Below are positions 1 through 64,000 of a stretch of DNA of 64,000 nucleotides, piece after piece. The position numbers were made by a program, and so were the translations under genes. The DNA is from a virus. Lineage: Duplodnaviria; Caudoviricetes. The stretch lies in IMG/VR virus record IMGVR_UViG_3300020050_009209. One strand, written 5' to 3'. How positions within the stretch are numbered: the first letter of the stretch is position 1; every line of letters begins with the position of its first letter. The notes under the pieces were generated by a model. That model was not told the origin of the DNA. It saw nothing but the letters and a program-made list of their open reading frames with translations, and searched no databases.

Positions 1-2
1 TT

Positions 3-1007
3 ATCGAGGTGTATGGTGCTGAGTCTAGCGGCAAGACTACCCTAGCTTTGGGGGCAATAGGGAATGTGCGTAAGATGGGAGGCACGTCCATGTTCCTGGA
101 CTTCGAGAACTCCCTGCACCATGGGTACGCTCAGAAAGTCATTGGAGGCCCCTTCAACGATACGGACACAATCTGCTATGCGCCTGACACGCTTGAAGAT
201 GGCTTCAAGATGCTGTACATCGCAATCAAGGCTGGATTCGACCTGATTGTTGTTGACTCTGTTGCGGCTATGATTCCGAAGAAGGAGCTGGACAAGAAGC
301 TAGGGGATGTTGCGGCTATTGGCGCCCTCGCACGAGCTATGTCGGAGAATATCTCTAAGCTCGTTCAGTGGCAGAAGAAGGCCCCAAACACAGTGGTTAT
401 GCTGCTGAATCAGATTCGGTCTACGATTACATCCGGACCTGGGGACAACGAGACTACAGCTGGTGGAAAGGCAGTGAAGTTCTACGCAACTCACCGTCTC
501 AAGCTCACTCGGATTCGTTCGGACATTATCGAGAGAGTCGATCTAAACACTGGCAAGAAGAAGAAGGTCCCATTCGGAAACGTCACCCTCGTGAAGGTGG
601 TGAAAAACAAGCTGGATGGTAAGCAGGGACATACGGCCGAAGTCTTCATTCGGTACGGGTACGGGCTAGACGAGTTCATGTCCCTCATTGAGTGCGGCAT
701 CCCAAGGAAAATTATCCACAAGGATGGTGCTACTTACACCTACAATGGTGAGAAGTTCAAGGGTAAGGATCGACTGCGCAAGTACCTCATTGAGAACCCT
801 AAAGCTGCTGCGGAGCTTCGCGCAAAGATCCACAAGGCCCTACTCCAGGAGAAACCTGAGGCGGCATCTCAGGAGGAAGACGTAGAGGATGACGACATCC
901 AGTCTGACTCGACGGCTGGAATCTCTGATGATGACCAAGCGGATAGTGGTATTGACGAGGAAGCGCTAGATGTAGCTATGTCCGCAGAAGAGCTTCCTGA
1001 GGGCTAA
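3..1007 (+). CDS. recA: RecA recombinase (5' end outside window), acidic C-terminal tail
   Basis: IEVYGAESSGKTT Walker A, IVVDSVAA Walker B, NQIR, TAGGKAVKFYA and VKVVKNK motifs. Confidence 0.95.
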   Translation: MEVYGAESSGKTTLALGAIGNVRKMGGTSMFLDFENSLHHGYAQKVIGGPFNDTDTICYAPDTLEDGFKMLYIAIKAGFDLIVVDSVAAMIPKKELDKKLGDVAAIGALARAMSENISKLVQWQKKAPNTVVMLLNQIRSTITSGPGDNETTAGGKAVKFYATHRLKLTRIRSDIIERVDLNTGKKKKVPFGNVTLVKVVKNKLDGKQGHTAEVFIRYGYGLDEFMSLIECGIPRKIIHKDGATYTYNGEKFKGKDRLRKYLIENPKAAAELRAKIHKALLQEKPEAASQEEDVEDDDIQSDSTAGISDDDQADSGIDEEALDVAMSAEELPEG

Positions 1008-2228
1008 ATGCTTGAAGTTGAGGTCAGAGGGTTTCAATCGATAGAGCATGTAAAGCTCCAGATTGATGGATTTACCGCACTAACGGGTAGGTCTAACATA
1101 GGTAAGAGTGCGTTCGTGAGGGCTATGAAAGTGGCCCTCACGAACTCAGGTGGAGTTGCCTTTGTTCGACACGCTATCGATTGCGCAAGAGCGCTAAGAG
1201 GAGCCAAAACCTGTAAGTGTCAATCCTCTGTTCATATCGTAGGTGAAGGCTTCGACTTACTGTGGGAAAAGGGGGATGCCGTCAACCGGTATGTGTTCAA
1301 TGGTAACACGTACGATAAACCGGGAGCTGGTACCCCAGATTTCCTTATGTCTAGTGGGTTTGCGCCTGTGAAGATAGGGGGTAACTCCGTACTGATTCAG
1401 GTGTCGGACCAATTTTACCCCATCTTCATGCTAGATCAGTCTGGCCCAGCAGCAGCAGAAGCTATCTCTGATGTGGCTAGCCTAGGTAGGGTAAATAGTG
1501 CTCTACGACTTGTGGAAAAAGATCGTAGAGAGGCTCTCGCTACTCAAAAGGTGCGGGATAAGGACCTAAAGGAGACCCAGGAGCACCTTACGCAATATGT
1601 CGACTTAGACCTAGGTTTGAGTTGTGTAGATGCTGTAGTTCAACAGCTCGCTACCGTAAGGGGGAAGCTCCGAGACCTAGATGAGGTGGATGGGTTCATC
1701 CTTGCCCTACAGGGCATCTCAGACAGGTTAAGGACCATATGGCGAATCAGCTCAGTGGTAACCCCAGAGTCCGAGTCCATCTCAGGTCCCCACCGTAGGC
1801 TGCTACAGATTCAGGAGTTTAACTCGGAGGTTGAGAAGCGAGAGGGTAGCCTAGCCAAACTCCTTCCCCTTCAGGGGCTACTGAACTCGACTAAGCTGGA
1901 TGTTGACTTGACCCTTGGGCATAAGCAATTACGTCAACTTAGTAACTGGGTACTTCGACTTAAGGACCTCAAGTTGAAGTTTGCTAGTCTTGAGCGAGCT
2001 GGAACGACTTGGCAGGGGGTAGGTGCAGCCGACCTTAACCTCTCTGCCCTTAAGCAGCTCCAGCAATTTCAAGTGAAGTTGGCCAGCCTACAGAAGACTA
2101 TTGCAGACATCGAAGCTCAAGTGTCTAACCTCGATCAAGTGGAGGTCGGGTTGCAGGCTGAGTTGGATGAAATAGGGGCGTGCCCAACCTGCCTACAAGC
2201 TATTCACGGAGAGCACCACCATGCCTAG
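1008..2228 (+). CDS. SbcC/Rad50-like ATPase, N-terminal half (Walker A, coiled coil, zinc hook)
   Basis: VRGFQS..GRSNIGKS Walker A, Q-loop (SDQF), long heptad region, ends just after a CPTC hook; no signature or Walker B motif. Confidence 0.85.
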   Translation: MLEVEVRGFQSIEHVKLQIDGFTALTGRSNIGKSAFVRAMKVALTNSGGVAFVRHAIDCARALRGAKTCKCQSSVHIVGEGFDLLWEKGDAVNRYVFNGNTYDKPGAGTPDFLMSSGFAPVKIGGNSVLIQVSDQFYPIFMLDQSGPAAAEAISDVASLGRVNSALRLVEKDRREALATQKVRDKDLKETQEHLTQYVDLDLGLSCVDAVVQQLATVRGKLRDLDEVDGFILALQGISDRLRTIWRISSVVTPESESISGPHRRLLQIQEFNSEVEKREGSLAKLLPLQGLLNSTKLDVDLTLGHKQLRQLSNWVLRLKDLKLKFASLERAGTTWQGVGAADLNLSALKQLQQFQVKLASLQKTIADIEAQVSNLDQVEVGLQAELDEIGACPTCLQAIHGEHHHA

Positions 2229-3198
2229 GGTTGCATTTGTATGTAGGACTGACACTCACTTGTCAGATCGAAGCCCCATTTCCTGGAAGGCCGACTACCC
2301 AATGGAGGTGTGGTCTAGCCTAGAGCAGGTAGGAGCCCTGGCTAAGAAGTGGGAAGCTAACGCTGTCCTGGATGCAGGGGATTACTTCCACGTAAAGGCT
2401 GCTACAAAGAATCCGCATCGACTAGTGGAGCGCTCTGCCAGGCTGCATCAAGGGTACTCATGTCCTACGTTCTGTGTGGAGGGTAATCACGACATAGCCT
2501 ACAACAACCTTGATACGCTCGCGGATCAGCCGCTTGGGGTACTGTACGCCACGAAGGTGTTCCAGCACCTGCGGGAGGAAGTCTTCCGAGATGGGAACTT
2601 ACAGGTCCGTGTGGTCGGGGTTCCCTACAGTCCGGTTCGTAAGCTGAGTGAGTTGTTGCAGATCCAAAAAAAGCCTGGAGATACTCACCTTATTGCCGTA
2701 GTTCACACGCTAGCATCGAAGACCCCTCCACCTCAAGTCGAGGACTTCTGGAACGAGCCAGTCTTCTCCTACGAGTCTCTAGTGAGTAGGAATGGGCCAG
2801 ATTGCTGGGTATTTGGGCATTGGCACAAGGATCAGGGTGTCGAAGAGATCTCAGGGGTAAAGTTCGTGAACAATGGTGCCCTATCGAGAGGTGCGCTCGT
2901 TCGAGAGAACCTAACTAGGATCCCTAAAGCCTCCATCATCGAGATCGATAACGGCAAGCTATCTGTCACGTCCTCTCTAATTTCCGTGGCGTCCGCTGAA
3001 GACGTGTTCGACTTGGAGCGAAAAGCTACTCAAGAGCGAGAACGTAAAGATATCGAGCAGTTTGTTCTACAGTTGATGATGAAGGGTGCTATTGACCCTA
3101 CGTCTAGCATCGAGGAGAACATTCGAACGCTTGGTTTTGCAGATGAGGTTCGGGATGCTGCTCTACGCTACTTTGAACTTGTTGACACAGTGGGGTAA
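2221..3198 (+). CDS. SbcD/Mre11-like metallophosphoesterase nuclease
   Basis: DTH, GDYFH, GNHD and GHWH calcineurin-like motifs; adjacent to SbcC-like gene. Confidence 0.9.
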   Translation: MPRVAFVCRTDTHLSDRSPISWKADYPMEVWSSLEQVGALAKKWEANAVLDAGDYFHVKAATKNPHRLVERSARLHQGYSCPTFCVEGNHDIAYNNLDTLADQPLGVLYATKVFQHLREEVFRDGNLQVRVVGVPYSPVRKLSELLQIQKKPGDTHLIAVVHTLASKTPPPQVEDFWNEPVFSYESLVSRNGPDCWVFGHWHKDQGVEEISGVKFVNNGALSRGALVRENLTRIPKASIIEIDNGKLSVTSSLISVASAEDVFDLERKATQERERKDIEQFVLQLMMKGAIDPTSSIEENIRTLGFADEVRDAALRYFELVDTVG

Positions 3199-3200
3199 TC

Positions 3201-4166
3201 GTGTACATTTCATACTCTGGTTACAAGTCTAACGAGCAGTGCCCGTTGTCCTACTGGCATCGGTATGTAAACAAGACGGTGCTAACTGCCCCAGATAACG
3301 GTGTGAATGCCCTCTACGGGATAATCATTGGCACGGTTTTCGAGATCTTCTATCGAGATCGAATTTGGAAGCACGTCAACTACGTAGATAAGTTGCAGGA
3401 TCTCGTTGAGCCCGTCTACCTTGAGTCCACAAAACCTCAAAAGGGTAGGGTTATTGACTGGGGGGACGAGAGGTCGAACTATGCAAGTAAAGAGGCCTTA
3501 CTAGTCGATGTTCGAGACTCTATCCCACGGGGCATAGACACTATCCGACGAAATAGGCTCGTTGGTAGGTATGCGGAGGCTGAGGTAAAGCTTGACACGA
3601 AGTTTGGGGAGCATCTTATTGGAGGTAGAGCTGACTTCCTAATCCAGAGGGTGGCTCCTGACGGTGACCTCGTGTTGCTTGACGGTAAGGGGTCAAAGCA
3701 CAGAGATAAGTATGTCGATGGGCACGCTAAGAAAGCTGGAAAGCAAGTAGAGGGTGTGCAGCTCAAGTGGTACGCCTTCCTGCATAGAGCTAAGCTAAAT
3801 AAGGTCCCTGACCAGCTAGGCTATGTCTTCTGGAGATTTGAGGGGGACGCTGCTATGGAGTGGATCCCGTTCACCAAGTTCGATCTAGACCAGCTTCAAC
3901 ACGAGGTGTTGTCAACGGTCGACAGGGTGTCCGGGTCAATCCAGAAGCTTGCTAAGGTGAGCGGTAAGGCTCAAGAGCACTCGGAGTTGCTACAGGAGTT
4001 GTTCCCAGCTCAGCCAGGTTGGCACTGTTCGTTGTGTTCGTACCTTCCGGTGTGTGAGGAGGGTAAGAAAAAAGTAGCTTCCATTCAAAATCAACAACGA
4101 AAACCTAGGCCTACCCTACCCCAGAGTGGTGTACTAGAGGATGGCCTGTCTCTAGATGAGGAGTGA
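3201..4166 (+). CDS. PD-(D/E)XK nuclease (RecB/AddB/Cas4-like) with probable Fe-S cysteines
   Basis: ISYS..QCP N-terminus, GRADF..LLDGK core, QLKWY, C-terminal CSLCSYLPVC. Confidence 0.8.
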   Translation: MYISYSGYKSNEQCPLSYWHRYVNKTVLTAPDNGVNALYGIIIGTVFEIFYRDRIWKHVNYVDKLQDLVEPVYLESTKPQKGRVIDWGDERSNYASKEALLVDVRDSIPRGIDTIRRNRLVGRYAEAEVKLDTKFGEHLIGGRADFLIQRVAPDGDLVLLDGKGSKHRDKYVDGHAKKAGKQVEGVQLKWYAFLHRAKLNKVPDQLGYVFWRFEGDAAMEWIPFTKFDLDQLQHEVLSTVDRVSGSIQKLAKVSGKAQEHSELLQELFPAQPGWHCSLCSYLPVCEEGKKKVASIQNQQRKPRPTLPQSGVLEDGLSLDEE

Positions 4167-4169
4167 GTC

Positions 4170-4448
4170 ATGTTAGCACCCGATGAACTTGAGCGTAAAA
4201 TTGCAGACCTTATCTCCAGGAACCAGCGGGTTCTTAAGCGTAAAACTGAGCTAGGGGGAGAGCTGAAGTCTAAGAAGGAGGAGCTGGCGAATCTCGTTGC
4301 AGAAATCAAAGCAGCTGGATACAACCCCAAGACTTTGGTGGAGGACCGAGACAAAACGCAGCAGGAGCTAGAGACCCTAATGCTCTCCTTTGAAAAGGGG
4401 CTGGTTGAAGCTGAGACCACAATCGAGGATTACGACAAGAAGAAGTAG
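4170..4448 (+). CDS. small coiled-coil protein
   Basis: 92-aa charged heptad-rich ORF with GAGGAG RBS, tightly packed in operon. Confidence 0.7.
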   Translation: MLAPDELERKIADLISRNQRVLKRKTELGGELKSKKEELANLVAEIKAAGYNPKTLVEDRDKTQQELETLMLSFEKGLVEAETTIEDYDKKK

Positions 4449-4452
4449 TCCG

Positions 4453-5649
4453 ATGAAATTTGCAGCAAACATTGCAGACTTACTGGAAGCCGTTAGTCTC
4501 GTTGGCATTGTCACCCCAGCGAAGGACTCTGGCTATCTATTCAAGGTAGTGGGCGAGCGTTGCTACGTCTACTCCAGTGATAGCCTGTGTGTGGCAAGAG
4601 CTGAGTTCGCTGTAAGCTCTGACGCGGATGGGGAGTTTATCTACCCCGTTGCGAACATCGACGCCTTGCGTTTCCTCGGTAAGCATACCGTTAGGTTTGA
4701 GACCGTGGAGGAGGAGGGGAAGTTCGTTGTACGCTACCAAGCGTCGAATGGGGCCAAGTCTGAGCGCACCACAAGGAACCCTAAGTCTCTATCCACTTGC
4801 GACCAGGAGCTGCAAAAAGCAGAGGAGGCTTACACTGTCCCAGCCAAGGTGCTCCAAAAAGCCCTTGTACTCAGCAAGCCCTTCATGGGTAAGGACGCCC
4901 CACAGGAGAAGTTCAGGTCCATACGGTTGCATACAGACCTGGGTGACGGATACCTTTGCGCCTCAGATGGGCAGAAGGCCTCCTTCTTTTGGTCTGAGGC
5001 CTTTCAGGGTAAGGCCTTCTCCGTCCACCAGCTCCACCTAGACAACCTGATAGGGTTTCTGGCAAAGAGTCCTGGGGAGATTCAGGTCCTCTTTGGGGCC
5101 CAGTTTACCTTTGTTCGAAACACGAAAGGTCAAGTGTTTGGCTGGCCAAAGTACGCAAATGCGGATGGTATTTTCAGCACTTACGCCCTAGATGTCGACT
5201 ACTTTGTTCTTGGGGTTGATCGGCAGCAACTGTACGGGACTCTTCAGTATCTGAAAAAAGAGCTGGAATCCAATTACGAGAAGGTGCGGATAGTCTACTC
5301 TCACGAGCAATGTAGCCTTGAGTTTGTGATTGCAGATGGGTCCTCTAAGGTCAAGAGCCCACCTACAGCCGTGAGGTTAAAGGCAAAACCGGACGGTGAG
5401 GTTTGGGCGTTGCCCGAAAGTTGGTCTTTCGATATCAGTTTAGACCATCTCATGTCCTTGGTTAAGGATAACCTCAGCCCTGAAGTGGAGCTGCGAGTGT
5501 GGTGGTGCCAAGTAGCTGAAGCTCGAAAACCAACTGGGGTTTTTCGCACTATAGATGAGTTTCGATTGGACTCCAATGGAGAGTCAGTCCCTGACTCGGA
5601 AGGTTCCGTGCTATGTCGAGTCATACGATTCATGTCCTCCCGAATGTAG
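4453..5649 (+). CDS. DNA polymerase III beta sliding clamp-like protein
   Basis: About 400 aa, MKFAANIADLLEAVSLV start, LCASDG motif, alternating beta/alpha pattern, replication context with DnaX. Confidence 0.65.
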   Translation: MKFAANIADLLEAVSLVGIVTPAKDSGYLFKVVGERCYVYSSDSLCVARAEFAVSSDADGEFIYPVANIDALRFLGKHTVRFETVEEEGKFVVRYQASNGAKSERTTRNPKSLSTCDQELQKAEEAYTVPAKVLQKALVLSKPFMGKDAPQEKFRSIRLHTDLGDGYLCASDGQKASFFWSEAFQGKAFSVHQLHLDNLIGFLAKSPGEIQVLFGAQFTFVRNTKGQVFGWPKYANADGIFSTYALDVDYFVLGVDRQQLYGTLQYLKKELESNYEKVRIVYSHEQCSLEFVIADGSSKVKSPPTAVRLKAKPDGEVWALPESWSFDISLDHLMSLVKDNLSPEVELRVWWCQVAEARKPTGVFRTIDEFRLDSNGESVPDSEGSVLCRVIRFMSSRM

Positions 5650-6311
5650 ACGCTCTAACCTTGCGTGTTCGTGCCCTACAGGACAAGGCGTTACGAGCTA
5701 AGACCATTCGAGACCAGCTGGTCACTACCGCGACTGCCAGAGAACTTGAGATCCTAGAGCTGAAAAAGAAGCAGGACATCCTAGTGAAGGTGTCCGAGCT
5801 GTACCGAACCCTTATGGATCGACTCGTCCTGCATCAGGTGAAGATGACAGAGGACATCGTTACAGAGGGGTTGAAGGCTATCTTTTTCGATCAAGACCTC
5901 AAGTTTAAGGCCGAAGTAACGTCCAAGTACAACAAGATAAGCGTTGAGTTCCTTATCTGTATCGGGGATCCGGACAATGGTGGGTTTGTAGGTGCCCCAT
6001 TGGAGTCCTTTGGGGGTGGTCCTGCTACGGTTGCCAGTCTCATTCTCCGTATCTTGACGCTTTTACGTCTCAAACGACAGAAGTTACTGTTACTAGATGA
6101 GACGCTTGCTGCGATATCGGATGAGTACATAGAGCCGACTGCTCAGTTCCTATCTAAGCTTGCAGGTGCAAGTGGATTGAATCTACTCTTAATTGCACAC
6201 AAAGCTGCTTGGTCGGACTATGCCAATAGCAGCTACCACGGGGATCTTAAGGCTGAGGTTGGCTCTAAGCCGAAACTCCACCTCAAAAAAGTACGAGGCC
6301 CTACGTGTTAA
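5613..6311 (+). CDS. SbcC/Rad50-like ATPase, C-terminal half
   Basis: Coiled coil, then ESFGGG signature, LLLLDE Walker B and IAH H-loop; no Walker A. Confidence 0.85.
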   Translation: MSSHTIHVLPNVDALTLRVRALQDKALRAKTIRDQLVTTATARELEILELKKKQDILVKVSELYRTLMDRLVLHQVKMTEDIVTEGLKAIFFDQDLKFKAEVTSKYNKISVEFLICIGDPDNGGFVGAPLESFGGGPATVASLILRILTLLRLKRQKLLLLDETLAAISDEYIEPTAQFLSKLAGASGLNLLLIAHKAAWSDYANSSYHGDLKAEVGSKPKLHLKKVRGPTC

Positions 6312-6979
6312 AGGTGCAGGTCGAACATAGGTTGAGTGAGCTACTAGCTAGTGCTCGTAATAGCTACATTGCAGAGTTTACCGAGTGCTTACCTCACCAC
6401 TGTGTGCACAACTACAGGCACTCCTTAGATCAACGAAAGCTGATTGGGTCAGAGGCTAACCCTGATTACAATCGGGTTACGTCATCGAAGCGCAGCTTGC
6501 CCGTCCTCCAAACAATTGGGCTGTGCATGTTAGGGTCCGACGATCCTGAGAGTTGGAGTGGGACTATCTGTGAGGAGCCTCTTGACGCCAAGCGTTGTGG
6601 TGACTTCACTTTAGCTCGCTCAGAGAGTGAACTTTTAGGTGAATTCGAGGCGTTGCTTCAGGACGATTCTTGGGTGGAGTTGAATCTCCCTCAGGTTCAT
6701 ACCCTACGTTGGGTCCTCTCACTGGAGGGTGGTGCCGACCCTAGCCCGATCCTCGTAGAGGCGCCACAGGCCACAGTAGAAGCGTCACAGGCCTCAGTTC
6801 TGTTCCCTTGTTGCCACTGTGGGGTACCCCTTGAAAACGAGTGGTCCCCTACCTCCTGCTGTCCCTCCTGCGACAAGACCCCAGAAGCGCTGCCGACTCT
6901 TGTAGAGACGTTGCCCCTCGTACCAGTAAGGGTCACCCTATGGGGTCGAATACTTCAATGGTTTCGGAGCTTTCGCTAG
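6305..6979 (+). CDS. Cys-rich hypothetical protein
   Basis: Overlaps neighbours in operon; CxxxC and CxxC clusters. Confidence 0.6.
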   Translation: MLKVQVEHRLSELLASARNSYIAEFTECLPHHCVHNYRHSLDQRKLIGSEANPDYNRVTSSKRSLPVLQTIGLCMLGSDDPESWSGTICEEPLDAKRCGDFTLARSESELLGEFEALLQDDSWVELNLPQVHTLRWVLSLEGGADPSPILVEAPQATVEASQASVLFPCCHCGVPLENEWSPTSCCPSCDKTPEALPTLVETLPLVPVRVTLWGRILQWFRSFR

Positions 6980-7564
6980 ATGCTATCTATCCTATCGCAG
7001 TTACTCGTTCCTGATCGACATCGACCTAAGTCTGCAAAGGTGGGCTTAGCAGTGCCGATGATGATTGAGTTGCCAGGGGTAAGTACAGCCAAACAGGCGC
7101 TTGCTACGAATACGAGGGGGGACTTCGTTCAAACTCGTAGGACGGCAGATGGTACTTTACGTCTAGGGTTGTTCGATTGCCCCTTGGAGGACGAACCCAA
7201 GGTACTAGCTAAGCTTTTCCGAACCCTTCAGAGGGAGGCTAAGTTAGAGGGATGGAAGACGTGCCACCCTGACTTGGTTTCAGCTCTGAGTAAGATGCGG
7301 GAGGTTGGTACGACCCCTAAGTCCGTGGTACTGGCTAGTGATCTAGCGAAAGCTGTCACAAACCATGAGCTAAAGGAGGGGGAGACTTTGACCTTGAGTG
7401 GGTTGAATGTAATCACCACGAACGGATTAGTGGACGGTCAGGCTATGGTGGCAGCTAACCCTACAGCTCTTGGGGTTTATGTGCGCATTGGAGACCAGCT
7501 TGGTATCCAATTGTACGATGTTCAACATAACCTCTACCTTGTTGACCCTAGCTATGTGGGTTGA
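6980..7564 (+). CDS. hypothetical protein
   Basis: 194-aa ORF abutting the upstream stop. Confidence 0.6.
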   Translation: MLSILSQLLVPDRHRPKSAKVGLAVPMMIELPGVSTAKQALATNTRGDFVQTRRTADGTLRLGLFDCPLEDEPKVLAKLFRTLQREAKLEGWKTCHPDLVSALSKMREVGTTPKSVVLASDLAKAVTNHELKEGETLTLSGLNVITTNGLVDGQAMVAANPTALGVYVRIGDQLGIQLYDVQHNLYLVDPSYVG

Positions 7565-8249
7565 TACGTTTACAGCTCACACTCACGAGCTACTCCTTAC
7601 CTCAGAGCCTGTTCTGGAGTTTCTTTGGGGTAGAGGAGTCTCTAACGATCAGATTGAATCGTTCAATCTCGGGTACTTTGATGGAGAGTTACCTCCAGCT
7701 CAGTACTCCAGCGAGTTCCTAGATTGGGCTAAGGGTGGCCTAAAGCTCAGGCAGACCCTCGTTTTCCCTTTGACGAATGCGCTAGGCAGTGTAAGAGGAG
7801 TTCAAGTACGAGCCTTGGACCGTAGCAAGTACTCTGACTTCTTCTTGACTAGCTCTGAGCCGGTACTATTCGGACTGGGGCAGGCAATGCCCCATATTTG
7901 GAAGGACGAGTCTACGATAGTCGTAGAGGGGGTGTTCGATTTATTCCCTGTCCAAAGAGTCAACCCCACGGTTGTATCCACCTTAACTGCAAAAGTCAGT
8001 GAGTCTTTTGCTCGCACGCTAAAACGAGTCGCTCACACCATTTACCCGTTCTACGATTCGGACGCGAAGGGTAGACATGGTGTAGAGGCTATACGCACCA
8101 AGTACGGTAGAGACCTTACTGTACGCCCTATCGAATACCCACTAGGCCTAAAGCTAATTGATGGTACCCCCATCAAAGATCCTGGTAACCTGTGGGAAGC
8201 CTTGGGTGATGAACGTTTCGCTCAATTTTTGACCCAACAACTGGAGTAA
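7554..8249 (+). CDS. DnaG-type primase catalytic/TOPRIM core lacking the N-terminal zinc-binding domain
   Basis: FLWGRGV..FNLGY, LVFPL, KY..LFG, IVVEGVFD, YDSDAKG and KDPG motifs. Confidence 0.85.
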   Translation: MWVDTFTAHTHELLLTSEPVLEFLWGRGVSNDQIESFNLGYFDGELPPAQYSSEFLDWAKGGLKLRQTLVFPLTNALGSVRGVQVRALDRSKYSDFFLTSSEPVLFGLGQAMPHIWKDESTIVVEGVFDLFPVQRVNPTVVSTLTAKVSESFARTLKRVAHTIYPFYDSDAKGRHGVEAIRTKYGRDLTVRPIEYPLGLKLIDGTPIKDPGNLWEALGDERFAQFLTQQLE

Positions 8250-8252
8250 GTT

Positions 8253-8738
8253 ATGCAAGTGTACGCTGAGGCTGAGGCTGTTCAGGCCATCGCAAACGAC
8301 CTAATCGCCACCTACCATCCAACCCTGGCTACGGCCAAGTTCAGGTTCCTCTTCAAGGAGAAGGCCTCGAAGAAGGGTGGTAAGGTTCAACCTGGGTCAG
8401 TGAAAAAACTCTCTGACCAGATGCTCTTCCTGATTGACGCCAACTTCCTAATGGAGATCCCTCTTGAGACATGGAATGAGATGGATGCCACGAAGCGAGT
8501 AGCTCTCATCGACCACCTACTGGAGCGCTGCGTAGGTGAGGAGGATGAAGATGGCGGTGGGGATATGAAGTGGTCTGTTCGAGAGCCAGACGTAAATGAG
8601 TTTGCTACAATCCTTCGTAGGTATGGGGCTTGGCACGATGACCTTGCCGCCTTTGTGTCTGTTGGGCAATCCATTGACTTGGGGTACCTAACTGAAGTAG
8701 AGTCAAGTACTGAGACCGTGCAAACCACCACAAACTAA
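8253..8738 (+). CDS. putative phage metallopeptidase-family protein (degenerate HExxH)
   Basis: W..MD...RVALIDHLLERC and PDVNEFATILRRYGAW pattern; GGAG RBS. Confidence 0.55.
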   Translation: MQVYAEAEAVQAIANDLIATYHPTLATAKFRFLFKEKASKKGGKVQPGSVKKLSDQMLFLIDANFLMEIPLETWNEMDATKRVALIDHLLERCVGEEDEDGGGDMKWSVREPDVNEFATILRRYGAWHDDLAAFVSVGQSIDLGYLTEVESSTETVQTTTN

Positions 8739-8761
8739 AGTTTGCTGGGTAAGCTCGCTAA

Positions 8762-8797
8762 GACAGGAGAGGGAAAGACTACTTCCCCTCTCCTGTC
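8762..8797 (+). terminator. 12-bp stem hairpin without a U tract; possible terminator or processing site
   Basis: GACAGGAGAGGG...CCCTCTCCTGTC perfect inverted repeat in an intergenic gap. Confidence 0.55.
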
Positions 8798-8829
8798 GTC
8801 TATGGTAGTAAAGACTTGAGGGGTGAATT

Positions 8830-10281
8830 GTGTGGGATACTCGATATCGTCCACTAGTATTCTCTGATGTGCTGGGCCAGCAAGGCACAGTGCAGGTGCT
8901 TAGAGCTAGGTTAGCCAATGATACAGCTTTGGATACGAGTTACCTCTTCTCCGGGGCTTCTGGTCAGGGGAAAACCACTCTTGGTCGTATCTTAGCTCGG
9001 GCGTTACTTTGCACCCACCTGGACAAGTCTCTCCCAGACCCCTGCAATGCTTGCCCTAATTGCGTAGCTTGCCTCGAAGACACCTCGTCTGCGTTTGTCG
9101 AGAAAGACGCTGCGAACCAGGGCACCACTGAGCACATTCGAAAAATTGTCGAGGACCTACCCTTCGCTGTGTTCGGCGCCAGAAAGAGGGTTTACCTCTT
9201 TGATGAGTGTCATCGCATGAGTCTAGCTGCCCAAGACGGCCTATTGAAGCCTATTGAGGAGAAGCAGCTTGTAAGTATTCTTTGCACTACCGAGCCTGAA
9301 AAGGTTCGACACGCCATTCGTGCTAGGTGTGAAGAGTATGCGATTCGGAGAATCACCAGAGAAGACATCCTAGGTAGGATGGTGTCTATCCTTCAATCGG
9401 AGAAGGTGGACTACGAGGAAGATGCAGTTCTTACCGTGATCGACTTCGCTGGGGGACACGTTCGAGATGTGTTGAATCGTCTAGAGATGCTAGCGCAAGT
9501 TGGGGCAATCACTGTAAGCAGTGCTCGGGCCCATTTGAACTTGTCAGCAGTCACTACCTACTACAAGATCCTACTTAGCTTGGTCTCCAATACGCAAGAA
9601 GCTCTGGATCTACTAGACTCGCTAGGTGATACAAGTACTCCGGACGAGGTTGCTTCAGGTTTGACCGAAGCCGCAATGAACTCCTATCGTTTGGCTATGG
9701 GGATGTGTGCTAACTTTAGGTACGCTGACAAGAATCTTGGCTCACGGGTATTCGAAAGTTATGGTGGTAGTGGGTTAATTGAGTTGGTTAGGGTGCTCAC
9801 CTCCACGAAGTACTCGACACAAAATGGGCTTGTTTGCGACCTAGTGATCCTCGCTGATAAGTTGAGTTCGACCGCTCAAGCGCCTGTCCAGGTTCAGATT
9901 CAGAGTCCAATCCCGGCCCCTCCTCAGGTCCAGGCGGCCCCTCAGGTCACTGTTCCTGTTGCTGCCCCTCAGACCCCTACCCCTGCTCCTCAGGTCACTG
10001 CTCCTACTCCTGCTCCCGCCCCTCAGGTCCAGGCTCCTGTCACCCAGGATAAAGCCCCTACTCTGAGCTTCGTACCTCAACCCCCCTTAGGGGATTTAGG
10101 GTCTAACGACGTTTGCGCATTGACAGAAGTAGATTCTAAGGCAATGCCTACCGAGAAACCTGGAGTGGGTCGGATACGAAAACCACTCATCTTTGAAAAG
10201 CGAGGTGACAACAATGCCCCTATCCCTCCTAGTACATGGAGAAAGCACTTTGAGGCTCTTTGGGGCAGGAGACCTAAGTGA
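8830..10281 (+). CDS. dnaX: DNA polymerase III gamma/tau clamp-loader subunit
   Basis: RYRP..FSDVLGQ, GASGQGKTT, C..PC.AC..C zinc module, DECH, LLKPIEE, CTTE, IRARC, GHVRD. Confidence 0.92.
   Translation: MWDTRYRPLVFSDVLGQQGTVQVLRARLANDTALDTSYLFSGASGQGKTTLGRILARALLCTHLDKSLPDPCNACPNCVACLEDTSSAFVEKDAANQGTTEHIRKIVEDLPFAVFGARKRVYLFDECHRMSLAAQDGLLKPIEEKQLVSILCTTEPEKVRHAIRARCEEYAIRRITREDILGRMVSILQSEKVDYEEDAVLTVIDFAGGHVRDVLNRLEMLAQVGAITVSSARAHLNLSAVTTYYKILLSLVSNTQEALDLLDSLGDTSTPDEVASGLTEAAMNSYRLAMGMCANFRYADKNLGSRVFESYGGSGLIELVRVLTSTKYSTQNGLVCDLVILADKLSSTAQAPVQVQIQSPIPAPPQVQAAPQVTVPVAAPQTPTPAPQVTAPTPAPAPQVQAPVTQDKAPTLSFVPQPPLGDLGSNDVCALTEVDSKAMPTEKPGVGRIRKPLIFEKRGDNNAPIPPSTWRKHFEALWGRRPK
9915..10045 (+). 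repeat. imperfect PAPQV linker repeats in DnaX
   Basis: CCTCAGGTC and GCTCCT repeated, encoding PAPPQVQAAPQVTVPVAAPQTPTPAPQVTAP. Confidence 0.8.
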
Positions 10282-12149
10282 CTGCTAGTCCCCTAGATGA
10301 GTGGGTTGTCATCGAGCTAAGTGCTCAAGGGGAAGAGGAGGACCCGGATACTATCCTACAGGCCATACGACGGCTCCTAAAGAGGGAGGTAGAGATTTTC
10401 CTTCCGGTGTCTATACGTACTTCCGGAGACAGTAGGGTCGTTCACAAGCTAATTGACAATTATGTCTTCGTTCGACGAACTCTACCCGATACAGCGTACC
10501 TGAGGTTGGAGGGGACACGGTATATCGACTCAGTCCTCACTAGCAACAAGTCGACTGGCACATCAAGAAAAATTACTGGAGTGCGCAACTCTGACATAGA
10601 GAAGATGCGACGTCAGATCCATGTGGAGTGCGAACAGGGGATCAATGTTGGGGATGAGGTCCAGATTACTGGGGGCGCTTACCGCAATATTGTAGGTAAG
10701 GTGATAGAGGACATCCCAGAAACAGAGTCCGTTCAAGTTCACATTCAGCTAAGGTCAAAGGAGGCGATTGTCACACTCCCTCGATCGTTCCTAAGATTTG
10801 TCGCTAAGGGTCAGCAGCAAGCAAGCTCAGACTTTGCCCCTTTCGCCAACAAATTGACCCGCATTAGGGACTGGATTGAAGGGCTAAGGCCACTTGCTAT
10901 CGTGCCCGGTAAAGTCTCACCTTTACTTGAGTGCTACGTAAGATGGCGGAGGCTAACTCAATGGTGGACCTCCCACCAGAGCCTGAAGTTCGATCCAAAC
11001 CAGCTCCTACGTGGTACCAATCTCTTAGAGACTCAAATCCTATCTAAGTTGGAGGTACTTAGGCAGCAAGTAGCACTTACGCGCAGTCGTCCTTTCTTTG
11101 AGCTTGTGGCTATTAGCAAGGGCTTAGAGCGCGCAGACAACGTGAGGAGTAAGTTGTCCGCTACCTTAGGTAAGGTGCGGCAACTCCAGCGACTGCACCA
11201 AAGATTGGCTGCGATTAACAGTGAAGTTCGATGGCTAGAGGCTAGCCTGTTGGGTAAAGGTAGACATATGGTACAGAATGTAGTCGTAGATGGACTTAAC
11301 TTGGCGTATCGAGTTTACTATGCGTACGCAGCTTCCCGAGGATATATGGCCCCTGCAACTGAGGGTACAGTCCTGGCTCAAACCTTCCTCAAGAGTCTAG
11401 CTAGCCTTAGAAAGAAGTTCGATCGCGCCAATATCTATGTCGTGTGGGATGGCTCTTCTCAGTACCGAAGAGGGTTGTTCTCGGACTACAAGAAGGGTAG
11501 ATCCTCCCCACCATGGAAAGAATCCGAGATGCAAAGTCTCAGAGAGGTTCTGTCCGGACTAAAGGTGCAACAAGTCTGTAACCCTACAGAGGAGGCGGAT
11601 GACGTGATTGCTTGCCTGGTAAGAGGTCCTCTCAAAGGTCAAGCAAACGTCATTGTGTCCACAGACCGAGACTTCCTACAGCTTGTCACTCACTCCGACT
11701 TGTTGCTGGTCCCAAAGCAAGGAGCACGAGCAGAGCTTTTGTACGACCGGGATAAGGTAGTGTCGGAATTTGGCCTGGCCCCAGAGAGACTTAATCAGTA
11801 CAAGGCGTTCTGTGGGGACAAATCCGACAACCTTCCTGGAGTTCCACGCGTACCGAAGAAGGTATTCGTCGACCTAATCAATACGTTCCACGACGTCGAA
11901 AGTATCTTCGCATCTAGCCTGTCCAACTTGACTGTCAAACAGTGCGCGCAAATGCGAGGTTCCGAGGCTCAGGTGAAGTTGAACCTACACCTGGTCACGC
12001 TACGCTCTGACCTAACCTTTGAATATTTCCCTGAGTTGACGCCAGATGAGACTGAGGGCGTACTAACGCGACATGGTGTCTCTACTACATTAGCAAGTAG
12101 TGTGAGGCGTAAGTCAGGGTTCGAAAAGGTCGGTACTTCTAACTCATAG
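10278..12149 (+). CDS. NusG-like (NGN+KOW) protein fused in frame to a 5'-3' exonuclease (FEN/PolI N-terminal type)
   Basis: EWVVI..IFLP..NYVFV NGN domain, VGDEVQITGGAY KOW; from M at 11268: VVDGLNLAYR, VWDG, YKKGR, EADDVIA, STDRDFLQL, GDKSDNLPGVP. Confidence 0.88.
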   Translation: MTASPLDEWVVIELSAQGEEEDPDTILQAIRRLLKREVEIFLPVSIRTSGDSRVVHKLIDNYVFVRRTLPDTAYLRLEGTRYIDSVLTSNKSTGTSRKITGVRNSDIEKMRRQIHVECEQGINVGDEVQITGGAYRNIVGKVIEDIPETESVQVHIQLRSKEAIVTLPRSFLRFVAKGQQQASSDFAPFANKLTRIRDWIEGLRPLAIVPGKVSPLLECYVRWRRLTQWWTSHQSLKFDPNQLLRGTNLLETQILSKLEVLRQQVALTRSRPFFELVAISKGLERADNVRSKLSATLGKVRQLQRLHQRLAAINSEVRWLEASLLGKGRHMVQNVVVDGLNLAYRVYYAYAASRGYMAPATEGTVLAQTFLKSLASLRKKFDRANIYVVWDGSSQYRRGLFSDYKKGRSSPPWKESEMQSLREVLSGLKVQQVCNPTEEADDVIACLVRGPLKGQANVIVSTDRDFLQLVTHSDLLLVPKQGARAELLYDRDKVVSEFGLAPERLNQYKAFCGDKSDNLPGVPRVPKKVFVDLINTFHDVESIFASSLSNLTVKQCAQMRGSEAQVKLNLHLVTLRSDLTFEYFPELTPDETEGVLTRHGVSTTLASSVRRKSGFEKVGTSNS

Positions 12150-12296
12150 CATTCCACGTAGATTGAGGGGGTATCTGGAGATTATAGACGATTAGCTAAT
12201 TTTGGTTGGATCTTTTGGGTGTGTTGTGGCAGAGTTACCTCTAGTAGCTTTGAGTGGGTACTTTTGTGCCTTGCTCGTTACAAGAGGTCTAAAGCC

Positions 12297-12911
12297 ATGG
12301 CAGACGGGTACCTTATCCTTGTAGACCCAACTGAGTTAGCAAATCGATTCTCCACTCAACCCAAAGAATTTGAGGAGGAGGAACCTGAAGTAAGTACGAG
12401 TATGGCTCTGAGCTATGAGAGCCAGATTCAACCTCTATTAGACCGGATCCCTAAAAGGGAGGCGGATCTCATGGAGTTGTACTACATGCAAAAGAAACGT
12501 CAGGCAGACCTTGCCGAGATCTTTGGGGTGACCCAAGCTGCAATCAGCTACAGGTTGAACCGAGGACTCCAGCGAATTAGGTTCCTGCTGTCGATCCCAA
12601 CCCTCAGTGAAGATGGGTTACGTCAGGACCTCCCAGAGGTGCCATTTAAGCCGACTGACGTTAACATTCTTGTGGGTATGTGGCAAACAACTTGCCAGTC
12701 TGAAGTAGCTTCCAAGTTAGGCCTAACTCAAGGTAGAGTTAGGCATCGTTTTTTTGGGGCTGTAGTAGTCCTAGAGAAGAGGGCTGCGGAGGACCCTAAG
12801 TTCGTCCCCTACTCCAAGGTCTTCAGTTCCATTGCGAACAAAAATTTCAACGTTTTACGCGAAGTTAAATTGCCACAATGGCAGGGACGAGGCGGAGACG
12901 GCTGTTTTTAG
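12297..12911 (+). CDS. sigma70 region-4-like transcription factor with two HTH domains
   Basis: RIPKREADLMELYY..QADLAEIFGVTQAAISYRL and QSEVASKLGLTQGRVRHR; GAGG RBS. Confidence 0.7.
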   Translation: MADGYLILVDPTELANRFSTQPKEFEEEEPEVSTSMALSYESQIQPLLDRIPKREADLMELYYMQKKRQADLAEIFGVTQAAISYRLNRGLQRIRFLLSIPTLSEDGLRQDLPEVPFKPTDVNILVGMWQTTCQSEVASKLGLTQGRVRHRFFGAVVVLEKRAAEDPKFVPYSKVFSSIANKNFNVLREVKLPQWQGRGGDGCF

Positions 12912-12950
12912 TTGGGTTTGTGTGTCACCTAAAGACAACCTCGAAAAGGT

Positions 12951-12978
12951 TTGACTCAGTGGTCGCGAGAGCTATACT
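12951..12978 (+). promoter_or_regulatory. sigma70-type promoter (leaderless) for the HNH/MTase locus
   Basis: TTGACT-16 bp-TATACT, then 6 nt to ATG 12985. Confidence 0.7.
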
Positions 12979-13072
12979 GAGCCCATGTACCTGAAACATG
13001 GACTCAGTAACACGCCAGAGTATAAGTGTTGGCAGCAAATAAAGGCTCGCTGTATGAACTCCAACCACCGAG

Positions 13073-13778
13073 CGCGCCTCGCGGGGCTGCCATGTTGAAG
13101 CCGTTTTTCCCGTTCTACGGGTCCAAGTGGCGCGATGCAAAGCGCTACCCTGCGCCTCGCGAGATGGTCATCGAGCCTTTTGCTGGGTCGGCCGGATACG
13201 CGACATTTCACGAGCCTGCGCGCGTGATTCTGAACGACTTCGATCCCATCCTCGTTGGAGTGTGGGACTACCTGATCCACGTCTCGCCGGCAGAGGTGCT
13301 CGCGCTCCCCGACCTCGACGTCGGGCAGAACGTGGATAGCCTTTCGCTCCCGCAGGAGGCACGATGGCTCATCGGCTTCTGGCTCAACCGTGGATCGTCG
13401 CAACCCAAGAAGACGAAAACGGCGTTTTCTGCGCGTACCGAGCGAGCGCAACTTGTGTGGTCCCAGCGGGCGCGCGAGCGAATCGCCTCGCAGGTGGGCC
13501 GCATTCGTCACTGGGAGATCCGATACGGCGGTTACGAATCGGTCCCGATGGCCGAAGCCACATACTTCGTTGACCCGCCGTACCTCGGCAAGGGGCGATT
13601 CTATCGCTTCCACGATGTAGACTATCCGCGCCTCGCGGCATGGTGTCGACGCATGCCAGGCGACGTCATTGCCTGCGAGAACGTCGGCGCGGACTGGCTC
13701 CCGTTCGAGCCGCTGGCCGTGATCAAAAGCACGAAGGGAACATCGGTGGAGGTCGTATTTTCGCGCCTCGCGGGGCTG
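13073..13778 (+). repeat. 17-bp direct repeat CGCGCCTCGCGGGGCTG bracketing the MTase (13073-13089 and 13762-13778)
   Basis: Exact match read from the sequence; partial copies at 13152-13161 and 13627-13638. Confidence 0.9.
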
Positions 13779-13793
13779 GAGGTGGCGAAGTGA
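13092..13793 (+). CDS. Dam/D12-class N6-adenine DNA methyltransferase
   Basis: FYGSKW motif X, IEPFAGS motif I, ILND, FVDPPY motif IV. Confidence 0.9.
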   Translation: MLKPFFPFYGSKWRDAKRYPAPREMVIEPFAGSAGYATFHEPARVILNDFDPILVGVWDYLIHVSPAEVLALPDLDVGQNVDSLSLPQEARWLIGFWLNRGSSQPKKTKTAFSARTERAQLVWSQRARERIASQVGRIRHWEIRYGGYESVPMAEATYFVDPPYLGKGRFYRFHDVDYPRLAAWCRRMPGDVIACENVGADWLPFEPLAVIKSTKGTSVEVVFSRLAGLEVAK

Positions 13794-14866
13794 AGTATCA
13801 TGCGAACGCCATCGGAAACGGAGAGGCGCGCTTACCTAGATTATGGTGGTCGTGGGGTAACGATCTTTGATGGGTGGGTTAAAGACTTCAGGGCCTTCTT
13901 GGCTCATGTTGGTCCCCGTCCTTCTGATGGTCATTCGTTGGATAGGTACCCTAACCTCAACGGTAACTATGAGCCTGGTAATGTCCGTTGGGCTACAGAT
14001 AAGGAACAGAACAACAACCGTCGTCCTCACCGGAAGCATGGTGTGAAGCTTTGTTCGAGGCCCGTTCGGACTGACGGTAAGCCTACTAACTTCAAGCACG
14101 GTGGAGTTGGGACTCCAGAATATCGGGCGTGGTCTCTGATGAAGGACCGTTGTTTGAATCCGAAGAGTGGTAACTATCCATATTGGGGTGGTCGGGGCAT
14201 CAAGATTCACGAACCATGGATCGTAGACTTTCTGGTTTTTTACCAATACATTGGTCCCCGCCCCTCGCCTCAGCACTCGCTGGATCGAATCGACAATAAT
14301 GCGGATTACCAACCTGGGAATGTTCGTTGGGCCACAAAGTTGGAGCAAACAGAGAACAGGCGTCCGTGTAAGGTAGGACCTACTCACGGCAATTTTGACC
14401 ACGGTTACACTGGCACTCCAGAGTTCAAGACTTGGACGAGCATCAAGACTCGATGCTTCAACGAGAAGCATGACCGTTATGTCTCCTACGGTGGAGCTGG
14501 CATCACGATGTGTCAGCGATGGAAGAGCAGTTTCCCTGCCTTCTTTGAGGACCTTGGATCAAAGCCAACCTCAGAGCACACAATCCTTCGAGAGAGTCAA
14601 GAGGGGCATTACTCTTGTGGAGGGTGTACGGAGTGTCTTGAAAAGGGCTGGAAGCTCAATGCACGTTGGGCTACACGAACCGAAGTTAACCGAAACCGCC
14701 GCCCTTCTACGAGGTCCGGTAAGCTCACCCTAGAGAAGGTGCAAGACATCCGTGCTCGTATCCTTAAGGGTGAGACGCACAAGCAACTCGCTGAAGTGTT
14801 TATGGTGGGCGTTACCTTGATTGGAAAGATAGCTAGACGTGAAATCTGGCTTTAGAGGTAGCGACC

Positions 14867-14989
14867 ATGTCTACAATCTGGCGTATTGTCCACAACGTAG
14901 TTGCTCACCCCCTCTTGGAACTTCTACCCGCTCGTTGGGGGGATTCGTTTCACGATTGGACCGCCCACAAAGCGTGGGGTAAGGAGTGA
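14867..14989 (+). CDS. 40-aa small protein (not in ORF track)
   Basis: GAGG RBS; MSTIWRIVHNVVAHPLLELLPARWGDSFHDWTAHKAWGKE fills the gap between genes. Confidence 0.6.
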   Translation: MSTIWRIVHNVVAHPLLELLPARWGDSFHDWTAHKAWGKE

Positions 14990-15043
14990 GAGGGTCAGAG
15001 GTGTTGAGGTTCCTTTTATGCTATTCTTGTTAAGAGGGACCCT

Positions 15044-15949
15044 GTGCCACTTATCTCAAACTTAAGGTACCACGACTACCAGTTTGAATTACCTGTTTCC
15101 AGTGGGAAATGGAAGTGGGTAACTCGACTTGACGTGTCGCAGTCCAGTCCAGCCTTCTACATTAGGGATGTGATCTCTCCCTACGGGTTGCTGCGAGACT
15201 CGATTCCTATCCCTGGGGAAGTTGTCCAGTCGATGGCTCAGTCCATCCAAGACCTTAAGGACAACTTCAAACCGCATATCCTTGTAGGACCTCCAACCTC
15301 CTTGACCTTTTTGGTCGATGAAGGTCGAGGGACTTCTTTGCCCCAGACTCTCATTCTCACCAATGATGGAGTTTACGGTTCGCTACTTGGGATGAGCTTG
15401 ACGCCGTCAGCTGCTTACGTGAGAGTGACTCCAGGTAGTGTGGGTAACCTAGCGTTCAACGCGTCAGGTCAGATCTCTGTGGACGTAAATTCCACCAACC
15501 TACTATCAGCGAACTCTCCTTATGCCGAGAGCATCACAATTCAGGACTCAACGGCAACAAATAGTCCTCGTAATCTTCCGATTACCATTGTGGTTAGACC
15601 CAAAGCTACAATCCGGGTAACGCCAAGCCTACTCTTTACCTTTACGGTAGCTAAGCCGCTTACTGGAGACTTCCCAGCTATCCCAGCGCAAACCTTTAAC
15701 GTGGCCAATATCGGCCCTACCGGGTCGGTACTAGAGTACACGGTCAAGAAACTCTTAGGTCTCTCGGATTGGCTACCGAGCTTCCTACCCTCTTCTGGTA
15801 CTCTCACTACCGTAACCTCTGATACAGTAACGGTAACGGTAGCTCCAGCGAGTACGCTACTAGTTGGCACCTATACCGAGAAGTTGCGCGTTGCTGGGTA
15901 TAGCTCAAATTCGTACATCGACGTTGAGATTCGTCTTGTGATTGTGTGA
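15044..15949 (+). CDS. virion protein with two BACON/Ig-like domains
   Basis: Two T/V/P/S-rich beta repeats (PTSLTF..TLILTNDG..YAESITI; PSLLFTF..FNVANIG..YTEKLRV). Confidence 0.6.
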   Translation: MPLISNLRYHDYQFELPVSSGKWKWVTRLDVSQSSPAFYIRDVISPYGLLRDSIPIPGEVVQSMAQSIQDLKDNFKPHILVGPPTSLTFLVDEGRGTSLPQTLILTNDGVYGSLLGMSLTPSAAYVRVTPGSVGNLAFNASGQISVDVNSTNLLSANSPYAESITIQDSTATNSPRNLPITIVVRPKATIRVTPSLLFTFTVAKPLTGDFPAIPAQTFNVANIGPTGSVLEYTVKKLLGLSDWLPSFLPSSGTLTTVTSDTVTVTVAPASTLLVGTYTEKLRVAGYSSNSYIDVEIRLVIV

Positions 15950-15955
15950 GGAAAT

Positions 15956-16225
15956 ATGGCTAAGAACTTCGACCTAGGTCAATTTCAGGTGCAAGGGGCT
16001 ACAGGATTCGATGCCTTCTTTTCTCGCGAGGGGGCTCAGATCGTCACCCCTACTCACCGTCGAAAAGTAGCCTCTATCCAGGATCTCAAAGAGTTCATAC
16101 GAGTGGGAGCAGACCAGCTGATCCACAAGTCTGAGCGAGACTTGTGGTCAATCAAAAAAGAGGGGGATGGAAGTCTCTCGATTGAGCGCCAGTTTGACGA
16201 CAACGGACAACCTCTAAAGTTTTAA
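15956..16225 (+). CDS. small head-module protein
   Basis: GAGG RBS; LIHKSERDLWSI..IERQFD; KVA motif. Confidence 0.65.
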   Translation: MAKNFDLGQFQVQGATGFDAFFSREGAQIVTPTHRRKVASIQDLKEFIRVGADQLIHKSERDLWSIKKEGDGSLSIERQFDDNGQPLKF

Positions 16226-16238
16226 GGTACCTACCAAG

Positions 16239-17567
16239 ATGGATGTCCGCAAGAAAGTTCGAGTAATCCTAGCACGAGAGGAAGCTGAAAACCCGCTTCC
16301 TCCAGAGGAGACGTCGTTTGTGGGTGGTGGGAAAAGAGATATTCCCCCTAAGCACAAGTTCGACCCCAAGGCTCTTAAGCCCCTCTCTAGGACTCTACTT
16401 TCTGCGAGCGTTGCGCTTGGGCACTCTGTTACAGCCTTCAAAGAGTTTACTCGAATCAAGTCCTCTAGTATCTCCCCAGATGGTAAGCTTGGGGGTCGGG
16501 GTTACGTACTAGAAGTGAAGGAGGTACGGGCGAAGTTGCAACAAGCTTGCGAGCTACTTTCTTCCGTGACAGACACGATGTTCGATGAGATCAACGCCCC
16601 ACATTGGACTCCGAGCCTTGGGGAGTTGGATGTGAACGAGGCTGAGGATATCACGGAGCTAGTGGAAGAGGCTGGTGATGTTCTGGAGAACCCTGAGAAA
16701 GCTGGGGAGAAGGACATAGACGCCATAGAGAGTAAGAATGATGGTCCTGGAGGGTCCTCCAACAGCACCCTGTGGAAAGACACGGAGAAGGGTAAAGCCT
16801 CAGAGGTCCCCAATGGGGGAGCCAAAGAGCAGGGGACTCAAGCAAGGCCGTTCGGTCAAGTAAAGCAAGCCAATAGCTCTCTTCCCGTAGACACTCTTCC
16901 TGGCCCTAGGGTGAACCACTTGGACCGTGGAGACCAGTTGGGGCCAGAGGGGTCCTACAATCTAGATGAACCCCTCGTTGAGGATGCTTGGGGGATGTCT
17001 AGCACCCTAGAGCCGATCTACGGGGAGAAGTGGGCTACCGGGGATGCCTGGGGAGAGGCTGCCATCCCTGACGGTAACGACGGCGTAGCTACAGACGCAA
17101 ATGATTTTGGGCTGGGATTTGGAGCCAAAGGTCAAGGTTCTGGGGGTTACGGAGTTACAGCCCCAGACGGGCGAGGAGTTTGGGGACCTGCTAGCGACCT
17201 TCCACACGACCCAGCAGGACCTACAACGGCCCCTCAAGAGGACCCTTTTGTGAATGGAGTTGGGCGAAACGTTTGGGCATCGAGTGACTCTTGGGGTGTT
17301 GCGAAGCTACCCACGGACAGTCCCGTTGCACGGTCTGATTACTACGATGGGGACAAAGGTGGTAATCAGTTCAACGTTCTAACGGGGGACTCTCAACTAC
17401 CTGGACAGGATGTCTCGTTCAAAGTAGATATCAATCTACCTAACGTAGGGTACTCATACGAGCGACAAGACGTCCCATACGCTAAGTACGACTCTAGTAC
17501 GCACTCTCATCGCCACGATCAACAAGACTTGTGGAATGACGAAAACTTTGATAGGGTAGGTAAGTAA
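16239..17567 (+). CDS. acidic Gly/Pro-rich putative head protein
   Basis: 442-aa ORF, low-complexity C-terminal half, KQA motif. Confidence 0.65.
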   Translation: MDVRKKVRVILAREEAENPLPPEETSFVGGGKRDIPPKHKFDPKALKPLSRTLLSASVALGHSVTAFKEFTRIKSSSISPDGKLGGRGYVLEVKEVRAKLQQACELLSSVTDTMFDEINAPHWTPSLGELDVNEAEDITELVEEAGDVLENPEKAGEKDIDAIESKNDGPGGSSNSTLWKDTEKGKASEVPNGGAKEQGTQARPFGQVKQANSSLPVDTLPGPRVNHLDRGDQLGPEGSYNLDEPLVEDAWGMSSTLEPIYGEKWATGDAWGEAAIPDGNDGVATDANDFGLGFGAKGQGSGGYGVTAPDGRGVWGPASDLPHDPAGPTTAPQEDPFVNGVGRNVWASSDSWGVAKLPTDSPVARSDYYDGDKGGNQFNVLTGDSQLPGQDVSFKVDINLPNVGYSYERQDVPYAKYDSSTHSHRHDQQDLWNDENFDRVGK

Positions 17568-17568
17568 C

Positions 17569-19578
17569 ATGTCTGATCTAGGTAACATTTCTGACCTCCT
17601 TAAGGAGGGTTCGGTAGCGGACCTTGATTGGCTCGACGTTAACGAAAAAGACTACCGAGCTTTGGACACCCTACCTACGCAGAATCTCGATATAGCTCCT
17701 GACTTAGAGGCTATGTGGGCACATGAGGATAAGTCCGCAACAAACTACCTCGTCCCAAATACTGGAGCACCTCGAACCCTAAGTGACTTGAGCGAAGCTC
17801 ATACCAAGAGTGCGTCGGTACCTCAAGTTGCCAAGGTGGCTCGATTTGCAATCATGCAGTCGACAAACTCCAATAAGATTGCACATGCCATCACCTCCAG
17901 GTTCGATGCAGGTACAATTCGATCAGCCAAAAGCGCCTTAGGTCAAGTCCTACAGGAAAAAGGCTTGCTGGGTGGGTACTACATTGCGGCATCTGACTTT
18001 GATGGGTGTAACCAAGCCGCTCAGAAGGTAGTCGCCTTTACTCGTAAGTTTGCAGGTGGGGCTAGATTCGTACTAGCCAAGGACAAGTGCCAAGGCTGCG
18101 TACACAATGCTGGCGGGGCTTGCGGTGTTTTCCAGAAGCAGTTGGTCACTGAGGTTCCCTACACGGAAGAGCTTGCAGTTGCCGTCGAGAACTCTCAGGC
18201 GTCTCAAGGGAAGCAGGCCTCTCAAGGTGTCGGATCACCTAAGGCTCGTATTCAACGCGCCCTATTGGCGAAGGATGTAAGGGTTGTAGCTGTTGAGACC
18301 CCTAAGCCAATCCTAAATCCAGCTCAGCAACTCAGGCCAGTGAAAGCTACAGGTAGGGTTCACCTACCTGTAGTTGAGAGTCAGAGAGCTAGTCTTGCTG
18401 TGGCAGACCAAGTTTGGGTCCCACCTCAACCAAGTGGTAAAGTGGCAGCTACTTCGGCTCCATCTCACCACCTAAGCAAAACAGCTTTCGAGGTAAAAGC
18501 CCTTCTGCAACGAGAGATGCTTAGGGGTCGAGGAGAGCAGGATTTGCTATCTGCGTTGAAGCTGTCTTTCAGTGTGGCAGACCTCAAGGCAACGAGATCG
18601 GACTGGGAGCCCCTCTTCAAAGAAGCTGGCTTCTTTGGTACTGTGTACTCGACTCAAACTGCCTTTGATGATTGCCACCAGGGGGCAGACTTCCTTGCGA
18701 AGCACAATGCTTCTGTCAAGTCGATCGTAGCTGGAGGTAAGTGCCAAGGGTGCATCTACAACAAGCTAGCTCGTTGTATGCTCTACGGCCGCCCACTCGT
18801 AGCTAAGGCAGAGGACGCCCTGACTTCTGAGGTGGTTCAGAATGTCATTTGGGAGCATAGACTCGCGGGTCGATTGGAGACTGGGGCGGACAAGGTTGTA
18901 TGGGGAGACACCCCTAAGCAGGCACTGAAGGAGATATACCGTCAGGCCTCAACCAAGCCAACGGTTGACACTACAAGGTATGTAGAGCAAGCGTTTAGAG
19001 GTAAGGATCACGGTCACGTAACTGCTGGTCTAACCAAGCGGGAGATCGTTAAGACAGCATCCAAGTACCTAAACGAGGGTTTGTACGGGACCCAGCTAAG
19101 AGAGGCCCTTAAGCGTCAATTTGACCCTAGGGATATCGTAGCTGCAAAGCAGGAACTGAAATCCGTCCTAGCTGAGCAGGGACTACAGGGCATATTCTAC
19201 GTAGACCCCATGGTCTATGGGGACTATGCCAAAGGGTGTGATGAGGGTGCTAGGTATCATCGAGCGCGACTTGTCCCCTACGTCAAGTTGGGGTCTGGTT
19301 GCGAGAGCTGTGTACTTCAGACTCGTGTAGGCCATTGCTCGAAGTACAACAAGCCTCTTGTTGTGGAGCCTCCATACACCGATAAGCAGGCCCAGCAGAG
19401 AGAGATCCTGGCAACCGGGGAGTCTACAAAGGCAGACCTTGGTAGCCTCATGCACAATAGCCCGTCTATCTTGGCTCAGTTTGAGATGCAGGCAGGAGTA
19501 AATGAGCTGACTCTGAACCCAACTACAAGCAAGTCCACTGTAACCGTGGAGCTTGGTGGGATAGAGTTTGACCTATGA
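17569..19578 (+). CDS. putative head protein with three Cys-rich repeats
   Basis: Three copies of G..Y...C...V...CxxC.....C..Y/F.K/R.LV; many KxA motifs. Confidence 0.7.
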   Translation: MSDLGNISDLLKEGSVADLDWLDVNEKDYRALDTLPTQNLDIAPDLEAMWAHEDKSATNYLVPNTGAPRTLSDLSEAHTKSASVPQVAKVARFAIMQSTNSNKIAHAITSRFDAGTIRSAKSALGQVLQEKGLLGGYYIAASDFDGCNQAAQKVVAFTRKFAGGARFVLAKDKCQGCVHNAGGACGVFQKQLVTEVPYTEELAVAVENSQASQGKQASQGVGSPKARIQRALLAKDVRVVAVETPKPILNPAQQLRPVKATGRVHLPVVESQRASLAVADQVWVPPQPSGKVAATSAPSHHLSKTAFEVKALLQREMLRGRGEQDLLSALKLSFSVADLKATRSDWEPLFKEAGFFGTVYSTQTAFDDCHQGADFLAKHNASVKSIVAGGKCQGCIYNKLARCMLYGRPLVAKAEDALTSEVVQNVIWEHRLAGRLETGADKVVWGDTPKQALKEIYRQASTKPTVDTTRYVEQAFRGKDHGHVTAGLTKREIVKTASKYLNEGLYGTQLREALKRQFDPRDIVAAKQELKSVLAEQGLQGIFYVDPMVYGDYAKGCDEGARYHRARLVPYVKLGSGCESCVLQTRVGHCSKYNKPLVVEPPYTDKQAQQREILATGESTKADLGSLMHNSPSILAQFEMQAGVNELTLNPTTSKSTVTVELGGIEFDL

Positions 19579-19973
19579 GCGATGACACGCTCCTTCTCAG
19601 GGTAGCTGCTAGGTTTCTTCGTGCGGATCAGCCCTCAGGGCAACGCAAGAAGGACAAGGCCTTAGTAAAGCCCGTGAACAAGCTAAAGGGTATTGGTAAG
19701 TCTACCACGAAAGATCATGGTAAGGCTATGTCCGATGGGCATGACGATACCGTATCGCCAAATCGCAAGGACTTGAGACCCGAAGATCTGTTTATCCCAA
19801 AGCCTGATCAGGTCGGAGTGCGAAACTTAGCTGAAACTGGTAAGGACCTCTCGAAGGCTATCAAAAACCAGATACCTAAGGATAGAGGGTACGCTACGGT
19901 GCGAAATCTATCCCAGTACTTGATCGAAACAGCAGGTGGGGGAGGTACTCCCCCCGTGAACGTAAAGAAGTAG
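19575..19973 (+). CDS. basic head-module protein
   Basis: ATGA overlap with upstream gene; LLRVAARF N-terminus. Confidence 0.65.
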   Translation: MSDDTLLLRVAARFLRADQPSGQRKKDKALVKPVNKLKGIGKSTTKDHGKAMSDGHDDTVSPNRKDLRPEDLFIPKPDQVGVRNLAETGKDLSKAIKNQIPKDRGYATVRNLSQYLIETAGGGGTPPVNVKK

Positions 19974-19981
19974 GAGTTCAA

Positions 19982-20563
19982 ATGAGTAACTCAGGCGATA
20001 GGGTAGCTTCGGTATTGTCGATCGTACCTGTACATGGGGCTCCAAGGACAGATAAGAACGACTTGAAGGTCAAGCGAAAGCCTGGACGACCTCGTAAGGT
20101 TGAGCGAGCAGCTACGACAAGTGACCTAGAGTATCACGCTGAATTGGTCACAAAGCGTCAAGAGTTTATCGGTACTGACGAACTCGTCAAAGCCGTTGAG
20201 GCAAAAGACGGCCCACTCAACATCCTCTACCTCATCAAGAAGGAAGTCGCGAAGGAGGCAGCTAGCCTCCACTTCGAGCGAATTGAGACCGAGAAGCACG
20301 GTAGGGATACTGGCCAAGTTTCGACACGTCGAATTGAAGCCCTGAAGAAGATCGCAGACATTGAGCTTAAGATCAAGGAGCTAGACAACGAGTCTATCAA
20401 CCTATCTAGCGAACGTATGCAGAAGGTCTTCCAGCAATGGGTTGAGGCCCTCAGGGAGATTGCTCAAGAGACTATGCCTCCTGAGATGTTGGACTTGTTC
20501 TTCAATCGATTCTCCACGGCAATGGAAGGTTGGGAAGAGCGGGCAACGGGCGCACTCAAGTGA
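19982..20563 (+). CDS. probable terminase small subunit
   Basis: Directly upstream of TerL, helical, RKPGRPRK AT-hook-like motif, AGGAG RBS. Confidence 0.55.
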   Translation: MSNSGDRVASVLSIVPVHGAPRTDKNDLKVKRKPGRPRKVERAATTSDLEYHAELVTKRQEFIGTDELVKAVEAKDGPLNILYLIKKEVAKEAASLHFERIETEKHGRDTGQVSTRRIEALKKIADIELKIKELDNESINLSSERMQKVFQQWVEALREIAQETMPPEMLDLFFNRFSTAMEGWEERATGALK

Positions 20564-20566
20564 TCT

Positions 20567-23500
20567 ATGGCTCAAGATAAGAAACAGGTTGGGATTGCCA
20601 ACCTCATCCGTAGTGCTGGGCACAGATCAAAGTCAACAGATAAGAACAGCAAAGCGGGGCTTCTCACGACCACCAAAAGTGGTCGTGAGATTCGTATTTT
20701 CGACATTCTGACCTACATTGAAGCCCCTTGGGGGCTCAATATGACGTTGTACCCAGTACAACGGTTCATCGTCAAGCTCTACTACAACCTACCCCTAGAT
20801 GAGGTCTTACCTGAGAACGTGAATCGTCAGATTCGGGTCTCAGACATGTTCAACAGCAAGATACTCTACACCTTCACGGAGAAGGAGTACCTCCACTACC
20901 TATTCAACGAGGGTCGCTGCAACATCAAAGAGCAGGACCACATGCGGAGGCAACTTACACTTCCGATAGGTAGAAGAGCCGGGAAATGCAAGTCCCCTAA
21001 ATCGTTAGTGATTACGTCAAATGGTCTCCTAGAGCTTTCAGAGTTAGGGGATGTTAATGGGCCTGAGTGGCAACCTCTTGCTATCACGGTCGCACAAGCT
21101 GGTGGACGTCAAGCGCAATCCTCGCACTTCTACAATAACGGAGTAAGTCAAACCCGTAAGATTAAGCTACGCTGTGGTATTGAGGACGAAAGCACCCCCA
21201 ACCATAGAGTAATGGTGCTGAGTAAAGATGGAGTTGTTGATTGGAAGTGCATGGGAGATGTCCAAGTAGGGGACTATGTAGCGGTCAATAGACAAACGGA
21301 TCTTTGGCCGACTGCTATGTTTCCGGTACCTAAGGCTAAGTCGTGGACTCTCCCAGACGTAGTTGACGAGGACTTTGGATTATTTCTAGGGTACTTGGTA
21401 GGAGATGGTACTTGGGGGCAGGCTTCGTACTTAGAGCTTACCGGTTTGGAAGCTCAGGTTCGTAGATTTGCTCAAATCGCATCAAAAGTTTTAGGGCACC
21501 CTGGACGTTGCTACCCAGCAATAGGATCTGAAAATGGCTGGCGTTGGAGGTTTGATGGTGTGGGCGTAGGGGTTAACGGACCAGCTAGAGAAGTTAGAGG
21601 TGTCTTGCATGACCTTGGATTTAACCTCGACGTAGAACGAGACAAGAAACGAGTCCCATTCTCTATTCGAAGATCCCCTAAGTCCGTTGTTTGTGCTTTC
21701 CTTCGTGGGCTATTTGAGACGGATGGATGTTCGGAAGACTCTGGTCGGATTATTACTCTTTCTTCGTCTAGCTTTGAACTCGCCCGTGAAGTCCAACTGT
21801 TGTTGTTGAATTTAGGGGTGGTTACGCATATTGGATCGAAGTGGAACGCTAAGTACAAAAAGCACTACGCCATCCTTTCAATAAGGGGGGCGGAGTCTCG
21901 GGCAATTTTCTGCGAGCAGATCGGGTTTGACTCTGACAGAAAACAAGGACCCCTACTAGAGAAGGTAGCTCAGCAAAAGGTAAGGGCTGACAACAAGTCA
22001 GACACCGAAGCTATACCCAACCAATTTGATTGGTTACAGTCACTACTAGGCCTTATCCCTAAGCGGAATGCTTCTGCTGGCAAACCTGGGTGGGGGCGAA
22101 GCCTTCTACGTCAAGAGTTAGGTAATGCCATCAAACCAGGGTCCTCTGAGGACCTTAGTTACCCCAGATTACGTAAGGCTCTTGTTGTAGCGAGGAACTT
22201 AGGCGCTGAGGGTCCAGTTGTAGACCACTTCGAAGAGTTGCTGCGGCTCAATTACTTTTACGACCCAATTGTCTCGATAGAGGAGGGGGAAGCTCAGGTT
22301 TACGACTTGACCGTGCCAGACGGGGAGGCGTTTGTCGCCAATGGGATGGTCAACCACAATACGACTCTCTCAGCAATTTTCGCTAGTTACGAGCTGTACC
22401 GTCTCCTTTCTCTACATGATCCGCAGGAGTACTACGGACTCCCGAACGGAAACCGCATACAAATCATTAGCGTTGCTACCGACAAGGACCAAGCAGGGCT
22501 GTTGTTCAATGACGTGACCGCGCACATGGCTAAGTGCGAGTTCTTCAAGCCGTACATTGCCAACAACACGCTATCCTACGTTCAGTTGAGAACCCCTAGT
22601 GACATAGAAAAGTACGGACCAACCAACAGGACGACAGACGGCAAGTTTACGTCCTTCAACGGCAAGGCTTCAATCCGCGTAACCTTCAAAGCTAGTATCT
22701 CAAAGGGCCTTCGTGGAGCTGGTAACGTAGTCATCATCCTAGACGAGATGGCTCACTTCCAGGCTAATGGGTCTAGCTCTGCGAAGGACATCTACGACGC
22801 AATCACTCCCTCCGCAGCTGCCTTCTCTCAGAAGGACTTGAACACTGGGTTGCCGATCAATGGTTCAGAGACCGAATCTGAGGCTAGGATCATCGGTATC
22901 TCCTCCCCCTTGAATAAGGCAGGTAAGTTCTACGAGCTGTTTCACCTTGGCATGAGTCGAGGGGAAGGTTCGGAGAACATGCTTGTCATTCAAGCTCCGA
23001 CTTGGGAGGTGAACCCTACCGTACCTACGAGCTACTATAGGGCAAAGTACCATGAGGACCCTACGGTTTTCATGACAGAGCATGGGGCTCTATTCTCTGA
23101 CCGTGTACGAGGTTGGATCGAGCGTGAGCAGGATCTTACGTCCTGTATACGCTCAGACCTACGCCCAAGGTCTTACGGGCCGGTCCGCTACCCGCATCAG
23201 ATGGGTCTTGACGTGGGTATGGTAGGGGACGGGACGACTGTAGCCATTACTCACTGCGAGGGTCAAAACGTCATTCTAGACTACCACGAGGCGTGGTACG
23301 CAGGAGTGTCGTGGAAGGAATCGAACCCTCACCTCACTGCCCCTCTAGTAGACTACGCCAAGATGCTAGAGACGGTAGAGCGGTTGGACTTTGATGAGAT
23401 TGCTAATTGGATCGTCACGTTATCCAAGAAATTCTACCTGACGTCTGGGATCTTCGATAGGTGGAACGGGCTACCCTTAGAGCAAGCGCTGCACAAAAAG

Positions 23501-23926
23501 GGGCTCAAGCAATTCAAGAGTGAGTTCTTCACCCGAGACGACCGAAGTCGAATGTTTCAGGCCATGAAGCTCATGTTGTTCGATCATCGTATTGTCCTGT
23601 ACGATTGGCCGATAACAGCGGATGGGAAGGCTAAGCACAGCCCCCTGATTGAAGAGCTGTTGAGTCTGCAAGCCACTCAGATGGCTAAGAACCAGATCCT
23701 AGTGGAGGCCCCCAAGATCCTTGGGGCGCACGATGACGTTTCAGATGCGTTGGTACGTGCCGTGTGGCTCTCGTTAGAGCAAGTCTCCAACCAAAAGTCT
23801 ACGGCTCGACCTGAGGGAAGTAGTAGCCTCGCTCGTGGGTCGTCATTACAAGGGTACCAAGTACGCAGGGCCCGTAACCATGGGGTGTTGCTAGATCGTA
23901 ACGTGCGAGGGTTACGTCGGCGATAA
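20567..23926 (+). CDS. terminase large subunit containing an intein
   Basis: LYPVQ, GRRAGK|T Walker A split by the intein, IILDEMAH Walker B, ISSP, nuclease motifs GLDVG and HDDVSDA. Confidence 0.93.
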   Translation: MAQDKKQVGIANLIRSAGHRSKSTDKNSKAGLLTTTKSGREIRIFDILTYIEAPWGLNMTLYPVQRFIVKLYYNLPLDEVLPENVNRQIRVSDMFNSKILYTFTEKEYLHYLFNEGRCNIKEQDHMRRQLTLPIGRRAGKCKSPKSLVITSNGLLELSELGDVNGPEWQPLAITVAQAGGRQAQSSHFYNNGVSQTRKIKLRCGIEDESTPNHRVMVLSKDGVVDWKCMGDVQVGDYVAVNRQTDLWPTAMFPVPKAKSWTLPDVVDEDFGLFLGYLVGDGTWGQASYLELTGLEAQVRRFAQIASKVLGHPGRCYPAIGSENGWRWRFDGVGVGVNGPAREVRGVLHDLGFNLDVERDKKRVPFSIRRSPKSVVCAFLRGLFETDGCSEDSGRIITLSSSSFELAREVQLLLLNLGVVTHIGSKWNAKYKKHYAILSIRGAESRAIFCEQIGFDSDRKQGPLLEKVAQQKVRADNKSDTEAIPNQFDWLQSLLGLIPKRNASAGKPGWGRSLLRQELGNAIKPGSSEDLSYPRLRKALVVARNLGAEGPVVDHFEELLRLNYFYDPIVSIEEGEAQVYDLTVPDGEAFVANGMVNHNTTLSAIFASYELYRLLSLHDPQEYYGLPNGNRIQIISVATDKDQAGLLFNDVTAHMAKCEFFKPYIANNTLSYVQLRTPSDIEKYGPTNRTTDGKFTSFNGKASIRVTFKASISKGLRGAGNVVIILDEMAHFQANGSSSAKDIYDAITPSAAAFSQKDLNTGLPINGSETESEARIIGISSPLNKAGKFYELFHLGMSRGEGSENMLVIQAPTWEVNPTVPTSYYRAKYHEDPTVFMTEHGALFSDRVRGWIEREQDLTSCIRSDLRPRSYGPVRYPHQMGLDVGMVGDGTTVAITHCEGQNVILDYHEAWYAGVSWKESNPHLTAPLVDYAKMLETVERLDFDEIANWIVTLSKKFYLTSGIFDRWNGLPLEQALHKKGLKQFKSEFFTRDDRSRMFQAMKLMLFDHRIVLYDWPITADGKAKHSPLIEELLSLQATQMAKNQILVEAPKILGAHDDVSDALVRAVWLSLEQVSNQKSTARPEGSSSLARGSSLQGYQVRRARNHGVLLDRNVRGLRRR
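20987..22360 (+). mobile_element. intein (458 aa) with LAGLIDADG endonuclease, in the TerL Walker A
   Basis: Begins at C after GRRAGK; TPNH block B; LGYLVGDG and FLRGLFETDG; VYDLTV..FVANGMVNHN|T. Confidence 0.95.
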
Positions 23927-23950
23927 TGTCCCTGTACGGAAAGCTATACA

Positions 23951-24988
23951 ATGGATCCAGTAGTTCGGGCAGTTGTAGCCAAGTACAAAGAGAAGCTAAT
24001 CTCTGAGAAGGGGAATACCGTCTACTTGTACAGTGAGCGTCAAGTCGCTTCTCGCAATCGCCAGAAGGCTGAGCGGGTTGAAAAGCTACGCAACCATATC
24101 AGTAAGTTGCGAACGCAGGTCAAGGAGGACCTCAAGAGTGAGGACCCTAAGAAGAAGCTTACCGCTCTCGCAGTTGCCCTAATCGACCACACCTACGAGC
24201 GAGTAGGAAATGACGGGTCTGCGGAAAATGGGCACTATGGGGTAACAGGTTGGCAAAAGCAGCATGTTACGTTTGGTAAAGGCTCCGCTACAATCAAGTA
24301 TGTAGGGAAGTCTGGAGTGAAGCACGAGAAGAAGGTCACGGATGCTTCCATTCTCAAAGCATTGAAGGCTGCGTGGGAGTCAGTAGAGTCTGCAAAGTTG
24401 GGTATCTTTGATGCAGATGGAGCTAAGGTATCATCTAGAGACGTGAACTCCTACCTTGAGGCATTTAAGATCACTGCGAAGGATTTACGTGGATTTCACG
24501 CGAATCGTGAGATGCAAGAACGACTTAAGGTCTTGCGAGGTAAGGGCGGCAAGCTACCTGAGGACAAGAAGGCTCGGGAGAAGAAACTCAAAGACGAGTT
24601 TCAGGAGGCCTTGGAGGGTACAGCCGAGATTGTAGGGCATGAGTCGGCTACTCTACGAAAACAGTATCTAGTCTCCTCTATCGAAGAGGCCTACCTAAAG
24701 GACGGTACTGTCGTGGAAAAGCTAACGAAGTCTGCTATGGATTGCCAGCCTGACCCGCCTTTGCTTTTCGCGAATAGGATCATACGGCAGCTTGTCGACC
24801 ACATGGCATCCTCAGACTTGGTCATTGACGAGGCTGACTTCAACAACCTGCGTTCTGTCTTTCGTAGGTGCCAGGGCAGTTGGGAGAAGGTGTTGAGTGG
24901 GGACCCTGTTCACACTGAACTATTGAAGACCATCGTAAGTACCTGGACGCAACTACCTGAGCGTAAGCAGGACATGGAGCGTACCTGA
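23951..24988 (+). CDS. type IB DNA topoisomerase catalytic-core protein
   Basis: YERVGN..YGVTG, YVGKSG, DVNSYL, TAKDLR, VGHESATLRKQY give the R-K-R-H-Y catalytic set. Confidence 0.88.
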   Translation: MDPVVRAVVAKYKEKLISEKGNTVYLYSERQVASRNRQKAERVEKLRNHISKLRTQVKEDLKSEDPKKKLTALAVALIDHTYERVGNDGSAENGHYGVTGWQKQHVTFGKGSATIKYVGKSGVKHEKKVTDASILKALKAAWESVESAKLGIFDADGAKVSSRDVNSYLEAFKITAKDLRGFHANREMQERLKVLRGKGGKLPEDKKAREKKLKDEFQEALEGTAEIVGHESATLRKQYLVSSIEEAYLKDGTVVEKLTKSAMDCQPDPPLLFANRIIRQLVDHMASSDLVIDEADFNNLRSVFRRCQGSWEKVLSGDPVHTELLKTIVSTWTQLPERKQDMERT

Positions 24989-24989
24989 G

Positions 24990-25508
24990 ATGGATTTGCC
25001 TCGCACACGAGACTGCATTGTTTTGGTTAAGGGGGATAGTTACCCGGTAGCCATTTCAGCTGCATTAGCCACTGGAGGGTGGCAGGGAGGCCAGGGAGTT
25101 CAGTGGTCAACTCCTACCCGAGACAACTTCGTGGTAACCTACTCGGATGGTCTCTACGCAGGGTTCCTTCTTTGGGGTAGTGATGAGCTAGGGGACAAAC
25201 ACACGGGTATGTCTGGCAACCAGCCCCACTACAGATTTGCAACCTGTGGTGCTGGGGGGTGGTTGATTACGACTCGTACCTACGAGAAGTACACTTACGC
25301 TTCTCGTATTGGAGGTGGTCCGCTTGTTCCAATTGTGTATTCCGCAAGTGATCGACTAGTCTTCAGTCTGCGAGGATGGCTGACGAAGGAAGACGAGTGG
25401 GCCCTTTCAGGTGACCCTCGTGCCCCAAACACGTACTACATAGCTTTCGTATCTCAACCCCCTACGGCAGCGACTGAGTATTACTTAGGGGTTCAGGTGA
25501 GCATATGA
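24990..25508 (+). CDS. capsid decoration-like protein, paralog 1 of 3
   Basis: Aligns end to end with the next two ORFs; Y...D.L..S..G.LTK motif shared with 37708-38355. Confidence 0.65.
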   Translation: MDLPRTRDCIVLVKGDSYPVAISAALATGGWQGGQGVQWSTPTRDNFVVTYSDGLYAGFLLWGSDELGDKHTGMSGNQPHYRFATCGAGGWLITTRTYEKYTYASRIGGGPLVPIVYSASDRLVFSLRGWLTKEDEWALSGDPRAPNTYYIAFVSQPPTAATEYYLGVQVSI

Positions 25509-26035
25509 TTGGCCCACTGTCCTTTCCACGAGAGCGTGACTGCTACACCATCTTCAAAGGGGATGCCTACCCAGTAGCCATCTCTCCTGCGATGCGGGCT
25601 GGAGGGTGGCAGGGAGGTCAAGGTGTTAAGTGGGTGGACTCTCCTAGGGATGAGTTCATGGTGACCTACTCAGATGGCCTATACGGAGGAATTCTTCTCT
25701 GGGGGTCAGACGAGAGTTCCGACCGGTTTGCCTCTCTCACTGGAACTCAGCCTCAATACGGATTTGGTACCTTTTGTGCGGGTGGTTGGCTCCTTGCCAC
25801 GAGAACCTTCGAACGATACACCTATGCGTCTCGCATAGGTGGGGGCCCTCTAGTTCCTCTGACCTACGTAGTCGGTGAACGTCTTGTACTTTCTCTACGG
25901 GGCTGGTTGACCAAACAGGACGAGTGGACTCTCACTGCGGACCCTAGAGGAGCAAACGGCTACTATCTAGCTTCAGTTGTCCAAGCACCGTCTGCGGATA
26001 ACAACTACTACATTACGGTTCAGACCAGCATCTAA
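25505..26035 (+). CDS. capsid decoration-like protein, paralog 2 of 3
   Basis: KGD.YPVAIS..GGWQGGQGV.W and YTYASRIGGGPLVPL shared with neighbours. Confidence 0.65.
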   Translation: MIGPLSFPRERDCYTIFKGDAYPVAISPAMRAGGWQGGQGVKWVDSPRDEFMVTYSDGLYGGILLWGSDESSDRFASLTGTQPQYGFGTFCAGGWLLATRTFERYTYASRIGGGPLVPLTYVVGERLVLSLRGWLTKQDEWTLTADPRGANGYYLASVVQAPSADNNYYITVQTSI

Positions 26036-26046
26036 CTGTTAAGCCA

Positions 26047-26565
26047 ATGCCTGAAATCCTCCGATTCCGAGACTGCATAGTATTCTTTAAGGGCGACACT
26101 CAGACTGTCGCTGTTTCCCCTGCTATGGTTGCTGGAGGTTGGCCAGGAGGTCAAGGAGTTCAATGGGTAGCCTCAACCTCAGATGAGCGGGTAGTTACTT
26201 ACTCCGAGGGCCTCTATGGGGGCTTTCTCATTCACGGTTCGGATGAGGTTGGGGACAGGTTTACAGCGGTCACAAGACAGCAGCCTGTGTACAAGTATGC
26301 TACAATGTTCTCAGGAGGTTGTCTAATTTCGACAAGTAGCTACGAGCGATACACCTACGCGTCTCGCATAGGTGGGGGCCCTCTAGTTCCTCTGACCTAC
26401 CAGGTGCAAGACATCCTCTACTTGTCGAAAAGAGGGTTGTGGACCAAAGAGAACGAACTGACTCTGTCGGGTAGTCCTCTGGCCCCTGCATTCTTTACTG
26501 GGTTTGTGGCTCAGACCCCCAAAGCTAGCAACCAGCTCTTTTTGGGCATTCAGACATCAATGTAG
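26047..26565 (+). CDS. capsid decoration-like protein, paralog 3 of 3
   Basis: Same motifs as the two upstream paralogs. Confidence 0.65.
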   Translation: MPEILRFRDCIVFFKGDTQTVAVSPAMVAGGWPGGQGVQWVASTSDERVVTYSEGLYGGFLIHGSDEVGDRFTAVTRQQPVYKYATMFSGGCLISTSSYERYTYASRIGGGPLVPLTYQVQDILYLSKRGLWTKENELTLSGSPLAPAFFTGFVAQTPKASNQLFLGIQTSM

Positions 26566-26569
26566 GCAA

Positions 26570-27019
26570 ATGAAAACCATAGACAGAATGACAGCTGCTG
26601 AGTTGTGCGTAGAGTCAACTCGACTACGAGGTAGTTTGGTTACCTCCATTGAGCAGTTGCGTGGATTGTACGAGCTTCTCCAACGGAAGGCTAAGTTGGA
26701 GCTACGTGAGGTTGCAACCACTACCAGAAGTAAGACCGCACATGACCCTATGGAGACGGCTAGGGTACATCTTGCGATTGCTTCTGCTGGGCAAAGATTC
26801 ACGGGTATGGTGCTGCATGCAACTCGTAGGTTAGGGGCATTCGACCGAACATTGAAACGCGATGAAGTCGCCCAAGGTCTACACCCACAAGACCGACCAG
26901 CCCCTCAAAAAGCTAAAGCTGCCCCTAAGAGTGCAGGGAAGGACCCAATCCTTCAACAGGTATTGTCCTTACCTACTGTAGTTGACGACTTAGATGAGTT
27001 GTATGGAGATGCTACCTAA
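26570..27019 (+). CDS. hypothetical protein
   Basis: Fills the gap to the portal; TAATG overlap with portal start. Confidence 0.6.
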   Translation: MKTIDRMTAAELCVESTRLRGSLVTSIEQLRGLYELLQRKAKLELREVATTTRSKTAHDPMETARVHLAIASAGQRFTGMVLHATRRLGAFDRTLKRDEVAQGLHPQDRPAPQKAKAAPKSAGKDPILQQVLSLPTVVDDLDELYGDAT

Positions 27020-28809
27020 TGTCCACGTTCACCAACACTCCTAGCTTTAAGTCCACGACTATAGCCGTTAGCCCGTCTCGTAAGGTGTACAGCCCTTACG
27101 TATCGCAGAGTAGTAAGATGTCGAACCTTACTGACAAGGAACGGGCTGCAAGAAAGCTTACCAAGTTGGGTAGCAGTTTTGGGGGAGGTGGGATGAACAC
27201 CTCAGTCTCAAGTCAATCCTCTTTCTTTAGTCCCCAGCTATCGACTGACTTCCTTGAGCTTCCTCAGAGTATACGCGAACGACGCGAACTTTTCCGTCAT
27301 TTCTATGACTCTGACCCTATTGTAGGTCAGGCCATTGATCTACACACGGATCTTCCCCTCTCCAAGATTCGTCTTGCGAAGCCCACTCCTAGGACCTGTC
27401 CAAGTCGATTTAAGAGTCCAGAGGACTACGCAAACTACATTCTAGCGTTTTTCAATAGGATGGTAAAGCGGGTCAAGCTATTTCAGCGGTTGATTACGGC
27501 TACTCACCACTACCACCTCGATGGGAATGTCTTTATCTTTGCAGAGGATGGTACCGTAGAGGTTCCAGCTGAGGTGGGGCAGACTACGGTAAAGCAGGCA
27601 AGCGCAGTCCTAGCGGATGACGGCACAACCAAAGAGGTAGTTACCGAGGAATCGGTAGACTATGAGGATAGGGAGGACAGGGAGTTAGCCTACTACCAGC
27701 GACACTACAAGGGTTGGGACAAGATCATCATTCTCCCAATCGATCAGGTTGCGGTTCGGTCCATGACTTACACGGATAAGGTCAAGTTGAGTCTGATCCC
27801 ATCCGATAGAGATAGGGCCCTTATTACTCAGGCGAGTGCTGGGGATGAGGAGGCTATGAGCATGGTGGAGGAGATTCCACCTGAGGTTAGGGACTACATC
27901 GAGACCGGCAAACTCATCCCCCTGGGTACAGACCCTGATGAGGGTTCGTTTTGTTACCACCTGAAGTCTCGGGCAGGTTCGGGGGAGGAGTTGGGGGCGA
28001 GCATCCTAAATCGTTGCCTCCGTGACCTGATGTACAGGGAGAAGCTTCGACAAGCCCAGACTCAAATCGCATCTAGGGCTATGACACCGAAGCGGCTCGT
28101 GTGGGGCGAGAACCTTTCTGAGGGAGACACTGAAGACCTTCGAGAGCAAGTAGACCTAGCGCTTGTAGACCCAGACTACTCGATTGTCACCAACTACGAA
28201 GTGCATTGGGAGGAGATAGGGGCGAGAGATCGACTCCTAGACCTGTCGGGTGAGTACGAGATCACCGATAAGCACTTGTATGCCGGACTAGGAGTCACGG
28301 AAAGTATCCTAACTGGCGAAAGCACCTTCTCTGGAGACCGTGTAAAGCTGGAAGTGCTCAACACGAAGTATGTCCTCTTCCGAGAGGTCATTCAAGAGTA
28401 CGTAGAGGAGAACCTATTCAAGCCAGTTGCTAGACGTAAGGGGTTCGTTGAACTTGATGAGTGGGGGGAGGAAGAGGTAGTACTGTATCCTCGGCTATCC
28501 TTTACTCGCCTAGCGCTACGCGATAGCCAGGATACCTTTGATGCTCTTCTTAACCTGTACCAGAAGGGGAGCTTGTCCATCGATGTCATTCTGGAGCTGT
28601 TCAACATTGACCCAGTAGACACCAAGGAAAAGATTGAGCGTGACATGTTCACGGTCAACGATGCCCTCTTCAATGAGGTCATTCGAGGAATCTACGGTGA
28701 GGTTGGTAGGGGTATTGCAGAGAAGACTGACGTTATGGCCAAGATTGCGGCATACCTCAAGTTGGAAGTAACCCCAGAGGCTCCTGCTGAAGCTGAGGGT
28801 AGGTTCTAA
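27019..28809 (+). CDS. portal protein
   Basis: About 600 aa between terminase and protease; RHFYDSDPIVGQAIDLHT N-terminus, AGLGVTESIL and IQEYVEENLFKPV stem helices. Confidence 0.8.
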   Translation: MSTFTNTPSFKSTTIAVSPSRKVYSPYVSQSSKMSNLTDKERAARKLTKLGSSFGGGGMNTSVSSQSSFFSPQLSTDFLELPQSIRERRELFRHFYDSDPIVGQAIDLHTDLPLSKIRLAKPTPRTCPSRFKSPEDYANYILAFFNRMVKRVKLFQRLITATHHYHLDGNVFIFAEDGTVEVPAEVGQTTVKQASAVLADDGTTKEVVTEESVDYEDREDRELAYYQRHYKGWDKIIILPIDQVAVRSMTYTDKVKLSLIPSDRDRALITQASAGDEEAMSMVEEIPPEVRDYIETGKLIPLGTDPDEGSFCYHLKSRAGSGEELGASILNRCLRDLMYREKLRQAQTQIASRAMTPKRLVWGENLSEGDTEDLREQVDLALVDPDYSIVTNYEVHWEEIGARDRLLDLSGEYEITDKHLYAGLGVTESILTGESTFSGDRVKLEVLNTKYVLFREVIQEYVEENLFKPVARRKGFVELDEWGEEEVVLYPRLSFTRLALRDSQDTFDALLNLYQKGSLSIDVILELFNIDPVDTKEKIERDMFTVNDALFNEVIRGIYGEVGRGIAEKTDVMAKIAAYLKLEVTPEAPAEAEGRF

Positions 28810-28839
28810 TACTTGGTTTGTTACTTAGGTAAGGCGACC

Positions 28840-31800
28840 ATGCGAATCTTTGGCACTAAGACCCATGTAGAGCTGGAGAACGAAGAAGCAGAGCGTCTTG
28901 TTCGCCTTACGCCTAAGGTAAAGCCCCCACGTAGAGATAAGCGTCGGGAGGATATGCGTACGGAACGCGATCCTGACATCGATGGAGATCCCGACATAAA
29001 GCGGGACCAAGATCGATCCCTTAACTACAAGACTGTAGGTGGTGCGGCGAGAGTGGCGGCTAGGTTCCTCTTGTCAAGAGATGAGTTAGTCTCTGTACGC
29101 AACAAGGAGACTGGTCATGTGGTGAATGTCTCGGAAGAGACACTCAAAGGGGAGGATGCTAGTAAGTACGAGAAGCTAGAGGATGAGGAGTCACAGAAAG
29201 ATCCTGAGCAAGAGCTTGCAAGCCAAGGAGAGGCCCTTCGAGACCTAGCGAAGGATAACCCTAAGCTTCAGGGTATGCTTAAGGACCTGATCAATCCAAA
29301 ATCTGACTTGGGTGGTTTGGCAGCGGCCAACCCGTTAGTTGCTGCGTCTGCTGTACTGAAAAACGTTAAGATCCCGGAGGGGCTGAAGACCGTTGGAGAC
29401 CTAGTCAAGGCTTTAAGTGCCCCCAAGGTAAGTCCCCCCAAGGTAAAGTCGAAAGCTCCAAAAGAGAAGGGCCTTAAGCCAGCAGAGAAGGCCCCTGAGG
29501 GTAAGGATCCCCGTTGGGATGAATCAGGTGAGAGTGTAGAGCCAGAAAAGGCCCCTACCCCTCCTGAGGCTGGTAAGCCTCAGGAGACACCAGAGACTCC
29601 AACAGAGGCCCCAGAAACCCCACCAGAGGCACCCTCTGACGGAGCGGAGCCCGATCCATTCCCAGAGCCGAAAAAACCTCAGGCTCCAAAGTTCCCTCCG
29701 ACAGATGCTAGGAGTTACCCACCTCCAAAACGACCACCTCCAACGAGGCAGGAAGAGTTGGAGGCCATGGATGCTTTGCGGGAGTCAGGGTTGCCTCCAA
29801 GTGTACGGAGCACTCTATCCTTACTGCATCCAGCCGACCTAAAGACCTTACTGGCAAGTTACTCAAAGTTCCAATCCTTGCCGGTTTACGGTAGTTTGAA
29901 GTCTGAGATTCAAAACGCAAGGGGCGGGTACGTCTCTAAGCCAGAGGATGTTCAAACCTTACCTGACGACTTTGGTTCATCGAAGAAGAAAAAGACTGAG
30001 GGGGGACCTGAGGAATCTGAAGAAGACTCTCAGGCTGAGGCTGTACAGCAGCATCGTATGGCTGTCATGGCAGCCAGCTTAGCTTCCCAGGTTCGAGTTA
30101 CCAAGATGATGACCTCAAGTGGAGTGCCTTCGTACCTGGCAGGTAAGTTGGCATACTTCACTCTAACTACGGCCTCAATGCCCCCTGAAAAGCAGATGGA
30201 GGTGGCTAGACAGGCTGCGCAAACAGCATTTACGCAAGCGGCTACAGGGTTCTCAGGCTTGCCTGAAAAGGACGATCGGTTTGGGTCGTTCATCGATAAG
30301 GCAAAGAGAAAACTTCTTGGGGACCAGGAGCGCAAAGACTTCATCTCCGCCATGGACCATCTAGACCCCTACACTCAGATGGCTGCGGTGGCGCATCTAC
30401 AAGGAGAGGATTACCGAGCAGCTTCGGATAAGTTTCTAGGGGACCAAGCAAAGAACCCTATCTCTGGTTACGATCCACCTAAGGTCATCAAAGATAAGCT
30501 GCAAGCCGCAACAAAGATGATTCGAGAGGCTGGGAGAGATTACCCCTTAGCTGCAAGGGTTGCCCTTGTGGACCCTGCTACCGTTTTTCGGGTTAGGGCT
30601 CGTGAGTCCCTTAGCGGCATGCCTCCAGAAAAGAAGGCGGAGCTTACTGAGGCGCTTTTGGAGTCGGATGCGGATGACTACGAGAAGGCCGATGCGGAGT
30701 ACACCAAGCACGACCTACCTAAGTTTGAAAAAGCTTACGCCAAGTACGAGCAAGAGCTGAAGCGGTGGGAGTCCGACAAAGCAGACTTCGAGTCAGACCT
30801 TGACTACAGAGAGTCTGCAAAGCCGTTCGAGAAAGAACCTCCCCAACCTCCACTCAAACCAGAGCCACCCAGGAAACCAATTGGGTATGAGAAGGTCCGC
30901 CCACCAGCTGAGCATGACCAAAAGGCAATCCAACAGGAGTTGGACTCTGCAAGAGCTAAGCACACTCCACATGAAGATACTCATGGGGACTCGGAGCACT
31001 CGGATGATGAGCATGGCGAGCCAAAGCAAAGCTGGAAGGAACGAGCTAAGAGCTTGAGTGCAAAGGCAAAGGCCACCCTCCAAGCCTCACCTAAGGCAGT
31101 GAAGCAATTCATTGAGGATGATAGCTTCCGTCGTAAGACTCTCATGGATGCCCATGCGGCACTACTCAAAGCCCCGGAGAAGATTGCTAAGCGAGCACTT
31201 GACACAGCAAAACACGAGGTAAAAGAGTTCAAAGAAGCTGGGCAAGGGATCGCCTCTGTACTGCGTGGGGGCAAAATGACCTCTCACCAGAAAAAGGCAT
31301 TTAAGACCGTAGCTACGCACATGGCAATCAGTGTTGCAGCTGCGGCACTTACAGCTTCAGGTCCACTTGCTATCGCAGGAGCTGTAGGTAAGGGGATGGT
31401 AAAGCATGTGGCTATGAAGGCGGTAGCCAACCTCTTTGGGCACCTCCACATACTAGAGGAGGTAGGTCACATCGGGCATGGGGTGAAGCACCTCATGGAG
31501 CACCTAGCCTCCACTGAGAGTCCAGATCCAGAAGAAGTGCTTAGTAACTTGGTACTTGCTGCTGTGGCAAAAGAAGTGCCTAAGCTGGATCATGATGGAA
31601 TTCAGAGCGCTCTGGAGGGTGAGCAGGAGAGTACAGAGAAAGTTGTCGCTAGTATCTATTCTTCTTATCAGTCTTCAAAATGGCAGATGACTTCATCCAA
31701 TCGCACTGCACTCTACCATGGAGTAGAGCCTAGTCCTCAAACCCCATACTCAGAGTGGCAGCAAGCTCATCAACGAGACTTAGCCCCTGAGGACTCTGCG

Positions 31801-32430
31801 CTTATTTTGAGTGCGGCTAGGTCTTGGTTAAGGTCACCCGTACTTTCCTCTTCGATTGAGGGGATGGTACCAGACACCAGGTTTCGGGCTGCACTTGATC
31901 TTGCAATCCGTGAGGTCAGTGACGGTAGGTACAGTGGAGCTATTACAGCGAACCTGTACAACCAACTCTTGGCTAAGTTAGCTAACTCAACGGATCAACC
32001 GCTGGGTACAATTCGCGAGGCTTCAACCTCAACTAAAGGAACTAGGACCATGATTAAGTTTGCCAAGTCGGATGCCAACACCATTCTAGCTCGTCTTGAC
32101 CGCGTTGCGGCTGCCATCCAAGAAAACCATGCAAAGTGGGGGATGGGCTTCGACGTCGCGAAGGAGTTAGTCAACGACCTCGACAAGACCGCAGACGAGA
32201 TTGAGAAGGCCTCGTTTGGGGAGGAGTCTCTTGTGACTCGTCAAGTTGAAGTGCTCAAGCAAGCAAAGGTGCTTCAGCAGGACAAGGACGAGAAGTACAT
32301 GGGTACTTACAATGCCCCCTCCGCTGTTCATCAGTCGGATAGGGACGAGAAGTACATGAGCCTCTATGAGGATGACCAGACTCAAGCAGTTGTGAGTGGT
32401 AAGTCCTCTGTTGGTCGCCCTCTTACCTAA
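28840..32430 (+). CDS. large multi-domain head/internal protein with candidate nested in-frame starts
   Basis: Long open frame, P/E-rich linkers, RVAARF and KxA motifs, internal candidate starts at 31687 and 32050. Confidence 0.7.
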   Translation: MRIFGTKTHVELENEEAERLVRLTPKVKPPRRDKRREDMRTERDPDIDGDPDIKRDQDRSLNYKTVGGAARVAARFLLSRDELVSVRNKETGHVVNVSEETLKGEDASKYEKLEDEESQKDPEQELASQGEALRDLAKDNPKLQGMLKDLINPKSDLGGLAAANPLVAASAVLKNVKIPEGLKTVGDLVKALSAPKVSPPKVKSKAPKEKGLKPAEKAPEGKDPRWDESGESVEPEKAPTPPEAGKPQETPETPTEAPETPPEAPSDGAEPDPFPEPKKPQAPKFPPTDARSYPPPKRPPPTRQEELEAMDALRESGLPPSVRSTLSLLHPADLKTLLASYSKFQSLPVYGSLKSEIQNARGGYVSKPEDVQTLPDDFGSSKKKKTEGGPEESEEDSQAEAVQQHRMAVMAASLASQVRVTKMMTSSGVPSYLAGKLAYFTLTTASMPPEKQMEVARQAAQTAFTQAATGFSGLPEKDDRFGSFIDKAKRKLLGDQERKDFISAMDHLDPYTQMAAVAHLQGEDYRAASDKFLGDQAKNPISGYDPPKVIKDKLQAATKMIREAGRDYPLAARVALVDPATVFRVRARESLSGMPPEKKAELTEALLESDADDYEKADAEYTKHDLPKFEKAYAKYEQELKRWESDKADFESDLDYRESAKPFEKEPPQPPLKPEPPRKPIGYEKVRPPAEHDQKAIQQELDSARAKHTPHEDTHGDSEHSDDEHGEPKQSWKERAKSLSAKAKATLQASPKAVKQFIEDDSFRRKTLMDAHAALLKAPEKIAKRALDTAKHEVKEFKEAGQGIASVLRGGKMTSHQKKAFKTVATHMAISVAAAALTASGPLAIAGAVGKGMVKHVAMKAVANLFGHLHILEEVGHIGHGVKHLMEHLASTESPDPEEVLSNLVLAAVAKEVPKLDHDGIQSALEGEQESTEKVVASIYSSYQSSKWQMTSSNRTALYHGVEPSPQTPYSEWQQAHQRDLAPEDSALILSAARSWLRSPVLSSSIEGMVPDTRFRAALDLAIREVSDGRYSGAITANLYNQLLAKLANSTDQPLGTIREASTSTKGTRTMIKFAKSDANTILARLDRVAAAIQENHAKWGMGFDVAKELVNDLDKTADEIEKASFGEESLVTRQVEVLKQAKVLQQDKDEKYMGTYNAPSAVHQSDRDEKYMSLYEDDQTQAVVSGKSSVGRPLT

Positions 32431-32467
32431 TTCAAACTCGGTCACTAGATCCAAGGGTTGTACCAAA

Positions 32468-33316
32468 ATGGCTATTGACTACTGGCAACTCGTCAAAGAC
32501 TTCGCCCAAGGGGACGCTGTTCAAAAGATCAATGCCCATAATGGGCAGCTATCTCCTTACGTAGGTAAGGTTACGGCTGTCTTTCGTGGGACGGGTTGTT
32601 TGGACGTTCAGTGGCCCTTTGGGAACGAGAGAGTCTTCTCGGATGATGTAGTCAAGGTCAATCCACTATTCCTACGGTACCTACCTCCTACCCTAGATCA
32701 GAGCTACAACACGGTTGAGATTGAGAAAGCTAGGGAGGAGGATGCAAAGCTCCGCAAGGCTTCTACTCCTCTTTGGCAGCACACCAAGTTCCCACCCATG
32801 CTCTATGTGAAGCTGGCTCAGTACTGGCACAAGGGAGCTAGTGAGGTTGTAGCTTACGATGACCTCTATCGTAGCCATGCTCCCAACATCAATGATGACC
32901 TACTTAGGTCTGAGGTGTCCAAGTTCTACTTGTTCGCTTCAAACTCAGGAGAGCTTCGTATCCAGCAAGCTGTAAAGCAAGCTCTCCGCAGTAAGCAGGG
33001 AGCTTACTGGGTTGCTCAGAATCGCCAATACCGAGCTACGGGCGAAGACATCAAACTAGGTAAGCCCGCTTGCCCTAAGTGTGGATCAAGGATGCGACAA
33101 GCTACCTACAAGATGCAGGAGGGGTCTAAGCACAAGATTTTTGCCTGTCCCAAGTGCCTTTACCTCATCGACCCAACCTCTATCCTTGGCCCTAAGGGTG
33201 AGCCTCACTCTTGGTTTGGGGATGTAGCTAAGGTGACGGGGCCCCCAGTGCCAGCTACCCCCAAAGAGGTAGTGACCCTAGCCCCTATCCCAATGTTCAA
33301 AGGGGATGCATTCTAA
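32468..33316 (+). CDS. head-module protein with C-terminal zinc ribbon
   Basis: CPKC..CPKC; abuts the protease gene. Confidence 0.65.
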   Translation: MAIDYWQLVKDFAQGDAVQKINAHNGQLSPYVGKVTAVFRGTGCLDVQWPFGNERVFSDDVVKVNPLFLRYLPPTLDQSYNTVEIEKAREEDAKLRKASTPLWQHTKFPPMLYVKLAQYWHKGASEVVAYDDLYRSHAPNINDDLLRSEVSKFYLFASNSGELRIQQAVKQALRSKQGAYWVAQNRQYRATGEDIKLGKPACPKCGSRMRQATYKMQEGSKHKIFACPKCLYLIDPTSILGPKGEPHSWFGDVAKVTGPPVPATPKEVVTLAPIPMFKGDAF

Positions 33317-36274
33317 ATGGCCTTCCTAAAGTACGCGAATGCGGCTATCGTACAACCAGCTATCAATCAGGAGATCTGGAGTGAGATCCGTCAGGCTGCC
33401 TTACTAGGCTCTAGCTTTGAGGACCGTACAGCTGCGCATGTAGTACTACAGAAGTATGACCCCGCACAGTACCTGCTCTCACACTGCTCCATTGTAGCGT
33501 CCGTAGATACGGAGAACTCTGGCCTCCCTACGGGGGCTCAGATGTTTGATGGAGTCCAAATCGAACGGAAGTTCCCAGACCACTACATTACGGTTGAGAC
33601 TCAGAAGTACATCAATAACAACTGTTTTGTCCCAGGGACAATGGTCCTAATGTCAGATGGGACTGAAAAGCCTATTGAGCAGATCTGTATTGGAGACCAA
33701 GTTATCACTCACACAGGAATGTGTAGGGTGGTGACAGAAACCTTCAAGAGGCCTTACAGTGGAACTCTTACTGTAATCAAGCGACTTGGGGATCAGCGGA
33801 CACTTGAGGTTACCCCAGAACATCCAATTTTCGCCAAGGTGCCAGCTACAGTATGTGCTTGTGGGTGCGGCACCCCTCTAAAACGTCGTCACTATAAGGC
33901 GGCCGTTCATAGATTCAAACAGTTTTCTCAAGGTCACGGCCAAAAGAGAAACCAAGCACCACTTCCTTACAATTGGGTATCTGCTGGGTTTTTGGAGAAG
34001 GGCGACTTCTTGTCGTTGCCTCGTCTCAAAGGGGAGGAGCAAACGGAGGTCACTCCTGGGAAAGCTCGCCTTCTAGGGTACTACTTAGCTGAGGGCTTCT
34101 TTTCTAGGTTGAAGCCAACCCGTAAGACTAACGGTAAAGTTACTGGCCAGGTATCTCAACTATTTTTGGATAACCTTGGGGTCAACGATAAAGGCAATAT
34201 CCCTGTAGCTGCTGTCTTCGCATTGAACTTAGATGAAACTGGAACTCTGGCTGCCGAGATTCAGAAGCTTCTCATGTCTGAGTTTGGAGTAGGGTCCAAT
34301 ATTCAGAGGGTGTCTGAAAACGGAATTTCAGTTACTAGTCATCAGTCGCTAGAGCTGGTGCAATTCATTCAAGAGTATGCAACGTCGTACTCCAAAACCA
34401 AAAAAGTAAATGAAAAAGTCCTCCATTGGCCACTGGCTCTTCAAAGAGAGTTGGTTCAAGCTTGGATTGAGGGGGATGGTTGTGTAGAAGGTACAGCTGG
34501 GGGTTGGGTAACTGCTGTCTCTGCGTCACCTGACTTAATCTCCCAGATGCATTTGATTCTTGGGCGTCTTGGGGTATTTGCTACTCGGGGAGTGAGCATA
34601 ACTTGTGGGCGGAAGCGAGTTAAGGTAGCTAATGGAGGGATTCAAATTGTAAGTGATCCTACCAAAACTTGCACTGCGTACAAGCTTCAAATTGGAGCTT
34701 ACTTCGCCTCTAAGCTTATGGGTGGGTCTTTTTTGGGTCCCTTGTTTAGTAGAGCTACCTCCAACCTTCGAAAGTGGGGGTTGTCAAATAGGGTTGAATC
34801 CGAACGGACAACTTTTCCAATCCGCTCTGTTACTAAGCGGAACTACGATGGGTTTGTCTACAATTTCGAGACAGATATCGACCACTCTTACGTAGCTAAC
34901 GGGGTTGCGGTCCATAATTGCGATGCTTTTGAACGTAAGTTGCTGCTAGCGACGTATAAAACGTTCATTGGTGCCGAAAACTACATGGAGCACGTCCAAA
35001 TCCCCGAGCTGAGTAAGGGGAAGATCATCGATGCAGCGGCTAGAGACATTGGAGACTCTATCTACATTGACATCCTGGTAGCTACTGACCTGAAGCACAA
35101 GTCCCTGATAGAGGCGATTAGTAGCCAGAAGCTCAGTACCCTATCGATGGGTTGTCAGGTCACCTACACCCAGTGTACGAAGTGTGGCAACATTGCTGAG
35201 GACGAGCTTCAGATTTGCCGCCACATCAAGTACGAAAAGGGTAACTGGTTTATTGATGCCAGTGGTAAGCGTCGTAAGATCGCAGAGCTATGTGGGCACC
35301 ACTCTGACCCTGGGACGGTAAAGTTCATTGAGGGCTCTTGGGTAGGTACTCCAGCATTCACTGGAGCTGTACTAAGGAATATTCTAGACCCAGCTAATGC
35401 GATGGCGGGAGTGCTTGGTAAGCGAATTCAAGTTGCCTTCTCTCAGCCAGCTAGGACGGCAGACCCAGGCTCCCTTCAGAGAGCGGCTAAGTTAGCCCCT
35501 ATTGGGGTTGGGGCAAAAGCGGTCAATGCTGACCATCTTGTCTCTCAGTACGAGGGCCCCTCGATTGGTAAGCTCCACGCGACTACTCCATACTCAAAGG
35601 ACCTTCAAGCCGCTGCTACCTTGTCTGCAAGACAGCAGACCGTTCAGGGTTGGCGCCCAAGTAACTACGGCGTACAGGTGTTCTCCGCAGCACAGCAAGG
35701 GGAGGAGCCTACCCCTCCTGCTCCTGTAGAGGATGTTGACCCCCTTAAGAAGGTTGAAGACGAACTCTACAACACTCTTAAGAAGAAGGTCGAGAGGCGG
35801 GTCCGAGACGACCTCAATAAGGAAGAGTCGTCCAATGTCCGTCAGGTCCTTGACGAGAATTCTTCCAACGAGTCAATCATCAAGTCAGCTCTTCGATACC
35901 CTAAGTGGCAACGAAGGGCAAAGACTATTCTAGCTTCGATTCCAGCCTCAAAGGCAAAAGTGATTTTGGCAGGTTGGATCCTCTATGATCGTGGGGGATG
36001 GGAAGCTGTCGTAGAAGCTAATCGATTTAAGGGACGAGACTTCCTTGCAGTCGCTCACATTGTTGATCGGTCAACAAGGAAGTCTAACTTGTCCGGAGGT
36101 GGTAGAATCTACTCTACAGTTATCGCTGTAGGGGGTATTCGTAAGTATTCAGATGTAAATACCTACTTGGCGGCTTGTCGTCAAGTGCTCGGTCGGACCC
36201 TCTTAGAAACGGAAAAGGTCCAACTCATCGAGAAGGGTAACTTGTTTTCACTAGGACTCTCGGACTTTGAATAA
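33317..36274 (+). CDS. prohead maturation protease containing an intein
   Basis: INNN|CDAFE..TFIG..YMEH..SKGKIIDA, then LSMGC catalytic Ser, CTKCG..C.H, FIEGSWV..PAF; lies before scaffold and capsid. Confidence 0.8.
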   Translation: MAFLKYANAAIVQPAINQEIWSEIRQAALLGSSFEDRTAAHVVLQKYDPAQYLLSHCSIVASVDTENSGLPTGAQMFDGVQIERKFPDHYITVETQKYINNNCFVPGTMVLMSDGTEKPIEQICIGDQVITHTGMCRVVTETFKRPYSGTLTVIKRLGDQRTLEVTPEHPIFAKVPATVCACGCGTPLKRRHYKAAVHRFKQFSQGHGQKRNQAPLPYNWVSAGFLEKGDFLSLPRLKGEEQTEVTPGKARLLGYYLAEGFFSRLKPTRKTNGKVTGQVSQLFLDNLGVNDKGNIPVAAVFALNLDETGTLAAEIQKLLMSEFGVGSNIQRVSENGISVTSHQSLELVQFIQEYATSYSKTKKVNEKVLHWPLALQRELVQAWIEGDGCVEGTAGGWVTAVSASPDLISQMHLILGRLGVFATRGVSITCGRKRVKVANGGIQIVSDPTKTCTAYKLQIGAYFASKLMGGSFLGPLFSRATSNLRKWGLSNRVESERTTFPIRSVTKRNYDGFVYNFETDIDHSYVANGVAVHNCDAFERKLLLATYKTFIGAENYMEHVQIPELSKGKIIDAAARDIGDSIYIDILVATDLKHKSLIEAISSQKLSTLSMGCQVTYTQCTKCGNIAEDELQICRHIKYEKGNWFIDASGKRRKIAELCGHHSDPGTVKFIEGSWVGTPAFTGAVLRNILDPANAMAGVLGKRIQVAFSQPARTADPGSLQRAAKLAPIGVGAKAVNADHLVSQYEGPSIGKLHATTPYSKDLQAAATLSARQQTVQGWRPSNYGVQVFSAAQQGEEPTPPAPVEDVDPLKKVEDELYNTLKKKVERRVRDDLNKEESSNVRQVLDENSSNESIIKSALRYPKWQRRAKTILASIPASKAKVILAGWILYDRGGWEAVVEANRFKGRDFLAVAHIVDRSTRKSNLSGGGRIYSTVIAVGGIRKYSDVNTYLAACRQVLGRTLLETEKVQLIEKGNLFSLGLSDFE
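33623..34918 (+). mobile_element. intein (432 aa) with LAGLIDADG endonuclease and a CACGCG insert
   Basis: CFVPGTMVLM, TPEHP, LGYYLAEG, WIEGDG, VYNFET..YVANGVAVHN|C. Confidence 0.95.
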
Positions 36275-36310
36275 GTTCTTATATGAGTCTACTAAGGAAA
36301 GGATCCACCA

Positions 36311-37612
36311 ATGACTCGCGAACGCTCTACTTGGAACCGTAACGAAATTGTCAAGCAAGCGGGTATGGCACGAACTGCTGACCCCTACCTGATGAATCAG
36401 GATCACGTTAAGCAGCAACCTGCCCATGATGCCTATGGCATTGGTGGACCTTCTGAATTTGGCGAAGATGTCTCGAAGGGGACATGGGAAGCTGAGTATA
36501 GCGGGGGCCAAGTCTCTCGTAACGAGATTGGACTACCTGAAATGCGCAAAGACACCTTCAACCACTCTGAGAAGACTGCAAGTGTTGAGTTCCTTACAAA
36601 GAAGGCAGCTCTTTGCGTTGCAATTTCGCGCAGCATTCTCCCAAAGACTGCCTCTGAGTCGGAGATTGAGGACCAGTCTCTATCTCTCATGCACCTCCCA
36701 GACAGTGAGGTCATGTCGACCTACTCTCGTCTAGCTGCTCAAGGTGAAGAGCAAGAGCAAGAGCAAGAGGAGCAGCAGGCGAAGCAAGCCGGTGAAGTTC
36801 CTCCTCAGTTCAAGAAGAAGGACGACGAAGAGAAGGGCCAAGACCAAGGTCAGCAGAAGCAAGCCCAACAGCAGCAGATGCAGGCTCAGGTTCAACAGCT
36901 ACAAGCTCAACTCCAACAGCTACAAGCCCAGCTACAGCAGCAGGGTGGGCAGCAGGCTCAGCAAGGCCAGCAGGCTCAGCAACAGCAGGTTGCTCAGATG
37001 TTGCAGCAAGGCCAGCAGGCTCAGCAAGTTCAAGCTGGACAGCAGGCACAACAGGGCCAGCAAGCTCAGCAGCAGCAAGTTGCTCAGCAGCAACAGCAGG
37101 CTCAGATGCAGCAGCAAGCTCAGCAGCAGCAAGTTGCTCAGCTTGTTCAGCAAGCTCAACAGCAGGGTATGGACCCTGTCCAAGCTGCGATGTTTGCAGT
37201 GCAGCAGATGCAAGGTCAGCAGCAGCCAATGGCTCAAGACAGCCAGCTGATTGATGACATGCTACTCGATACCTCCTCAGCCCCTCCAATGATGATGGGC
37301 GAGGGAGACATTGAGATGGATGCCCCCTCCATGGATATGTCCGATGCTCAGCTAGGCCCAGAGGATGATGTCCTTAAGACCTTGTTTGCAGCTGACCAGG
37401 ATGACCAGGGGCAGCAGCAACAGGCTCAGCAGCAGAAGCAAGCCCACGCAGTCCGTACAGCCTCAACGCGTACCGTAGGGACTCGTCCCACTGGTGGCGT
37501 TAGCGCAATTGGTGGGAACCCAGGTGCAAGCTCCAATGACATTGGTAAGCTTTCTTCCCTGTGGGGCAGCTCGCCTGATGTGCGTGAAGTCTTCGGTATG
37601 AACAAGAGCTGA
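36311..37612 (+). CDS. probable scaffolding protein with a poly-Q-rich region
   Basis: Between protease and capsid genes; AAGGA RBS; Q/A low complexity; many KxA/RxA motifs. Confidence 0.7.
   Translation: MTRERSTWNRNEIVKQAGMARTADPYLMNQDHVKQQPAHDAYGIGGPSEFGEDVSKGTWEAEYSGGQVSRNEIGLPEMRKDTFNHSEKTASVEFLTKKAALCVAISRSILPKTASESEIEDQSLSLMHLPDSEVMSTYSRLAAQGEEQEQEQEEQQAKQAGEVPPQFKKKDDEEKGQDQGQQKQAQQQQMQAQVQQLQAQLQQLQAQLQQQGGQQAQQGQQAQQQQVAQMLQQGQQAQQVQAGQQAQQGQQAQQQQVAQQQQQAQMQQQAQQQQVAQLVQQAQQQGMDPVQAAMFAVQQMQGQQQPMAQDSQLIDDMLLDTSSAPPMMMGEGDIEMDAPSMDMSDAQLGPEDDVLKTLFAADQDDQGQQQQAQQQKQAHAVRTASTRTVGTRPTGGVSAIGGNPGASSNDIGKLSSLWGSSPDVREVFGMNKS
36745..37230 (+). repeat. CAG/CAA-rich coding repeat (QQAQQGQQAQQQQVA units)
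   Basis: Repeated CAGCAGGCTCAG and CAAGGCCAG blocks. Confidence 0.85.
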
Positions 37613-37707
37613 AAAGCTAAAAGACCGACTCAGCCTTAAGTGGCTGCTTAGATGTAGATGCGAATGTAGAAAAACCCTGCTTTTCCCCGCCTAACAAGGA
37701 GTTCGAT

Positions 37708-38355
37708 ATGTCGATGCGCGGTCAAAGCTCGGGTGGATTCAAGGAAACGTCTGGCCGAGTTCAGTTGTTCCATGTGGTTACACGCAATAGCGTTGGAGCC
37801 CTTGCAGCAGATGCATTCACCCAGGCTAACCCTGTTACCTACACGGGCGCTACAGTTAAGTCTACAACCCTAGCCGGTATTACCAAGGTCGGCGTTCTAG
37901 GTGGTTCGGTTGCGTTTACGCGACCTCAAGTTGGTAACAACCTTACGGGCGGTCCCGCTACTACAGCAGGCCCAACGTTCTTGGCAGGTATCAAGCCTCT
38001 TGGTATCTTCATCAACGACGCCGTGGGTAATGCCTACGAGAACACCCCAGGACCTGCCTCTGGTCGTGGACCCTACGTCCACGGTTCGGGTACGGTTATC
38101 GGAGTCACTCTCTATGAGACCATGATTCTGCAAGCACTAGGCCCTGGCGCCCTAGCTGATCCTCTCACATACGCAGCTGGTGACTTGCTCTATGCGTCGG
38201 CAAACGGCCTTCTCACGAAGCAGCCAGACGACTCGTATGAGCAGCTTCAATCGGGCGTGTTGTTCGCAACAATGCCTACCACCACCGTCATGGGCGTCGT
38301 TTTGGCGGCTCCTGATGCAACCAACCCATTGCTCGTGCTGAGCATGCGCGTCTGA
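37708..38355 (+). CDS. capsid decoration/cement protein
   Basis: Immediately before the MCP; PLGIFINDA..ASGRGPY..YET..YAAGDLLYASANGLLT..MGVV; AAGGAG RBS. Confidence 0.7.
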   Translation: MSMRGQSSGGFKETSGRVQLFHVVTRNSVGALAADAFTQANPVTYTGATVKSTTLAGITKVGVLGGSVAFTRPQVGNNLTGGPATTAGPTFLAGIKPLGIFINDAVGNAYENTPGPASGRGPYVHGSGTVIGVTLYETMILQALGPGALADPLTYAAGDLLYASANGLLTKQPDDSYEQLQSGVLFATMPTTTVMGVVLAAPDATNPLLVLSMRV

Positions 38356-38393
38356 GCGCAACAGCTCTCTAAGAAAGGATAAAGGCACTAACA

Positions 38394-39266
38394 ATGGTTT
38401 CCAACGAAATTAAGCAGCAAATCATCAGCGAGTACATCAAGACTGCGGCAGGTCGCGCAAAGCTTGCTGCCTCGATGATTCAACCCCTCCGCTCGCGTCG
38501 TGACTACACCGCAGTGGGTCGTAAGACCTTCTTGGTGGAGCAACTTCCTGACGGCGCACTTCCAATCTACGACAAGGACCCGGACGTTACGGCCTACGTC
38601 GTTGGCGAGGAAGGCGAGAACATCCTTGCTATCCAGAAGCCACGCAGAGTGATCTTCCCTCTGTTCGAGGTTGCCTCGAACCCAGAGATCCCTCTCACCC
38701 AGATCAAGGAGCGTCGTTTCGACCTCATTGAGCGCTCGCAAGACCTTGCGAAGGCTCAGATCCAGGCAGCTGAGGACGAGCGTGTGTTCGCGGTTCTAGA
38801 CAGCATTGCTGTCTCGGGCTTCGACACTCTAGCAGGGCAGACGAACCCCGACATCAACGTCGTGGCTCCAATCTCCCCAAGCGTCCTAGCTGACGCGTTC
38901 GCTGAGGTAGAGCGTCACGACCTTCGGGTTGCTCGTATCTACATGAACGCAACCGACTACGCGGACATCCGTAAGTTCGGTCGCGACATCCTGGACATCG
39001 AGTCTCAAGCAGTCCTGCTTAAGACTGGTCTTCAGGCAACCCTCTGGGGCGCCCAGATCATCACAAGCCGCCTGGTTCCAGCCGGTTTCGTGTACATCTG
39101 CGCCGAGCCAGAGAACTTTGGACGTTTCCCCGTTCGTACAGAACTAACGGTTCTCAGTGCGGATGACGCGAAGGCCCGAACAATTGGGTTCAGTTGCTTT
39201 GAAAATATCGGCATTGGTGCCTTCAACCCTCGCGGCCTCACGCGTTTGGTTGTCACCCGAGTCTGA
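38394..39266 (+). CDS. major capsid protein (HK97 fold)
   Basis: 290 aa; MIQPLRSRRDY..GRK..VEQLPDGALP.YDKD, FEVASNP.I..IKERRF, ED..F; biased codon usage; strong terminator follows. Confidence 0.88.
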   Translation: MVSNEIKQQIISEYIKTAAGRAKLAASMIQPLRSRRDYTAVGRKTFLVEQLPDGALPIYDKDPDVTAYVVGEEGENILAIQKPRRVIFPLFEVASNPEIPLTQIKERRFDLIERSQDLAKAQIQAAEDERVFAVLDSIAVSGFDTLAGQTNPDINVVAPISPSVLADAFAEVERHDLRVARIYMNATDYADIRKFGRDILDIESQAVLLKTGLQATLWGAQIITSRLVPAGFVYICAEPENFGRFPVRTELTVLSADDAKARTIGFSCFENIGIGAFNPRGLTRLVVTRV

Positions 39267-39291
39267 TAACCCAGCCTAGAAATAGGCACCT

Positions 39292-39327
39292 CAAAAGACC
39301 ATCCTGGGAAACCAGGATGGTCTTTTG
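39292..39327 (+). terminator. rho-independent terminator after the MCP
   Basis: CAAAAGACCATCCTGG-GAAA-CCAGGATGGTCTTTTG, perfect 16-bp stem. Confidence 0.9.
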
Positions 39328-39382
39328 TCATTTGGGGAATGCGTCACTCGGTCAACAGGGAAGAGACCGAAGTTAAAAGTTC

Positions 39383-39411
39383 TTGACAGACATACTCATG
39401 GGCTGTACGAT
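39383..39411 (+). promoter_or_regulatory. sigma70-type promoter (leaderless)
   Basis: TTGACA-17 bp-TACGAT, then 6 nt to in-frame ATG 39418. Confidence 0.75.
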
Positions 39412-39417
39412 GAGGGA

Positions 39418-41682
39418 ATGATCTCAGAGCCCGAATTGCGACGTCTGTACTTGGAAGAGAAGCTAACAACAAAGGAAATTGGTCAACGTTTTGGGTTGAC
39501 TCAGAGTCAAGCTAATCGCCTTCGGATTAGGTACTCCATCCCTACGATTAGTAAGTCGGATCGGCTTGACCTACCTCCGCTGACAACAACTCAGAAAGAG
39601 GTGTTACTGGGTTCAATTTTTGGAGACGGTAGATTACTCTCAACAGGTTCGGTTACTGCTGGGTACTCGGAGTTTCACTCAGACAAGCAGTATGAATACC
39701 TTCAATGGAAAGCTAGTGTGTGGGGGGCCCATCTCTGTTCGGTACGTGACGGAAATAGCACAAAAAACGGAAAAACTTACCGTGGTCATATTCTACGTAC
39801 CCATGGGTGCAGGGAGCTATTTCCCTATTGGAAGAAAGTTTACCCGTCTGGAGCAGGGTACAAGGTTTTCTCTAAGTTAGACTTGACTGAGTTTACCGCT
39901 CTTTCATTAGCTGTGTGGTACTTGGATGACGGTTGCAAGTCGAACAATGGATACATACGACTTGCTGTAACCCCCGACGAGGAGAGTCAGCAAATTGAGT
40001 TAACCTTGTTGCGAGGGTTTGGTTTAGACCCTGTTCTTCACTCAAAAGATGACCCTGCTATTTGGTTACATGACCGAGCTAGTATGCTCAGGTTTCTAGA
40101 CCTAGTAGCCGAGCATATTCCAGTCTCTATGGGGTATAAGTTAGAGTTAGTCCCTCGCTCTCGGGGGGTAGCCCCACGGGACCTGTTAACGGAAGAAGTC
40201 TTACGCGACTCGGTTGGAAAAGGTCGTGGGCTGGATTGGATGGTGCAGTCCACTGGAACTTCCACTACCTCTGTTCGACGTGCGCTGAAAAAATTCGACC
40301 TGACTCTCCCTGAGACCAAACAAGACACATGGGAAGAAGTAAAACAGCGTGTTCAGGTTGGTATTTCGGATGTCGAGTTAGTGGATGCTCTAGTCAGCCT
40401 CCCTCTCCCAAAAGCCCCATCTACCGAAGAGGCTCGTCGTGACTTCGAGAACCTATGTTCCAAGACTTTGGTCAAGATTGAGGATGGGCTTATTCATGGA
40501 GGGGGTAGGGTGGGGTTAACTACCTGTCAGGCGTACTTTCAGTATAGGTATGAAGCAACCAGAGAGAGTAAGCCTTCGGTTCGACAAGCTTGGTTTGACC
40601 CCATTGCAATAACAAAGGCTATCGCATTCCAACGTAAGGTGGGCGACCCTGTTTACCCTGCTAATGTATTCAGAGCCATCAAGGCCTTGAATGCAAGCCC
40701 GTCAAACTTTAGGCCTGCCGTTGCAAAGAAGTTGGTGGAAGAGTTCTCTCCCAAGGGGGGCACTGTTTTAGACCCATGTGCTGGGTATGGGGGCCGTGCT
40801 GTTGGTGCTATTGCAGCGGGTCGCAAGTACGTTGGAGTAGACCCTCACCCCAATGCAGAGGATGCCTTTGCTGCTTTGAAGGAGTGTATTACCGGAGACC
40901 TTACTTTCTACAACCTTCCATTTGAAGAGGTTCAGTTAGGGGCACTTCAAGCAGACCTGATACTGACGAGTCCCCCTTACTTTTCTGTTGAACGTTACTC
41001 GAACAATCCAACCCAGAGTTGGGTGAGGTACCCAACCTTTGACTTGTGGGTAGACAGGTTTCTGAGGGTACTTCTTAGCAAGTCATTTAACCATCTGAAG
41101 GATGGTGGAGTGATGCTACTCAACGTGGCGGACTCCTACTTGAGTGGGAAGTTGATCCCTCTTGTTCAAACTTCGTTAGACGTTGCCCAGTCGGTGGGGT
41201 TTGTTCATGAGCAGACGCTGGGCATGTTGTTAGGTTCATTTGGTCGACGTAGGAAGGAAGAACCCGTTCTTGTACTTAGAAAGAACGGTGGTGAGTGTGT
41301 TGTTCCTTTCATCTCAGTACCTAAAGGACCCCTTCGTAGGGAGGTCTACAGCTCTACAAAAGTCTCTGAGGGGGAGTTACGAAACTTGTATGAGGTAGAG
41401 CTGCTAACTGACTCCGAAATCGGGCAAAAATTTGGGGTCTCCGATGTGCTTATCTCTCAACAGAGGAAGCGATTCAACATCCAAAGTGTTAGCTTTAGGC
41501 AAAGAATCGAGAAACGTAATCCATCCCTGTTGCCATTAAGTGGTCTAACCGAGGAGAGGTTACGAGAGTTGTCTGTAACCTTAAGCGATGGGGACATCGC
41601 AAAGCTCTATGGGGTCTCTAAGCCAACAATACGTAACCGTAGGCATCAGTACAAGATACTGACAGAGAGGAAGTCTAAGTGA
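39418..41682 (+). CDS. HTH - LAGLIDADG endonuclease - amino-DNA-methyltransferase - HTH fusion protein
   Basis: LLGSIFGDG and LAVWYLDDG; VLDPCAGYGGR motif I and TSPPY motif IV; repeated ELR.LY..L.D.EI...FGVS HTH units. Confidence 0.85.
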   Translation: MISEPELRRLYLEEKLTTKEIGQRFGLTQSQANRLRIRYSIPTISKSDRLDLPPLTTTQKEVLLGSIFGDGRLLSTGSVTAGYSEFHSDKQYEYLQWKASVWGAHLCSVRDGNSTKNGKTYRGHILRTHGCRELFPYWKKVYPSGAGYKVFSKLDLTEFTALSLAVWYLDDGCKSNNGYIRLAVTPDEESQQIELTLLRGFGLDPVLHSKDDPAIWLHDRASMLRFLDLVAEHIPVSMGYKLELVPRSRGVAPRDLLTEEVLRDSVGKGRGLDWMVQSTGTSTTSVRRALKKFDLTLPETKQDTWEEVKQRVQVGISDVELVDALVSLPLPKAPSTEEARRDFENLCSKTLVKIEDGLIHGGGRVGLTTCQAYFQYRYEATRESKPSVRQAWFDPIAITKAIAFQRKVGDPVYPANVFRAIKALNASPSNFRPAVAKKLVEEFSPKGGTVLDPCAGYGGRAVGAIAAGRKYVGVDPHPNAEDAFAALKECITGDLTFYNLPFEEVQLGALQADLILTSPPYFSVERYSNNPTQSWVRYPTFDLWVDRFLRVLLSKSFNHLKDGGVMLLNVADSYLSGKLIPLVQTSLDVAQSVGFVHEQTLGMLLGSFGRRRKEEPVLVLRKNGGECVVPFISVPKGPLRREVYSSTKVSEGELRNLYEVELLTDSEIGQKFGVSDVLISQQRKRFNIQSVSFRQRIEKRNPSLLPLSGLTEERLRELSVTLSDGDIAKLYGVSKPTIRNRRHQYKILTERKSK

Positions 41683-41729
41683 CCCCAGGGATCTTCTTGT
41701 AGCCTACCTAACATATAGGAGAGTGACTC

Positions 41730-42740
41730 ATGGCATTACTAGATGCAGATGCAACGTTAGCTGGAGGGGCAACGCAAGCAGTAGACGCAGCTCTACTCTA
41801 TACGTTGGATTCGGTTTTTGGGGGAGGTGCAACCCAAACAGGAGATGCTACCCTTCTCTACGACGTATCTTCAACGATGGTTGGTGGGGCAGACCAGGTA
41901 TCGATTCCGACCCTTCTGCTAGACTCTCTAACAGGGACCCTAACGGCAAGTGGGGATCTCGTTGGAAGCGTTTTCTATGCCGGGGCTTTGGACTCAACGG
42001 CAGCTGGAGGTGCCTCTGTAGCGGTAGACCTACTTATGGGCGAGTTGGGAGCTGTAGACTGTAGCGGATCTGCAACCGTTGTAGCGGACCCTACCTCTCT
42101 CATGGCTTTGGGGTTGACTCTAGAAGCTGCGTCCTACTTGGTGACCCCTTCCTTGTGGAGTTCTCTAGGGGTACCCCTACCTTTGGTGTATGGAAGTGAT
42201 ACGAACTTCAGTTCTACCATGGGTCCAAACCTCATCACCTCTACTGTGCGTAGCCCAGCGTTCTCTACGAGAGGGACCGGGAAGTTTTCAGCCGAGGGTA
42301 AGCTTACGGGTAGGCAGGGGTCTATTGACCTTTGGGTTACAACTGGGGCGACAGGATCAGCTAGGTCCTTGATTGTACTTACCAACGGGGTAACCAATAA
42401 CTTCCTAGAGATCCTCCTCGACACAAACAACAGAGTTAGTCTGATTCACCGTTCTGAGGCGACCGCCATTGTAGCTCAAGCTACTGCGCAGTTTGCAGCG
42501 GAGCCAGTTGGAACTAGAATGAATCTAAGGTATGTTTGGGAATCTACTCAGGCAGTTGACGTGTCCACTAGATTCGCGGTACTGTACAAAAACAACGAGA
42601 AGATAGCCACTTGGGCGACTGACCCAACGGCAGCTTGGGATAGTTTCTTCCCCACCCTTATCTACGTAGGAGTTGGAAGCGTGGCTACGGGCGGAGACTT
42701 CAACGGCACCGTAGACAAGGTTCAAGTTGGTACTGCCTGA
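41730..42740 (+). CDS. virion fibre-like protein: DATLxGxA repeats plus LamG/concanavalin-like C-terminal domain
   Basis: ADATLAGGA repeats; GSIDLWV..IYVG..FNGTVDKVQV; AGGAG RBS. Confidence 0.6.
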   Translation: MALLDADATLAGGATQAVDAALLYTLDSVFGGGATQTGDATLLYDVSSTMVGGADQVSIPTLLLDSLTGTLTASGDLVGSVFYAGALDSTAAGGASVAVDLLMGELGAVDCSGSATVVADPTSLMALGLTLEAASYLVTPSLWSSLGVPLPLVYGSDTNFSSTMGPNLITSTVRSPAFSTRGTGKFSAEGKLTGRQGSIDLWVTTGATGSARSLIVLTNGVTNNFLEILLDTNNRVSLIHRSEATAIVAQATAQFAAEPVGTRMNLRYVWESTQAVDVSTRFAVLYKNNEKIATWATDPTAAWDSFFPTLIYVGVGSVATGGDFNGTVDKVQVGTA

Positions 42741-43084
42741 CAGAGGGAGCTTCCTATGCCACCGTTGAATATCTGGACAATCGGACCATTTGTGTGGTGG
42801 TTGCATGTCACAGACGCTACTTTACGTCTCTGGGGTTTGAAGAAGTGACCAGTGCAGTGGCTGGGCTGCAACAACTACTCCTCTGAGCTTGTCTACTATA
42901 GGTCCAGCATGGGATCCGTACTCACCTGAGGCCCCGCAGTGAGTAGTTCCCAAGACTTATTTTCACCCAGTCGAACTTTTCTGGTTGATTTCGCTAGCGC
43001 GATAAATGTACTTGGGTTATATAGTAGGAGTACTTAGGCATTGTTGATGCCAAATATCGTAAGATATCGAAAGGACAAGAGAAA

Positions 43085-43486
43085 ATGACAAAGACAGAGT
43101 TGATTTCGGCCCTCGCAGCAGAGATGGAAAGCAGCAACAACAAGTCCACGAAGGCGACCATCCGCGCTTTCCTCAAGGCACTTGAGGCTGTTTCGTGTAA
43201 GTCCCTTAAGAAGGACGGAGCGGTTACAATTCCTGGTCTCGTGAAGCTACTTGTCCTAAAGGTGGGCTCGAAGCCAGAGCGTAAGGCTCGGAATCCTGCG
43301 ACTGGCAAGGAGATGATTGTCCCCGCGAAGGGTCCGGGCAAGAAGCTGAAGGCTCGATTTGTCCGTTCGCTGAAGGTCGGTGTTGGGCAGATTGCGGCCC
43401 CACCGAAGAAGGCTTCGACGGCTAAGCCTGCGGCTGCAAAGGCTGCAAAGCCTGCAAAGCCTGCGGCAGCTGCTGTCTCGAACTGA
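43085..43486 (+). CDS. HU/IHF-like DNA-binding protein with a Lys/Ala/Pro tail
   Basis: MTKTELISALA..VTIPGL..RKARNPATGKEMIVPA; tail AKPAAAKAAKPAKPA. Confidence 0.92.
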   Translation: MTKTELISALAAEMESSNNKSTKATIRAFLKALEAVSCKSLKKDGAVTIPGLVKLLVLKVGSKPERKARNPATGKEMIVPAKGPGKKLKARFVRSLKVGVGQIAAPPKKASTAKPAAAKAAKPAKPAAAAVSN

Positions 43487-43505
43487 AGTCGGTCCGAACT
43501 CTCCT

Positions 43506-43543
43506 CAAAACCCCTCTCCCTCTAATAGGGGAGAGGGGTTTTG
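43506..43543 (+). terminator. rho-independent terminator
   Basis: CAAAACCCCTCTCCC...GGGAGAGGGGTTTTG, 15-bp stem. Confidence 0.88.
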
Positions 43544-43552
43544 CTTTCCGAT

Positions 43553-43563
43553 AATCTACTTGT
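43553..43563 (+). promoter_or_regulatory. candidate phage late-promoter motif (AATCTACTTGT)
   Basis: Similar 11-mers precede many virion genes (see findings). Confidence 0.5.
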
Positions 43564-43595
43564 CATACCCACCTTATAGATGGAGGTTACGGTAA

Positions 43596-44894
43596 ATGGC
43601 ATTAGATCAAATCAAGTTTCGACCTGGCACGATGATCAAGTTCTTCTCAACCAAGTCGTTTGCGTTGGGTAGTACTGGGTATAACGTTACGGATGGTATG
43701 GAGGTCCTGTTCGATGGGACTACCGTAGAATTTAGCGGTAATCGGTTTACCCTACCTGGCCTTCGAGGGGCCATTAAGGCTCAGTGGTTGGTACTTCCAG
43801 AGGAGTACGATGCCATTATGGAGAGTGGGGGCGTGGGCCCAGTTTCCGCGAACGTTCAGGTACGGTCTACGAGTGACTTAGGTCAAAACCCTATGCAGCC
43901 TGCTCGTAAGGGTATGATTGCTACGGTTGAGTCGGATGAGCGTATTGTCATGAGTCGAGGGGATCGTGCGGAAAGTGTGCAGCAAGCGAGGACGGCACAG
44001 AATCAAGCAAGGGATCAGGCGAGGCCTTCCGGTGGGGTTGCTAGGGCCTTTGGTAGCGGTAAGGGTATTGACGTAGGTGGTGCCGAGTTTGGAACTCCGG
44101 TAGCTCGTACGTTTACTACTCCAGCAAAGCAAACCCCAGAGGTTACTCCTAACTCGGTAGGTCAGGCTATTATGGCGGCCGACAAGGTAAAGGTCCAACC
44201 GGGGCAAGGAATGTCTGAGAGTGAGATGCTCTCCCGTATGTCAGACGATGACAGAGAGGCCTATCTATCGGAGAAGGAAGCTCGAAAAGCAGATGTCCTT
44301 AGTCGTACAGTAGGTTATGAGCGAGAAGGGAGGTCCACCTCTAATCTCGCGAGTAACAACCAGTTGGGTACTCAGGTTAAGCAGGCCAGTGCTCCACGTA
44401 CGGTAGGGAGGGTGTCGGGACATAAGGTGAGCAACACGGAGGGCTTTACGACTACCTTGGCTACAGGCAGGGGGGTAGAGATTGCAGACCTGTCCGGAAT
44501 GGATGATGCTCCAGCTCGTCAGGACACGGTCTCTTCTGAGGGTATGACGTTTAGAAATACGAACGGCCCAAGGAAGGCATTCAAGCCGGTTGTAAGTAGT
44601 GACTCGGCAGAGGCCTCTACTGATGCAGATTACATTGTACCCGTAAGACACGAAGAGCCTCAGTCTCGTATCGACAAGGATGGTACTGCGGACACTCGAA
44701 AGTTGATCGCCAAGTCAATCTGCAAAGAGTTCCCTGACGACTACGATTTCAGTGCTCACTGGAAACGTCGGCTAGCTACCATTCGACTGAACTATGAGGG
44801 CAACTTCGAGGTCATTCGAGCAATCTTCGCAGCCGAGAGTGACGACTTCAAGAAGCTCCTTTTGGAGGAGTTCCCAGAGGCGTTTACTTCTTAG
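43596..44894 (+). CDS. hypothetical virion-module protein
   Basis: GGAGG RBS; 432 aa; KQA motif. Confidence 0.7.
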   Translation: MALDQIKFRPGTMIKFFSTKSFALGSTGYNVTDGMEVLFDGTTVEFSGNRFTLPGLRGAIKAQWLVLPEEYDAIMESGGVGPVSANVQVRSTSDLGQNPMQPARKGMIATVESDERIVMSRGDRAESVQQARTAQNQARDQARPSGGVARAFGSGKGIDVGGAEFGTPVARTFTTPAKQTPEVTPNSVGQAIMAADKVKVQPGQGMSESEMLSRMSDDDREAYLSEKEARKADVLSRTVGYEREGRSTSNLASNNQLGTQVKQASAPRTVGRVSGHKVSNTEGFTTTLATGRGVEIADLSGMDDAPARQDTVSSEGMTFRNTNGPRKAFKPVVSSDSAEASTDADYIVPVRHEEPQSRIDKDGTADTRKLIAKSICKEFPDDYDFSAHWKRRLATIRLNYEGNFEVIRAIFAAESDDFKKLLLEEFPEAFTS

Positions 44895-44907
44895 TTCGTG
44901 AGCTTGA

Positions 44908-44944
44908 GGAGGGTGGGTAGCCTACGTGAGGTTACTCACCCTTC
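44908..44944 (+). terminator. hairpin / probable terminator
   Basis: GGAGGGTGGGTAGCCT..AGGTTACTCACCCTTC stem with G-U pairs. Confidence 0.6.
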
Positions 44945-44976
44945 ATGCATAATTCATTTGTACCTATGTGTAATCG

Positions 44977-46587
44977 ATGACTCGAAGTGCAAGCACTCAC
45001 AAAGAAGCTGGGATCATCGTTTACCTTCAGGAGGAGTTGACCGACGCAAGAATGCGTTGCGACCAACTGAAGAAGTTCGTTGATCGGGCTGTACGTCACA
45101 TATCCGACTCCCCTCAGAAGGATACCTTCTATGAGGTGGCAGGGGATCTCATCTACGGGATTCCAGATGCTCTGTTCCGGTTAGATAAGGCTCTTGACGC
45201 TACGGCTCTTGCTGCGGCTAGGCTGGACTATGAAGAGCTGAAGCAGAGCCTTAAGCCAGAGAAGGTAGAGCTACTGGAAGAAGTTCTTAAGGGCGTTAGG
45301 GTGAGACACCTTGATCGACGCGCCCCGTCTGCCATTAAACCGAGTCCAGAAGGCCTAGCCTTCCCCCAGGAGAAAACTGCTATGTTCAAGGCTGCGTCCA
45401 AAAATCGTGTTGCTGAGGCTCTTTACCGTATCGCTTCTGGGGTGGAGGCGGCAAGCCTATCTCCAGTGGACGCTACCATGAGGCTACATCGAGTCCTCAT
45501 GGCCCTAGCTCAGACTCCAGATCGAGCCGTTCAAGCGATGGGTCCTATCCAGGCAGATTCTCGTGAGAAGGTCATGGAGGGGTTCAAGGGAGCCAACCCA
45601 GACCTCACTGATGAGCAGCTTGAGGAGATTGCTGACCAGTGGGAGAAGAATAAGGACGTTGTAAAGGACAAGCAGGCTGATTTTGGGAGTAGGCCGGTAG
45701 CTGACGGACTAAAGGAGTTGCTATCTGGACATAAGGCGTTAGCTCGTGCGCGCATCATACTTGAAGCTAGTCTTTCGGATGAAGTGGCGGATGTAGCGCT
45801 AGTTGATCTCGACAGGGCCCAAAAGTTGGTTGCTAAGTGCCTAGACCAGGTTTCTAGGGTCAAGACAGCTCGCTACGAAGAAGGCAAGTCCGCAGACCCT
45901 ACCGAGAACATGTCTGAGGAAGACGCTGCGGAGTGGAAGAGGCAGACGGAAGAGAATCGCGATAACTTCAAGAGTGCTGCTGGTAAGACTTTCCGTTACC
46001 CGGAAGGTCAGATGACGGAAGAAGATTGGGTCGACAGGTACGCTGATTCGGTGGAGGAGTATCGTGCTAAATGGACCGACCTATTTGATCGTCGGAAGTT
46101 CAACAGTCTGGAGGGGGATGGTGCACAGCAAAGGTACGAAGACGACCTGAAGCTCAAGGCCCAGAAACCACGCTTCCGAGCTTGGAAGAAGGGTAAGGAG
46201 ACCTACCAGGACATCTCCAAGGCAACGTTCGAGTGGGCGAAGAAGCGAGGCATCAACTCCAAGTCCGCTGCAATGGAATTCAAGAGTGCTGCGACTTCTC
46301 CATCAAAGGGGTCCCCTAGTGATTGGACACGTAAGGGGGAGCAGTGGGTGCAATCAGTTAAGTACGCTGGAGGGGTTAAACACGACTGGACCATTAGTGG
46401 GGATGGCCCTTTCCTAGTTCAGGTAAAAACGGAGGATGGTTCTTGGAAGGGGAAGACAAAGTTCTCCTCTTTGGAGGAAGCTCAGAAGTTTGCTTGGAAG
46501 TTTATTGGCAAAGCTAATGGGGAGGAACTGCTTGAAGAGGCTAAGCCAAAGAGTTTTACGAAGTCCGCCACCCAGACGATGTGGTGA
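44977..46587 (+). CDS. modular polyprotein-like internal head protein punctuated by KxA motifs
   Basis: RSA, KEA, KTA, KAA, KQA, KTA and repeated KSA separate dissimilar blocks. Confidence 0.7.
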   Translation: MTRSASTHKEAGIIVYLQEELTDARMRCDQLKKFVDRAVRHISDSPQKDTFYEVAGDLIYGIPDALFRLDKALDATALAAARLDYEELKQSLKPEKVELLEEVLKGVRVRHLDRRAPSAIKPSPEGLAFPQEKTAMFKAASKNRVAEALYRIASGVEAASLSPVDATMRLHRVLMALAQTPDRAVQAMGPIQADSREKVMEGFKGANPDLTDEQLEEIADQWEKNKDVVKDKQADFGSRPVADGLKELLSGHKALARARIILEASLSDEVADVALVDLDRAQKLVAKCLDQVSRVKTARYEEGKSADPTENMSEEDAAEWKRQTEENRDNFKSAAGKTFRYPEGQMTEEDWVDRYADSVEEYRAKWTDLFDRRKFNSLEGDGAQQRYEDDLKLKAQKPRFRAWKKGKETYQDISKATFEWAKKRGINSKSAAMEFKSAATSPSKGSPSDWTRKGEQWVQSVKYAGGVKHDWTISGDGPFLVQVKTEDGSWKGKTKFSSLEEAQKFAWKFIGKANGEELLEEAKPKSFTKSATQTMW

Positions 46588-47275
46588 ATGAAGGCTCTTG
46601 AGGGCCTTTTGGCTGAGTCCAAACTCCCTGAGGGAGACCCAGCAGGAAGAGGGGTGTCTTTGGATCCTGGGATCCCAGGCACCTCTTCTACTGGCTATGT
46701 CTATCTTGTCACAAATACCGTTAACGGTAAGAAGTATGTTGGTTGCACACGGGTGACTGTATCTAGGCGTTGGATTCAACATCGTAGCGCAGCTAAGAAC
46801 GGGAGCCCATTCGCTTTACACCAGGCCATACGTAAGTATGGGTTTAACAAGTTTCAAATGCATTGAAGTTGTAGAGGGGTCTCATGCAACTCTGATGGAA
46901 GTTGAAATTCGTCTTATCTCTCATTATGGTAGTGTAGCCCCTTACGGCTATAACCTTACTCATGGTGGAGATGGTGTTGACTACTCCGTGCCAGGAGTGC
47001 GGGAACGACACTTAAAAGCTATGCGTGAGTTACCTTTGGACCCTATCTGGGTACAGTCTCTTAAGGATGGGATCAAGAAAAGACAAATGGACCCAGAGAG
47101 TAGGGCAAATCAGTTAGCTGGGGTTAGGCAGAGTCACCTTAACACTCGGTCTAAAGTCTGTACCTTATGTGGAGGCCCATTGGACATTCATAGATCTTGG
47201 TGCACCCCTTGTAAGAAGGACTACCACAAGGACTATAACAGGAAGTATACTATTAAGCTTAAGGGGCAGTCATAG
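46588..47275 (+). pseudogene. GIY-YIG homing endonuclease, frameshifted near 46853-46866, fused to a copy of the downstream gene's N-terminus
   Basis: GYVYLVTN..KKYVG..RW.QH..AIRKYG (46588-46866) continues as E..E..LI..GYNLTHGG in the 46838-47275 frame. Confidence 0.8.
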
Positions 47276-48063
47276 TGTACCCTGTGGCGGAATCTGGGCT
47301 CCCTGGAGGTGGCCCTTCTCCGCGAGGCGTATCCTTGGACTCTAGTATACCTGGAACCGCAACTTTTTCAAAGCCTGTAGAAGACATTAGGGAGCCAGAT
47401 AAGGCCGAGGGGGGTTCAATCTACAGGAAGGATGACCCCGACTCATTGGCGAAGCCTCAGACGGGATACGATGGGCGGGATCTTTCTCAGGTTAGGCCTA
47501 GCTATTCTTCTCCTGGGCCTAATGACGGCTCCATCACAAAATACCCATATCGCGATGGCATCCCAAACGCCCACAACGCTGGTTTGGTTTCGTCTGTAGT
47601 TCAACTCTGGTTACTTAAGTCAGCACGGGAGATTCAAGTCGACCTTACACTTCCCAGTAAGGTAGCTGCGACCCTCGCTGAGATTGAGGCAGGGTTGAAC
47701 CCCAAGACTCAGATGAAAGCCAAGTCTTGCTCTTCTACCTTGAAGAGAGCTGACATAGCTAATTTGAGATGGATCTTTTCGGTGGATTGTGGGAATGGTC
47801 CTAGACTTGTGAGGCTAAAGGCTGTACGAAGCGGTAAGGTCGTATCTCTTACGAAGATGGGTCTATTCTTCTCTTGCTCCTGTCCAGGATGGCAGTGGTT
47901 AGGCCCAGAGTATCATGCAAAAGGGGAGAACTACATTGACGGTAAGCCGAGAGGTACAGCGTCTCCCCCGAACATCAAAGACCCCAATCGTGTAAATCGA
48001 GTCTGTAAGCATGTGGCGGCAGTTCTTTCCCAAGTGCGAGCTTGGCAGATACCAAACAAATGA
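47275..48063 (+). CDS. head-module protein with SWIM-like zinc finger
   Basis: FSCSCPGW...VCKH; KSA and KVA motifs. Confidence 0.65.
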   Translation: MYPVAESGLPGGGPSPRGVSLDSSIPGTATFSKPVEDIREPDKAEGGSIYRKDDPDSLAKPQTGYDGRDLSQVRPSYSSPGPNDGSITKYPYRDGIPNAHNAGLVSSVVQLWLLKSAREIQVDLTLPSKVAATLAEIEAGLNPKTQMKAKSCSSTLKRADIANLRWIFSVDCGNGPRLVRLKAVRSGKVVSLTKMGLFFSCSCPGWQWLGPEYHAKGENYIDGKPRGTASPPNIKDPNRVNRVCKHVAAVLSQVRAWQIPNK

Positions 48064-48076
48064 GATGAGGTTAACC

Positions 48077-48487
48077 GTGCCAACGTATTCAATTGAGTGT
48101 CATGAGTGTGGGACCGTACGGGAGCAAAGACTTTCCTACTCGGAGTACGACTCTGTACGAGGTGGGAGTAAGAGCCTTACTTGTGACAAGTGTGAGCTAC
48201 CGGTTCACATTGGATTCCATCCTGGAGCCATAGGCTTCATTCTGAAGGAGGGGGAGTCCGGTGGTTGGGCGAGTAAGTCCATTCGGGAGAATGCTTACCG
48301 TACCAAGCGTAGGGCTGTTATGGCTCAGAAGGAAGCCGATCACGTCTTCAAGAACTCTCTTCAGGCAAACTACGATGGAGCTGAAACTGGCTCTTGGCGA
48401 GAGGCTCAAGAGTTGGCTCGAAAAGAAAAAGGTGACGCCGCTGCTGCCACCTATAACCCTCTTGTACAGAAGGAACAGATGACATGA
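48077..48487 (+). CDS. FmdB-like zinc ribbon protein
   Basis: PTYSIECHECG..CDKC..FILK..GWA; GAGG RBS before GTG. Confidence 0.7.
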   Translation: MPTYSIECHECGTVREQRLSYSEYDSVRGGSKSLTCDKCELPVHIGFHPGAIGFILKEGESGGWASKSIRENAYRTKRRAVMAQKEADHVFKNSLQANYDGAETGSWREAQELARKEKGDAAAATYNPLVQKEQMT

Positions 48488-49503
48488 GTGCTCCACGATT
48501 GTTTTCCGTTCTCAGGCGTAAGGCAGGTCTGATTGACCTGATTACTCCTATTCTACCCCCATCAAGTTTGGTTGAGCAGTATCGGATTAAGACCGACACG
48601 AACCCAGCAGGGGCCTTTGTGACTAGGGTTGTTACGGCCCCTAGGACGGGGATGGTAGACCCTGACGTAGCTGGAGGGCAGCATGTGATTCAACCGGGCG
48701 AGAACGTTCGGATGATCTTCAAGCCTTCCAACTTTGGGTTGTCGGACAATGCCGTCTGGGTAAAGTTGGTCTACCTAGATAGTGCGGGGTTGGAGCTGTC
48801 TACCCCCGCCCCTAGTGCGCCAACCTTGATGCTCCCTCCTGTTGGGGGTCCTGAGATGTCTGGGTTTACGGTCTCTGTACCCAACCGAGCAAGCCTTGCT
48901 ACAGCTCTTCGTCTTGATCTACCTAGGGCAATGGAGAATGTTAGGCTCCTGAACTTGGATACTGGAGTAGCTATATGGGTGGCCTTCAATGAGGGCGGAC
49001 CTGAGGTAAAGATCCCTTTCGGAAAAGAGCTTGTAGGTTTCCATGGCACGGTATCCTCGCTATTTGTCAGAGGGGCCGGGGCAGCCGATGTTGCCGCTGT
49101 CGGATCGTTGACTCTTGCTGCAAATGTGGTTGCAACGAACACGGTTACCATTGGCAGTAAGGTCTACACCTTTGTAAGTCCCATGGTGAACGTCGATGGG
49201 AACGTGCTCATTGGAGCCACGGCTTCTGATTCCATTGACAACCTGATTGCAGCGATAAATCTAACCCCAGCTGGAGCTGGAACTCTCTACGCTGCTGCCA
49301 CCACATTGAATACCTCGGTTGTAGCCGCTGTAGCTCCTGGAGACGTAATGGGTGTTACTGCTTTGGTAGCAGGGGTAGCTGGTAACTCCATTGCAACTAC
49401 ATCTACAGGCGGTATTGCAACATGGGGAGCGGCTACACTTGCGAGTGGAGCTGGAACCCCTGTAGACCTATCGGTAACATTTACTTCGGCCTTCCCACGG
49501 TGA
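48484..49503 (+). CDS. virion structural protein
   Basis: C-terminal GSLTL..TVTIGSKVYTF..VLIGATASDSIDNLIAAIN domain typical of virion proteins. Confidence 0.6.
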   Translation: MSAPRLFSVLRRKAGLIDLITPILPPSSLVEQYRIKTDTNPAGAFVTRVVTAPRTGMVDPDVAGGQHVIQPGENVRMIFKPSNFGLSDNAVWVKLVYLDSAGLELSTPAPSAPTLMLPPVGGPEMSGFTVSVPNRASLATALRLDLPRAMENVRLLNLDTGVAIWVAFNEGGPEVKIPFGKELVGFHGTVSSLFVRGAGAADVAAVGSLTLAANVVATNTVTIGSKVYTFVSPMVNVDGNVLIGATASDSIDNLIAAINLTPAGAGTLYAAATTLNTSVVAAVAPGDVMGVTALVAGVAGNSIATTSTGGIATWGAATLASGAGTPVDLSVTFTSAFPR

Positions 49504-49576
49504 GGGTAGGCGCCCTTCGTACGTTTTCTTTTTATGAAACGGGTTGTGTAACCCTTCCCCGTTTAGGAGTGACCAA

Positions 49577-50206
49577 ATGTTGAGGCTTACCCACACTCAA
49601 GTTGCACAAGGTGCCCACTATATTCCGGACATTGATGACGGCCTACCCCGTAAGACTGCGGGTCGTGGGATTGGGGCTCCAAAGAGGTTTGACCGTGATG
49701 GTAACTCCCCAGGTGGTGCTGATCGTAGCGTCAAGCCAGGGGCTAACTTCGACAAGCAGAAGTGCTATGTGCCTAGAGTCAAGGCTGGGGAAGTGACGAT
49801 TGCTGGGTACATCGATATTGCTGAAAGCGATGCGGTACTGCTCTCTCAGGCAAGGGGTACAATCAACGGACTCCGTGTGGCTAACCACATCACCGTGACA
49901 TCCTTCCTAGCGACAGACCTTGCGGCTCCTGTTCTCACTCTCGCAGATAAGGATACCCCAGGAGCTGGAGACCTTCGTATTACGGGCACAGGTCTAACCT
50001 CCCTAGCTCCGGACATCACGACGGTCATCCTCACGGGTACCGCAGCCATCACCTTGACCCAGTCGCAGATCACTACCGGAGGTGGTTCGATCAGTGCCAC
50101 TCAAATCAACATTCCGGCAGCTCTGATTCCTGGTGTTGCTCTGACCACAACCTCGGCTCAGATTCGTGCAGATGGTCAGTTGTCGGCTGTCGTAGCTCTA
50201 ACCTAA
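49577..50206 (+). CDS. virion protein with C-terminal Ig/IPT-like domain
   Basis: AGGAG RBS; ADKDTPGAGDLRITGTGL domain shared with 50599-51348. Confidence 0.65.
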   Translation: MLRLTHTQVAQGAHYIPDIDDGLPRKTAGRGIGAPKRFDRDGNSPGGADRSVKPGANFDKQKCYVPRVKAGEVTIAGYIDIAESDAVLLSQARGTINGLRVANHITVTSFLATDLAAPVLTLADKDTPGAGDLRITGTGLTSLAPDITTVILTGTAAITLTQSQITTGGGSISATQINIPAALIPGVALTTTSAQIRADGQLSAVVALT

Positions 50207-50211
50207 AAACT

Positions 50212-50574
50212 ATGAAAGCCCCCGCACTTCTCAGTCTAATCGACCAAGAAGCTGGGGCTTTCCAGCGGATCGACAACAAGTGGAGACCTCAGAACCTCTT
50301 GTTTGAATTACAGATGAAGACGTTGATGGACGATATGACTCGAAGGTTCAACTTGGTAGTTCAAGCTGAAAGTGAGTTCCAAGGTTTGATTAGGGCTGCA
50401 TTCTTTGTCAAGTCCATTCGGCAGTTGAACCTCATCCTCAAAAGAGCTAACTTCGTTCGTCGAATTAACGACCTAGCCTTTATCCAAGCTGTGTCAGATT
50501 TCTACTCAGTGTATGGGGAAATGCTTAGGTATCTCAAGATTGATCAGGCAAGAGGCCAATTACAGCCCATATAG
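50212..50574 (+). CDS. hypothetical protein
   Basis: 120-aa helical ORF in operon. Confidence 0.6.
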   Translation: MKAPALLSLIDQEAGAFQRIDNKWRPQNLLFELQMKTLMDDMTRRFNLVVQAESEFQGLIRAAFFVKSIRQLNLILKRANFVRRINDLAFIQAVSDFYSVYGEMLRYLKIDQARGQLQPI

Positions 50575-50598
50575 GGTCAAAGATTAGAGGAGTTCCAA

Positions 50599-51348
50599 AT
50601 GCGTGTTGCTGTTATCCGAGGGGATCTTTCAAAGGGTCTATACATTGCGGACGTAGACACTAGAGGTCAGTTCGCAGGTAAGAGTAATGCTCGCTCTGTT
50701 GGGCGCCCAAGTGTAGCGGACATTACGGCGTACCTAGCTGCTCAAGGACTGGCTGCAAGTGCTGCCACTTTGATTACGGCTACGGTTCCCGTGGGAGGTC
50801 CAGTTAACGTATCTTCTGCTACGATTACTGGCGTAGCTGGGCTTGGAGGAGCTTCTGCTGCTCAAGTCCTAGCTCTACAGGATTTGCTAGCGCCTTACTT
50901 CGTTGAGACAGATGCCGTAAAGAAGAGCTTCCTGTACGGAAACCTTGCGGGCTTTAGGTCGGCTTCGTTTAATCCTGACCCTCGACGCGAGCCAGCTCTC
51001 TCTTCGAGTGCTGCGATTTCTTGTGTGCAGGACGACGGGTCTACTGCATTTAACCCACTCCCTCCGGTAGTTACAACTGCGGACAAGGACACTCCAGGAG
51101 CTGGAGACCTTCGTATTTCAGGTACGGGTCTTCTTCCTTACGGTCTCTACTCGTACACCGTAATTCTAGAGGGCGTGCTCACAAAGAAGTTGACTCAGGC
51201 GCAAATCCTTGCTGGGGGCGGCTCTATCAATGCAGGTGGGACTCAAATCGACATCCCAGCAGCGTTGGTCCCAGGGGCAACTCTGACGACCACTACGGCT
51301 AGGGTCCAAGTGAACGACATGCTGTCCGCAGCTGTCGCCCTTACCTGA
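50599..51348 (+). CDS. virion protein with C-terminal Ig/IPT-like domain
   Basis: GAGGAG RBS; C-terminal ~95 aa paralogous to 49577-50206. Confidence 0.65.
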   Translation: MRVAVIRGDLSKGLYIADVDTRGQFAGKSNARSVGRPSVADITAYLAAQGLAASAATLITATVPVGGPVNVSSATITGVAGLGGASAAQVLALQDLLAPYFVETDAVKKSFLYGNLAGFRSASFNPDPRREPALSSSAAISCVQDDGSTAFNPLPPVVTTADKDTPGAGDLRISGTGLLPYGLYSYTVILEGVLTKKLTQAQILAGGGSINAGGTQIDIPAALVPGATLTTTTARVQVNDMLSAAVALT

Positions 51349-51354
51349 GAGAGA

Positions 51355-51636
51355 ATGGACCCTCTAATTTGGAAAACTGCGGATGCTCAGAAAGTGGTCG
51401 CTGACCAGTGGCGAGACGCGTTACGTAAGTTACAGGTTAGACTACTAGCTGCGGAGGCTGAAGCAAAGTCCCTTTCAGATATGATGCGAGGCTCTTTGGA
51501 CATGGGGGACGTTCTCTCGAAGAGGGTGTTACCCCCAAATGCCGTAAAGCAGGTATCTGATATCTGGAAGCAGACTTCGGACTTGAGTAATCAGGTCCAA
51601 GAAATTTCAAAAAAGCTAATAGCTGTACGGGGTTAG
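51355..51636 (+). CDS. small coiled-coil protein with N-terminal KTA
   Basis: 93-aa ORF, MDPLIWKTA start. Confidence 0.6.
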   Translation: MDPLIWKTADAQKVVADQWRDALRKLQVRLLAAEAEAKSLSDMMRGSLDMGDVLSKRVLPPNAVKQVSDIWKQTSDLSNQVQEISKKLIAVRG

Positions 51637-51657
51637 GGTCATTCCCCTAACCCCTTC
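51629..51657 (+). terminator. hairpin / probable terminator
   Basis: GGGGTTAGGG-TCATTC-CCCTAACCCC followed by TTCT. Confidence 0.6.
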
Positions 51658-51672
51658 TAGATGTAGAAACCG

Positions 51673-51945
51673 ATGGATAGAGAGGTGGAGCAAATGTCAA
51701 ATACATTGAAAGAACGAGCGCCGTTTAGGACCCCAGACCTGTACTTTGCAGCTTACTTGCAGACAGCAGGCGTTACGATGCTGAAGTCTGAACGGGAGAA
51801 CTCTCGGGTGTTCTTTGTGTTCAGTACCGAGGTTGCAGACATTGAAGAGCTGAAAACAGGTTGGTTCAACAGCACTGCAAAGATTCCAGCAATGACGTTT
51901 GCGAACAATATCAAGTCGTTGAAGTCTGTATGTCACATGACCTAG
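51673..51945 (+). CDS. DUF5659-like small protein (alternative start 51694)
   Basis: FRTPDLYFAAYL..G..RVFFVF..IKSLKS pattern. Confidence 0.55.
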   Translation: MDREVEQMSNTLKERAPFRTPDLYFAAYLQTAGVTMLKSERENSRVFFVFSTEVADIEELKTGWFNSTAKIPAMTFANNIKSLKSVCHMT

Positions 51946-52018
51946 ACTACCCCGTTCCCACCTAATCTACTGATAACCTAGTATGTGTGGTGGGAGTGAC
52001 CCTTAGGAGAGCACGAAC

Positions 52019-52615
52019 ATGGCTGATCATGCGGTTGACGCAACTTTAGCGGGAGATTCCACTCAGGTGGCGGATGCGGTCATGCTATATGCTGGAGGGG
52101 CAGTAGCTGTAACTGGAGCGGCTGACTTTGTAGCTGTAAACCTGCTTGGTGAGCTAGGTGCGGTGGCAATCAGTGGGGATGCCTCCGTGGCATCTGACTT
52201 CGTCCTTTCTCTTGCAATTGATTCCTCCTTCGGGGGTGGGGCAGACGTCACGGCTCCAAATCTACTTGCATGTATGGATGCCACCCTCACGGGTGGGGCC
52301 GACCTGACTGCATCCTTCACAATTCTTTTGAGTGCTGCTCTACTCGCAGACGGCTCAGGTTTGACTGTTGGAGACCTACTCGCTATCTATGGAGTTAGTG
52401 CGGCATTGGAAGGCGTTGCAGACTTCCCTCAGGTCGAGCTAACTCTGATGGCACACCCTGGGACAGTGGCTACTAAGCCCATTGCAAACTCGGGAGCCAC
52501 TCTTCAACAATTCATTGATGCGACTGGCTCTAGTAAGGCTTCTCAGAAAACTCAGCCCGTTAGCCACCCTGTGGTCGACCCAAACCCACCCAAGAAACCT
52601 TTTGCACCACGTTAA
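52019..52615 (+). CDS. DATLxGDA-repeat virion protein
   Basis: AGGAG RBS; VDATLAGDS, ISGDASV and MDATLTGGADL repeats. Confidence 0.6.
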   Translation: MADHAVDATLAGDSTQVADAVMLYAGGAVAVTGAADFVAVNLLGELGAVAISGDASVASDFVLSLAIDSSFGGGADVTAPNLLACMDATLTGGADLTASFTILLSAALLADGSGLTVGDLLAIYGVSAALEGVADFPQVELTLMAHPGTVATKPIANSGATLQQFIDATGSSKASQKTQPVSHPVVDPNPPKKPFAPR

Positions 52616-52628
52616 GTAGGAGAAAACA

Positions 52629-53027
52629 ATGACTGCTAAGACTGACTATTTGGAGCTTCGTGTTCTTGACCGTGTTCTAAAGAACAACGCTCAATTCGTG
52701 TACTCTTTCCCAGCAACTGTGTATGCTTCGCTACACACTGCTGACCCAACGGATACTGGCTCCCTAGCGGCGGAAGCTTCTGGTGGCTCGTATGCTCGCA
52801 TTGCAATCAGCTGGGGTACCATCGCTTCGGGTTCGGTCGCGAACTCGTCTGCGATTACCTTCCCAGTTGCAACGGGAGCCTGGGGTACGATCACCCACGT
52901 TGGTATCTGCGATGCGTTGACCACGGGTAACATGCTCTACAAGGGAGCCCTTGGTACCTCTAAGGTCGTTGGTAACGGCGACCAGGTCAGTTTCGCTATC
53001 GGAGCGCTAACTGTCTCTGAGGGGTGA
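52629..53027 (+). CDS. small phage structural / tail-fibre-associated protein
   Basis: VYASLHTADP.D.G..EASGGSYAR..ITFPVAT.AWGTITH.GI.DA.T.GNML pattern, which is widespread in phages. Confidence 0.75.
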   Translation: MTAKTDYLELRVLDRVLKNNAQFVYSFPATVYASLHTADPTDTGSLAAEASGGSYARIAISWGTIASGSVANSSAITFPVATGAWGTITHVGICDALTTGNMLYKGALGTSKVVGNGDQVSFAIGALTVSEG

Positions 53028-53043
53028 TTCTACCCTTTGGTTA

Positions 53044-53099
53044 GCACCAAAAGCAGGAAACCATTCTGGGAAACCGGGATGGTTTTTTGCTTTTGGTGC
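53044..53099 (+). terminator. 26-bp RNA hairpin with GAAA tetraloop
   Basis: GCACCAAAAGCAGGAAACCATTCTGG-GAAA-CCGGGATGGTTTTTTGCTTTTGGTGC; all 4 non-Watson-Crick pairs are G-U. Confidence 0.85.
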
Positions 53100-53165
53100 C
53101 ACCCATTAAACGTCTTATTCTTTCTGATAGATGTCGGGTTGTTCGGGCTACTTCGGAGGTAACTA

Positions 53166-54251
53166 GTGGTTGATATTGCTGTCGATGCGAGCCTTCTTGG
53201 GGATGCTTCGGTAACCTCTGATGTAGTTGCCATTTACGCCCTAGCCTCCTCCCCTACAGGAGATGCTACTCTTGGGGTAGTAGATCCTACTACTCAATGG
53301 GCCCTTGGGTCATCTCTTGCAGGGGATGCTACTCTTGGAGTAGTAGACCCTACCGTGCAGTGGGCGCTTAATGCCTCCTTAGATGGAAGTGCTGACGTTC
53401 TGATCATTCAGAACTTCCATGCCGTGGATGCTACGCTTAGCGGAGATGCCGCACTAGCAGCTAGTCTTACTGCGCAATGGGCGTTGGGTACCTTGTCTCT
53501 CGATGCCGGAGCCACCCTTGGCGTAGTAGACCCTACGATTCAATGGGCGGTCGCAGCGACCCTTCTTGCAGATGGTACACTAGGGGTTGTAGACCCTACC
53601 CTACAAGGCGCCTTGGCCGCTACTCTATCGGGAGACGCCACCGTAACCTCTGATCTTGCCGGACAGTATCCGCTTGTCGTAACGTTCGCTGGGTCTGGGG
53701 ACTTTGTTGCGACAATCCTACAGAACCCACTATTCGCAAGCCTAGATGCGTCTGCGGACCTGACAGCAGTACCTACCATGGTACTCTCCCCTTCGGCAAT
53801 CCTGATTGGAGATGCATCGGTCACCTCCGCCCTGAACGTTTTCGTGGGTCCGGTTACAGCTCTGCGCTACGGGGTCCCAAGTAGGCGAGCTGAGGCGTCC
53901 AAGGTAGTCTTCGATCAACTAGACTTGTTCCTTGCAGACGGTAAGACTAGGGCCCAAGATGTTCCTGTCTCAGCTCTCTACCTCAGAGTCTACGTCAATG
54001 GTACACAGGCTGACTGGCCCTTGGTGTCAGGGGCTGGAGTCACGGATGTGCAGATCGCTGCGGGTAAGGTCTACTGGACGGAGTTCTCTACCGGGTTCTA
54101 CAGTGTTCGATTCTTCCCCAACCAGATCGGTATCTGGCGGGTAATCCTGACCTACCCAATCTACGACCAAGCTGTATCGCTAAGCTATGATGTGGTACCT
54201 CAAGTTGGGTTCCCAGGCGGTCTAGGTCTAAGGTCTTCTTTCATAGGTTGA
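53166..54251 (+). CDS. DATL-repeat fibre-like protein with C-terminal beta domain
   Basis: GGAGG RBS; four GDATLGVVDPT.QWAL-like repeats. Confidence 0.65.
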   Translation: MVDIAVDASLLGDASVTSDVVAIYALASSPTGDATLGVVDPTTQWALGSSLAGDATLGVVDPTVQWALNASLDGSADVLIIQNFHAVDATLSGDAALAASLTAQWALGTLSLDAGATLGVVDPTIQWAVAATLLADGTLGVVDPTLQGALAATLSGDATVTSDLAGQYPLVVTFAGSGDFVATILQNPLFASLDASADLTAVPTMVLSPSAILIGDASVTSALNVFVGPVTALRYGVPSRRAEASKVVFDQLDLFLADGKTRAQDVPVSALYLRVYVNGTQADWPLVSGAGVTDVQIAAGKVYWTEFSTGFYSVRFFPNQIGIWRVILTYPIYDQAVSLSYDVVPQVGFPGGLGLRSSFIG

Positions 54252-54257
54252 GGGGAA

Positions 54258-54449
54258 ATGTCACATCAACTACTACAGGTCATTGATTGCGAGCAAACAA
54301 GGGAAATTCGGTATGTGGATAACACCTTGATACCTAGCAGTCATATCAGCAACTTCTTAAAGGTGATCAGCCCATCCGGTAAGGAGTACACTCTTCAGTG
54401 CTCAGAGGACCTCCTTGAGGAGTTGTTCCCAAGCCCAGTAGAGACTTGA
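54258..54449 (+). CDS. small hypothetical protein
   Basis: GAGGGG RBS; 63 aa. Confidence 0.5.
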   Translation: MSHQLLQVIDCEQTREIRYVDNTLIPSSHISNFLKVISPSGKEYTLQCSEDLLEELFPSPVET

Positions 54450-54482
54450 TGCTCACCCTAGCCAACAAGGAATGGTAACTCT

Positions 54483-54962
54483 ATGGCCTTCCCAGGAGTG
54501 TTCAAACGAGGCTATGTCTTCCAAAGAGGGGATCTGCCTCTCTTCATTACGGACTCTAGTGGGAATGCGACCAACCCTTACAAGGTGACGTTCACTCTAT
54601 ACTACCGTGCAGGTAATAGTCCGTGTGAGCTTCAGGTTGGACCTATAGATCGAACCCCCGTTCAAGCGAAGATTGGGGAGTACTATGTCTCTGGGGTTGC
54701 TGGGGAGTGCGGTCAGCCAGGCCAGTGGTATGTAGAGTGGAAGTACCAGGAGTCCTTTGGGTCTCAGTGGGTGACCGACAAGATGGGGTTCAGTGTGTTT
54801 GAGACGACCCAATTCGCACCAGTGACCTACACAAGTTACCCTTGCGGCTGTGGAAACTCTTCGGGATGTGGGTGCACGATTGCCAACCCCCGTGGAGGGT
54901 GTCAGTGGGGCTGTCGGAACTCTTGTCTCCAAGTATCCTCTTGCGGAAAGTACGGGTGGTGA
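54483..54962 (+). CDS. virion protein; N-terminal domain paralogous to next gene; Cys-rich tail
   Basis: RGDLPLFITDSSG..RTP..GEYYVS versus REDLNLFLTNASG..RTP..GEYYAS; CGCGNSSGCGC tail. Confidence 0.65.
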   Translation: MAFPGVFKRGYVFQRGDLPLFITDSSGNATNPYKVTFTLYYRAGNSPCELQVGPIDRTPVQAKIGEYYVSGVAGECGQPGQWYVEWKYQESFGSQWVTDKMGFSVFETTQFAPVTYTSYPCGCGNSSGCGCTIANPRGGCQWGCRNSCLQVSSCGKYGW

Positions 54963-54965
54963 GTC

Positions 54966-55856
54966 ATGGGTGTAGGTCTTCTTAGAGGTCAGCAGCTGGG
55001 TAGGGAGGACCTGAATCTCTTCCTAACAAACGCTTCCGGGCACCCCGTCAATGCGGCAGAGATAAGCTATGCTATTTATGACTTCACGACTGGGCTAGAG
55101 GTATTGGTTGGTAGTAACCAGCGAACCCCTCTAAACCCAACCGTAGGGGAGTACTACGCGAGTATCATTATCCCCTTGGATGCCAATCTAGGGGAGTACC
55201 GTATACGTTGGGCAATCCGAGAGCTAATTGGTGGGCCACTCCAGACCGTAGTTCAAGAGTTTAGCGTTCAAGACCGAGATATGGTCATGCCAACGTGCTT
55301 CACTCCTACTCAAACAGACCTGATTCGCAGATTGCGAATGGTACTTAGAGATCAGAACCCTGATAAATTCTACCGCTTCCGGCCCCCAGCTCACGAGGAA
55401 ACGGTCAACCAATTCAGTCGGGTGTTTGGTTACATCTGGGAGGATGCAGAGCTGCTAGAGTACCTTGAGAGGTCTCTAGACATGATCATTGCGTCCCCTC
55501 CTAGGACCCCATTCAATGGTATTGATCAGATGACTCAAATACGACCCGAGTGGAGGACGCTCCTCATCACGGGTGGGATGTTCTGGGCCCTTCAAGCACT
55601 GCAAATTAACTGGACGGCAGATGAATTTAATTACAGTATCGGCGGAATTTCCCTCGACTTAGACAAGTCAAGTAAGTATGACACTCTGAAACAAGGGGCA
55701 AGCGACCAGTTCGATAAGCAGCTTGAGAAGGCGAAAGCAACCGTCAAGTTCATCAAGGGGCTACAGCAGCCTAAGTATGGGATGGGCGTGCGAAGCGCCT
55801 TCGGTCCTTTTCAAAGTAGGGGCGCAGTATCTCCGCGAAAATTCATGGGAATTTAG
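54966..55856 (+). CDS. probable head-tail adaptor/neck protein
   Basis: LIRRLR..LRD, WEDAELLEYLE, FNYSIGGISL.LDKSSKY helical adaptor-like pattern; position downstream of capsid. Confidence 0.6.
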   Translation: MGVGLLRGQQLGREDLNLFLTNASGHPVNAAEISYAIYDFTTGLEVLVGSNQRTPLNPTVGEYYASIIIPLDANLGEYRIRWAIRELIGGPLQTVVQEFSVQDRDMVMPTCFTPTQTDLIRRLRMVLRDQNPDKFYRFRPPAHEETVNQFSRVFGYIWEDAELLEYLERSLDMIIASPPRTPFNGIDQMTQIRPEWRTLLITGGMFWALQALQINWTADEFNYSIGGISLDLDKSSKYDTLKQGASDQFDKQLEKAKATVKFIKGLQQPKYGMGVRSAFGPFQSRGAVSPRKFMGI

Positions 55857-55874
55857 TTTTTCACCATATCGAGG

Positions 55875-55903
55875 TTGACTCATTCGTTGTTTTGATCCAT
55901 ACT
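55875..55903 (+). promoter_or_regulatory. sigma70-type promoter (leaderless)
   Basis: TTGACT-17 bp-CATACT, then 7 nt to ATG 55911. Confidence 0.7.
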
Positions 55904-55910
55904 TAGGCTT

Positions 55911-57299
55911 ATGCCAAACAAGGGTCGTTGCGTTTGTCCTGCGTGTGGGAAGAACCTAGCTCCAAAGAGTATTCACGCTCATACTCTTGAGTGCGTGGAT
56001 TGGAAGACGAAGTACGGTGATCCTTACCCCTACTTCAAGTTCAGTGGGACCCCCCACCAATACTCTGACGTAGCTCAGGATGGCACCGACTATGTTCGAT
56101 GTCGGGTGTGCCTTGAGTATGGGTGGGACTTTCGGTTCAAGCGCATGATGGACCACTTAAAAGGGGTACACGGGCTTAGTGAGGCTCAGTATCTACTAAG
56201 GTTCCCTGGGGCACTAGTGAGGTTGTCGTCTACTCTAAGTAAGAGGCAGGGGACGGTACAGGATAGGTTTGGGGTTAGTAACGTTTTTCAAGCTGAAGTA
56301 GTCAAGGCTAAGTCCAAAGCCTCCTTGCTTGAACATCACGGGGTAGCCAATCCAATTCAAGCCAGTTCGATACGAGCAAAGATCGATGCTACAAATCTTG
56401 CTCGTTACGGGGTGGCTAACCCTTTTGCCTCCTTGGAGGTGCAACAACGTATTCGAGCCACCAACCTCGAACGATTTGGCGTCGAGAACCCTAATCAAGC
56501 TCCTGAGATCATACAACAACGTATAGCTACCAACCAGGAGCGATATGGTGCAGATCACTACTTTGAGACTACCGAGTTCAAAGAAAAGTTCAAGGCAACT
56601 TCTTTGGGGAGGTATGGCACTGAGCATCCTATGCAGTCTCCAGAGGGTAGGTTACCATGTGAAACTAGTATGATTTCTAGTCTTGGTGTTGCATACCCAT
56701 TTAGATCTGATGTTGTACAAGGTAAGGCCTACGCCACATCCGTTGCGAACCATGGGGGGCAGCACCACCTTTCTGATCCAGCAATCATTGAGGCACGGAA
56801 GCAGCACTTGATGGAGCTTTACGGGGTAGATAACATCTCGAAGGTACCAGCGGTTAAAGAGCGAATCATAGCTAAGATCAAGGAGCGTTTTCGAGACGGA
56901 GCTATCCCTCGTATTACGACTCCAGAAAGGGTATTTAGAGACCTTGTACCCGAGCGTGTGGTATACTCTGGAGACTTTGCGTACTGGGTAACGTGGACAA
57001 ATGGGAGACGTAAGAACCCAGACTTCGTGGTACTAACCGAGGAGCAGTATGCAGCGTATAGAGCTGGAGTCCCCTTGGGGGATTTGCGTACCTACCTTGT
57101 GGTCGAGGTCAACGGGGTTTGGTGGCATACTAAGCACAAGAACATGACGCGCGAGGCTAGGGAGAAAGAGTTCGTAGAGGGTTATGCCTCAGTTGGTGTG
57201 AGTTGCTTGGTTGTTTGGGAAGACGATCTAGAGACCAAGCTAGAATCAATTCAGCAGCAGGTCAGTGCCTTTCTGGTGCAACCGAAGGTTAGAGGTTAA
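55911..57299 (+). CDS. homing-type endonuclease: Zn fingers, YGVxNP repeats and Vsr/PD-(D/E)XK-like domain
   Basis: CPACG..H..C, CRVC..HL..VHG, about 8 (Y/F)GV.NP.Q-like repeats, NPDF..VVEVNGVWWH..LVVWEDD. Confidence 0.75.
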   Translation: MPNKGRCVCPACGKNLAPKSIHAHTLECVDWKTKYGDPYPYFKFSGTPHQYSDVAQDGTDYVRCRVCLEYGWDFRFKRMMDHLKGVHGLSEAQYLLRFPGALVRLSSTLSKRQGTVQDRFGVSNVFQAEVVKAKSKASLLEHHGVANPIQASSIRAKIDATNLARYGVANPFASLEVQQRIRATNLERFGVENPNQAPEIIQQRIATNQERYGADHYFETTEFKEKFKATSLGRYGTEHPMQSPEGRLPCETSMISSLGVAYPFRSDVVQGKAYATSVANHGGQHHLSDPAIIEARKQHLMELYGVDNISKVPAVKERIIAKIKERFRDGAIPRITTPERVFRDLVPERVVYSGDFAYWVTWTNGRRKNPDFVVLTEEQYAAYRAGVPLGDLRTYLVVEVNGVWWHTKHKNMTREAREKEFVEGYASVGVSCLVVWEDDLETKLESIQQQVSAFLVQPKVRG

Positions 57300-57300
57300 T

Positions 57301-57567
57301 ATGCCCCCCAAATCCAGATCAAACAACGTTGACATCACACCAGCGGAAGCCTTTGAGAAGCAGGTTTCTGGGATCGCTAACACTCTTGCAGAGATTGACT
57401 GCGGCGCGATTCACGGCGGCAACTGGCGCTTGCCGTGCCAAATCTGCATCGGTCGAGAGCGGGACCTTGGGAAGCAACTCCTGAGCGCAATCCAGGATGA
57501 GTCGGTTCGGAGGATGGTGCAGCGAGGACACGATGCCCGCGATGGGAACAAAAAGCGGGGCCCATGA
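57301..57567 (+). CDS. hypothetical protein
   Basis: GAGG RBS; C..H..C..C cluster. Confidence 0.55.
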   Translation: MPPKSRSNNVDITPAEAFEKQVSGIANTLAEIDCGAIHGGNWRLPCQICIGRERDLGKQLLSAIQDESVRRMVQRGHDARDGNKKRGP

Positions 57568-57591
57568 CGGTGTTTGGTGTATATCCTGCCA

Positions 57592-58233
57592 ATGCGAGTC
57601 ACTTGGATCACGTACGGGCAACTCAACGAGATGCAACGCGAGGAAGTCTCTTTCCATGTGAAGGGCAAGCATGTCCATGACCTTGGAGCTGGAAACGGCA
57701 ACCTCTCTCTAGAGCTTTTGAAGCTCGGGGCAGCTAAGGTTACGGCAATTGACAAGCACCCAACCCTTGTGACTACAGACCCTCGGCTGGAGGTCCTGGA
57801 AGGATCTTTCCAAGACTTTCAAGACTTGGCACCTGAGGTAGCGTTTGTCTCTTGGCCCTCAAACCATCCAAATCCCTATCTTCGGCAAATTTGCCGTAGG
57901 GCTAAGGTTGTGATATACTTGGGGAAGAACACGGATGGTTCCGCATGTGGACAACCGGAGTTCTTTGACGACCAACTCTATCGAGAGCTTCTTGCTTACC
58001 ACAGCGATCGATTCAATACACTTGTAGTCGTGGGTGGGGTGCAAGATCTCAAACGCCCTCCGATGGGGGAGGAGCTAGCTGGGCTCAACCTTTACTCAGG
58101 TCCAGTAATGTACTACGACCAAGTAGAGAGGGGAAGAGAAGTGCCTGTAACTCATCGGAGCAATTACGATTTTCTTCCTACGCTCCACGTAGATCAAGTC
58201 AAGTGGGAGGACGAGTGTGAGGGGGGACAATGA
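57592..58233 (+). CDS. class I SAM-dependent methyltransferase-like protein
   Basis: VHDLGAGNG..VTAID motifs I/II, FVSWP. Confidence 0.75.
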   Translation: MRVTWITYGQLNEMQREEVSFHVKGKHVHDLGAGNGNLSLELLKLGAAKVTAIDKHPTLVTTDPRLEVLEGSFQDFQDLAPEVAFVSWPSNHPNPYLRQICRRAKVVIYLGKNTDGSACGQPEFFDDQLYRELLAYHSDRFNTLVVVGGVQDLKRPPMGEELAGLNLYSGPVMYYDQVERGREVPVTHRSNYDFLPTLHVDQVKWEDECEGGQ

Positions 58234-58562
58234 GGCGAGACATTTCAGCGGACCCGAAAGCCACCCACTACTGCAAGTATTGTGGGTTAACAATGCAACC
58301 CGACGACGTGATCGAGTGCCCGGTGTGCGACGGTGACTTGTGTGATCCGAAAAAGCGCGAACCTGGTAAGGCGGCAACTACCTACCAGAGCAGGTACGAG
58401 GATGTTCAACGAGCAATTCAAACCCCGGAGGATGCACTCCAGAAGGCTCAGGAGTGCCTTCCGAGTTTGAAGGGCGCAAGTGTAGATAACCTTGCGGATG
58501 TGCAAGCCGCTCTTGTCACCTTAGCTCGCAAGGTGCTAGAGTTAGAGTACGAGTGGAGTTAA
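58230..58562 (+). CDS. zinc-ribbon hypothetical protein
   Basis: CKYCG..CPVC; ATGA overlap. Confidence 0.6.
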   Translation: MRRDISADPKATHYCKYCGLTMQPDDVIECPVCDGDLCDPKKREPGKAATTYQSRYEDVQRAIQTPEDALQKAQECLPSLKGASVDNLADVQAALVTLARKVLELEYEWS

Positions 58563-58563
58563 G

Positions 58564-58752
58564 ATGCCAACCTACGAATACATTTGTACGTCTTGTGAGA
58601 AGGAGTGGGAGCAATTCCAGTCTATTACTGAGCCTCCCACACAGGAGTGCTTACACTGTCAAGCACCTACTGCGAAGAGGGTGATTAGTAAGGGCACTGG
58701 GTTCCAGCTTATGGGTAAGGGTTGGGCAGCTGACAACTACTCAAAGGATTGA
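58564..58752 (+). CDS. FmdB-family zinc ribbon protein
   Basis: MPTYEYIC..C..EQFQSI.E....C..C..KRVIS..F...G.GWA.DNY. Confidence 0.85.
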   Translation: MPTYEYICTSCEKEWEQFQSITEPPTQECLHCQAPTAKRVISKGTGFQLMGKGWAADNYSKD

Positions 58753-58755
58753 AGA

Positions 58756-58959
58756 ATGGAACAACCCCCGCTAATGTGCCCCAAGCACCCTGAGGAAGGA
58801 CTCCTCAGGGAAGAGTATGGACCTGATGGTCGAACAGGGTTTTGCCTTAAGTGCTTACAGCATTACAAGCTCTGTGACGTTTGTCTGTACACGAGTATAT
58901 GCCAGGACCTTCTAGGTCACCCTGGTGAGCATGTTGATCGTCGGGGGATCAGATGGTAA
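58756..58959 (+). CDS. small Cys/His-rich protein
   Basis: AAGGA RBS; CPKH, CLKC, C..GH.GEH. Confidence 0.55.
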   Translation: MEQPPLMCPKHPEEGLLREEYGPDGRTGFCLKCLQHYKLCDVCLYTSICQDLLGHPGEHVDRRGIRW

Positions 58960-59414
58960 TCGAGTTCTACAGCCCCACCAATGCCTATGGGGCCTTTTCC
59001 AACTTCTCTAAGCACGCAGTGAGGCTTGACGGGAAGACTTGGCCTACGTCGGAGCATTACTTTCAGGCGATGAAGTTTGAGGGTACTCCAGTCGAAAGTA
59101 CAGTACGGAAGGCCTATAGCGCTGGGGAAGCTGCTAGGATTGGCCGGGACCGAAGTAACCCACTCCGTAAAGACTGGGAGGCAGTCAAGGATAACGTTAT
59201 GCGGAAAGCTGTCTACGCTAAGTTTACACAGCATGACGATCTTCGTGAGCTTCTACTCTCTACTGGAGACCGAAAGCTTGTTGAGCACACTGAGAGGGAT
59301 AGCTACTGGGGAGACGGTGGTGATGGTTCTGGGAAGAACATGCTGGGGGTAATCCTGATGGAGACCCGAACTCGCATTAGAATTAGGACCAACGCACACA
59401 CACTTGAAGAGTGA
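58953..59414 (+). CDS. NADAR (YbiA-like) hydrolase
   Basis: FSNFS, WPTSEHYFQAMKF, R.DWE.VK..VM, KFTQH, LLSTG..LVEH..DSYWGDGGDGSGKNMLG.ILM..R. Confidence 0.93.
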   Translation: MVIEFYSPTNAYGAFSNFSKHAVRLDGKTWPTSEHYFQAMKFEGTPVESTVRKAYSAGEAARIGRDRSNPLRKDWEAVKDNVMRKAVYAKFTQHDDLRELLLSTGDRKLVEHTERDSYWGDGGDGSGKNMLGVILMETRTRIRIRTNAHTLEE

Positions 59415-59541
59415 GCGTTACGGGTACGGAAGCTATGGAGCTAGACTTCCTTGAGTCTGGAGTCCCACCAAGGAGACTTTTGCACTAGACTTTGGACTTC
59501 GCTTGGGGTATGTGTGATGGTAACTTTCACGAGGAGATGAG

Positions 59542-59883
59542 ATGACTACAGAAGCTACAGTAACTGAAGAAGAAGTTCCGACCCAGAAGAAGGTCCTGAC
59601 GATTGAGGACCCTATTGACGAGGAGACCTTGGAACGTTTCAAGACCCTCCAGGGGGTTCGGATGCAGTGTGCGGAGCGCCTTTTGGATCTAGAGCAGGAG
59701 AAGGTTCGCACCCTCCGTATGGCAGCTGGAATTGACCAGGATCGCCAGAAGGTTTTTGAGGCTCAGTTGGTAGCTCGCGGGCTTCCCCCTAACTTCCCTG
59801 TCGAGATTGATGCTACCACTGGGAAGATTACTCCCGTGGGCCAAGTCGAACAGGTTGTTGAGGCTGTTGACCAGCCCTCCTGA
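59542..59883 (+). CDS. hypothetical coiled-coil protein
   Basis: GAGGAG RBS; followed by a terminator. Confidence 0.65.
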   Translation: MTTEATVTEEEVPTQKKVLTIEDPIDEETLERFKTLQGVRMQCAERLLDLEQEKVRTLRMAAGIDQDRQKVFEAQLVARGLPPNFPVEIDATTGKITPVGQVEQVVEAVDQPS

Positions 59884-59905
59884 AGTTTGAAGTGAAGTGA
59901 GACCT

Positions 59906-59941
59906 AGAGGGGGAGTGAGCCAACGGCTTACTCCCCTTTCT
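59906..59941 (+). terminator. rho-independent terminator
   Basis: AGAGGGGGAGTGAGCC-AAC-GGCTTACTCCCCTTTCT. Confidence 0.8.
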
Positions 59942-59961
59942 ACTTATGCCCTGTACCAAGT

Positions 59962-61377
59962 ATGGTAGGGCAAAGAGATCGGACCCCTCAGCTACTGGAG
60001 ATGACGAAGCTCCCGTGGCCAGCACCTCCACTAAACATCTTCATGTTAGATGGTACGAGAGGGACTATAGACCTCCGTTGGGATGACCCCTCTATACTGA
60101 CGTTGAATAGTGGGTTTCAGTTACTTGGGGTGAATGTCTACCGGTCGTTCGACTCTGAGTTTGGACCTTACCATCGGATATCCGACCTACCCATTGGGGC
60201 AACCTTTTGGAGAGACCAGACAGACAACGAGTTGATTGTAGAGGAGGACGTATCCTCAAACTTCATCCTATTTGGAGCCTCTCGATCTGCAAGTGGGTCT
60301 GACGCGCCTAGGTATGTATTCAAGACCCTACGCTACCCCATTGTTAAAGCAGGTAGTGACAGAGGACTACCCACAAACACTCCTGGAGATGTTCGAGTTT
60401 TCGTGGATGGGGTGGAGGCAAGAGTTCTTCGGGTAAGTGGAGCTACGGGAGAGGTTGAGATTGACGCTAACATCTATACAGAGGTGGGCCGTCAGAAGAC
60501 CATAGCCCCTATTTTGCCCACCACGACAAGCAGGGTAACGTGTACTTACCTTTACCCAAGGTCCGTCCTCAAGACAGACCTGAGTCAGCGTATCTTCTAC
60601 CGCGTTACCACGGTAGGTATTCCTGTAAGTTGTAACCCAGCACTTGCCACGGCTCAAGACCTCGTGGAGACTCCACTAGAGCATGCTGCGGCTACGAATA
60701 CGTTTGAGATAGAGAAGCTTGACTATATCTGGAGGGAAGCCATTCGACGAAATCGATGGATCCTTCAGCAGGGGGGAGAGAGAGCCAGCGTCTTCCTACG
60801 CAAGAATGTGGGCGTCCCTTGTACCTGTGTGTCCCCTCACCACAAGCAGCCAATCTCCGACTGTTACCTATGCTACGGGGTTGGAGTTGTTGGGGGCTAT
60901 GAGGGGCCCTATCCAATCCTGATTGCACCGGATGATGCTGAGGTGGCTATTAGGCAGACAGAAGCAGGTCGAGTTCAAGGGCACACCTATGAGGTATGGA
61001 CAGGACCCACCCCTCTTCTTAGCCATCGTGACTTCATCATGAAGGTCAATGGGGACAGGTATTCTATCGGCCCCGTACGGATGCCCTCTAACCGTGGTAA
61101 CATCCTACAGCAACACTTCTCTATCTCGTCCTTCGATGACAAGGACATTCGATACAAGGTGCCTGTAGGTAACCCTGTAAAGTACTCCGCTGTGCAGTTT
61201 GTTCCTTCGGGGCCAGAGTACGAAGCAAGTCAAGAAGTTACGAACAACCCTAATGTAGGGGATGAGCGTGAGCTTAAGGGGCGGACTTTGGCTTGGAAGA
61301 ACACTAGTTACGGTATTCTACTTTTGCTTGGGTACTCCTTGTTGGAGGCCTCTCATGTCGTTTCTAGGATCGTGTAA
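59962..61377 (+). CDS. probable neck/head-closure protein (FN3-like N-terminus plus zinc-binding domain)
   Basis: LRWD..GVNVYRS..Y.RI FN3-like region; GGE...F.RK..G..C.C...C..CYG.G..GGY. Confidence 0.6.
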   Translation: MVGQRDRTPQLLEMTKLPWPAPPLNIFMLDGTRGTIDLRWDDPSILTLNSGFQLLGVNVYRSFDSEFGPYHRISDLPIGATFWRDQTDNELIVEEDVSSNFILFGASRSASGSDAPRYVFKTLRYPIVKAGSDRGLPTNTPGDVRVFVDGVEARVLRVSGATGEVEIDANIYTEVGRQKTIAPILPTTTSRVTCTYLYPRSVLKTDLSQRIFYRVTTVGIPVSCNPALATAQDLVETPLEHAAATNTFEIEKLDYIWREAIRRNRWILQQGGERASVFLRKNVGVPCTCVSPHHKQPISDCYLCYGVGVVGGYEGPYPILIAPDDAEVAIRQTEAGRVQGHTYEVWTGPTPLLSHRDFIMKVNGDRYSIGPVRMPSNRGNILQQHFSISSFDDKDIRYKVPVGNPVKYSAVQFVPSGPEYEASQEVTNNPNVGDERELKGRTLAWKNTSYGILLLLGYSLLEASHVVSRIV

Positions 61378-62414
61378 AGTATGTGGTAAGCTTCTGCGTA
61401 GCTATCGTGGAGTAGCAAGTCATTTGAGACCAGATAGAGTGAATGCAGCGCACGGACCATTACGCGAAGAGTGGCTTCGATGGAGAGATACCTATCGAGT
61501 AGTATTGAAATGTCGAAAGTGTGGGGTACCCTGGGAGGTTAATTCAAAGTCCGAGAGTAACAGAAAACGTTGCCCCTCTTGTTGTCAACTTCGTAGGAGT
61601 TTGGGTAAGCTGGGGTACGAAAAACATGACATCTCACCACCACCTCCTAAGCTAGACCCCCACTAAGTCATCGTTTTGTTGGCAGAGGGGGGATCCTACT
61701 TACCTAGAAATTGAATCCGGTCTGTGGCGAGAAGACACCACGGTCCGTAGTCTTTTGAGGGATCTCAGTCTAACCTACATCGCCTTTCGTGCTATAGCTG
61801 AGGATATTCTTGGTTTGGTTGGATATCAAGAGTGGGCTAGAGCTAGGAGGCTAGAAGTTACCAAGAAAGCTTACACCGCAGCACGAAAGGCCTACTCTAG
61901 CTTAACACCAGAGGGGAAGGCAAAGAGGCGTAGTGCGATGGCTAACCGCCCCACCCTTCTTGAGCTTGGCATGGTTGATCAACTCCGTGCTCAAGGGGTT
62001 AACTCTTTGGAGCTTAACGTCTGGCAGTCAGTTCCCATAAGGGGACAGATGGTTCCGCGAGAAGCAGACATTAAGATCTCTATTGGAGGTGGTCGAAAAG
62101 TGGTTGTATTGTGTGATGGGGAAGCTTTTCATGGGCCCCGCATGATTTTCGGGAACCCTCAAGATCGTATTCTTGCTGACACTGAGACTGCTGAGGCTTA
62201 CTACGCTTTGGGCTATAGCGTCGTACGGTATTCGGAGACGGAGATTAAGTCTGGGGTTGCAGTAAAGCACATGCTGGATGTCCTCAAACGGTTAGACGGA
62301 TGTAGAGCTATTTATCGAAACTGGTGCCCAAGTGAGGAGAGGGTCTCCTCTCCTAGTACCTTACACCTAATCCACTTATCCGTTGGAGCTGAGTATGACA
62401 AGCAAGCTAACTGA
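61355..62414 (+). pseudogene. Zn-finger plus Vsr/DUF559-like endonuclease, split by a +1 frameshift at a C5 run (61657-61661)
   Basis: GGAGG-ATG 61355; CKVC..H, CRKC..CPSC; second frame open from 61656 to EADI..VLCDGEAFHG..GYSVVRYSETEI. Confidence 0.7.
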
Positions 62415-62907
62415 ATTCAAGAACGCAGTCCTCGTCCGCAACGTAGTGGCTCGTGTGTTGGAGGCTACTGAGTTTGACAGCCCTGAGGCACTCAAGAAGT
62501 ACCTTCATGATCATCCAGACGCGGATAAGTCCAAGCACTCCGTGAAGAAGAAGGATGATGATGGGGAGTGGGATCGAGCTGTTAGCAATGAGTCGGCTAG
62601 AGATAAAGCTAGAGAGAAAACTAAGCTAACCAACCAAAAAACCCTTGAGACGAGCAGTGGTGCATTAAAAGCTCTTAAGGGCTTACCTAAGGGCTGGTCG
62701 GATGAGTTAGGACTTGAGGGTCTTAGCAAGAAAATTGACAAGGTTAAGCCGGGGGAGGATACCACCGCAGTAGACCTTGAGCTAAAGTCAATAATGAAGT
62801 CGCTTAAGTACAATGCAGATAGCATTTTGAAGGATAAGGATTCTTCACCTGAAGAGAAGAAAGACGCAGAAAGTGCGTTGAAAGTCCACAAAAGTTTGAC
62901 CCGCTAA
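62395..62907 (+). CDS. charged putative internal head protein
   Basis: VRNVVARVLEA N-terminus, then EFDSPEALKKYLHDHPDADKSKH; late-type motif upstream. Confidence 0.6.
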   Translation: MTSKLTEFKNAVLVRNVVARVLEATEFDSPEALKKYLHDHPDADKSKHSVKKKDDDGEWDRAVSNESARDKAREKTKLTNQKTLETSSGALKALKGLPKGWSDELGLEGLSKKIDKVKPGEDTTAVDLELKSIMKSLKYNADSILKDKDSSPEEKKDAESALKVHKSLTR

Positions 62908-62923
62908 AAGGTAATTTCACCTC

Positions 62924-63421
62924 TTGTCCAACCTAGCTAAAGTATACGGGAAGCCCCTTGTCAAAGGGGTAGCTGCGACTCCTGAGCGGGCACTCAAGTT
63001 ACTTAAGCAGGACATCCTACAGAGGGTCCGAGCCAAGCTACTTCAGTCTACGTTCTCGGACAGGGCCAAGAAGGCGTTCTCCAGGTCCTTGTCAGTCAAA
63101 ATAGGCAGTTCTTCGCTTACTATCCGGTCCAGTCACCCAGCATTTATTCTCTTGTTGCGAGGGCAGCGTAAGGGTCAGATGACCTGGCTCGTGAAGGCTA
63201 GGGCTCCTATCCCTATCATTACGGACACAGGAGAGCTTATTTTCCGTACAGCCTCTGCAAGGTCCATGCTGAATGGTAAGTGGATTCACCCAGGGAGGGG
63301 ACCATTCGACTTTGTGGAGAAAGCTAAGGCAGAAGCCAAGGATAGGATTCGCAAGGGAATTATGGCAGAGATACGTAGGACTTTAGCTCAGTCCGCCAGA
63401 CAGAATGGAAGAACTAGATGA
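62924..63421 (+). CDS. basic neck/tail-completion-like protein
   Basis: IFRTAS..W.HPG..F.EKA pattern typical of phage neck proteins. Confidence 0.5.
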   Translation: MSNLAKVYGKPLVKGVAATPERALKLLKQDILQRVRAKLLQSTFSDRAKKAFSRSLSVKIGSSSLTIRSSHPAFILLLRGQRKGQMTWLVKARAPIPIITDTGELIFRTASARSMLNGKWIHPGRGPFDFVEKAKAEAKDRIRKGIMAEIRRTLAQSARQNGRTR

Positions 63422-64000
63422 ACTTAGGTGATATCGTAGTGTGTGGTGTGACCGAAGACATCCTCTTGGATGACATCAAGTTTGTGGTGCCCAAAGGAGA
63501 GGCTGTTACAGTGCCAGCGGACCTTGTTGTCAGGTCGACAGACTTGTACCGTCAACTGTCCGTAGGGGCCATATTCCAGTTGAATAAGAACAGCCGTGGG
63601 CTCCGACCGAACTCCCCACCAAAAGAAGAGCCCCTGGAGAGCCCTTCGCTACAGCCTGTAGTTATGGCAGCTCAGGTAGAGATTGAGGCCCTGAAGTCTG
63701 AGAATGCTCGACTTGCAGAGGAGAACAACGTCCTTCAAGAGAGGGTTTCCGTACTCACCCGAGAGTCCTCCCTGCTTAAGGACTCCTTAGGTATTGGTGA
63801 GAGGCTAGACCAGATGATGGCCATGTTGAAGAACGGGGTTGCACAAGGGCCCTCTGTACTTCGCACTTCGAACCTTAATGGTGACTCATTTCCATCTTCG
63901 GAAGAGGCTCCAGTATTCATCCCATCCCAAATCAAAATGGATGATGTTGACACCTCTAGGTTGAGTACCCCTGAATCCACAGAAACTACCTCAGGAGCTG
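63418..64000 (+). CDS. hypothetical coiled-coil protein (runs off window end; absent from ORF track)
   Basis: ATGA overlap with upstream stop; frame MNLGDIVVCGVTEDILLDD.. is open to 64000. Confidence 0.7.
   Translation, partial: MNLGDIVVCGVTEDILLDDIKFVVPKGEAVTVPADLVVRSTDLYRQLSVGAIFQLNKNSRGLRPNSPPKEEPLESPSLQPVVMAAQVEIEALKSENARLAEENNVLQERVSVLTRESSLLKDSLGIGERLDQMMAMLKNGVAQGPSVLRTSNLNGDSFPSSEEAPVFIPSQIKMDDVDTSRLSTPESTETTSGA

Follow-up and report, generated by a model that had tools for sequence, protein, structure and literature searches.

The window, a stretch of 64,000 nt from a phage genome of 379,936 bp, contains a phage gene split by 758 bp of foreign DNA (13072..13829; this and all features located below lie on the + strand). 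The junctions read ...CAC CGA | GCG CGC CTC ... GAG GCG C | GCT TAC CTA..., and the target is cut between codons 29 and 30 of the phage gene with zero target bases lost. Removal of 13072-13829 joins codon 29 (CGA) to GCT and yields a gene of 370 codons without an internal stop, as the preliminary description had proposed for a gene of about 370 aa. The register of the insert is ambiguous by 2 nt, 13073-13830 and 13074-13831 fitting equally well. Its GC content is 62.8%, compared with 51.5% for the genome; computed values of 0.62-0.64 within the insert and 0.48-0.52 in the flanks agree with the GC contrast originally estimated. Only seven stretches in the 380 kb reach 0.60 GC or more (genome mean 0.515, standard deviation 0.025 in 400-bp windows), and the insert, present in the genome as one copy, is among them. 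It contains one 233-aa ORF (13092-13793) with 20 nt ahead of it and 36 nt behind, 56 nt being non-coding, so the earlier account of a solo methyltransferase with short flanks and no recombinase holds. The long antisense ORF of the insert has no Pfam match, and no other ORF in the insert has a family match.

The interrupted gene is a three-repeat nuclease-like gene, of which 341 codons remain downstream of the insert (13830..14855). PHROG 3377 and 374, both 'HNH endonuclease', match it over three stretches at E ~1e-79 to 5e-79. An ATG at 13800, supplied by the insert, opens an ORF of 351 aa that takes in this remainder. An intact ortholog is found in the same gene order on the contig of a related 155-kb phage (L049:4004-5113): the rejoined gene is identical to it at 219/376 positions, and the 29-aa stub to its N-terminus at 21/29. 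The stub can also be aligned with internal repeats 2 and 3 at their beginnings (12/22 and 13/24 identical), which confirms that the first repeat of the gene, once rejoined, resembles the internal ones. Pfam returns no HNH match to the gene even at E<=10. An AF2 model of one repeat (pLDDT 89) has HNH nucleases as its top rows in Foldseek, weakly and at E>1, and VIA ranks the HNH restriction enzyme PacI first (Z 5.7, rmsd 3.5, 79 residues aligned). An alignment of 42 sequences of the repeat contains no His that is invariant or close to it; conservation there falls on G, W, F, P, R, Y and N. The preliminary description spoke of a disrupted selfish HNH nuclease; the disruption stands, the gene being split here and intact in relatives, and probably inactivated by the insertion, whereas the label 'HNH homing endonuclease' rests on the PHROG annotation, with neither a Pfam match nor an invariant His to go with it.

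The ORF at 13092..13793 encodes an intact, distantly D12/Dam-like N6-adenine DNA methyltransferase of 233 aa, as judged from PF02086, PHROG 56 and a family alignment. The PF02086 match covers residues 24-69 only and scores 25.0 bits against a gathering cut-off of 22; TIGR00571 scores 17.6, below its cut-off of 114.85; PHROG 56 'DNA methyltransferase' matches at E 3e-13. Motif I (EPFAGSAGY, residues 28-36) precedes motif IV (DPPY, 161-164), both motifs are invariant in the family alignment, and the methylase retains every invariant column. We found 2143 homologs at E<=1e-20, the best with 87% identity, and no protein above that value among 5.8 billion clusters. The best identity in INPHARED proteins is 41%, and a sequence search of solved structures returned no relative. 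Methylases of this kind are common in (pro)phage contigs.

Ahead of the methylase lies a stub ORF (12985..13098) composed of 29 phage-gene codons and 8 insert codons (ARLAGLPC), with its stop TGA at 13096-13098 overlapping the methylase start codon as ATGTTGA. A promoter-like site, TTGACT-16-TATACT, is located at 12951..12978 with 10/12 consensus matches, called from the consensus match alone. Judging by this layout, the putative promoter likely drives both stub and methylase: the methylase would be transcribed from the promoter of the interrupted gene and translated by stop-start coupling after the 37-codon stub. The methylase was probably retained for protecting phage DNA against host restriction.

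The insert is foreign DNA that entered precisely and recently, and the insertion itself is genuine: in close relatives the gene is uninterrupted. Among the empty-site contigs, which have 94-99% nucleotide identity, those from three runs in three studies (X19, X20 and X5) have 13071 joined to 13830 and lack the 758 bp, with ends GC..GC that are again ambiguous by 2 nt; NCBI contig JBQVBM010054446.1 (L059, 94% nucleotide identity) is also an empty site and reads ...CCACCGAGCTTACC.... The empty junction reconstructed in the preliminary description thus exists in nature. [quoted passage not shown] The filled form is known from the IMG/VR assembly and from its 351-aa product, P0241, called on six JGI contigs. 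Run X1 contains pieces 99-100% identical to the phage, with none of its contigs over the insert or its junctions, and no Logan contig from the four runs (X1, X5, X19 and X20) spans a filled junction. Patterns of the left junction and the empty site have no match in viral contigs, a set without near records, and a DNA search of INPHARED phages gave no match.

Comparison with relatives shows that both ends of the insert fall inside genes of a putative donor operon, A and B. The 20 nt ahead of the methylase are the tail of gene A, ending in ARLAGLPC*, compared with ..TLARLLGEVGKC* in contig L058. The other end holds the first 13 codons of gene B (MKYHANAIGNGEAR, 13790..13829), whose GTG start overlaps the methylase stop as GTGA and whose sequence is cut by the right junction; homologs in L050 and L058 begin with MRYKAYVSLGTE.., and a related gene B on a contig of run X20 reads on beyond the right end of the insert. 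The closest relative of the methylase (87% aa identity), in L058, is arranged as A (..TLARLLGEVGKC), methylase (..VVCLLGEVSK) and B (MRYKAYV..) on a Myxococcales-type, prophage-like contig of 71% GC with an SSB gene nearby. Homologs of gene A include proteins from Myxococcales MAGs, and the donor-type context, at 71-72% GC, upholds the earlier view of recent foreign DNA from a high-GC donor. Arrangements free of the methylase also occur: the A tail is followed directly by the B head on an X20 contig, and A adjoins the next gene with no methylase between in L060 and L061. Searches turned up no DNA >95% identical that would be the true donor, the closest protein having 87% identity, and we infer the donor sequence at the breakpoints from these relatives. 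Viral contigs contain neither the gene A-tail pattern nor relatives of gene A; of the two metagenome hits to the pattern, L057 is a chance match.

The methylase gene also carries the trace of an older event. A 17-nt direct repeat, CGCGCCTCGCGGGGCTG, occurs in two copies against 0.04 expected. The left copy (13073..13089) is a remnant of the gene A 3' end, and its counterpart in L050 and L058 is the homologous A tail ahead of the methylase. The right copy (13762..13778) encodes the context-derived C-terminal tail of the methylase, SRLAGL-EVAK*. The conserved methylase core stops just ahead of the right copy (..S.E.V[FWY]), and the tails of homologs differ by context. The comparisons show that the repeat arrived with the fragment and belongs to the putative donor, not to the target; they likewise show an earlier insertion of the methylase at the A/B junction of the donor lineage, with 17-25 nt of that junction duplicated. 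Strong direct repeats (score >=40), with one copy at the upstream gene's 3' end and the other in the methylase tail, are present at 6/49 homologous loci and 1/298 control ORFs; with a score >=30 the counts are 6/49 and 4/298 (Fisher p = 8e-4). No two of the six methylase loci share a repeat sequence, and their neighbouring genes are unrelated. Homologs in L005, L013, L018, L032, L033 and L045 have duplications of 26 to 50 nt or more, and L058 displays two successive insertions at one junction. An extended likeness of the L058 A tail to the methylase core (KST..AEV) adds only about 8 score units, and we took it as noise.

The inverted repeats reported earlier are indeed present at the insert ends: AGCGCGCCTC at 13071-80 and GAGGCGCGCT at 13823-32 are 100% complementary. 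The AG and CT of these arms belong to the palindromic target, and the repeat proper to the insert is 8 nt long in register 13073-13830, with a left arm CGCGCCTC (13073..13080) and a right arm GAGGCGCG (13823..13830) that are perfect complements of each other. Both insert ends are GCGCGC palindromes. Since a terminal repeat of at least 8 nt is expected in only ~1e-4 of random high-GC DNA fragments, the breakpoints are not random. The right-end hairpin is as stable as shuffled sequence (z = -0.7). The preliminary description took these ends for those of a MITE-like, gene-carrying mobile element. That reading lacks support, because the ends are remnants of donor genes, are absent in the nearest relatives and occur as a single copy. 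Homologous methylases lack them, the outcome that the preliminary description had named as refuting its proposal: L050 and L058 have GCCCGCCTG at the left-arm position, where the insert reads GCGCGCCTC, and the gene B of X20 continues past the right end. The sequences compared do not support a self-contained jumping element, and the insert does not add a new class to the mobile elements.

The explanation that we favour, and hold to be somewhat better than an even bet, is a recent one-off illegitimate capture of a high-GC, Myxococcales-type prophage-like operon fragment by the 380-kb phage. The captured fragment would consist of the gene A tail, the methylase and the gene B head, and would have entered by illegitimate recombination with junction homology of at most 2 nt. 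The target duplication at the focal insertion is 0-2 nt, the 2-nt GC at both junctions being readable as duplication or microhomology. Entry could have followed either of two routes: a template switch, in which the replicating strand of the phage moved to donor DNA and later returned, or end joining, in which a break at AG|CT took up a fragment of broken donor DNA. Template switching is slightly favoured over end joining because the same genome has captures with 14- and 35-bp target duplications; sequence alone cannot separate the two. The GC-rich breakpoints forming the 8-bp inverted repeat probably guided the start and end of the fragment, perhaps through a repeat that aided strand return or through cuts at GCGCGC sites. 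That the insert is a restriction fragment cut at GCGCGC is speculation: two internal GCGCGC sites are uncut, and three extra bases of the inverted repeat are unaccounted for. The phage genome contains no family match to a resolvase, tyrosine integrase, rve, Y1 transposase, Ku or DNA ligase.

The terminal inverted repeat, at a chance of ~1e-4, is too improbable to dismiss as coincidence, and, in line with the unknown trans-acting recombinase that the preliminary description offered as its alternative, a transposase or site-specific recombinase acting in trans might have moved the segment, with its inverted ends of 7-8 bp serving as genuine or surrogate sites. When joined, the ends form a perfect 16-nt palindrome, GAGGCGC-GC-GCGCCTC, whose central GC is common to the target and fits a 2-bp crossover (serine recombinase/IS607-like) or a 2-bp duplication (IS30-like). 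The 2-nt GC ambiguity at both junctions and a precise insertion with no target bases lost point the same way, as does the occurrence of GCGCCTC in the insert, four times direct and once inverted. Both arms, however, are nothing more than coding stretches of genes A and B of the donor and are missing in the closest relatives; a recognition end of 8 bp would be short, the symmetry of the target does not extend beyond AGCT, and the single copy resides in a phage with no resolvase, integrase, rve or Y1 gene, where two sister insertions are without inverted ends. We regard enzymatic movement as unlikely. Still less probable is that a dedicated cassette-insertion mechanism, which repeatedly inserts this methylase family where genes end and leaves long duplications derived from the context, acted here too. 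The strong repeats at 6/49 loci compared with 1/298 controls, different in sequence and beside unrelated neighbours, would be expected of such a mechanism, as would the double insertion in L058 and the 14- and 35-nt duplications around the other captures of this genome. The focal insert, by contrast, lies mid-gene and not at a gene end, its target duplication is 0-2 nt and not 14-50 nt, and its 17-nt repeat comes from the donor and not from the target.

An assembly chimera, in which the assembler spliced 758 bp of foreign sequence into the phage contig, would be consistent with the lack of any contig from the four runs across the filled junction and with the lack of an indexed run holding more than 47% of the words of the 64,000-nt stretch. 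We consider it very improbable: donor and empty site share only 2 nt per junction, so that no k-mer path makes both joins at the same target position; the 351-aa ORF leading from the insert into the phage gene is called on six JGI contigs; and the overlap of the stub's stop with the methylase start makes biological sense. Several other candidates were rejected. Rfam searches over 12700-14100 returned only noise at E<=1, with no group I or II match that would indicate an intron or ribozyme. An integron cassette is contradicted by the absence of GTTRRRY / RYYYAAC cores at the ends, by the right-end fold (z = -0.7) and by the absence of an integrase family match. The genome has one TnpB-like ORF; as for a TnpB-guided break, the 11-nt target match lies ~480 nt past the stop of this ORF and inside another ORF, with ~0.2 such matches expected by chance.

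One-off capture, the favoured explanation, has high-GC counterparts elsewhere in the genome. A sister island at 80.9 kb consists of a 340-bp sigma region-4 fragment with a 35-nt target duplication, and another at 121.2 kb of a type III Mod gene with a 14-nt target duplication; the Mod gene is cut off at ..CEW, the Myxococcus homolog being 59 residues longer. Neither island has terminal inverted repeats, and their empty sites have no match in the related 155-kb record (32% complete). Myxococcota-like DNA has supplied the phage with two or more methylases and a fragment of a regulator, captures that point to the phage host range. Six 6-bp palindromes are wholly absent from the genome, where 11-147 copies are expected, and from this depletion the phage is apparently under heavy restriction pressure. 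GCGCGC is not among the depleted palindromes, and its rarity is explained by lower-order composition, not by selection. The locus offers a natural snapshot of a virulent-type giant phage gaining a putative anti-restriction gene, with filled and empty alleles in public data, a donor type that can be named and expression wiring that can be read from the sequence.

A broader proposal, to which we give low credence, is that an uncharacterised dedicated process without a recognisable recombinase drops single foreign genes, notably small Dam-like methylases, in sense orientation into transcribed DNA of phages, the present jumbo phage among them. Its typical duplication would be 10-50 nt (recipient gene end, stop, RBS, start), with the newcomer and the downstream gene staying coupled, and the focal insert would be a second-generation cassette lying in the duplicated junction of a previous host. 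If true, this would mean a dedicated insertion mechanism, and not random illegitimate recombination filtered by selection.

Among known systems, the methylase resembles the orphan Dam-like (D12 class) phage methyltransferases, which are likewise small N6-adenine enzymes that lack a partner nuclease and have motif I ahead of DPPY; it differs in being only marginal to PF02086 and under the TIGR00571 cut-off. With integron gene cassettes (attC) the insert has in common a promoter-less single gene that depends on a promoter upstream for its expression. MITEs and the ultra-small mycobacteriophage elements MPME1/2 are multi-copy, and their ends are conserved between copies and lie outside host genes. 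The insert is like them in its small size, lack of a recognisable transposase, short terminal inverted repeats and, for MPME1/2, residence in a phage genome, but it is single-copy, and its ends are donor coding sequence missing in the nearest relatives. IS607-family serine transposition and IS30-type transposition use a 2-bp shared core or duplication. The present junctions share with them the 2-bp core or duplication, the palindromic abutted ends and the lack of a long target duplication, whereas no such enzyme is found in the phage, and the arms are only 7-8 bp and not conserved in relatives. Phage 'morons', described by the Hendrix and Hatfull school along with mosaicism by illegitimate recombination, are classically intergenic and equipped with their own promoter and terminator. 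Here, too, a single foreign gene of deviant composition was joined non-homologously and probably kept for its usefulness; unlike a moron, it is inside a gene, borrows its promoter and is translationally coupled, and both filled and empty alleles exist in nature.

Methylase-bearing DNA of deviant GC content, inserted without a transposase between direct repeats that copy the target and often overlap the 3' end of a neighbour, has been described in bacterial chromosomes with a threshold above 30 bp and a requirement for both R and M genes (Furuta 2010). Insertions of this type fit the earlier donor insertion of the methylase (17-25 nt), the six homolog loci and the two sister islands. The focal insert agrees with them in having no transposase or integrase in or beside it and in that a related genome has the site empty; it departs from them in its duplication of 0-2 nt, its terminal inverted repeats, its setting in phage genomes and its solo methylase. 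Through the nested repeats, the capture of genes by phages connects with the 'insertion with long target duplication' of bacterial restriction-modification genes, and the nested-repeat loci provide many new examples for testing a mechanism.

The window, whose long ORFs all lie on the + strand, comes from an IMG/VR phage record of 379,936 bp bounded by direct terminal repeats. GC content per kilobase stays at 0.47-0.57 throughout, except at 13001-14000 (0.595); at a finer scale it is 0.62-0.64 at about 13100-13800 versus 0.48-0.52 on either side, and only seven stretches genome-wide reach 0.60 or more (mean 0.515, s.d. 0.025, 400-bp windows). This region holds a 758-bp insert (13072-13829) with the junctions ...CAC CGA / GCGCGCCTC...GAGGCGC / GCT TAC..., and its sole ORF encodes a methylase of 233 aa (13092-13793, + strand), preceded by 20 nt and followed by 36 nt. 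Joining 12985-13071 to 13830-14855 yields a 370-codon frame without stops, identical at 219/376 positions to the uninterrupted 369-aa counterpart in L049, a 155-kb contig of a related phage, which has the same gene order: NusG-5'-3' exonuclease fusion, sigma region-4 protein, the ortholog of the interrupted gene and a 302-aa protein. The 29-aa stub aligns to the start of both internal repeats of the interrupted gene's protein. Empty sites also occur naturally: contigs of close relatives (95-99% nucleotide identity; three runs from three studies) pass from 13071 to 13830 with exactly 758 bp absent and a junction ambiguous by 2 nt (GC), and the identical empty site ...CCACCGAGCTTACC... is found in a 204-kb NCBI metagenome-assembled contig (L059, JBQVBM010054446.1; 94% nucleotide identity). 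To the right of the junction, 4 of 706 positions differ from a relative without the insert, and the insertion event is therefore young. None of the contigs examined spans a filled junction. An assembly chimera would account for the filled form, but a 2-nt overlap cannot let an assembler build two joins at one target position, and a 351-aa ORF that starts within the insert and runs into the phage gene is also called on six JGI contigs. The rejoined frame, the natural empty sites and the near-identical flank bear out a precise, recent insertion, and this observation is confirmed.

Both ends of the insert derive from donor genes. The closest methylase relative seen in context lies on a Myxococcales-type prophage-like contig (L058; 8.4 kb, 71% GC, with an SSB gene), where gene A ends in ..TLARLLGEVGKC with a stop overlapping the methylase start, and the methylase ends in ..VVCLLGEVSK, its stop codon running into the GTG that begins gene B (MRYKAYVSLGTE..). 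The 20-nt leader of the insert encodes ARLAGLPC and a stop in the stub frame, which identifies it as the A tail, and the final 40 nt are the B head, since they encode MKYHANAIGNGEAR. A contig from sequencing run X20 leads from an A-type tail directly to the window's B head and continues past the window's right junction; Myxococcales MAG proteins are among the homologs of gene A. The insert ends within donor genes A and B, which makes its 758 bp a slice of an A-methylase-B operon. The preliminary description was thus right about a real insertion, but its mobile element with termini of its own is not borne out, the ends being pieces of A and B.

The ORF of the insert is a predicted small N6-adenine methyltransferase. 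PF02086 (D12 class) aligns to residues 24-69 alone, at 25 bits (cut-off 22), and PHROG 56 ('DNA methyltransferase') also matches; the TIGR00571 score falls far under that model's cut-off. In the family alignment it keeps EPFAGSAGY, DPPY and all invariant columns, and the conserved core stops at ..S.E.V[FWY], with tails that vary by context. The family comprises 2143 proteins at E<=1e-20 (best 87% identical, second 75%), many of them carried by (pro)phage contigs. Upstream of the interrupted gene is a promoter-like site, a sequence match only, with 10/12 consensus matches. The TGA of the 37-codon stub overlaps the methylase ATG (ATGTTGA), suggesting that the two are translated in a coupled manner. 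The donor GTG after the methylase begins a 25-codon out-of-frame remnant. A distance of 15 nt separates the in-frame ATG at 13800 from the ribosome-binding sequence, and translation of the 351-aa remainder is therefore probably poor. Directly 3' of the promoter-like site, a 14-nt inverted repeat (12975-13009) is predicted to form a hairpin across the interrupted gene's start codon (-11.3 kcal/mol as a DNA fold, z = -3.4).

Across three repeats, the interrupted gene matches PHROGs labelled 'HNH endonuclease' with E about 1e-79, and Pfam gives no match to it even at E<=10. Its ~90-aa repeat (window 13830-14855; L049:4004-5113) follows the pattern ..TPEY..W..M..RC.N....Y..YGGRGI.....W..F..F...VG.RPS..HSLDRID..G.YEPGNVRWAT..EQ..N.R, and is present, without a Pfam model, in >105,000 representative proteins with varying partner domains, among them methylase, sigma region 4 and treble-clef fingers. 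The structure model of the repeat is confident (pLDDT 89), its resemblance to HNH nucleases is weak (PacI Z 5.7, Foldseek rows at E>1), and no histidine of the repeat is conserved. An intact gene was indeed split, but the earlier label of a selfish nuclease is unproven, given the lack of a Pfam match, the weak fold match and the missing histidine. Nearby, a 623-aa ORF (10278-12149) fuses NusG/KOW-like N-terminal domains (weak matches) to a 5'-3' exonuclease (PF02739 + PF01367), a fusion kept in L049 and L059.

The phage genome contains two sister islands. The first (L053; G000:C1:80933-81342; 340 bp, 67% GC) carries a sigma-70 region-4-like fragment (..MTLQEIADVLGLSRERVRCIEAHALRKLR..) on the reverse strand and lies between two perfect 35-nt direct repeats whose composition is phage-like. 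The second (L054; G000:C1:121152-122816; 1.6 kb, 60% GC) splits a phage ORF between 14-nt repeats GTCGAGTGAAGCTG, and its cargo is a donor-gene tail followed by a 513-aa PF01555 type III-like Mod methylase. This protein ends at ..CEW with a stop codon provided by the 14-nt repeat, while an 83%-identical Myxococcus protein runs 59 residues further, and Myxococcota proteins 83-90% identical to it have 570-600 residues. Terminal inverted repeats are absent from both islands. Native DNA lacks GAGCTC (147 expected), CTCGAG (108), CTGCAG (98), CCCGGG (19), GCCGGC (11.5) and TTTAAA (15), and contains one CCGCGG (11) and five CACGTG (33); the three foreign islands hold the genome's sole CTGCAG, sole GCCGGC (window 13286) and one of two CCGCGG. 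Sister islands and purged palindromes together indicate that the phage repeatedly captures Myxococcota-type DNA and is under strong restriction pressure. Elsewhere, many short tRNA T-arm-type repeats (GGTTCGATTCC and similar) at G000:C1:126800-148400 suggest a putative large tRNA gene cluster.

No family match to a resolvase, tyrosine integrase, rve, Y1 transposase, Ku or ligase is found in the phage genome. Its one TnpB-like ORF (373 aa, - strand; G000:C1:371275-372396, L056:1411-2532; PF07282, 78 bits) is accompanied by no serine or Y1 transposase anywhere in the phage, and shows no link to the insertion site. Target and focal junctions have 2 nt in common with no target bases lost, and illegitimate recombination fits the insert. 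Template switching is slightly favoured over end joining, because a nascent phage strand returning upstream of its departure point would duplicate the target, as expected for the 14- and 35-nt duplications at the sister islands. The terminal inverted repeat is the one feature left unexplained: in the register 13073-13830 the insert begins with CGCGCCTC and terminates with GAGGCGCG, for which the chance with random breakpoints is about 1e-4. That figure speaks for a recombinase or transposase working on surrogate sites, as does the perfect 16-nt palindrome, centred on the shared GC, that the ends would form if joined; such an origin stays a serious rival, though we consider it unlikely. Both arms are ordinary A and B coding sequence, and both ends are GCGCGC palindromes.

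Besides its ends, the captured slice contains a 17-nt direct repeat CGCGCCTCGCGGGGCTG (13073-13089 and 13762-13778; 0.04 copies expected), whose right copy encodes the C-terminal tail of the methylase. The equivalent repeat in L058, GCCTGCTCGGGGAGGTG plus AAGTG, occupies both corresponding places, and one junction (A tail, ribosome-binding site, start) occurs there three times (L058:6480-7560), at A/methylase, methylase/B and B/next gene. Together with two relatives in which A directly precedes the next gene, the methylase being absent between them (L060:1565-1680, L061:3249-3364), the triple junction implies two successive, junction-duplicating insertions at one site in the L058 lineage. The focal insert thus owes its 17-nt repeat to an insertion that had taken place earlier, in the donor lineage. 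At 6/49 homologous loci, versus 1/298 control ORFs at the same score, the 3' end of the upstream gene is strongly repeated in the methylase tail, over 26 to 50 nt or more (at a lower score threshold, 6/49 versus 4/298, Fisher p = 8e-4); the repeats at the six loci each differ in sequence and have unrelated neighbour genes. In an isolate-derived prophage contig, a methylase homolog of lower GC lies between direct repeats that reach at least 50 nt (L045:3908-3957 and 4706-4755; 45/50 identical), and in a 407-kb phage contig a 31-nt repeat (L030:3290-3320 and 3899-3929) surrounds the gene adjoining the methylase. The wider lead lies in how members of this methylase family insert into phages with duplication of the junction; the focal insert itself is an ordinary kind of event, the capture of a foreign gene, seen in unusual detail.

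Follow-up and report, generated by a model that had tools for sequence, protein, structure and literature searches.

A phage methylase gene bracketed by 17-bp direct repeats within a foreign GC-rich insert

A foreign insert in a triple-repeat phage gene

We analysed a 64,000-nt stretch of DNA from a phage of the class Caudoviricetes (IMG/VR record IMGVR_UViG_3300020050_009209), referred to here as the window, which corresponds to bases 170,964-234,963 of a 379,936-bp genome that has direct terminal repeats and a GC content of 51.5%. Positions are given as those of the window, and all of the features described below lie on the plus strand. A GC-rich insert of 758 bp is found at 13073-13830; its GC content is 0.63, compared with 0.515 for the genome, and it is foreign to the phage. 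The insert splits a phage gene that consists of three TPEY..W / GGRG / NVRWAT modules and for which a profile search returned no Pfam match, and the encoded protein breaks off at ...NSNHRA and picks up again at YLDYGGRG on either side of the foreign DNA. An uninterrupted orthologue is present in a syntenic sister phage (L051/L072, 57% identical), where the site reads ...DHRAYPNYGGRG and is encoded by CGG GCG TAC. An empty site in the phage analysed here would read CACCGAGC[GT]TACCTAG. The position of the insert is ambiguous by at most 2 nt, depending on whether the alanine codon of the phage gene is taken as GCG or GCT, and the junction ambiguity, or possible target duplication, of the 758-bp insert is 0-2 bp only.

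The N-terminal stub of the split gene (12985-13098) continues past ...NSNHRA as RLAGLPC and ends at a TGA located 4 nt after the methylase ATG (ATGTTGA). There is also a predicted promoter-like site at 12951-12978, before the stub. The C-terminal part (13800-14855) restarts at an ATG supplied by the insert and corresponds in alignment to residues 8-350 of the orthologue in L051. A search among related phages for alleles with an empty site or a scar turned up only relatives that are 57% identical, and among deposited phages a relative is present in three records only, at ~41% identity. A 255-aa ORF (P0124) that covers the left junction, both repeat copies described below, and the methylase gene is found exactly on six JGI contigs, from six metagenomes, the longest of which is 381,772 bp, and the insertion allele is therefore the form that is repeatedly assembled. 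A known RNA element or intron was ruled out, as Rfam gave nothing near its thresholds across 12800-14000.

The insert carries an orphan Dam-like (D12 class) N6-adenine DNA methyltransferase of 233 aa at 13092-13793, which matches PF02086 at 25 bits (cutoff 22) and contains both EPFAGSAG, an FxGxG-like AdoMet motif, and the DPPY catalytic motif (as VDPPY). We identified 2157 homologues of this methylase, the best of them (P0128, P0125, P0126, P0127, and P0004) at 87-89% identity. Of these closest relatives, which are ~90% identical in the core, P0128, P0126, and P0004 diverge from the phage protein exactly after the last conserved codon (...TSVEVVF), with tails of IKRAA* in P0128 and LLGEVSK* in P0126 versus SRLAGLEVAK* here. 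Across ~120-127 homologues, the C-terminal tail past the conserved aromatic residue varies from 2 to 50 aa in length and also varies in sequence, and among 127 homologues the methylase of the window is the only one with RLA in its tail.

The direct repeat and its recurring core

A preliminary description of this DNA had reported a 17-bp direct repeat, CGCGCCTCGCGGGGCTG, and our analysis confirmed this observation together with every coordinate that it gave. The two exact copies lie 689 bp apart, at 13073-13089 (DR1) and 13762-13778 (DR2), and they closely bracket the methylase ORF. DR1 starts at the left junction between phage DNA and insert, encodes RLAGL in the frame of the stub, and is separated from the methylase ATG by 2 nt, while DR2 starts 1 nt after the last codon conserved in the family and encodes the (S)RLAGL of the methylase tail. 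The right copy is not at the edge of the insert; it lies 52 bp inside the boundary. The repeat is 88% GC, it has no third match in the window even when up to 3 mismatches are allowed (0.05 expected), and a search of all 379,936 bp of the genome likewise gave just these two copies. The empty site of the sister phage lacks the 17-mer, which indicates that the repeat is not a target sequence of the phage. Elsewhere in IMG/VR we found seven matches in unrelated genes, and as all of these encode xRLAGLx in frame, the unit is ordinary high-GC coding sequence.

The tail beyond DR2 (13778-13830) encodes EVAK* and contains a GGAGG Shine-Dalgarno (SD) sequence; 7 nt further on, at 13790, a GTG shares bases with the methylase stop codon (GTGA). 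In 17/47 homologous loci, this 4-nt overlap between the methylase stop and the following gene is the native arrangement, and the 52-bp tail therefore resembles donor sequence in its native state. The GTG at 13790 probably opens the next gene of the donor (MKYHANAIGNGEAR..., MKYHANAIGNG...), of which the first 14 codons would have been carried along. We found no relative of this N-terminus in the fetched loci or, with a degenerate DNA pattern, in IMG/VR. An empty donor site would consist of a single 17-mer followed directly by GAGGTGGCGAAGTGA, with no methylase gene between them.

The preliminary description had also predicted that recombination between the repeats would release a circle and leave a scar, and its arithmetic is correct: deletion between the copies removes 689 bp, and the 69 bp that remain are in frame with the phage gene and contain one TGA. 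The junction of the circle would read GTATTTT, the 17-mer, and CCATG, with the methylase ORF closing as ...SRLAGLPC*, and the junction of the scar would read CCACCGAG, the 17-mer, and GAGGTGG. None of the seven copies of the 17-mer in IMG/VR is followed by CCATG, as in the circle and the left copy, or by GAGGTGG, as in the scar and the right copy.

Shorter copies of the repeat recur inside the insert, as had been described. The 10-mer GCGCCTCGCG is found at 13152-13161 in a different reading frame (APRE), and the 12-mer CGCGCCTCGCGG at 13627-13638 contains GCGCCTCGCG from 13628 and encodes the conserved YPRLAAW, a segment kept in the methylase relatives of 87-89% identity. To these we add an imperfect copy, CGCCTCGCAGG, at 13484-13494 in the third reading frame (IASQV). 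RLA is encoded in frame by DR1, DR2, and the copy at 13627, and the copies at 13152 and 13484 use the other two frames; as the core copies are spread over all three frames, the motif cannot be put down to repetition at the peptide level. Of the five occurrences of GCGCCTCGCG in the genome, all in the forward orientation, four fall within this insert and the fifth is at a second GC-rich methylase insert (discussed below), just before the methylase gene, and the background density of the 10-mer in the generic GC-rich phage DNA of the compared loci is ~0.03 per kb per strand. The motif also proved to be over-represented against codon-shuffled methylase sequence, a comparison that the preliminary description had suggested. 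When protein and codon usage were kept, a 10-mer occurred four times in 3/5000 shuffles, and with both repeat copies excluded, P was 0.0043 for at least two extra 10-mers, in a test that admits all 8 sub-10-mers of the 17-bp repeat, and 0.0014 for at least three extra 8-mers.

The core is also inverted at the right end of the insert, as the preliminary description had stated. Its complement is CGCGAGGCGC, and the right arm GAGGCGCGCT at 13823-13832 is complementary at 10/10 positions to its partner AGCGCGCCTC at 13071-13080. This terminal inverted repeat lies exactly at both ends, with 8 bp within the insert and 10 bp when the flanking bases are counted, and the probability by composition of an 8-bp match exactly at both insert ends is 2.5e-5 to 5e-5 per placement, or ~1e-4 overall. 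The sequence CGCGCCTC occurs in the forward direction only at three sites inside this insert, and we found no enrichment of inverted repeats across homologous methylase loci. Three oddities involve this one motif, namely the start of DR1 right where the capture took place, the inverted repeat at the termini, and the reappearance of the core within the ORF, and the account preferred below leaves all three unexplained. We also considered an origin of the insert as a restriction fragment, since both of its ends are at GCGCGC, but internal GCGCGC sites at 13218 and 13470 argue against this.

Homologous methylase loci and other captures in the phage

The preliminary description had proposed that the repeat be compared across homologues, with its absence from them, together with that of circle and scar alleles, counting against the observation. 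The sequence itself is absent: the 17-mer flanks the methylase gene in 0/55 homologous loci (45 viral and 10 bacterial), and the core is missing at the aligned positions of four aligned homologues that are 58-70% identical. The geometry, on the other hand, recurs with sequences of its own. We took the longest exact match between the intervals [start-80, start+10] and [stop-90, stop+80] at 45 IMG/VR viral and 10 bacterial loci, and a flanking match of at least 12 bp was found in 5/45 viral loci and one of at least 15 bp in 4/45, with one further case among the 10 bacterial loci (L067). Of 1125 spacing-matched random window pairs, six reached 12 bp and none reached 15 bp (Fisher P = 2.6e-5 against the viral loci), and in a second control 2/240 mechanical ORFs reached 12 bp. 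The flanking repeats are therefore in excess across this methylase family.

These repeats are 12-57 bp long and specific in sequence to each locus. In extended alignments, they span 31 bp with 29 identical at L015, 28 bp with 27 identical at L020, 35 bp with 31 identical at L034, 57 bp with 51 identical at L047, 25 bp with 24 identical at L007, and 37 bp with 32 identical at L067. At L007 and L015, the repeat takes in the end of the upstream ORF, encoding its C-terminal tail, together with the ribosome-binding site and ATG, and at L034 and L047 it corresponds to the opening 14-18 codons of the gene that follows. A search for an empty site of the L015 methylase locus matched only L015 itself. 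One further locus, L035, is a pair of tandem paralogues. This distribution of flanking repeats suggests that genes of this methylase family are prone to moving as bare ORFs, with short, locus-specific duplications left behind.

Exact repeats at compositional boundaries are present in 3/9 GC-rich islands of the phage genome. Apart from the insert described here, there is a 35-bp boundary duplication around a 340-bp sigma-70 region-4 ORF, and a 14-bp boundary duplication around a 1.6-kb second methylase gene, whose insert splits a small phage gene. We found no orthologue of this small gene in the one sister record searched. Both captures resemble the present insert in their GC-rich cargo, the split phage gene, the coupling of stop and start codons, and the lack of a mobility gene. 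Their repeats have the composition of the phage and lie at both boundaries between phage DNA and insert, and their removal restores the phage ORF, whereas the repeat examined here is GC-rich and its right copy is internal. The phage has thus acquired GC-rich DNA more than once, without any integrase or resolvase, through a process in which short duplications are left behind. A leader, GCGAAGTGA, is common to this insert and the sigma-70 region-4 insert, and was set aside, as its 5 genome copies against 2.9 expected are not significant.

Origin of the repeat and comparison with known systems

One suggestion of the preliminary description was that the repeats are recombinase sites, either att-like or similar to those of integron cassettes, and our results do not support it. 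There is no match to the tyrosine recombinase family PF00589 (Phage_integrase) in the 380-kb genome, a family matched in all 14 control genomes, and none to the serine recombinase family PF00239 (Resolvase), which the control genomes also match. Integrase-type att sites were rejected, with no identical core at both boundaries, no cognate gene of either family, and no conservation of the core. The attC core site GTTRRRY is absent from 13041-13860, where RYYYAAC occurs once, at 13382, deep within the ORF. A 79-nt stretch over the 69-bp element at the 3' end folds at -14.9 and -13.0 kcal/mol on the plus and minus strands (z = -0.75 and -0.82 against shuffles), and an attC-like or REP-like hairpin was dismissed because such folds are no different from those of shuffled sequence. 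The search for subterminal hairpins of the IS200/IS605 type (PATE) gave only a 4-bp CGCG stem, with z = +0.36 for 13060-13110 and z = -0.65 for 13740-13800. A recombinase encoded by the host may nevertheless act on the repeats. It can also be imagined that the insert is a mobile cassette, site-specific or transposon-like, with CGCGCCTC at its ends and subterminal copies, and that a recombinase or nuclease acting in trans frees the 689-bp circle or moves the 758-bp unit. Terminal inverted repeats of 8-10 bp exactly at the ends are what a DNA transposon or MITE-like element would show, the core is present 4-5 times in direct orientation (P ~0.001-0.004), the only other copy of the 10-mer in the genome is placed beside another captured methylase gene, and the circle would carry a closed ORF. 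The genome, however, has no enzyme of either recombinase family and no further copy of the 17-mer, IMG/VR contains no circle-type or scar-type context, attC core sites and significant hairpins are lacking, DR2 is off the right boundary, the target duplication is only 0-2 bp, and homologous loci have neither the motif nor an excess of inverted repeats. We consider this reading very doubtful. The proposal that the three oddities of the motif reflect a motif-guided step of cutting or joining is equally doubtful, as no other copy, context, or enzyme supports it, and it is highly improbable that the 758-bp unit represents a new kind of recombinase-less mobile methylase cassette, with inverted ^CGCGCCTC ends and subterminal direct copies, that is cut at the motif by a nuclease or recombinase in trans. 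If this were true, recombination between the 17-bp repeats would free a 689-bp circle on which the ORF closes on its own start codon.

Other explanations treat the repeat as a by-product of how the DNA was joined. DR1 could be a templated filler made at the time of capture, in which the left 3' end of the recipient DNA, or else a replication fork that changed templates, took its first 15-17 nt from the 3' end of the methylase gene, jumped back to just upstream of the ATG, and went on to copy the gene in full, by template switching or microhomology-mediated repair. This would place DR1 exactly at the left junction, where a filler must be, and if the alanine codon of the phage was GCG, as in the sister phage, the first CG of DR1 would belong to the phage and match the CG at 13762-13763, a plausible microhomology. 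The inverted 8-mer of the same source sequence at the right end and the other untidy captures in this phage are also consistent with a filler. Fillers of 15-17 nt are uncommon, though, and here the template would be 689 bp from the donor end being joined and would start 1 nt past the last conserved codon for no reason (a coincidence that we estimate at ~5%); a filler also does not predict the excess of flanking repeats at homologous loci. We regard it as unlikely, though as the main rival of the account preferred below. Far less probable is a nested insertion within the phage, in which a 69-bp GC-rich piece arrived first and was then entered by a 689-bp methylase unit with a 17-bp target duplication. 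The size of that duplication fits those of the other two captures (14 bp and 35 bp), and it would account for a duplication at the inner junction and none at the outer one, but two independent captures would have to hit one and the same 69-bp stretch in a genome of 380 kb, the coincidence at the left edge would still be needed, and the 69 bp resemble an ordinary donor gene junction (stop, SD, and GTG) that is continuous with the methylase tail. Chance, or codon convergence on RLAGL in preferred high-GC codons at both copies, is an extremely remote explanation. Codon shuffles with a fixed protein do remake the 17-bp repeat in 31/5000 cases, and the 17-mer recurs in unrelated high-GC genes encoding RLAGL, but the same pentapeptide would be needed at both edges of one ORF when RLA in the tail is peculiar, among 127 homologues, to the methylase of the window, and only 0.05 matches are expected in the window.

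The preliminary description had offered as an alternative that the repeats record an earlier insertion of the methylase gene into the donor DNA, and this is the better reading, if short of proof, given that the repeats bracket the ORF, that flanking repeats are in excess in the family, and that the tail looks native. The 17-bp repeat looks like a recombination scar rather than a working site, and like a fairly ordinary feature. Our preferred, though tentative, account has two steps: the splicing of the methylase ORF into a gene junction of the donor, which produced the duplication, and the subsequent capture of the 758-bp piece by the phage. We infer both the donor origin of the duplication and the order of events as follows. 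The donor would have been GC-rich, either a phage or a prophage from a bacterium of high GC content, and the ORF would have entered one of its tightly packed gene junctions by illegitimate recombination, and this would have duplicated 17 bp of local coding sequence (RLAGL), so that one copy ended just before the ATG and the other became the C-terminal tail of the methylase, with the SD and GTG of the following gene directly after it. In the second step, the triple-repeat gene of the phage would have suffered a break, into which a 758-bp piece with both repeats, the ORF, and 37 bp past the methylase stop was end-joined using 0-2 bp of microhomology. Today, the effects of the repeat would be incidental only. 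DR1 lets the stub of the phage gene read through to the TGA that overlaps the methylase start, leading to translational coupling, and DR2 encodes part of the methylase tail. The pair of repeats would permit a rare 689-bp loss by short-homology recombination, which would leave the 69-bp scar with its TGA and the phage gene still broken.

Several observations count against a donor scar. DR1 is exactly at the left capture junction, which would be a coincidence of ~3-5% by our estimate if the repeat already existed, and the terminal inverted repeat and the internal excess of the core are outside what the model explains. In addition, LAGLEVAK* weakly resembles the LLGEVSK* of the relatives, and although MAFFT does not align them, this likeness hints that the methylase tail is native rather than derived from the target.

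This locus provides a base-exact example of a virus that has gained a defence-related orphan methylase without the machinery of a mobile element, and the suggested movement of bare ORFs with duplications extends a pattern of bacterial restriction-modification to the orphan methylases of phages. If the three oddities of the motif reflect a real preference in cutting or joining, there would be a sequence-guided step in gene capture.

The insert can be compared with several known systems. It resembles integron cassettes in that it is a promoterless single-ORF unit with the potential to form a small circle, its repeats are near the ends of the ORF, and an imperfect inverted repeat bounds the 69-bp element at the 3' end. 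Integron cassettes recombine by attC x attI through IntI, whereas here there is no IntI or other tyrosine recombinase, the ends have no core sites, no significant attC-like fold is formed, and only one copy of the repeat is at a boundary. Templated insertions at repair junctions are known mainly from eukaryotes and from rearrangements in E. coli, and those of microhomology-mediated break-induced replication or fork stalling and template switching are similar to DR1 in being short copies of nearby sequence placed exactly at a junction, where 2 nt of microhomology is possible, but they differ in that the putative template here is 689 bp away. A further parallel comes from bacteria, where the insertion of restriction-modification genes and solitary methylase genes with a long, variable target duplication and no mobility gene is attributed to Nobusato et al. 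(2000) in the account given by Furuta, Abe & Kobayashi (2010; PMC2853133), which also reports a gene fusion at such an insertion and uses a 30-bp cut-off to define a "long target duplication". The phage locus shares with these insertions a methylase gene of foreign composition between direct repeats, no transposase, integrase, or other mobility gene nearby, bracketing repeats specific to the locus, and a gene end fused to the flank. It differs in the length of the repeat, which at 17 bp is below the 30-bp cut-off while homologous loci reach 25-57 bp, and in its location, as the repeat here is inside the foreign DNA and is not duplicated sequence of the recipient phage.

The insertion allele and the gene it interrupts

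The 758-bp GC-rich insert is not confined to a single assembly. P0124, the 255-aa reading that runs over the left junction and through the methylase (window 13026-13793), was found exactly on six JGI contigs, the longest of 381,772 bp, and we therefore conclude that this phage, with this insertion in place, has been assembled several times. At the 3' end of the methylase lies DR2, the right-hand copy of the 17-bp direct repeat. When DR2 alone was removed in silico (window 13758-13793), a TGA directly followed the last conserved methylase codon (TTT TGA) and GAGGTGG-N5-GTG stayed whole, resulting in a very compact stop/RBS/start junction, which may be due to chance (about 1 in 16).

The interrupted host gene (window 12985-14855), whose two parts are P0002 and P0003, encodes three repeats of ~110 aa with the pattern TPEYxxW...GGRG...NVRWAT..NRR, followed by a C-terminal HTH-like tail. 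The gene had no Pfam match at E <= 0.01, so these searches do not support labelling it as an HNH endonuclease or a homing endonuclease. Its start codon is spanned by a 14-nt inverted repeat (13/14 complementary; window 12975-13009), directly preceded by a promoter-like TTGACT-16-TATACT (window 12951-12978); the repeat could serve as an operator or form a regulatory hairpin.

Two further GC-rich inserts in the same phage

A second GC-rich insert with a methylase gene (PF01555-like, 513 aa) lies beyond the window, at G000:C1:121152-122816 in phage genome coordinates (L059:1653-3317), with an exact 14-bp repeat, GTCGAGTGAAGCTG, on both sides exactly at the GC boundaries. Deleting this insert from the sequence regains a host ORF of ~95 aa, whose last two codons and stop come from the right copy of the repeat. 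The left flank is a 104-bp donor gene tail with its terminal ATGA on the methylase start, and it holds the phage genome's sole copy of GCGCCTCGCG outside the 758-bp insert.

The other insert, likewise beyond the window (G000:C1:80933-81342; L079:1434-1843), is GC-rich, 340 bp long and has a minus-strand ORF resembling sigma-70 region 4. Phage sequence repeated exactly over 35 bp flanks it on either side. It interrupts a host gene at ...EVDVKVSVNGV|DIDPK..., the TGA of the host stub overlapping the insert's GTG.

Repeated tails in homologous methylase loci

At one homologous locus (L035:2149-3762), two paralogous genes of the window methylase's family stand in tandem and have C-terminal tails in common, ...QGFQEQITLF in one and ...QGFENQSEQITLF in the other, each ending at a stop; tandem copies of this methylase gene thus do occur in nature. 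At another (L020:2606-3995), three consecutive genes end in the near-identical tails ...TPKPEEGA, ...TPEPEEE and ...TPEPEEGA before their stops, and these repeated tails contain the SD for the next gene. Repeated junction sequences of this kind could favour cassette exchange.
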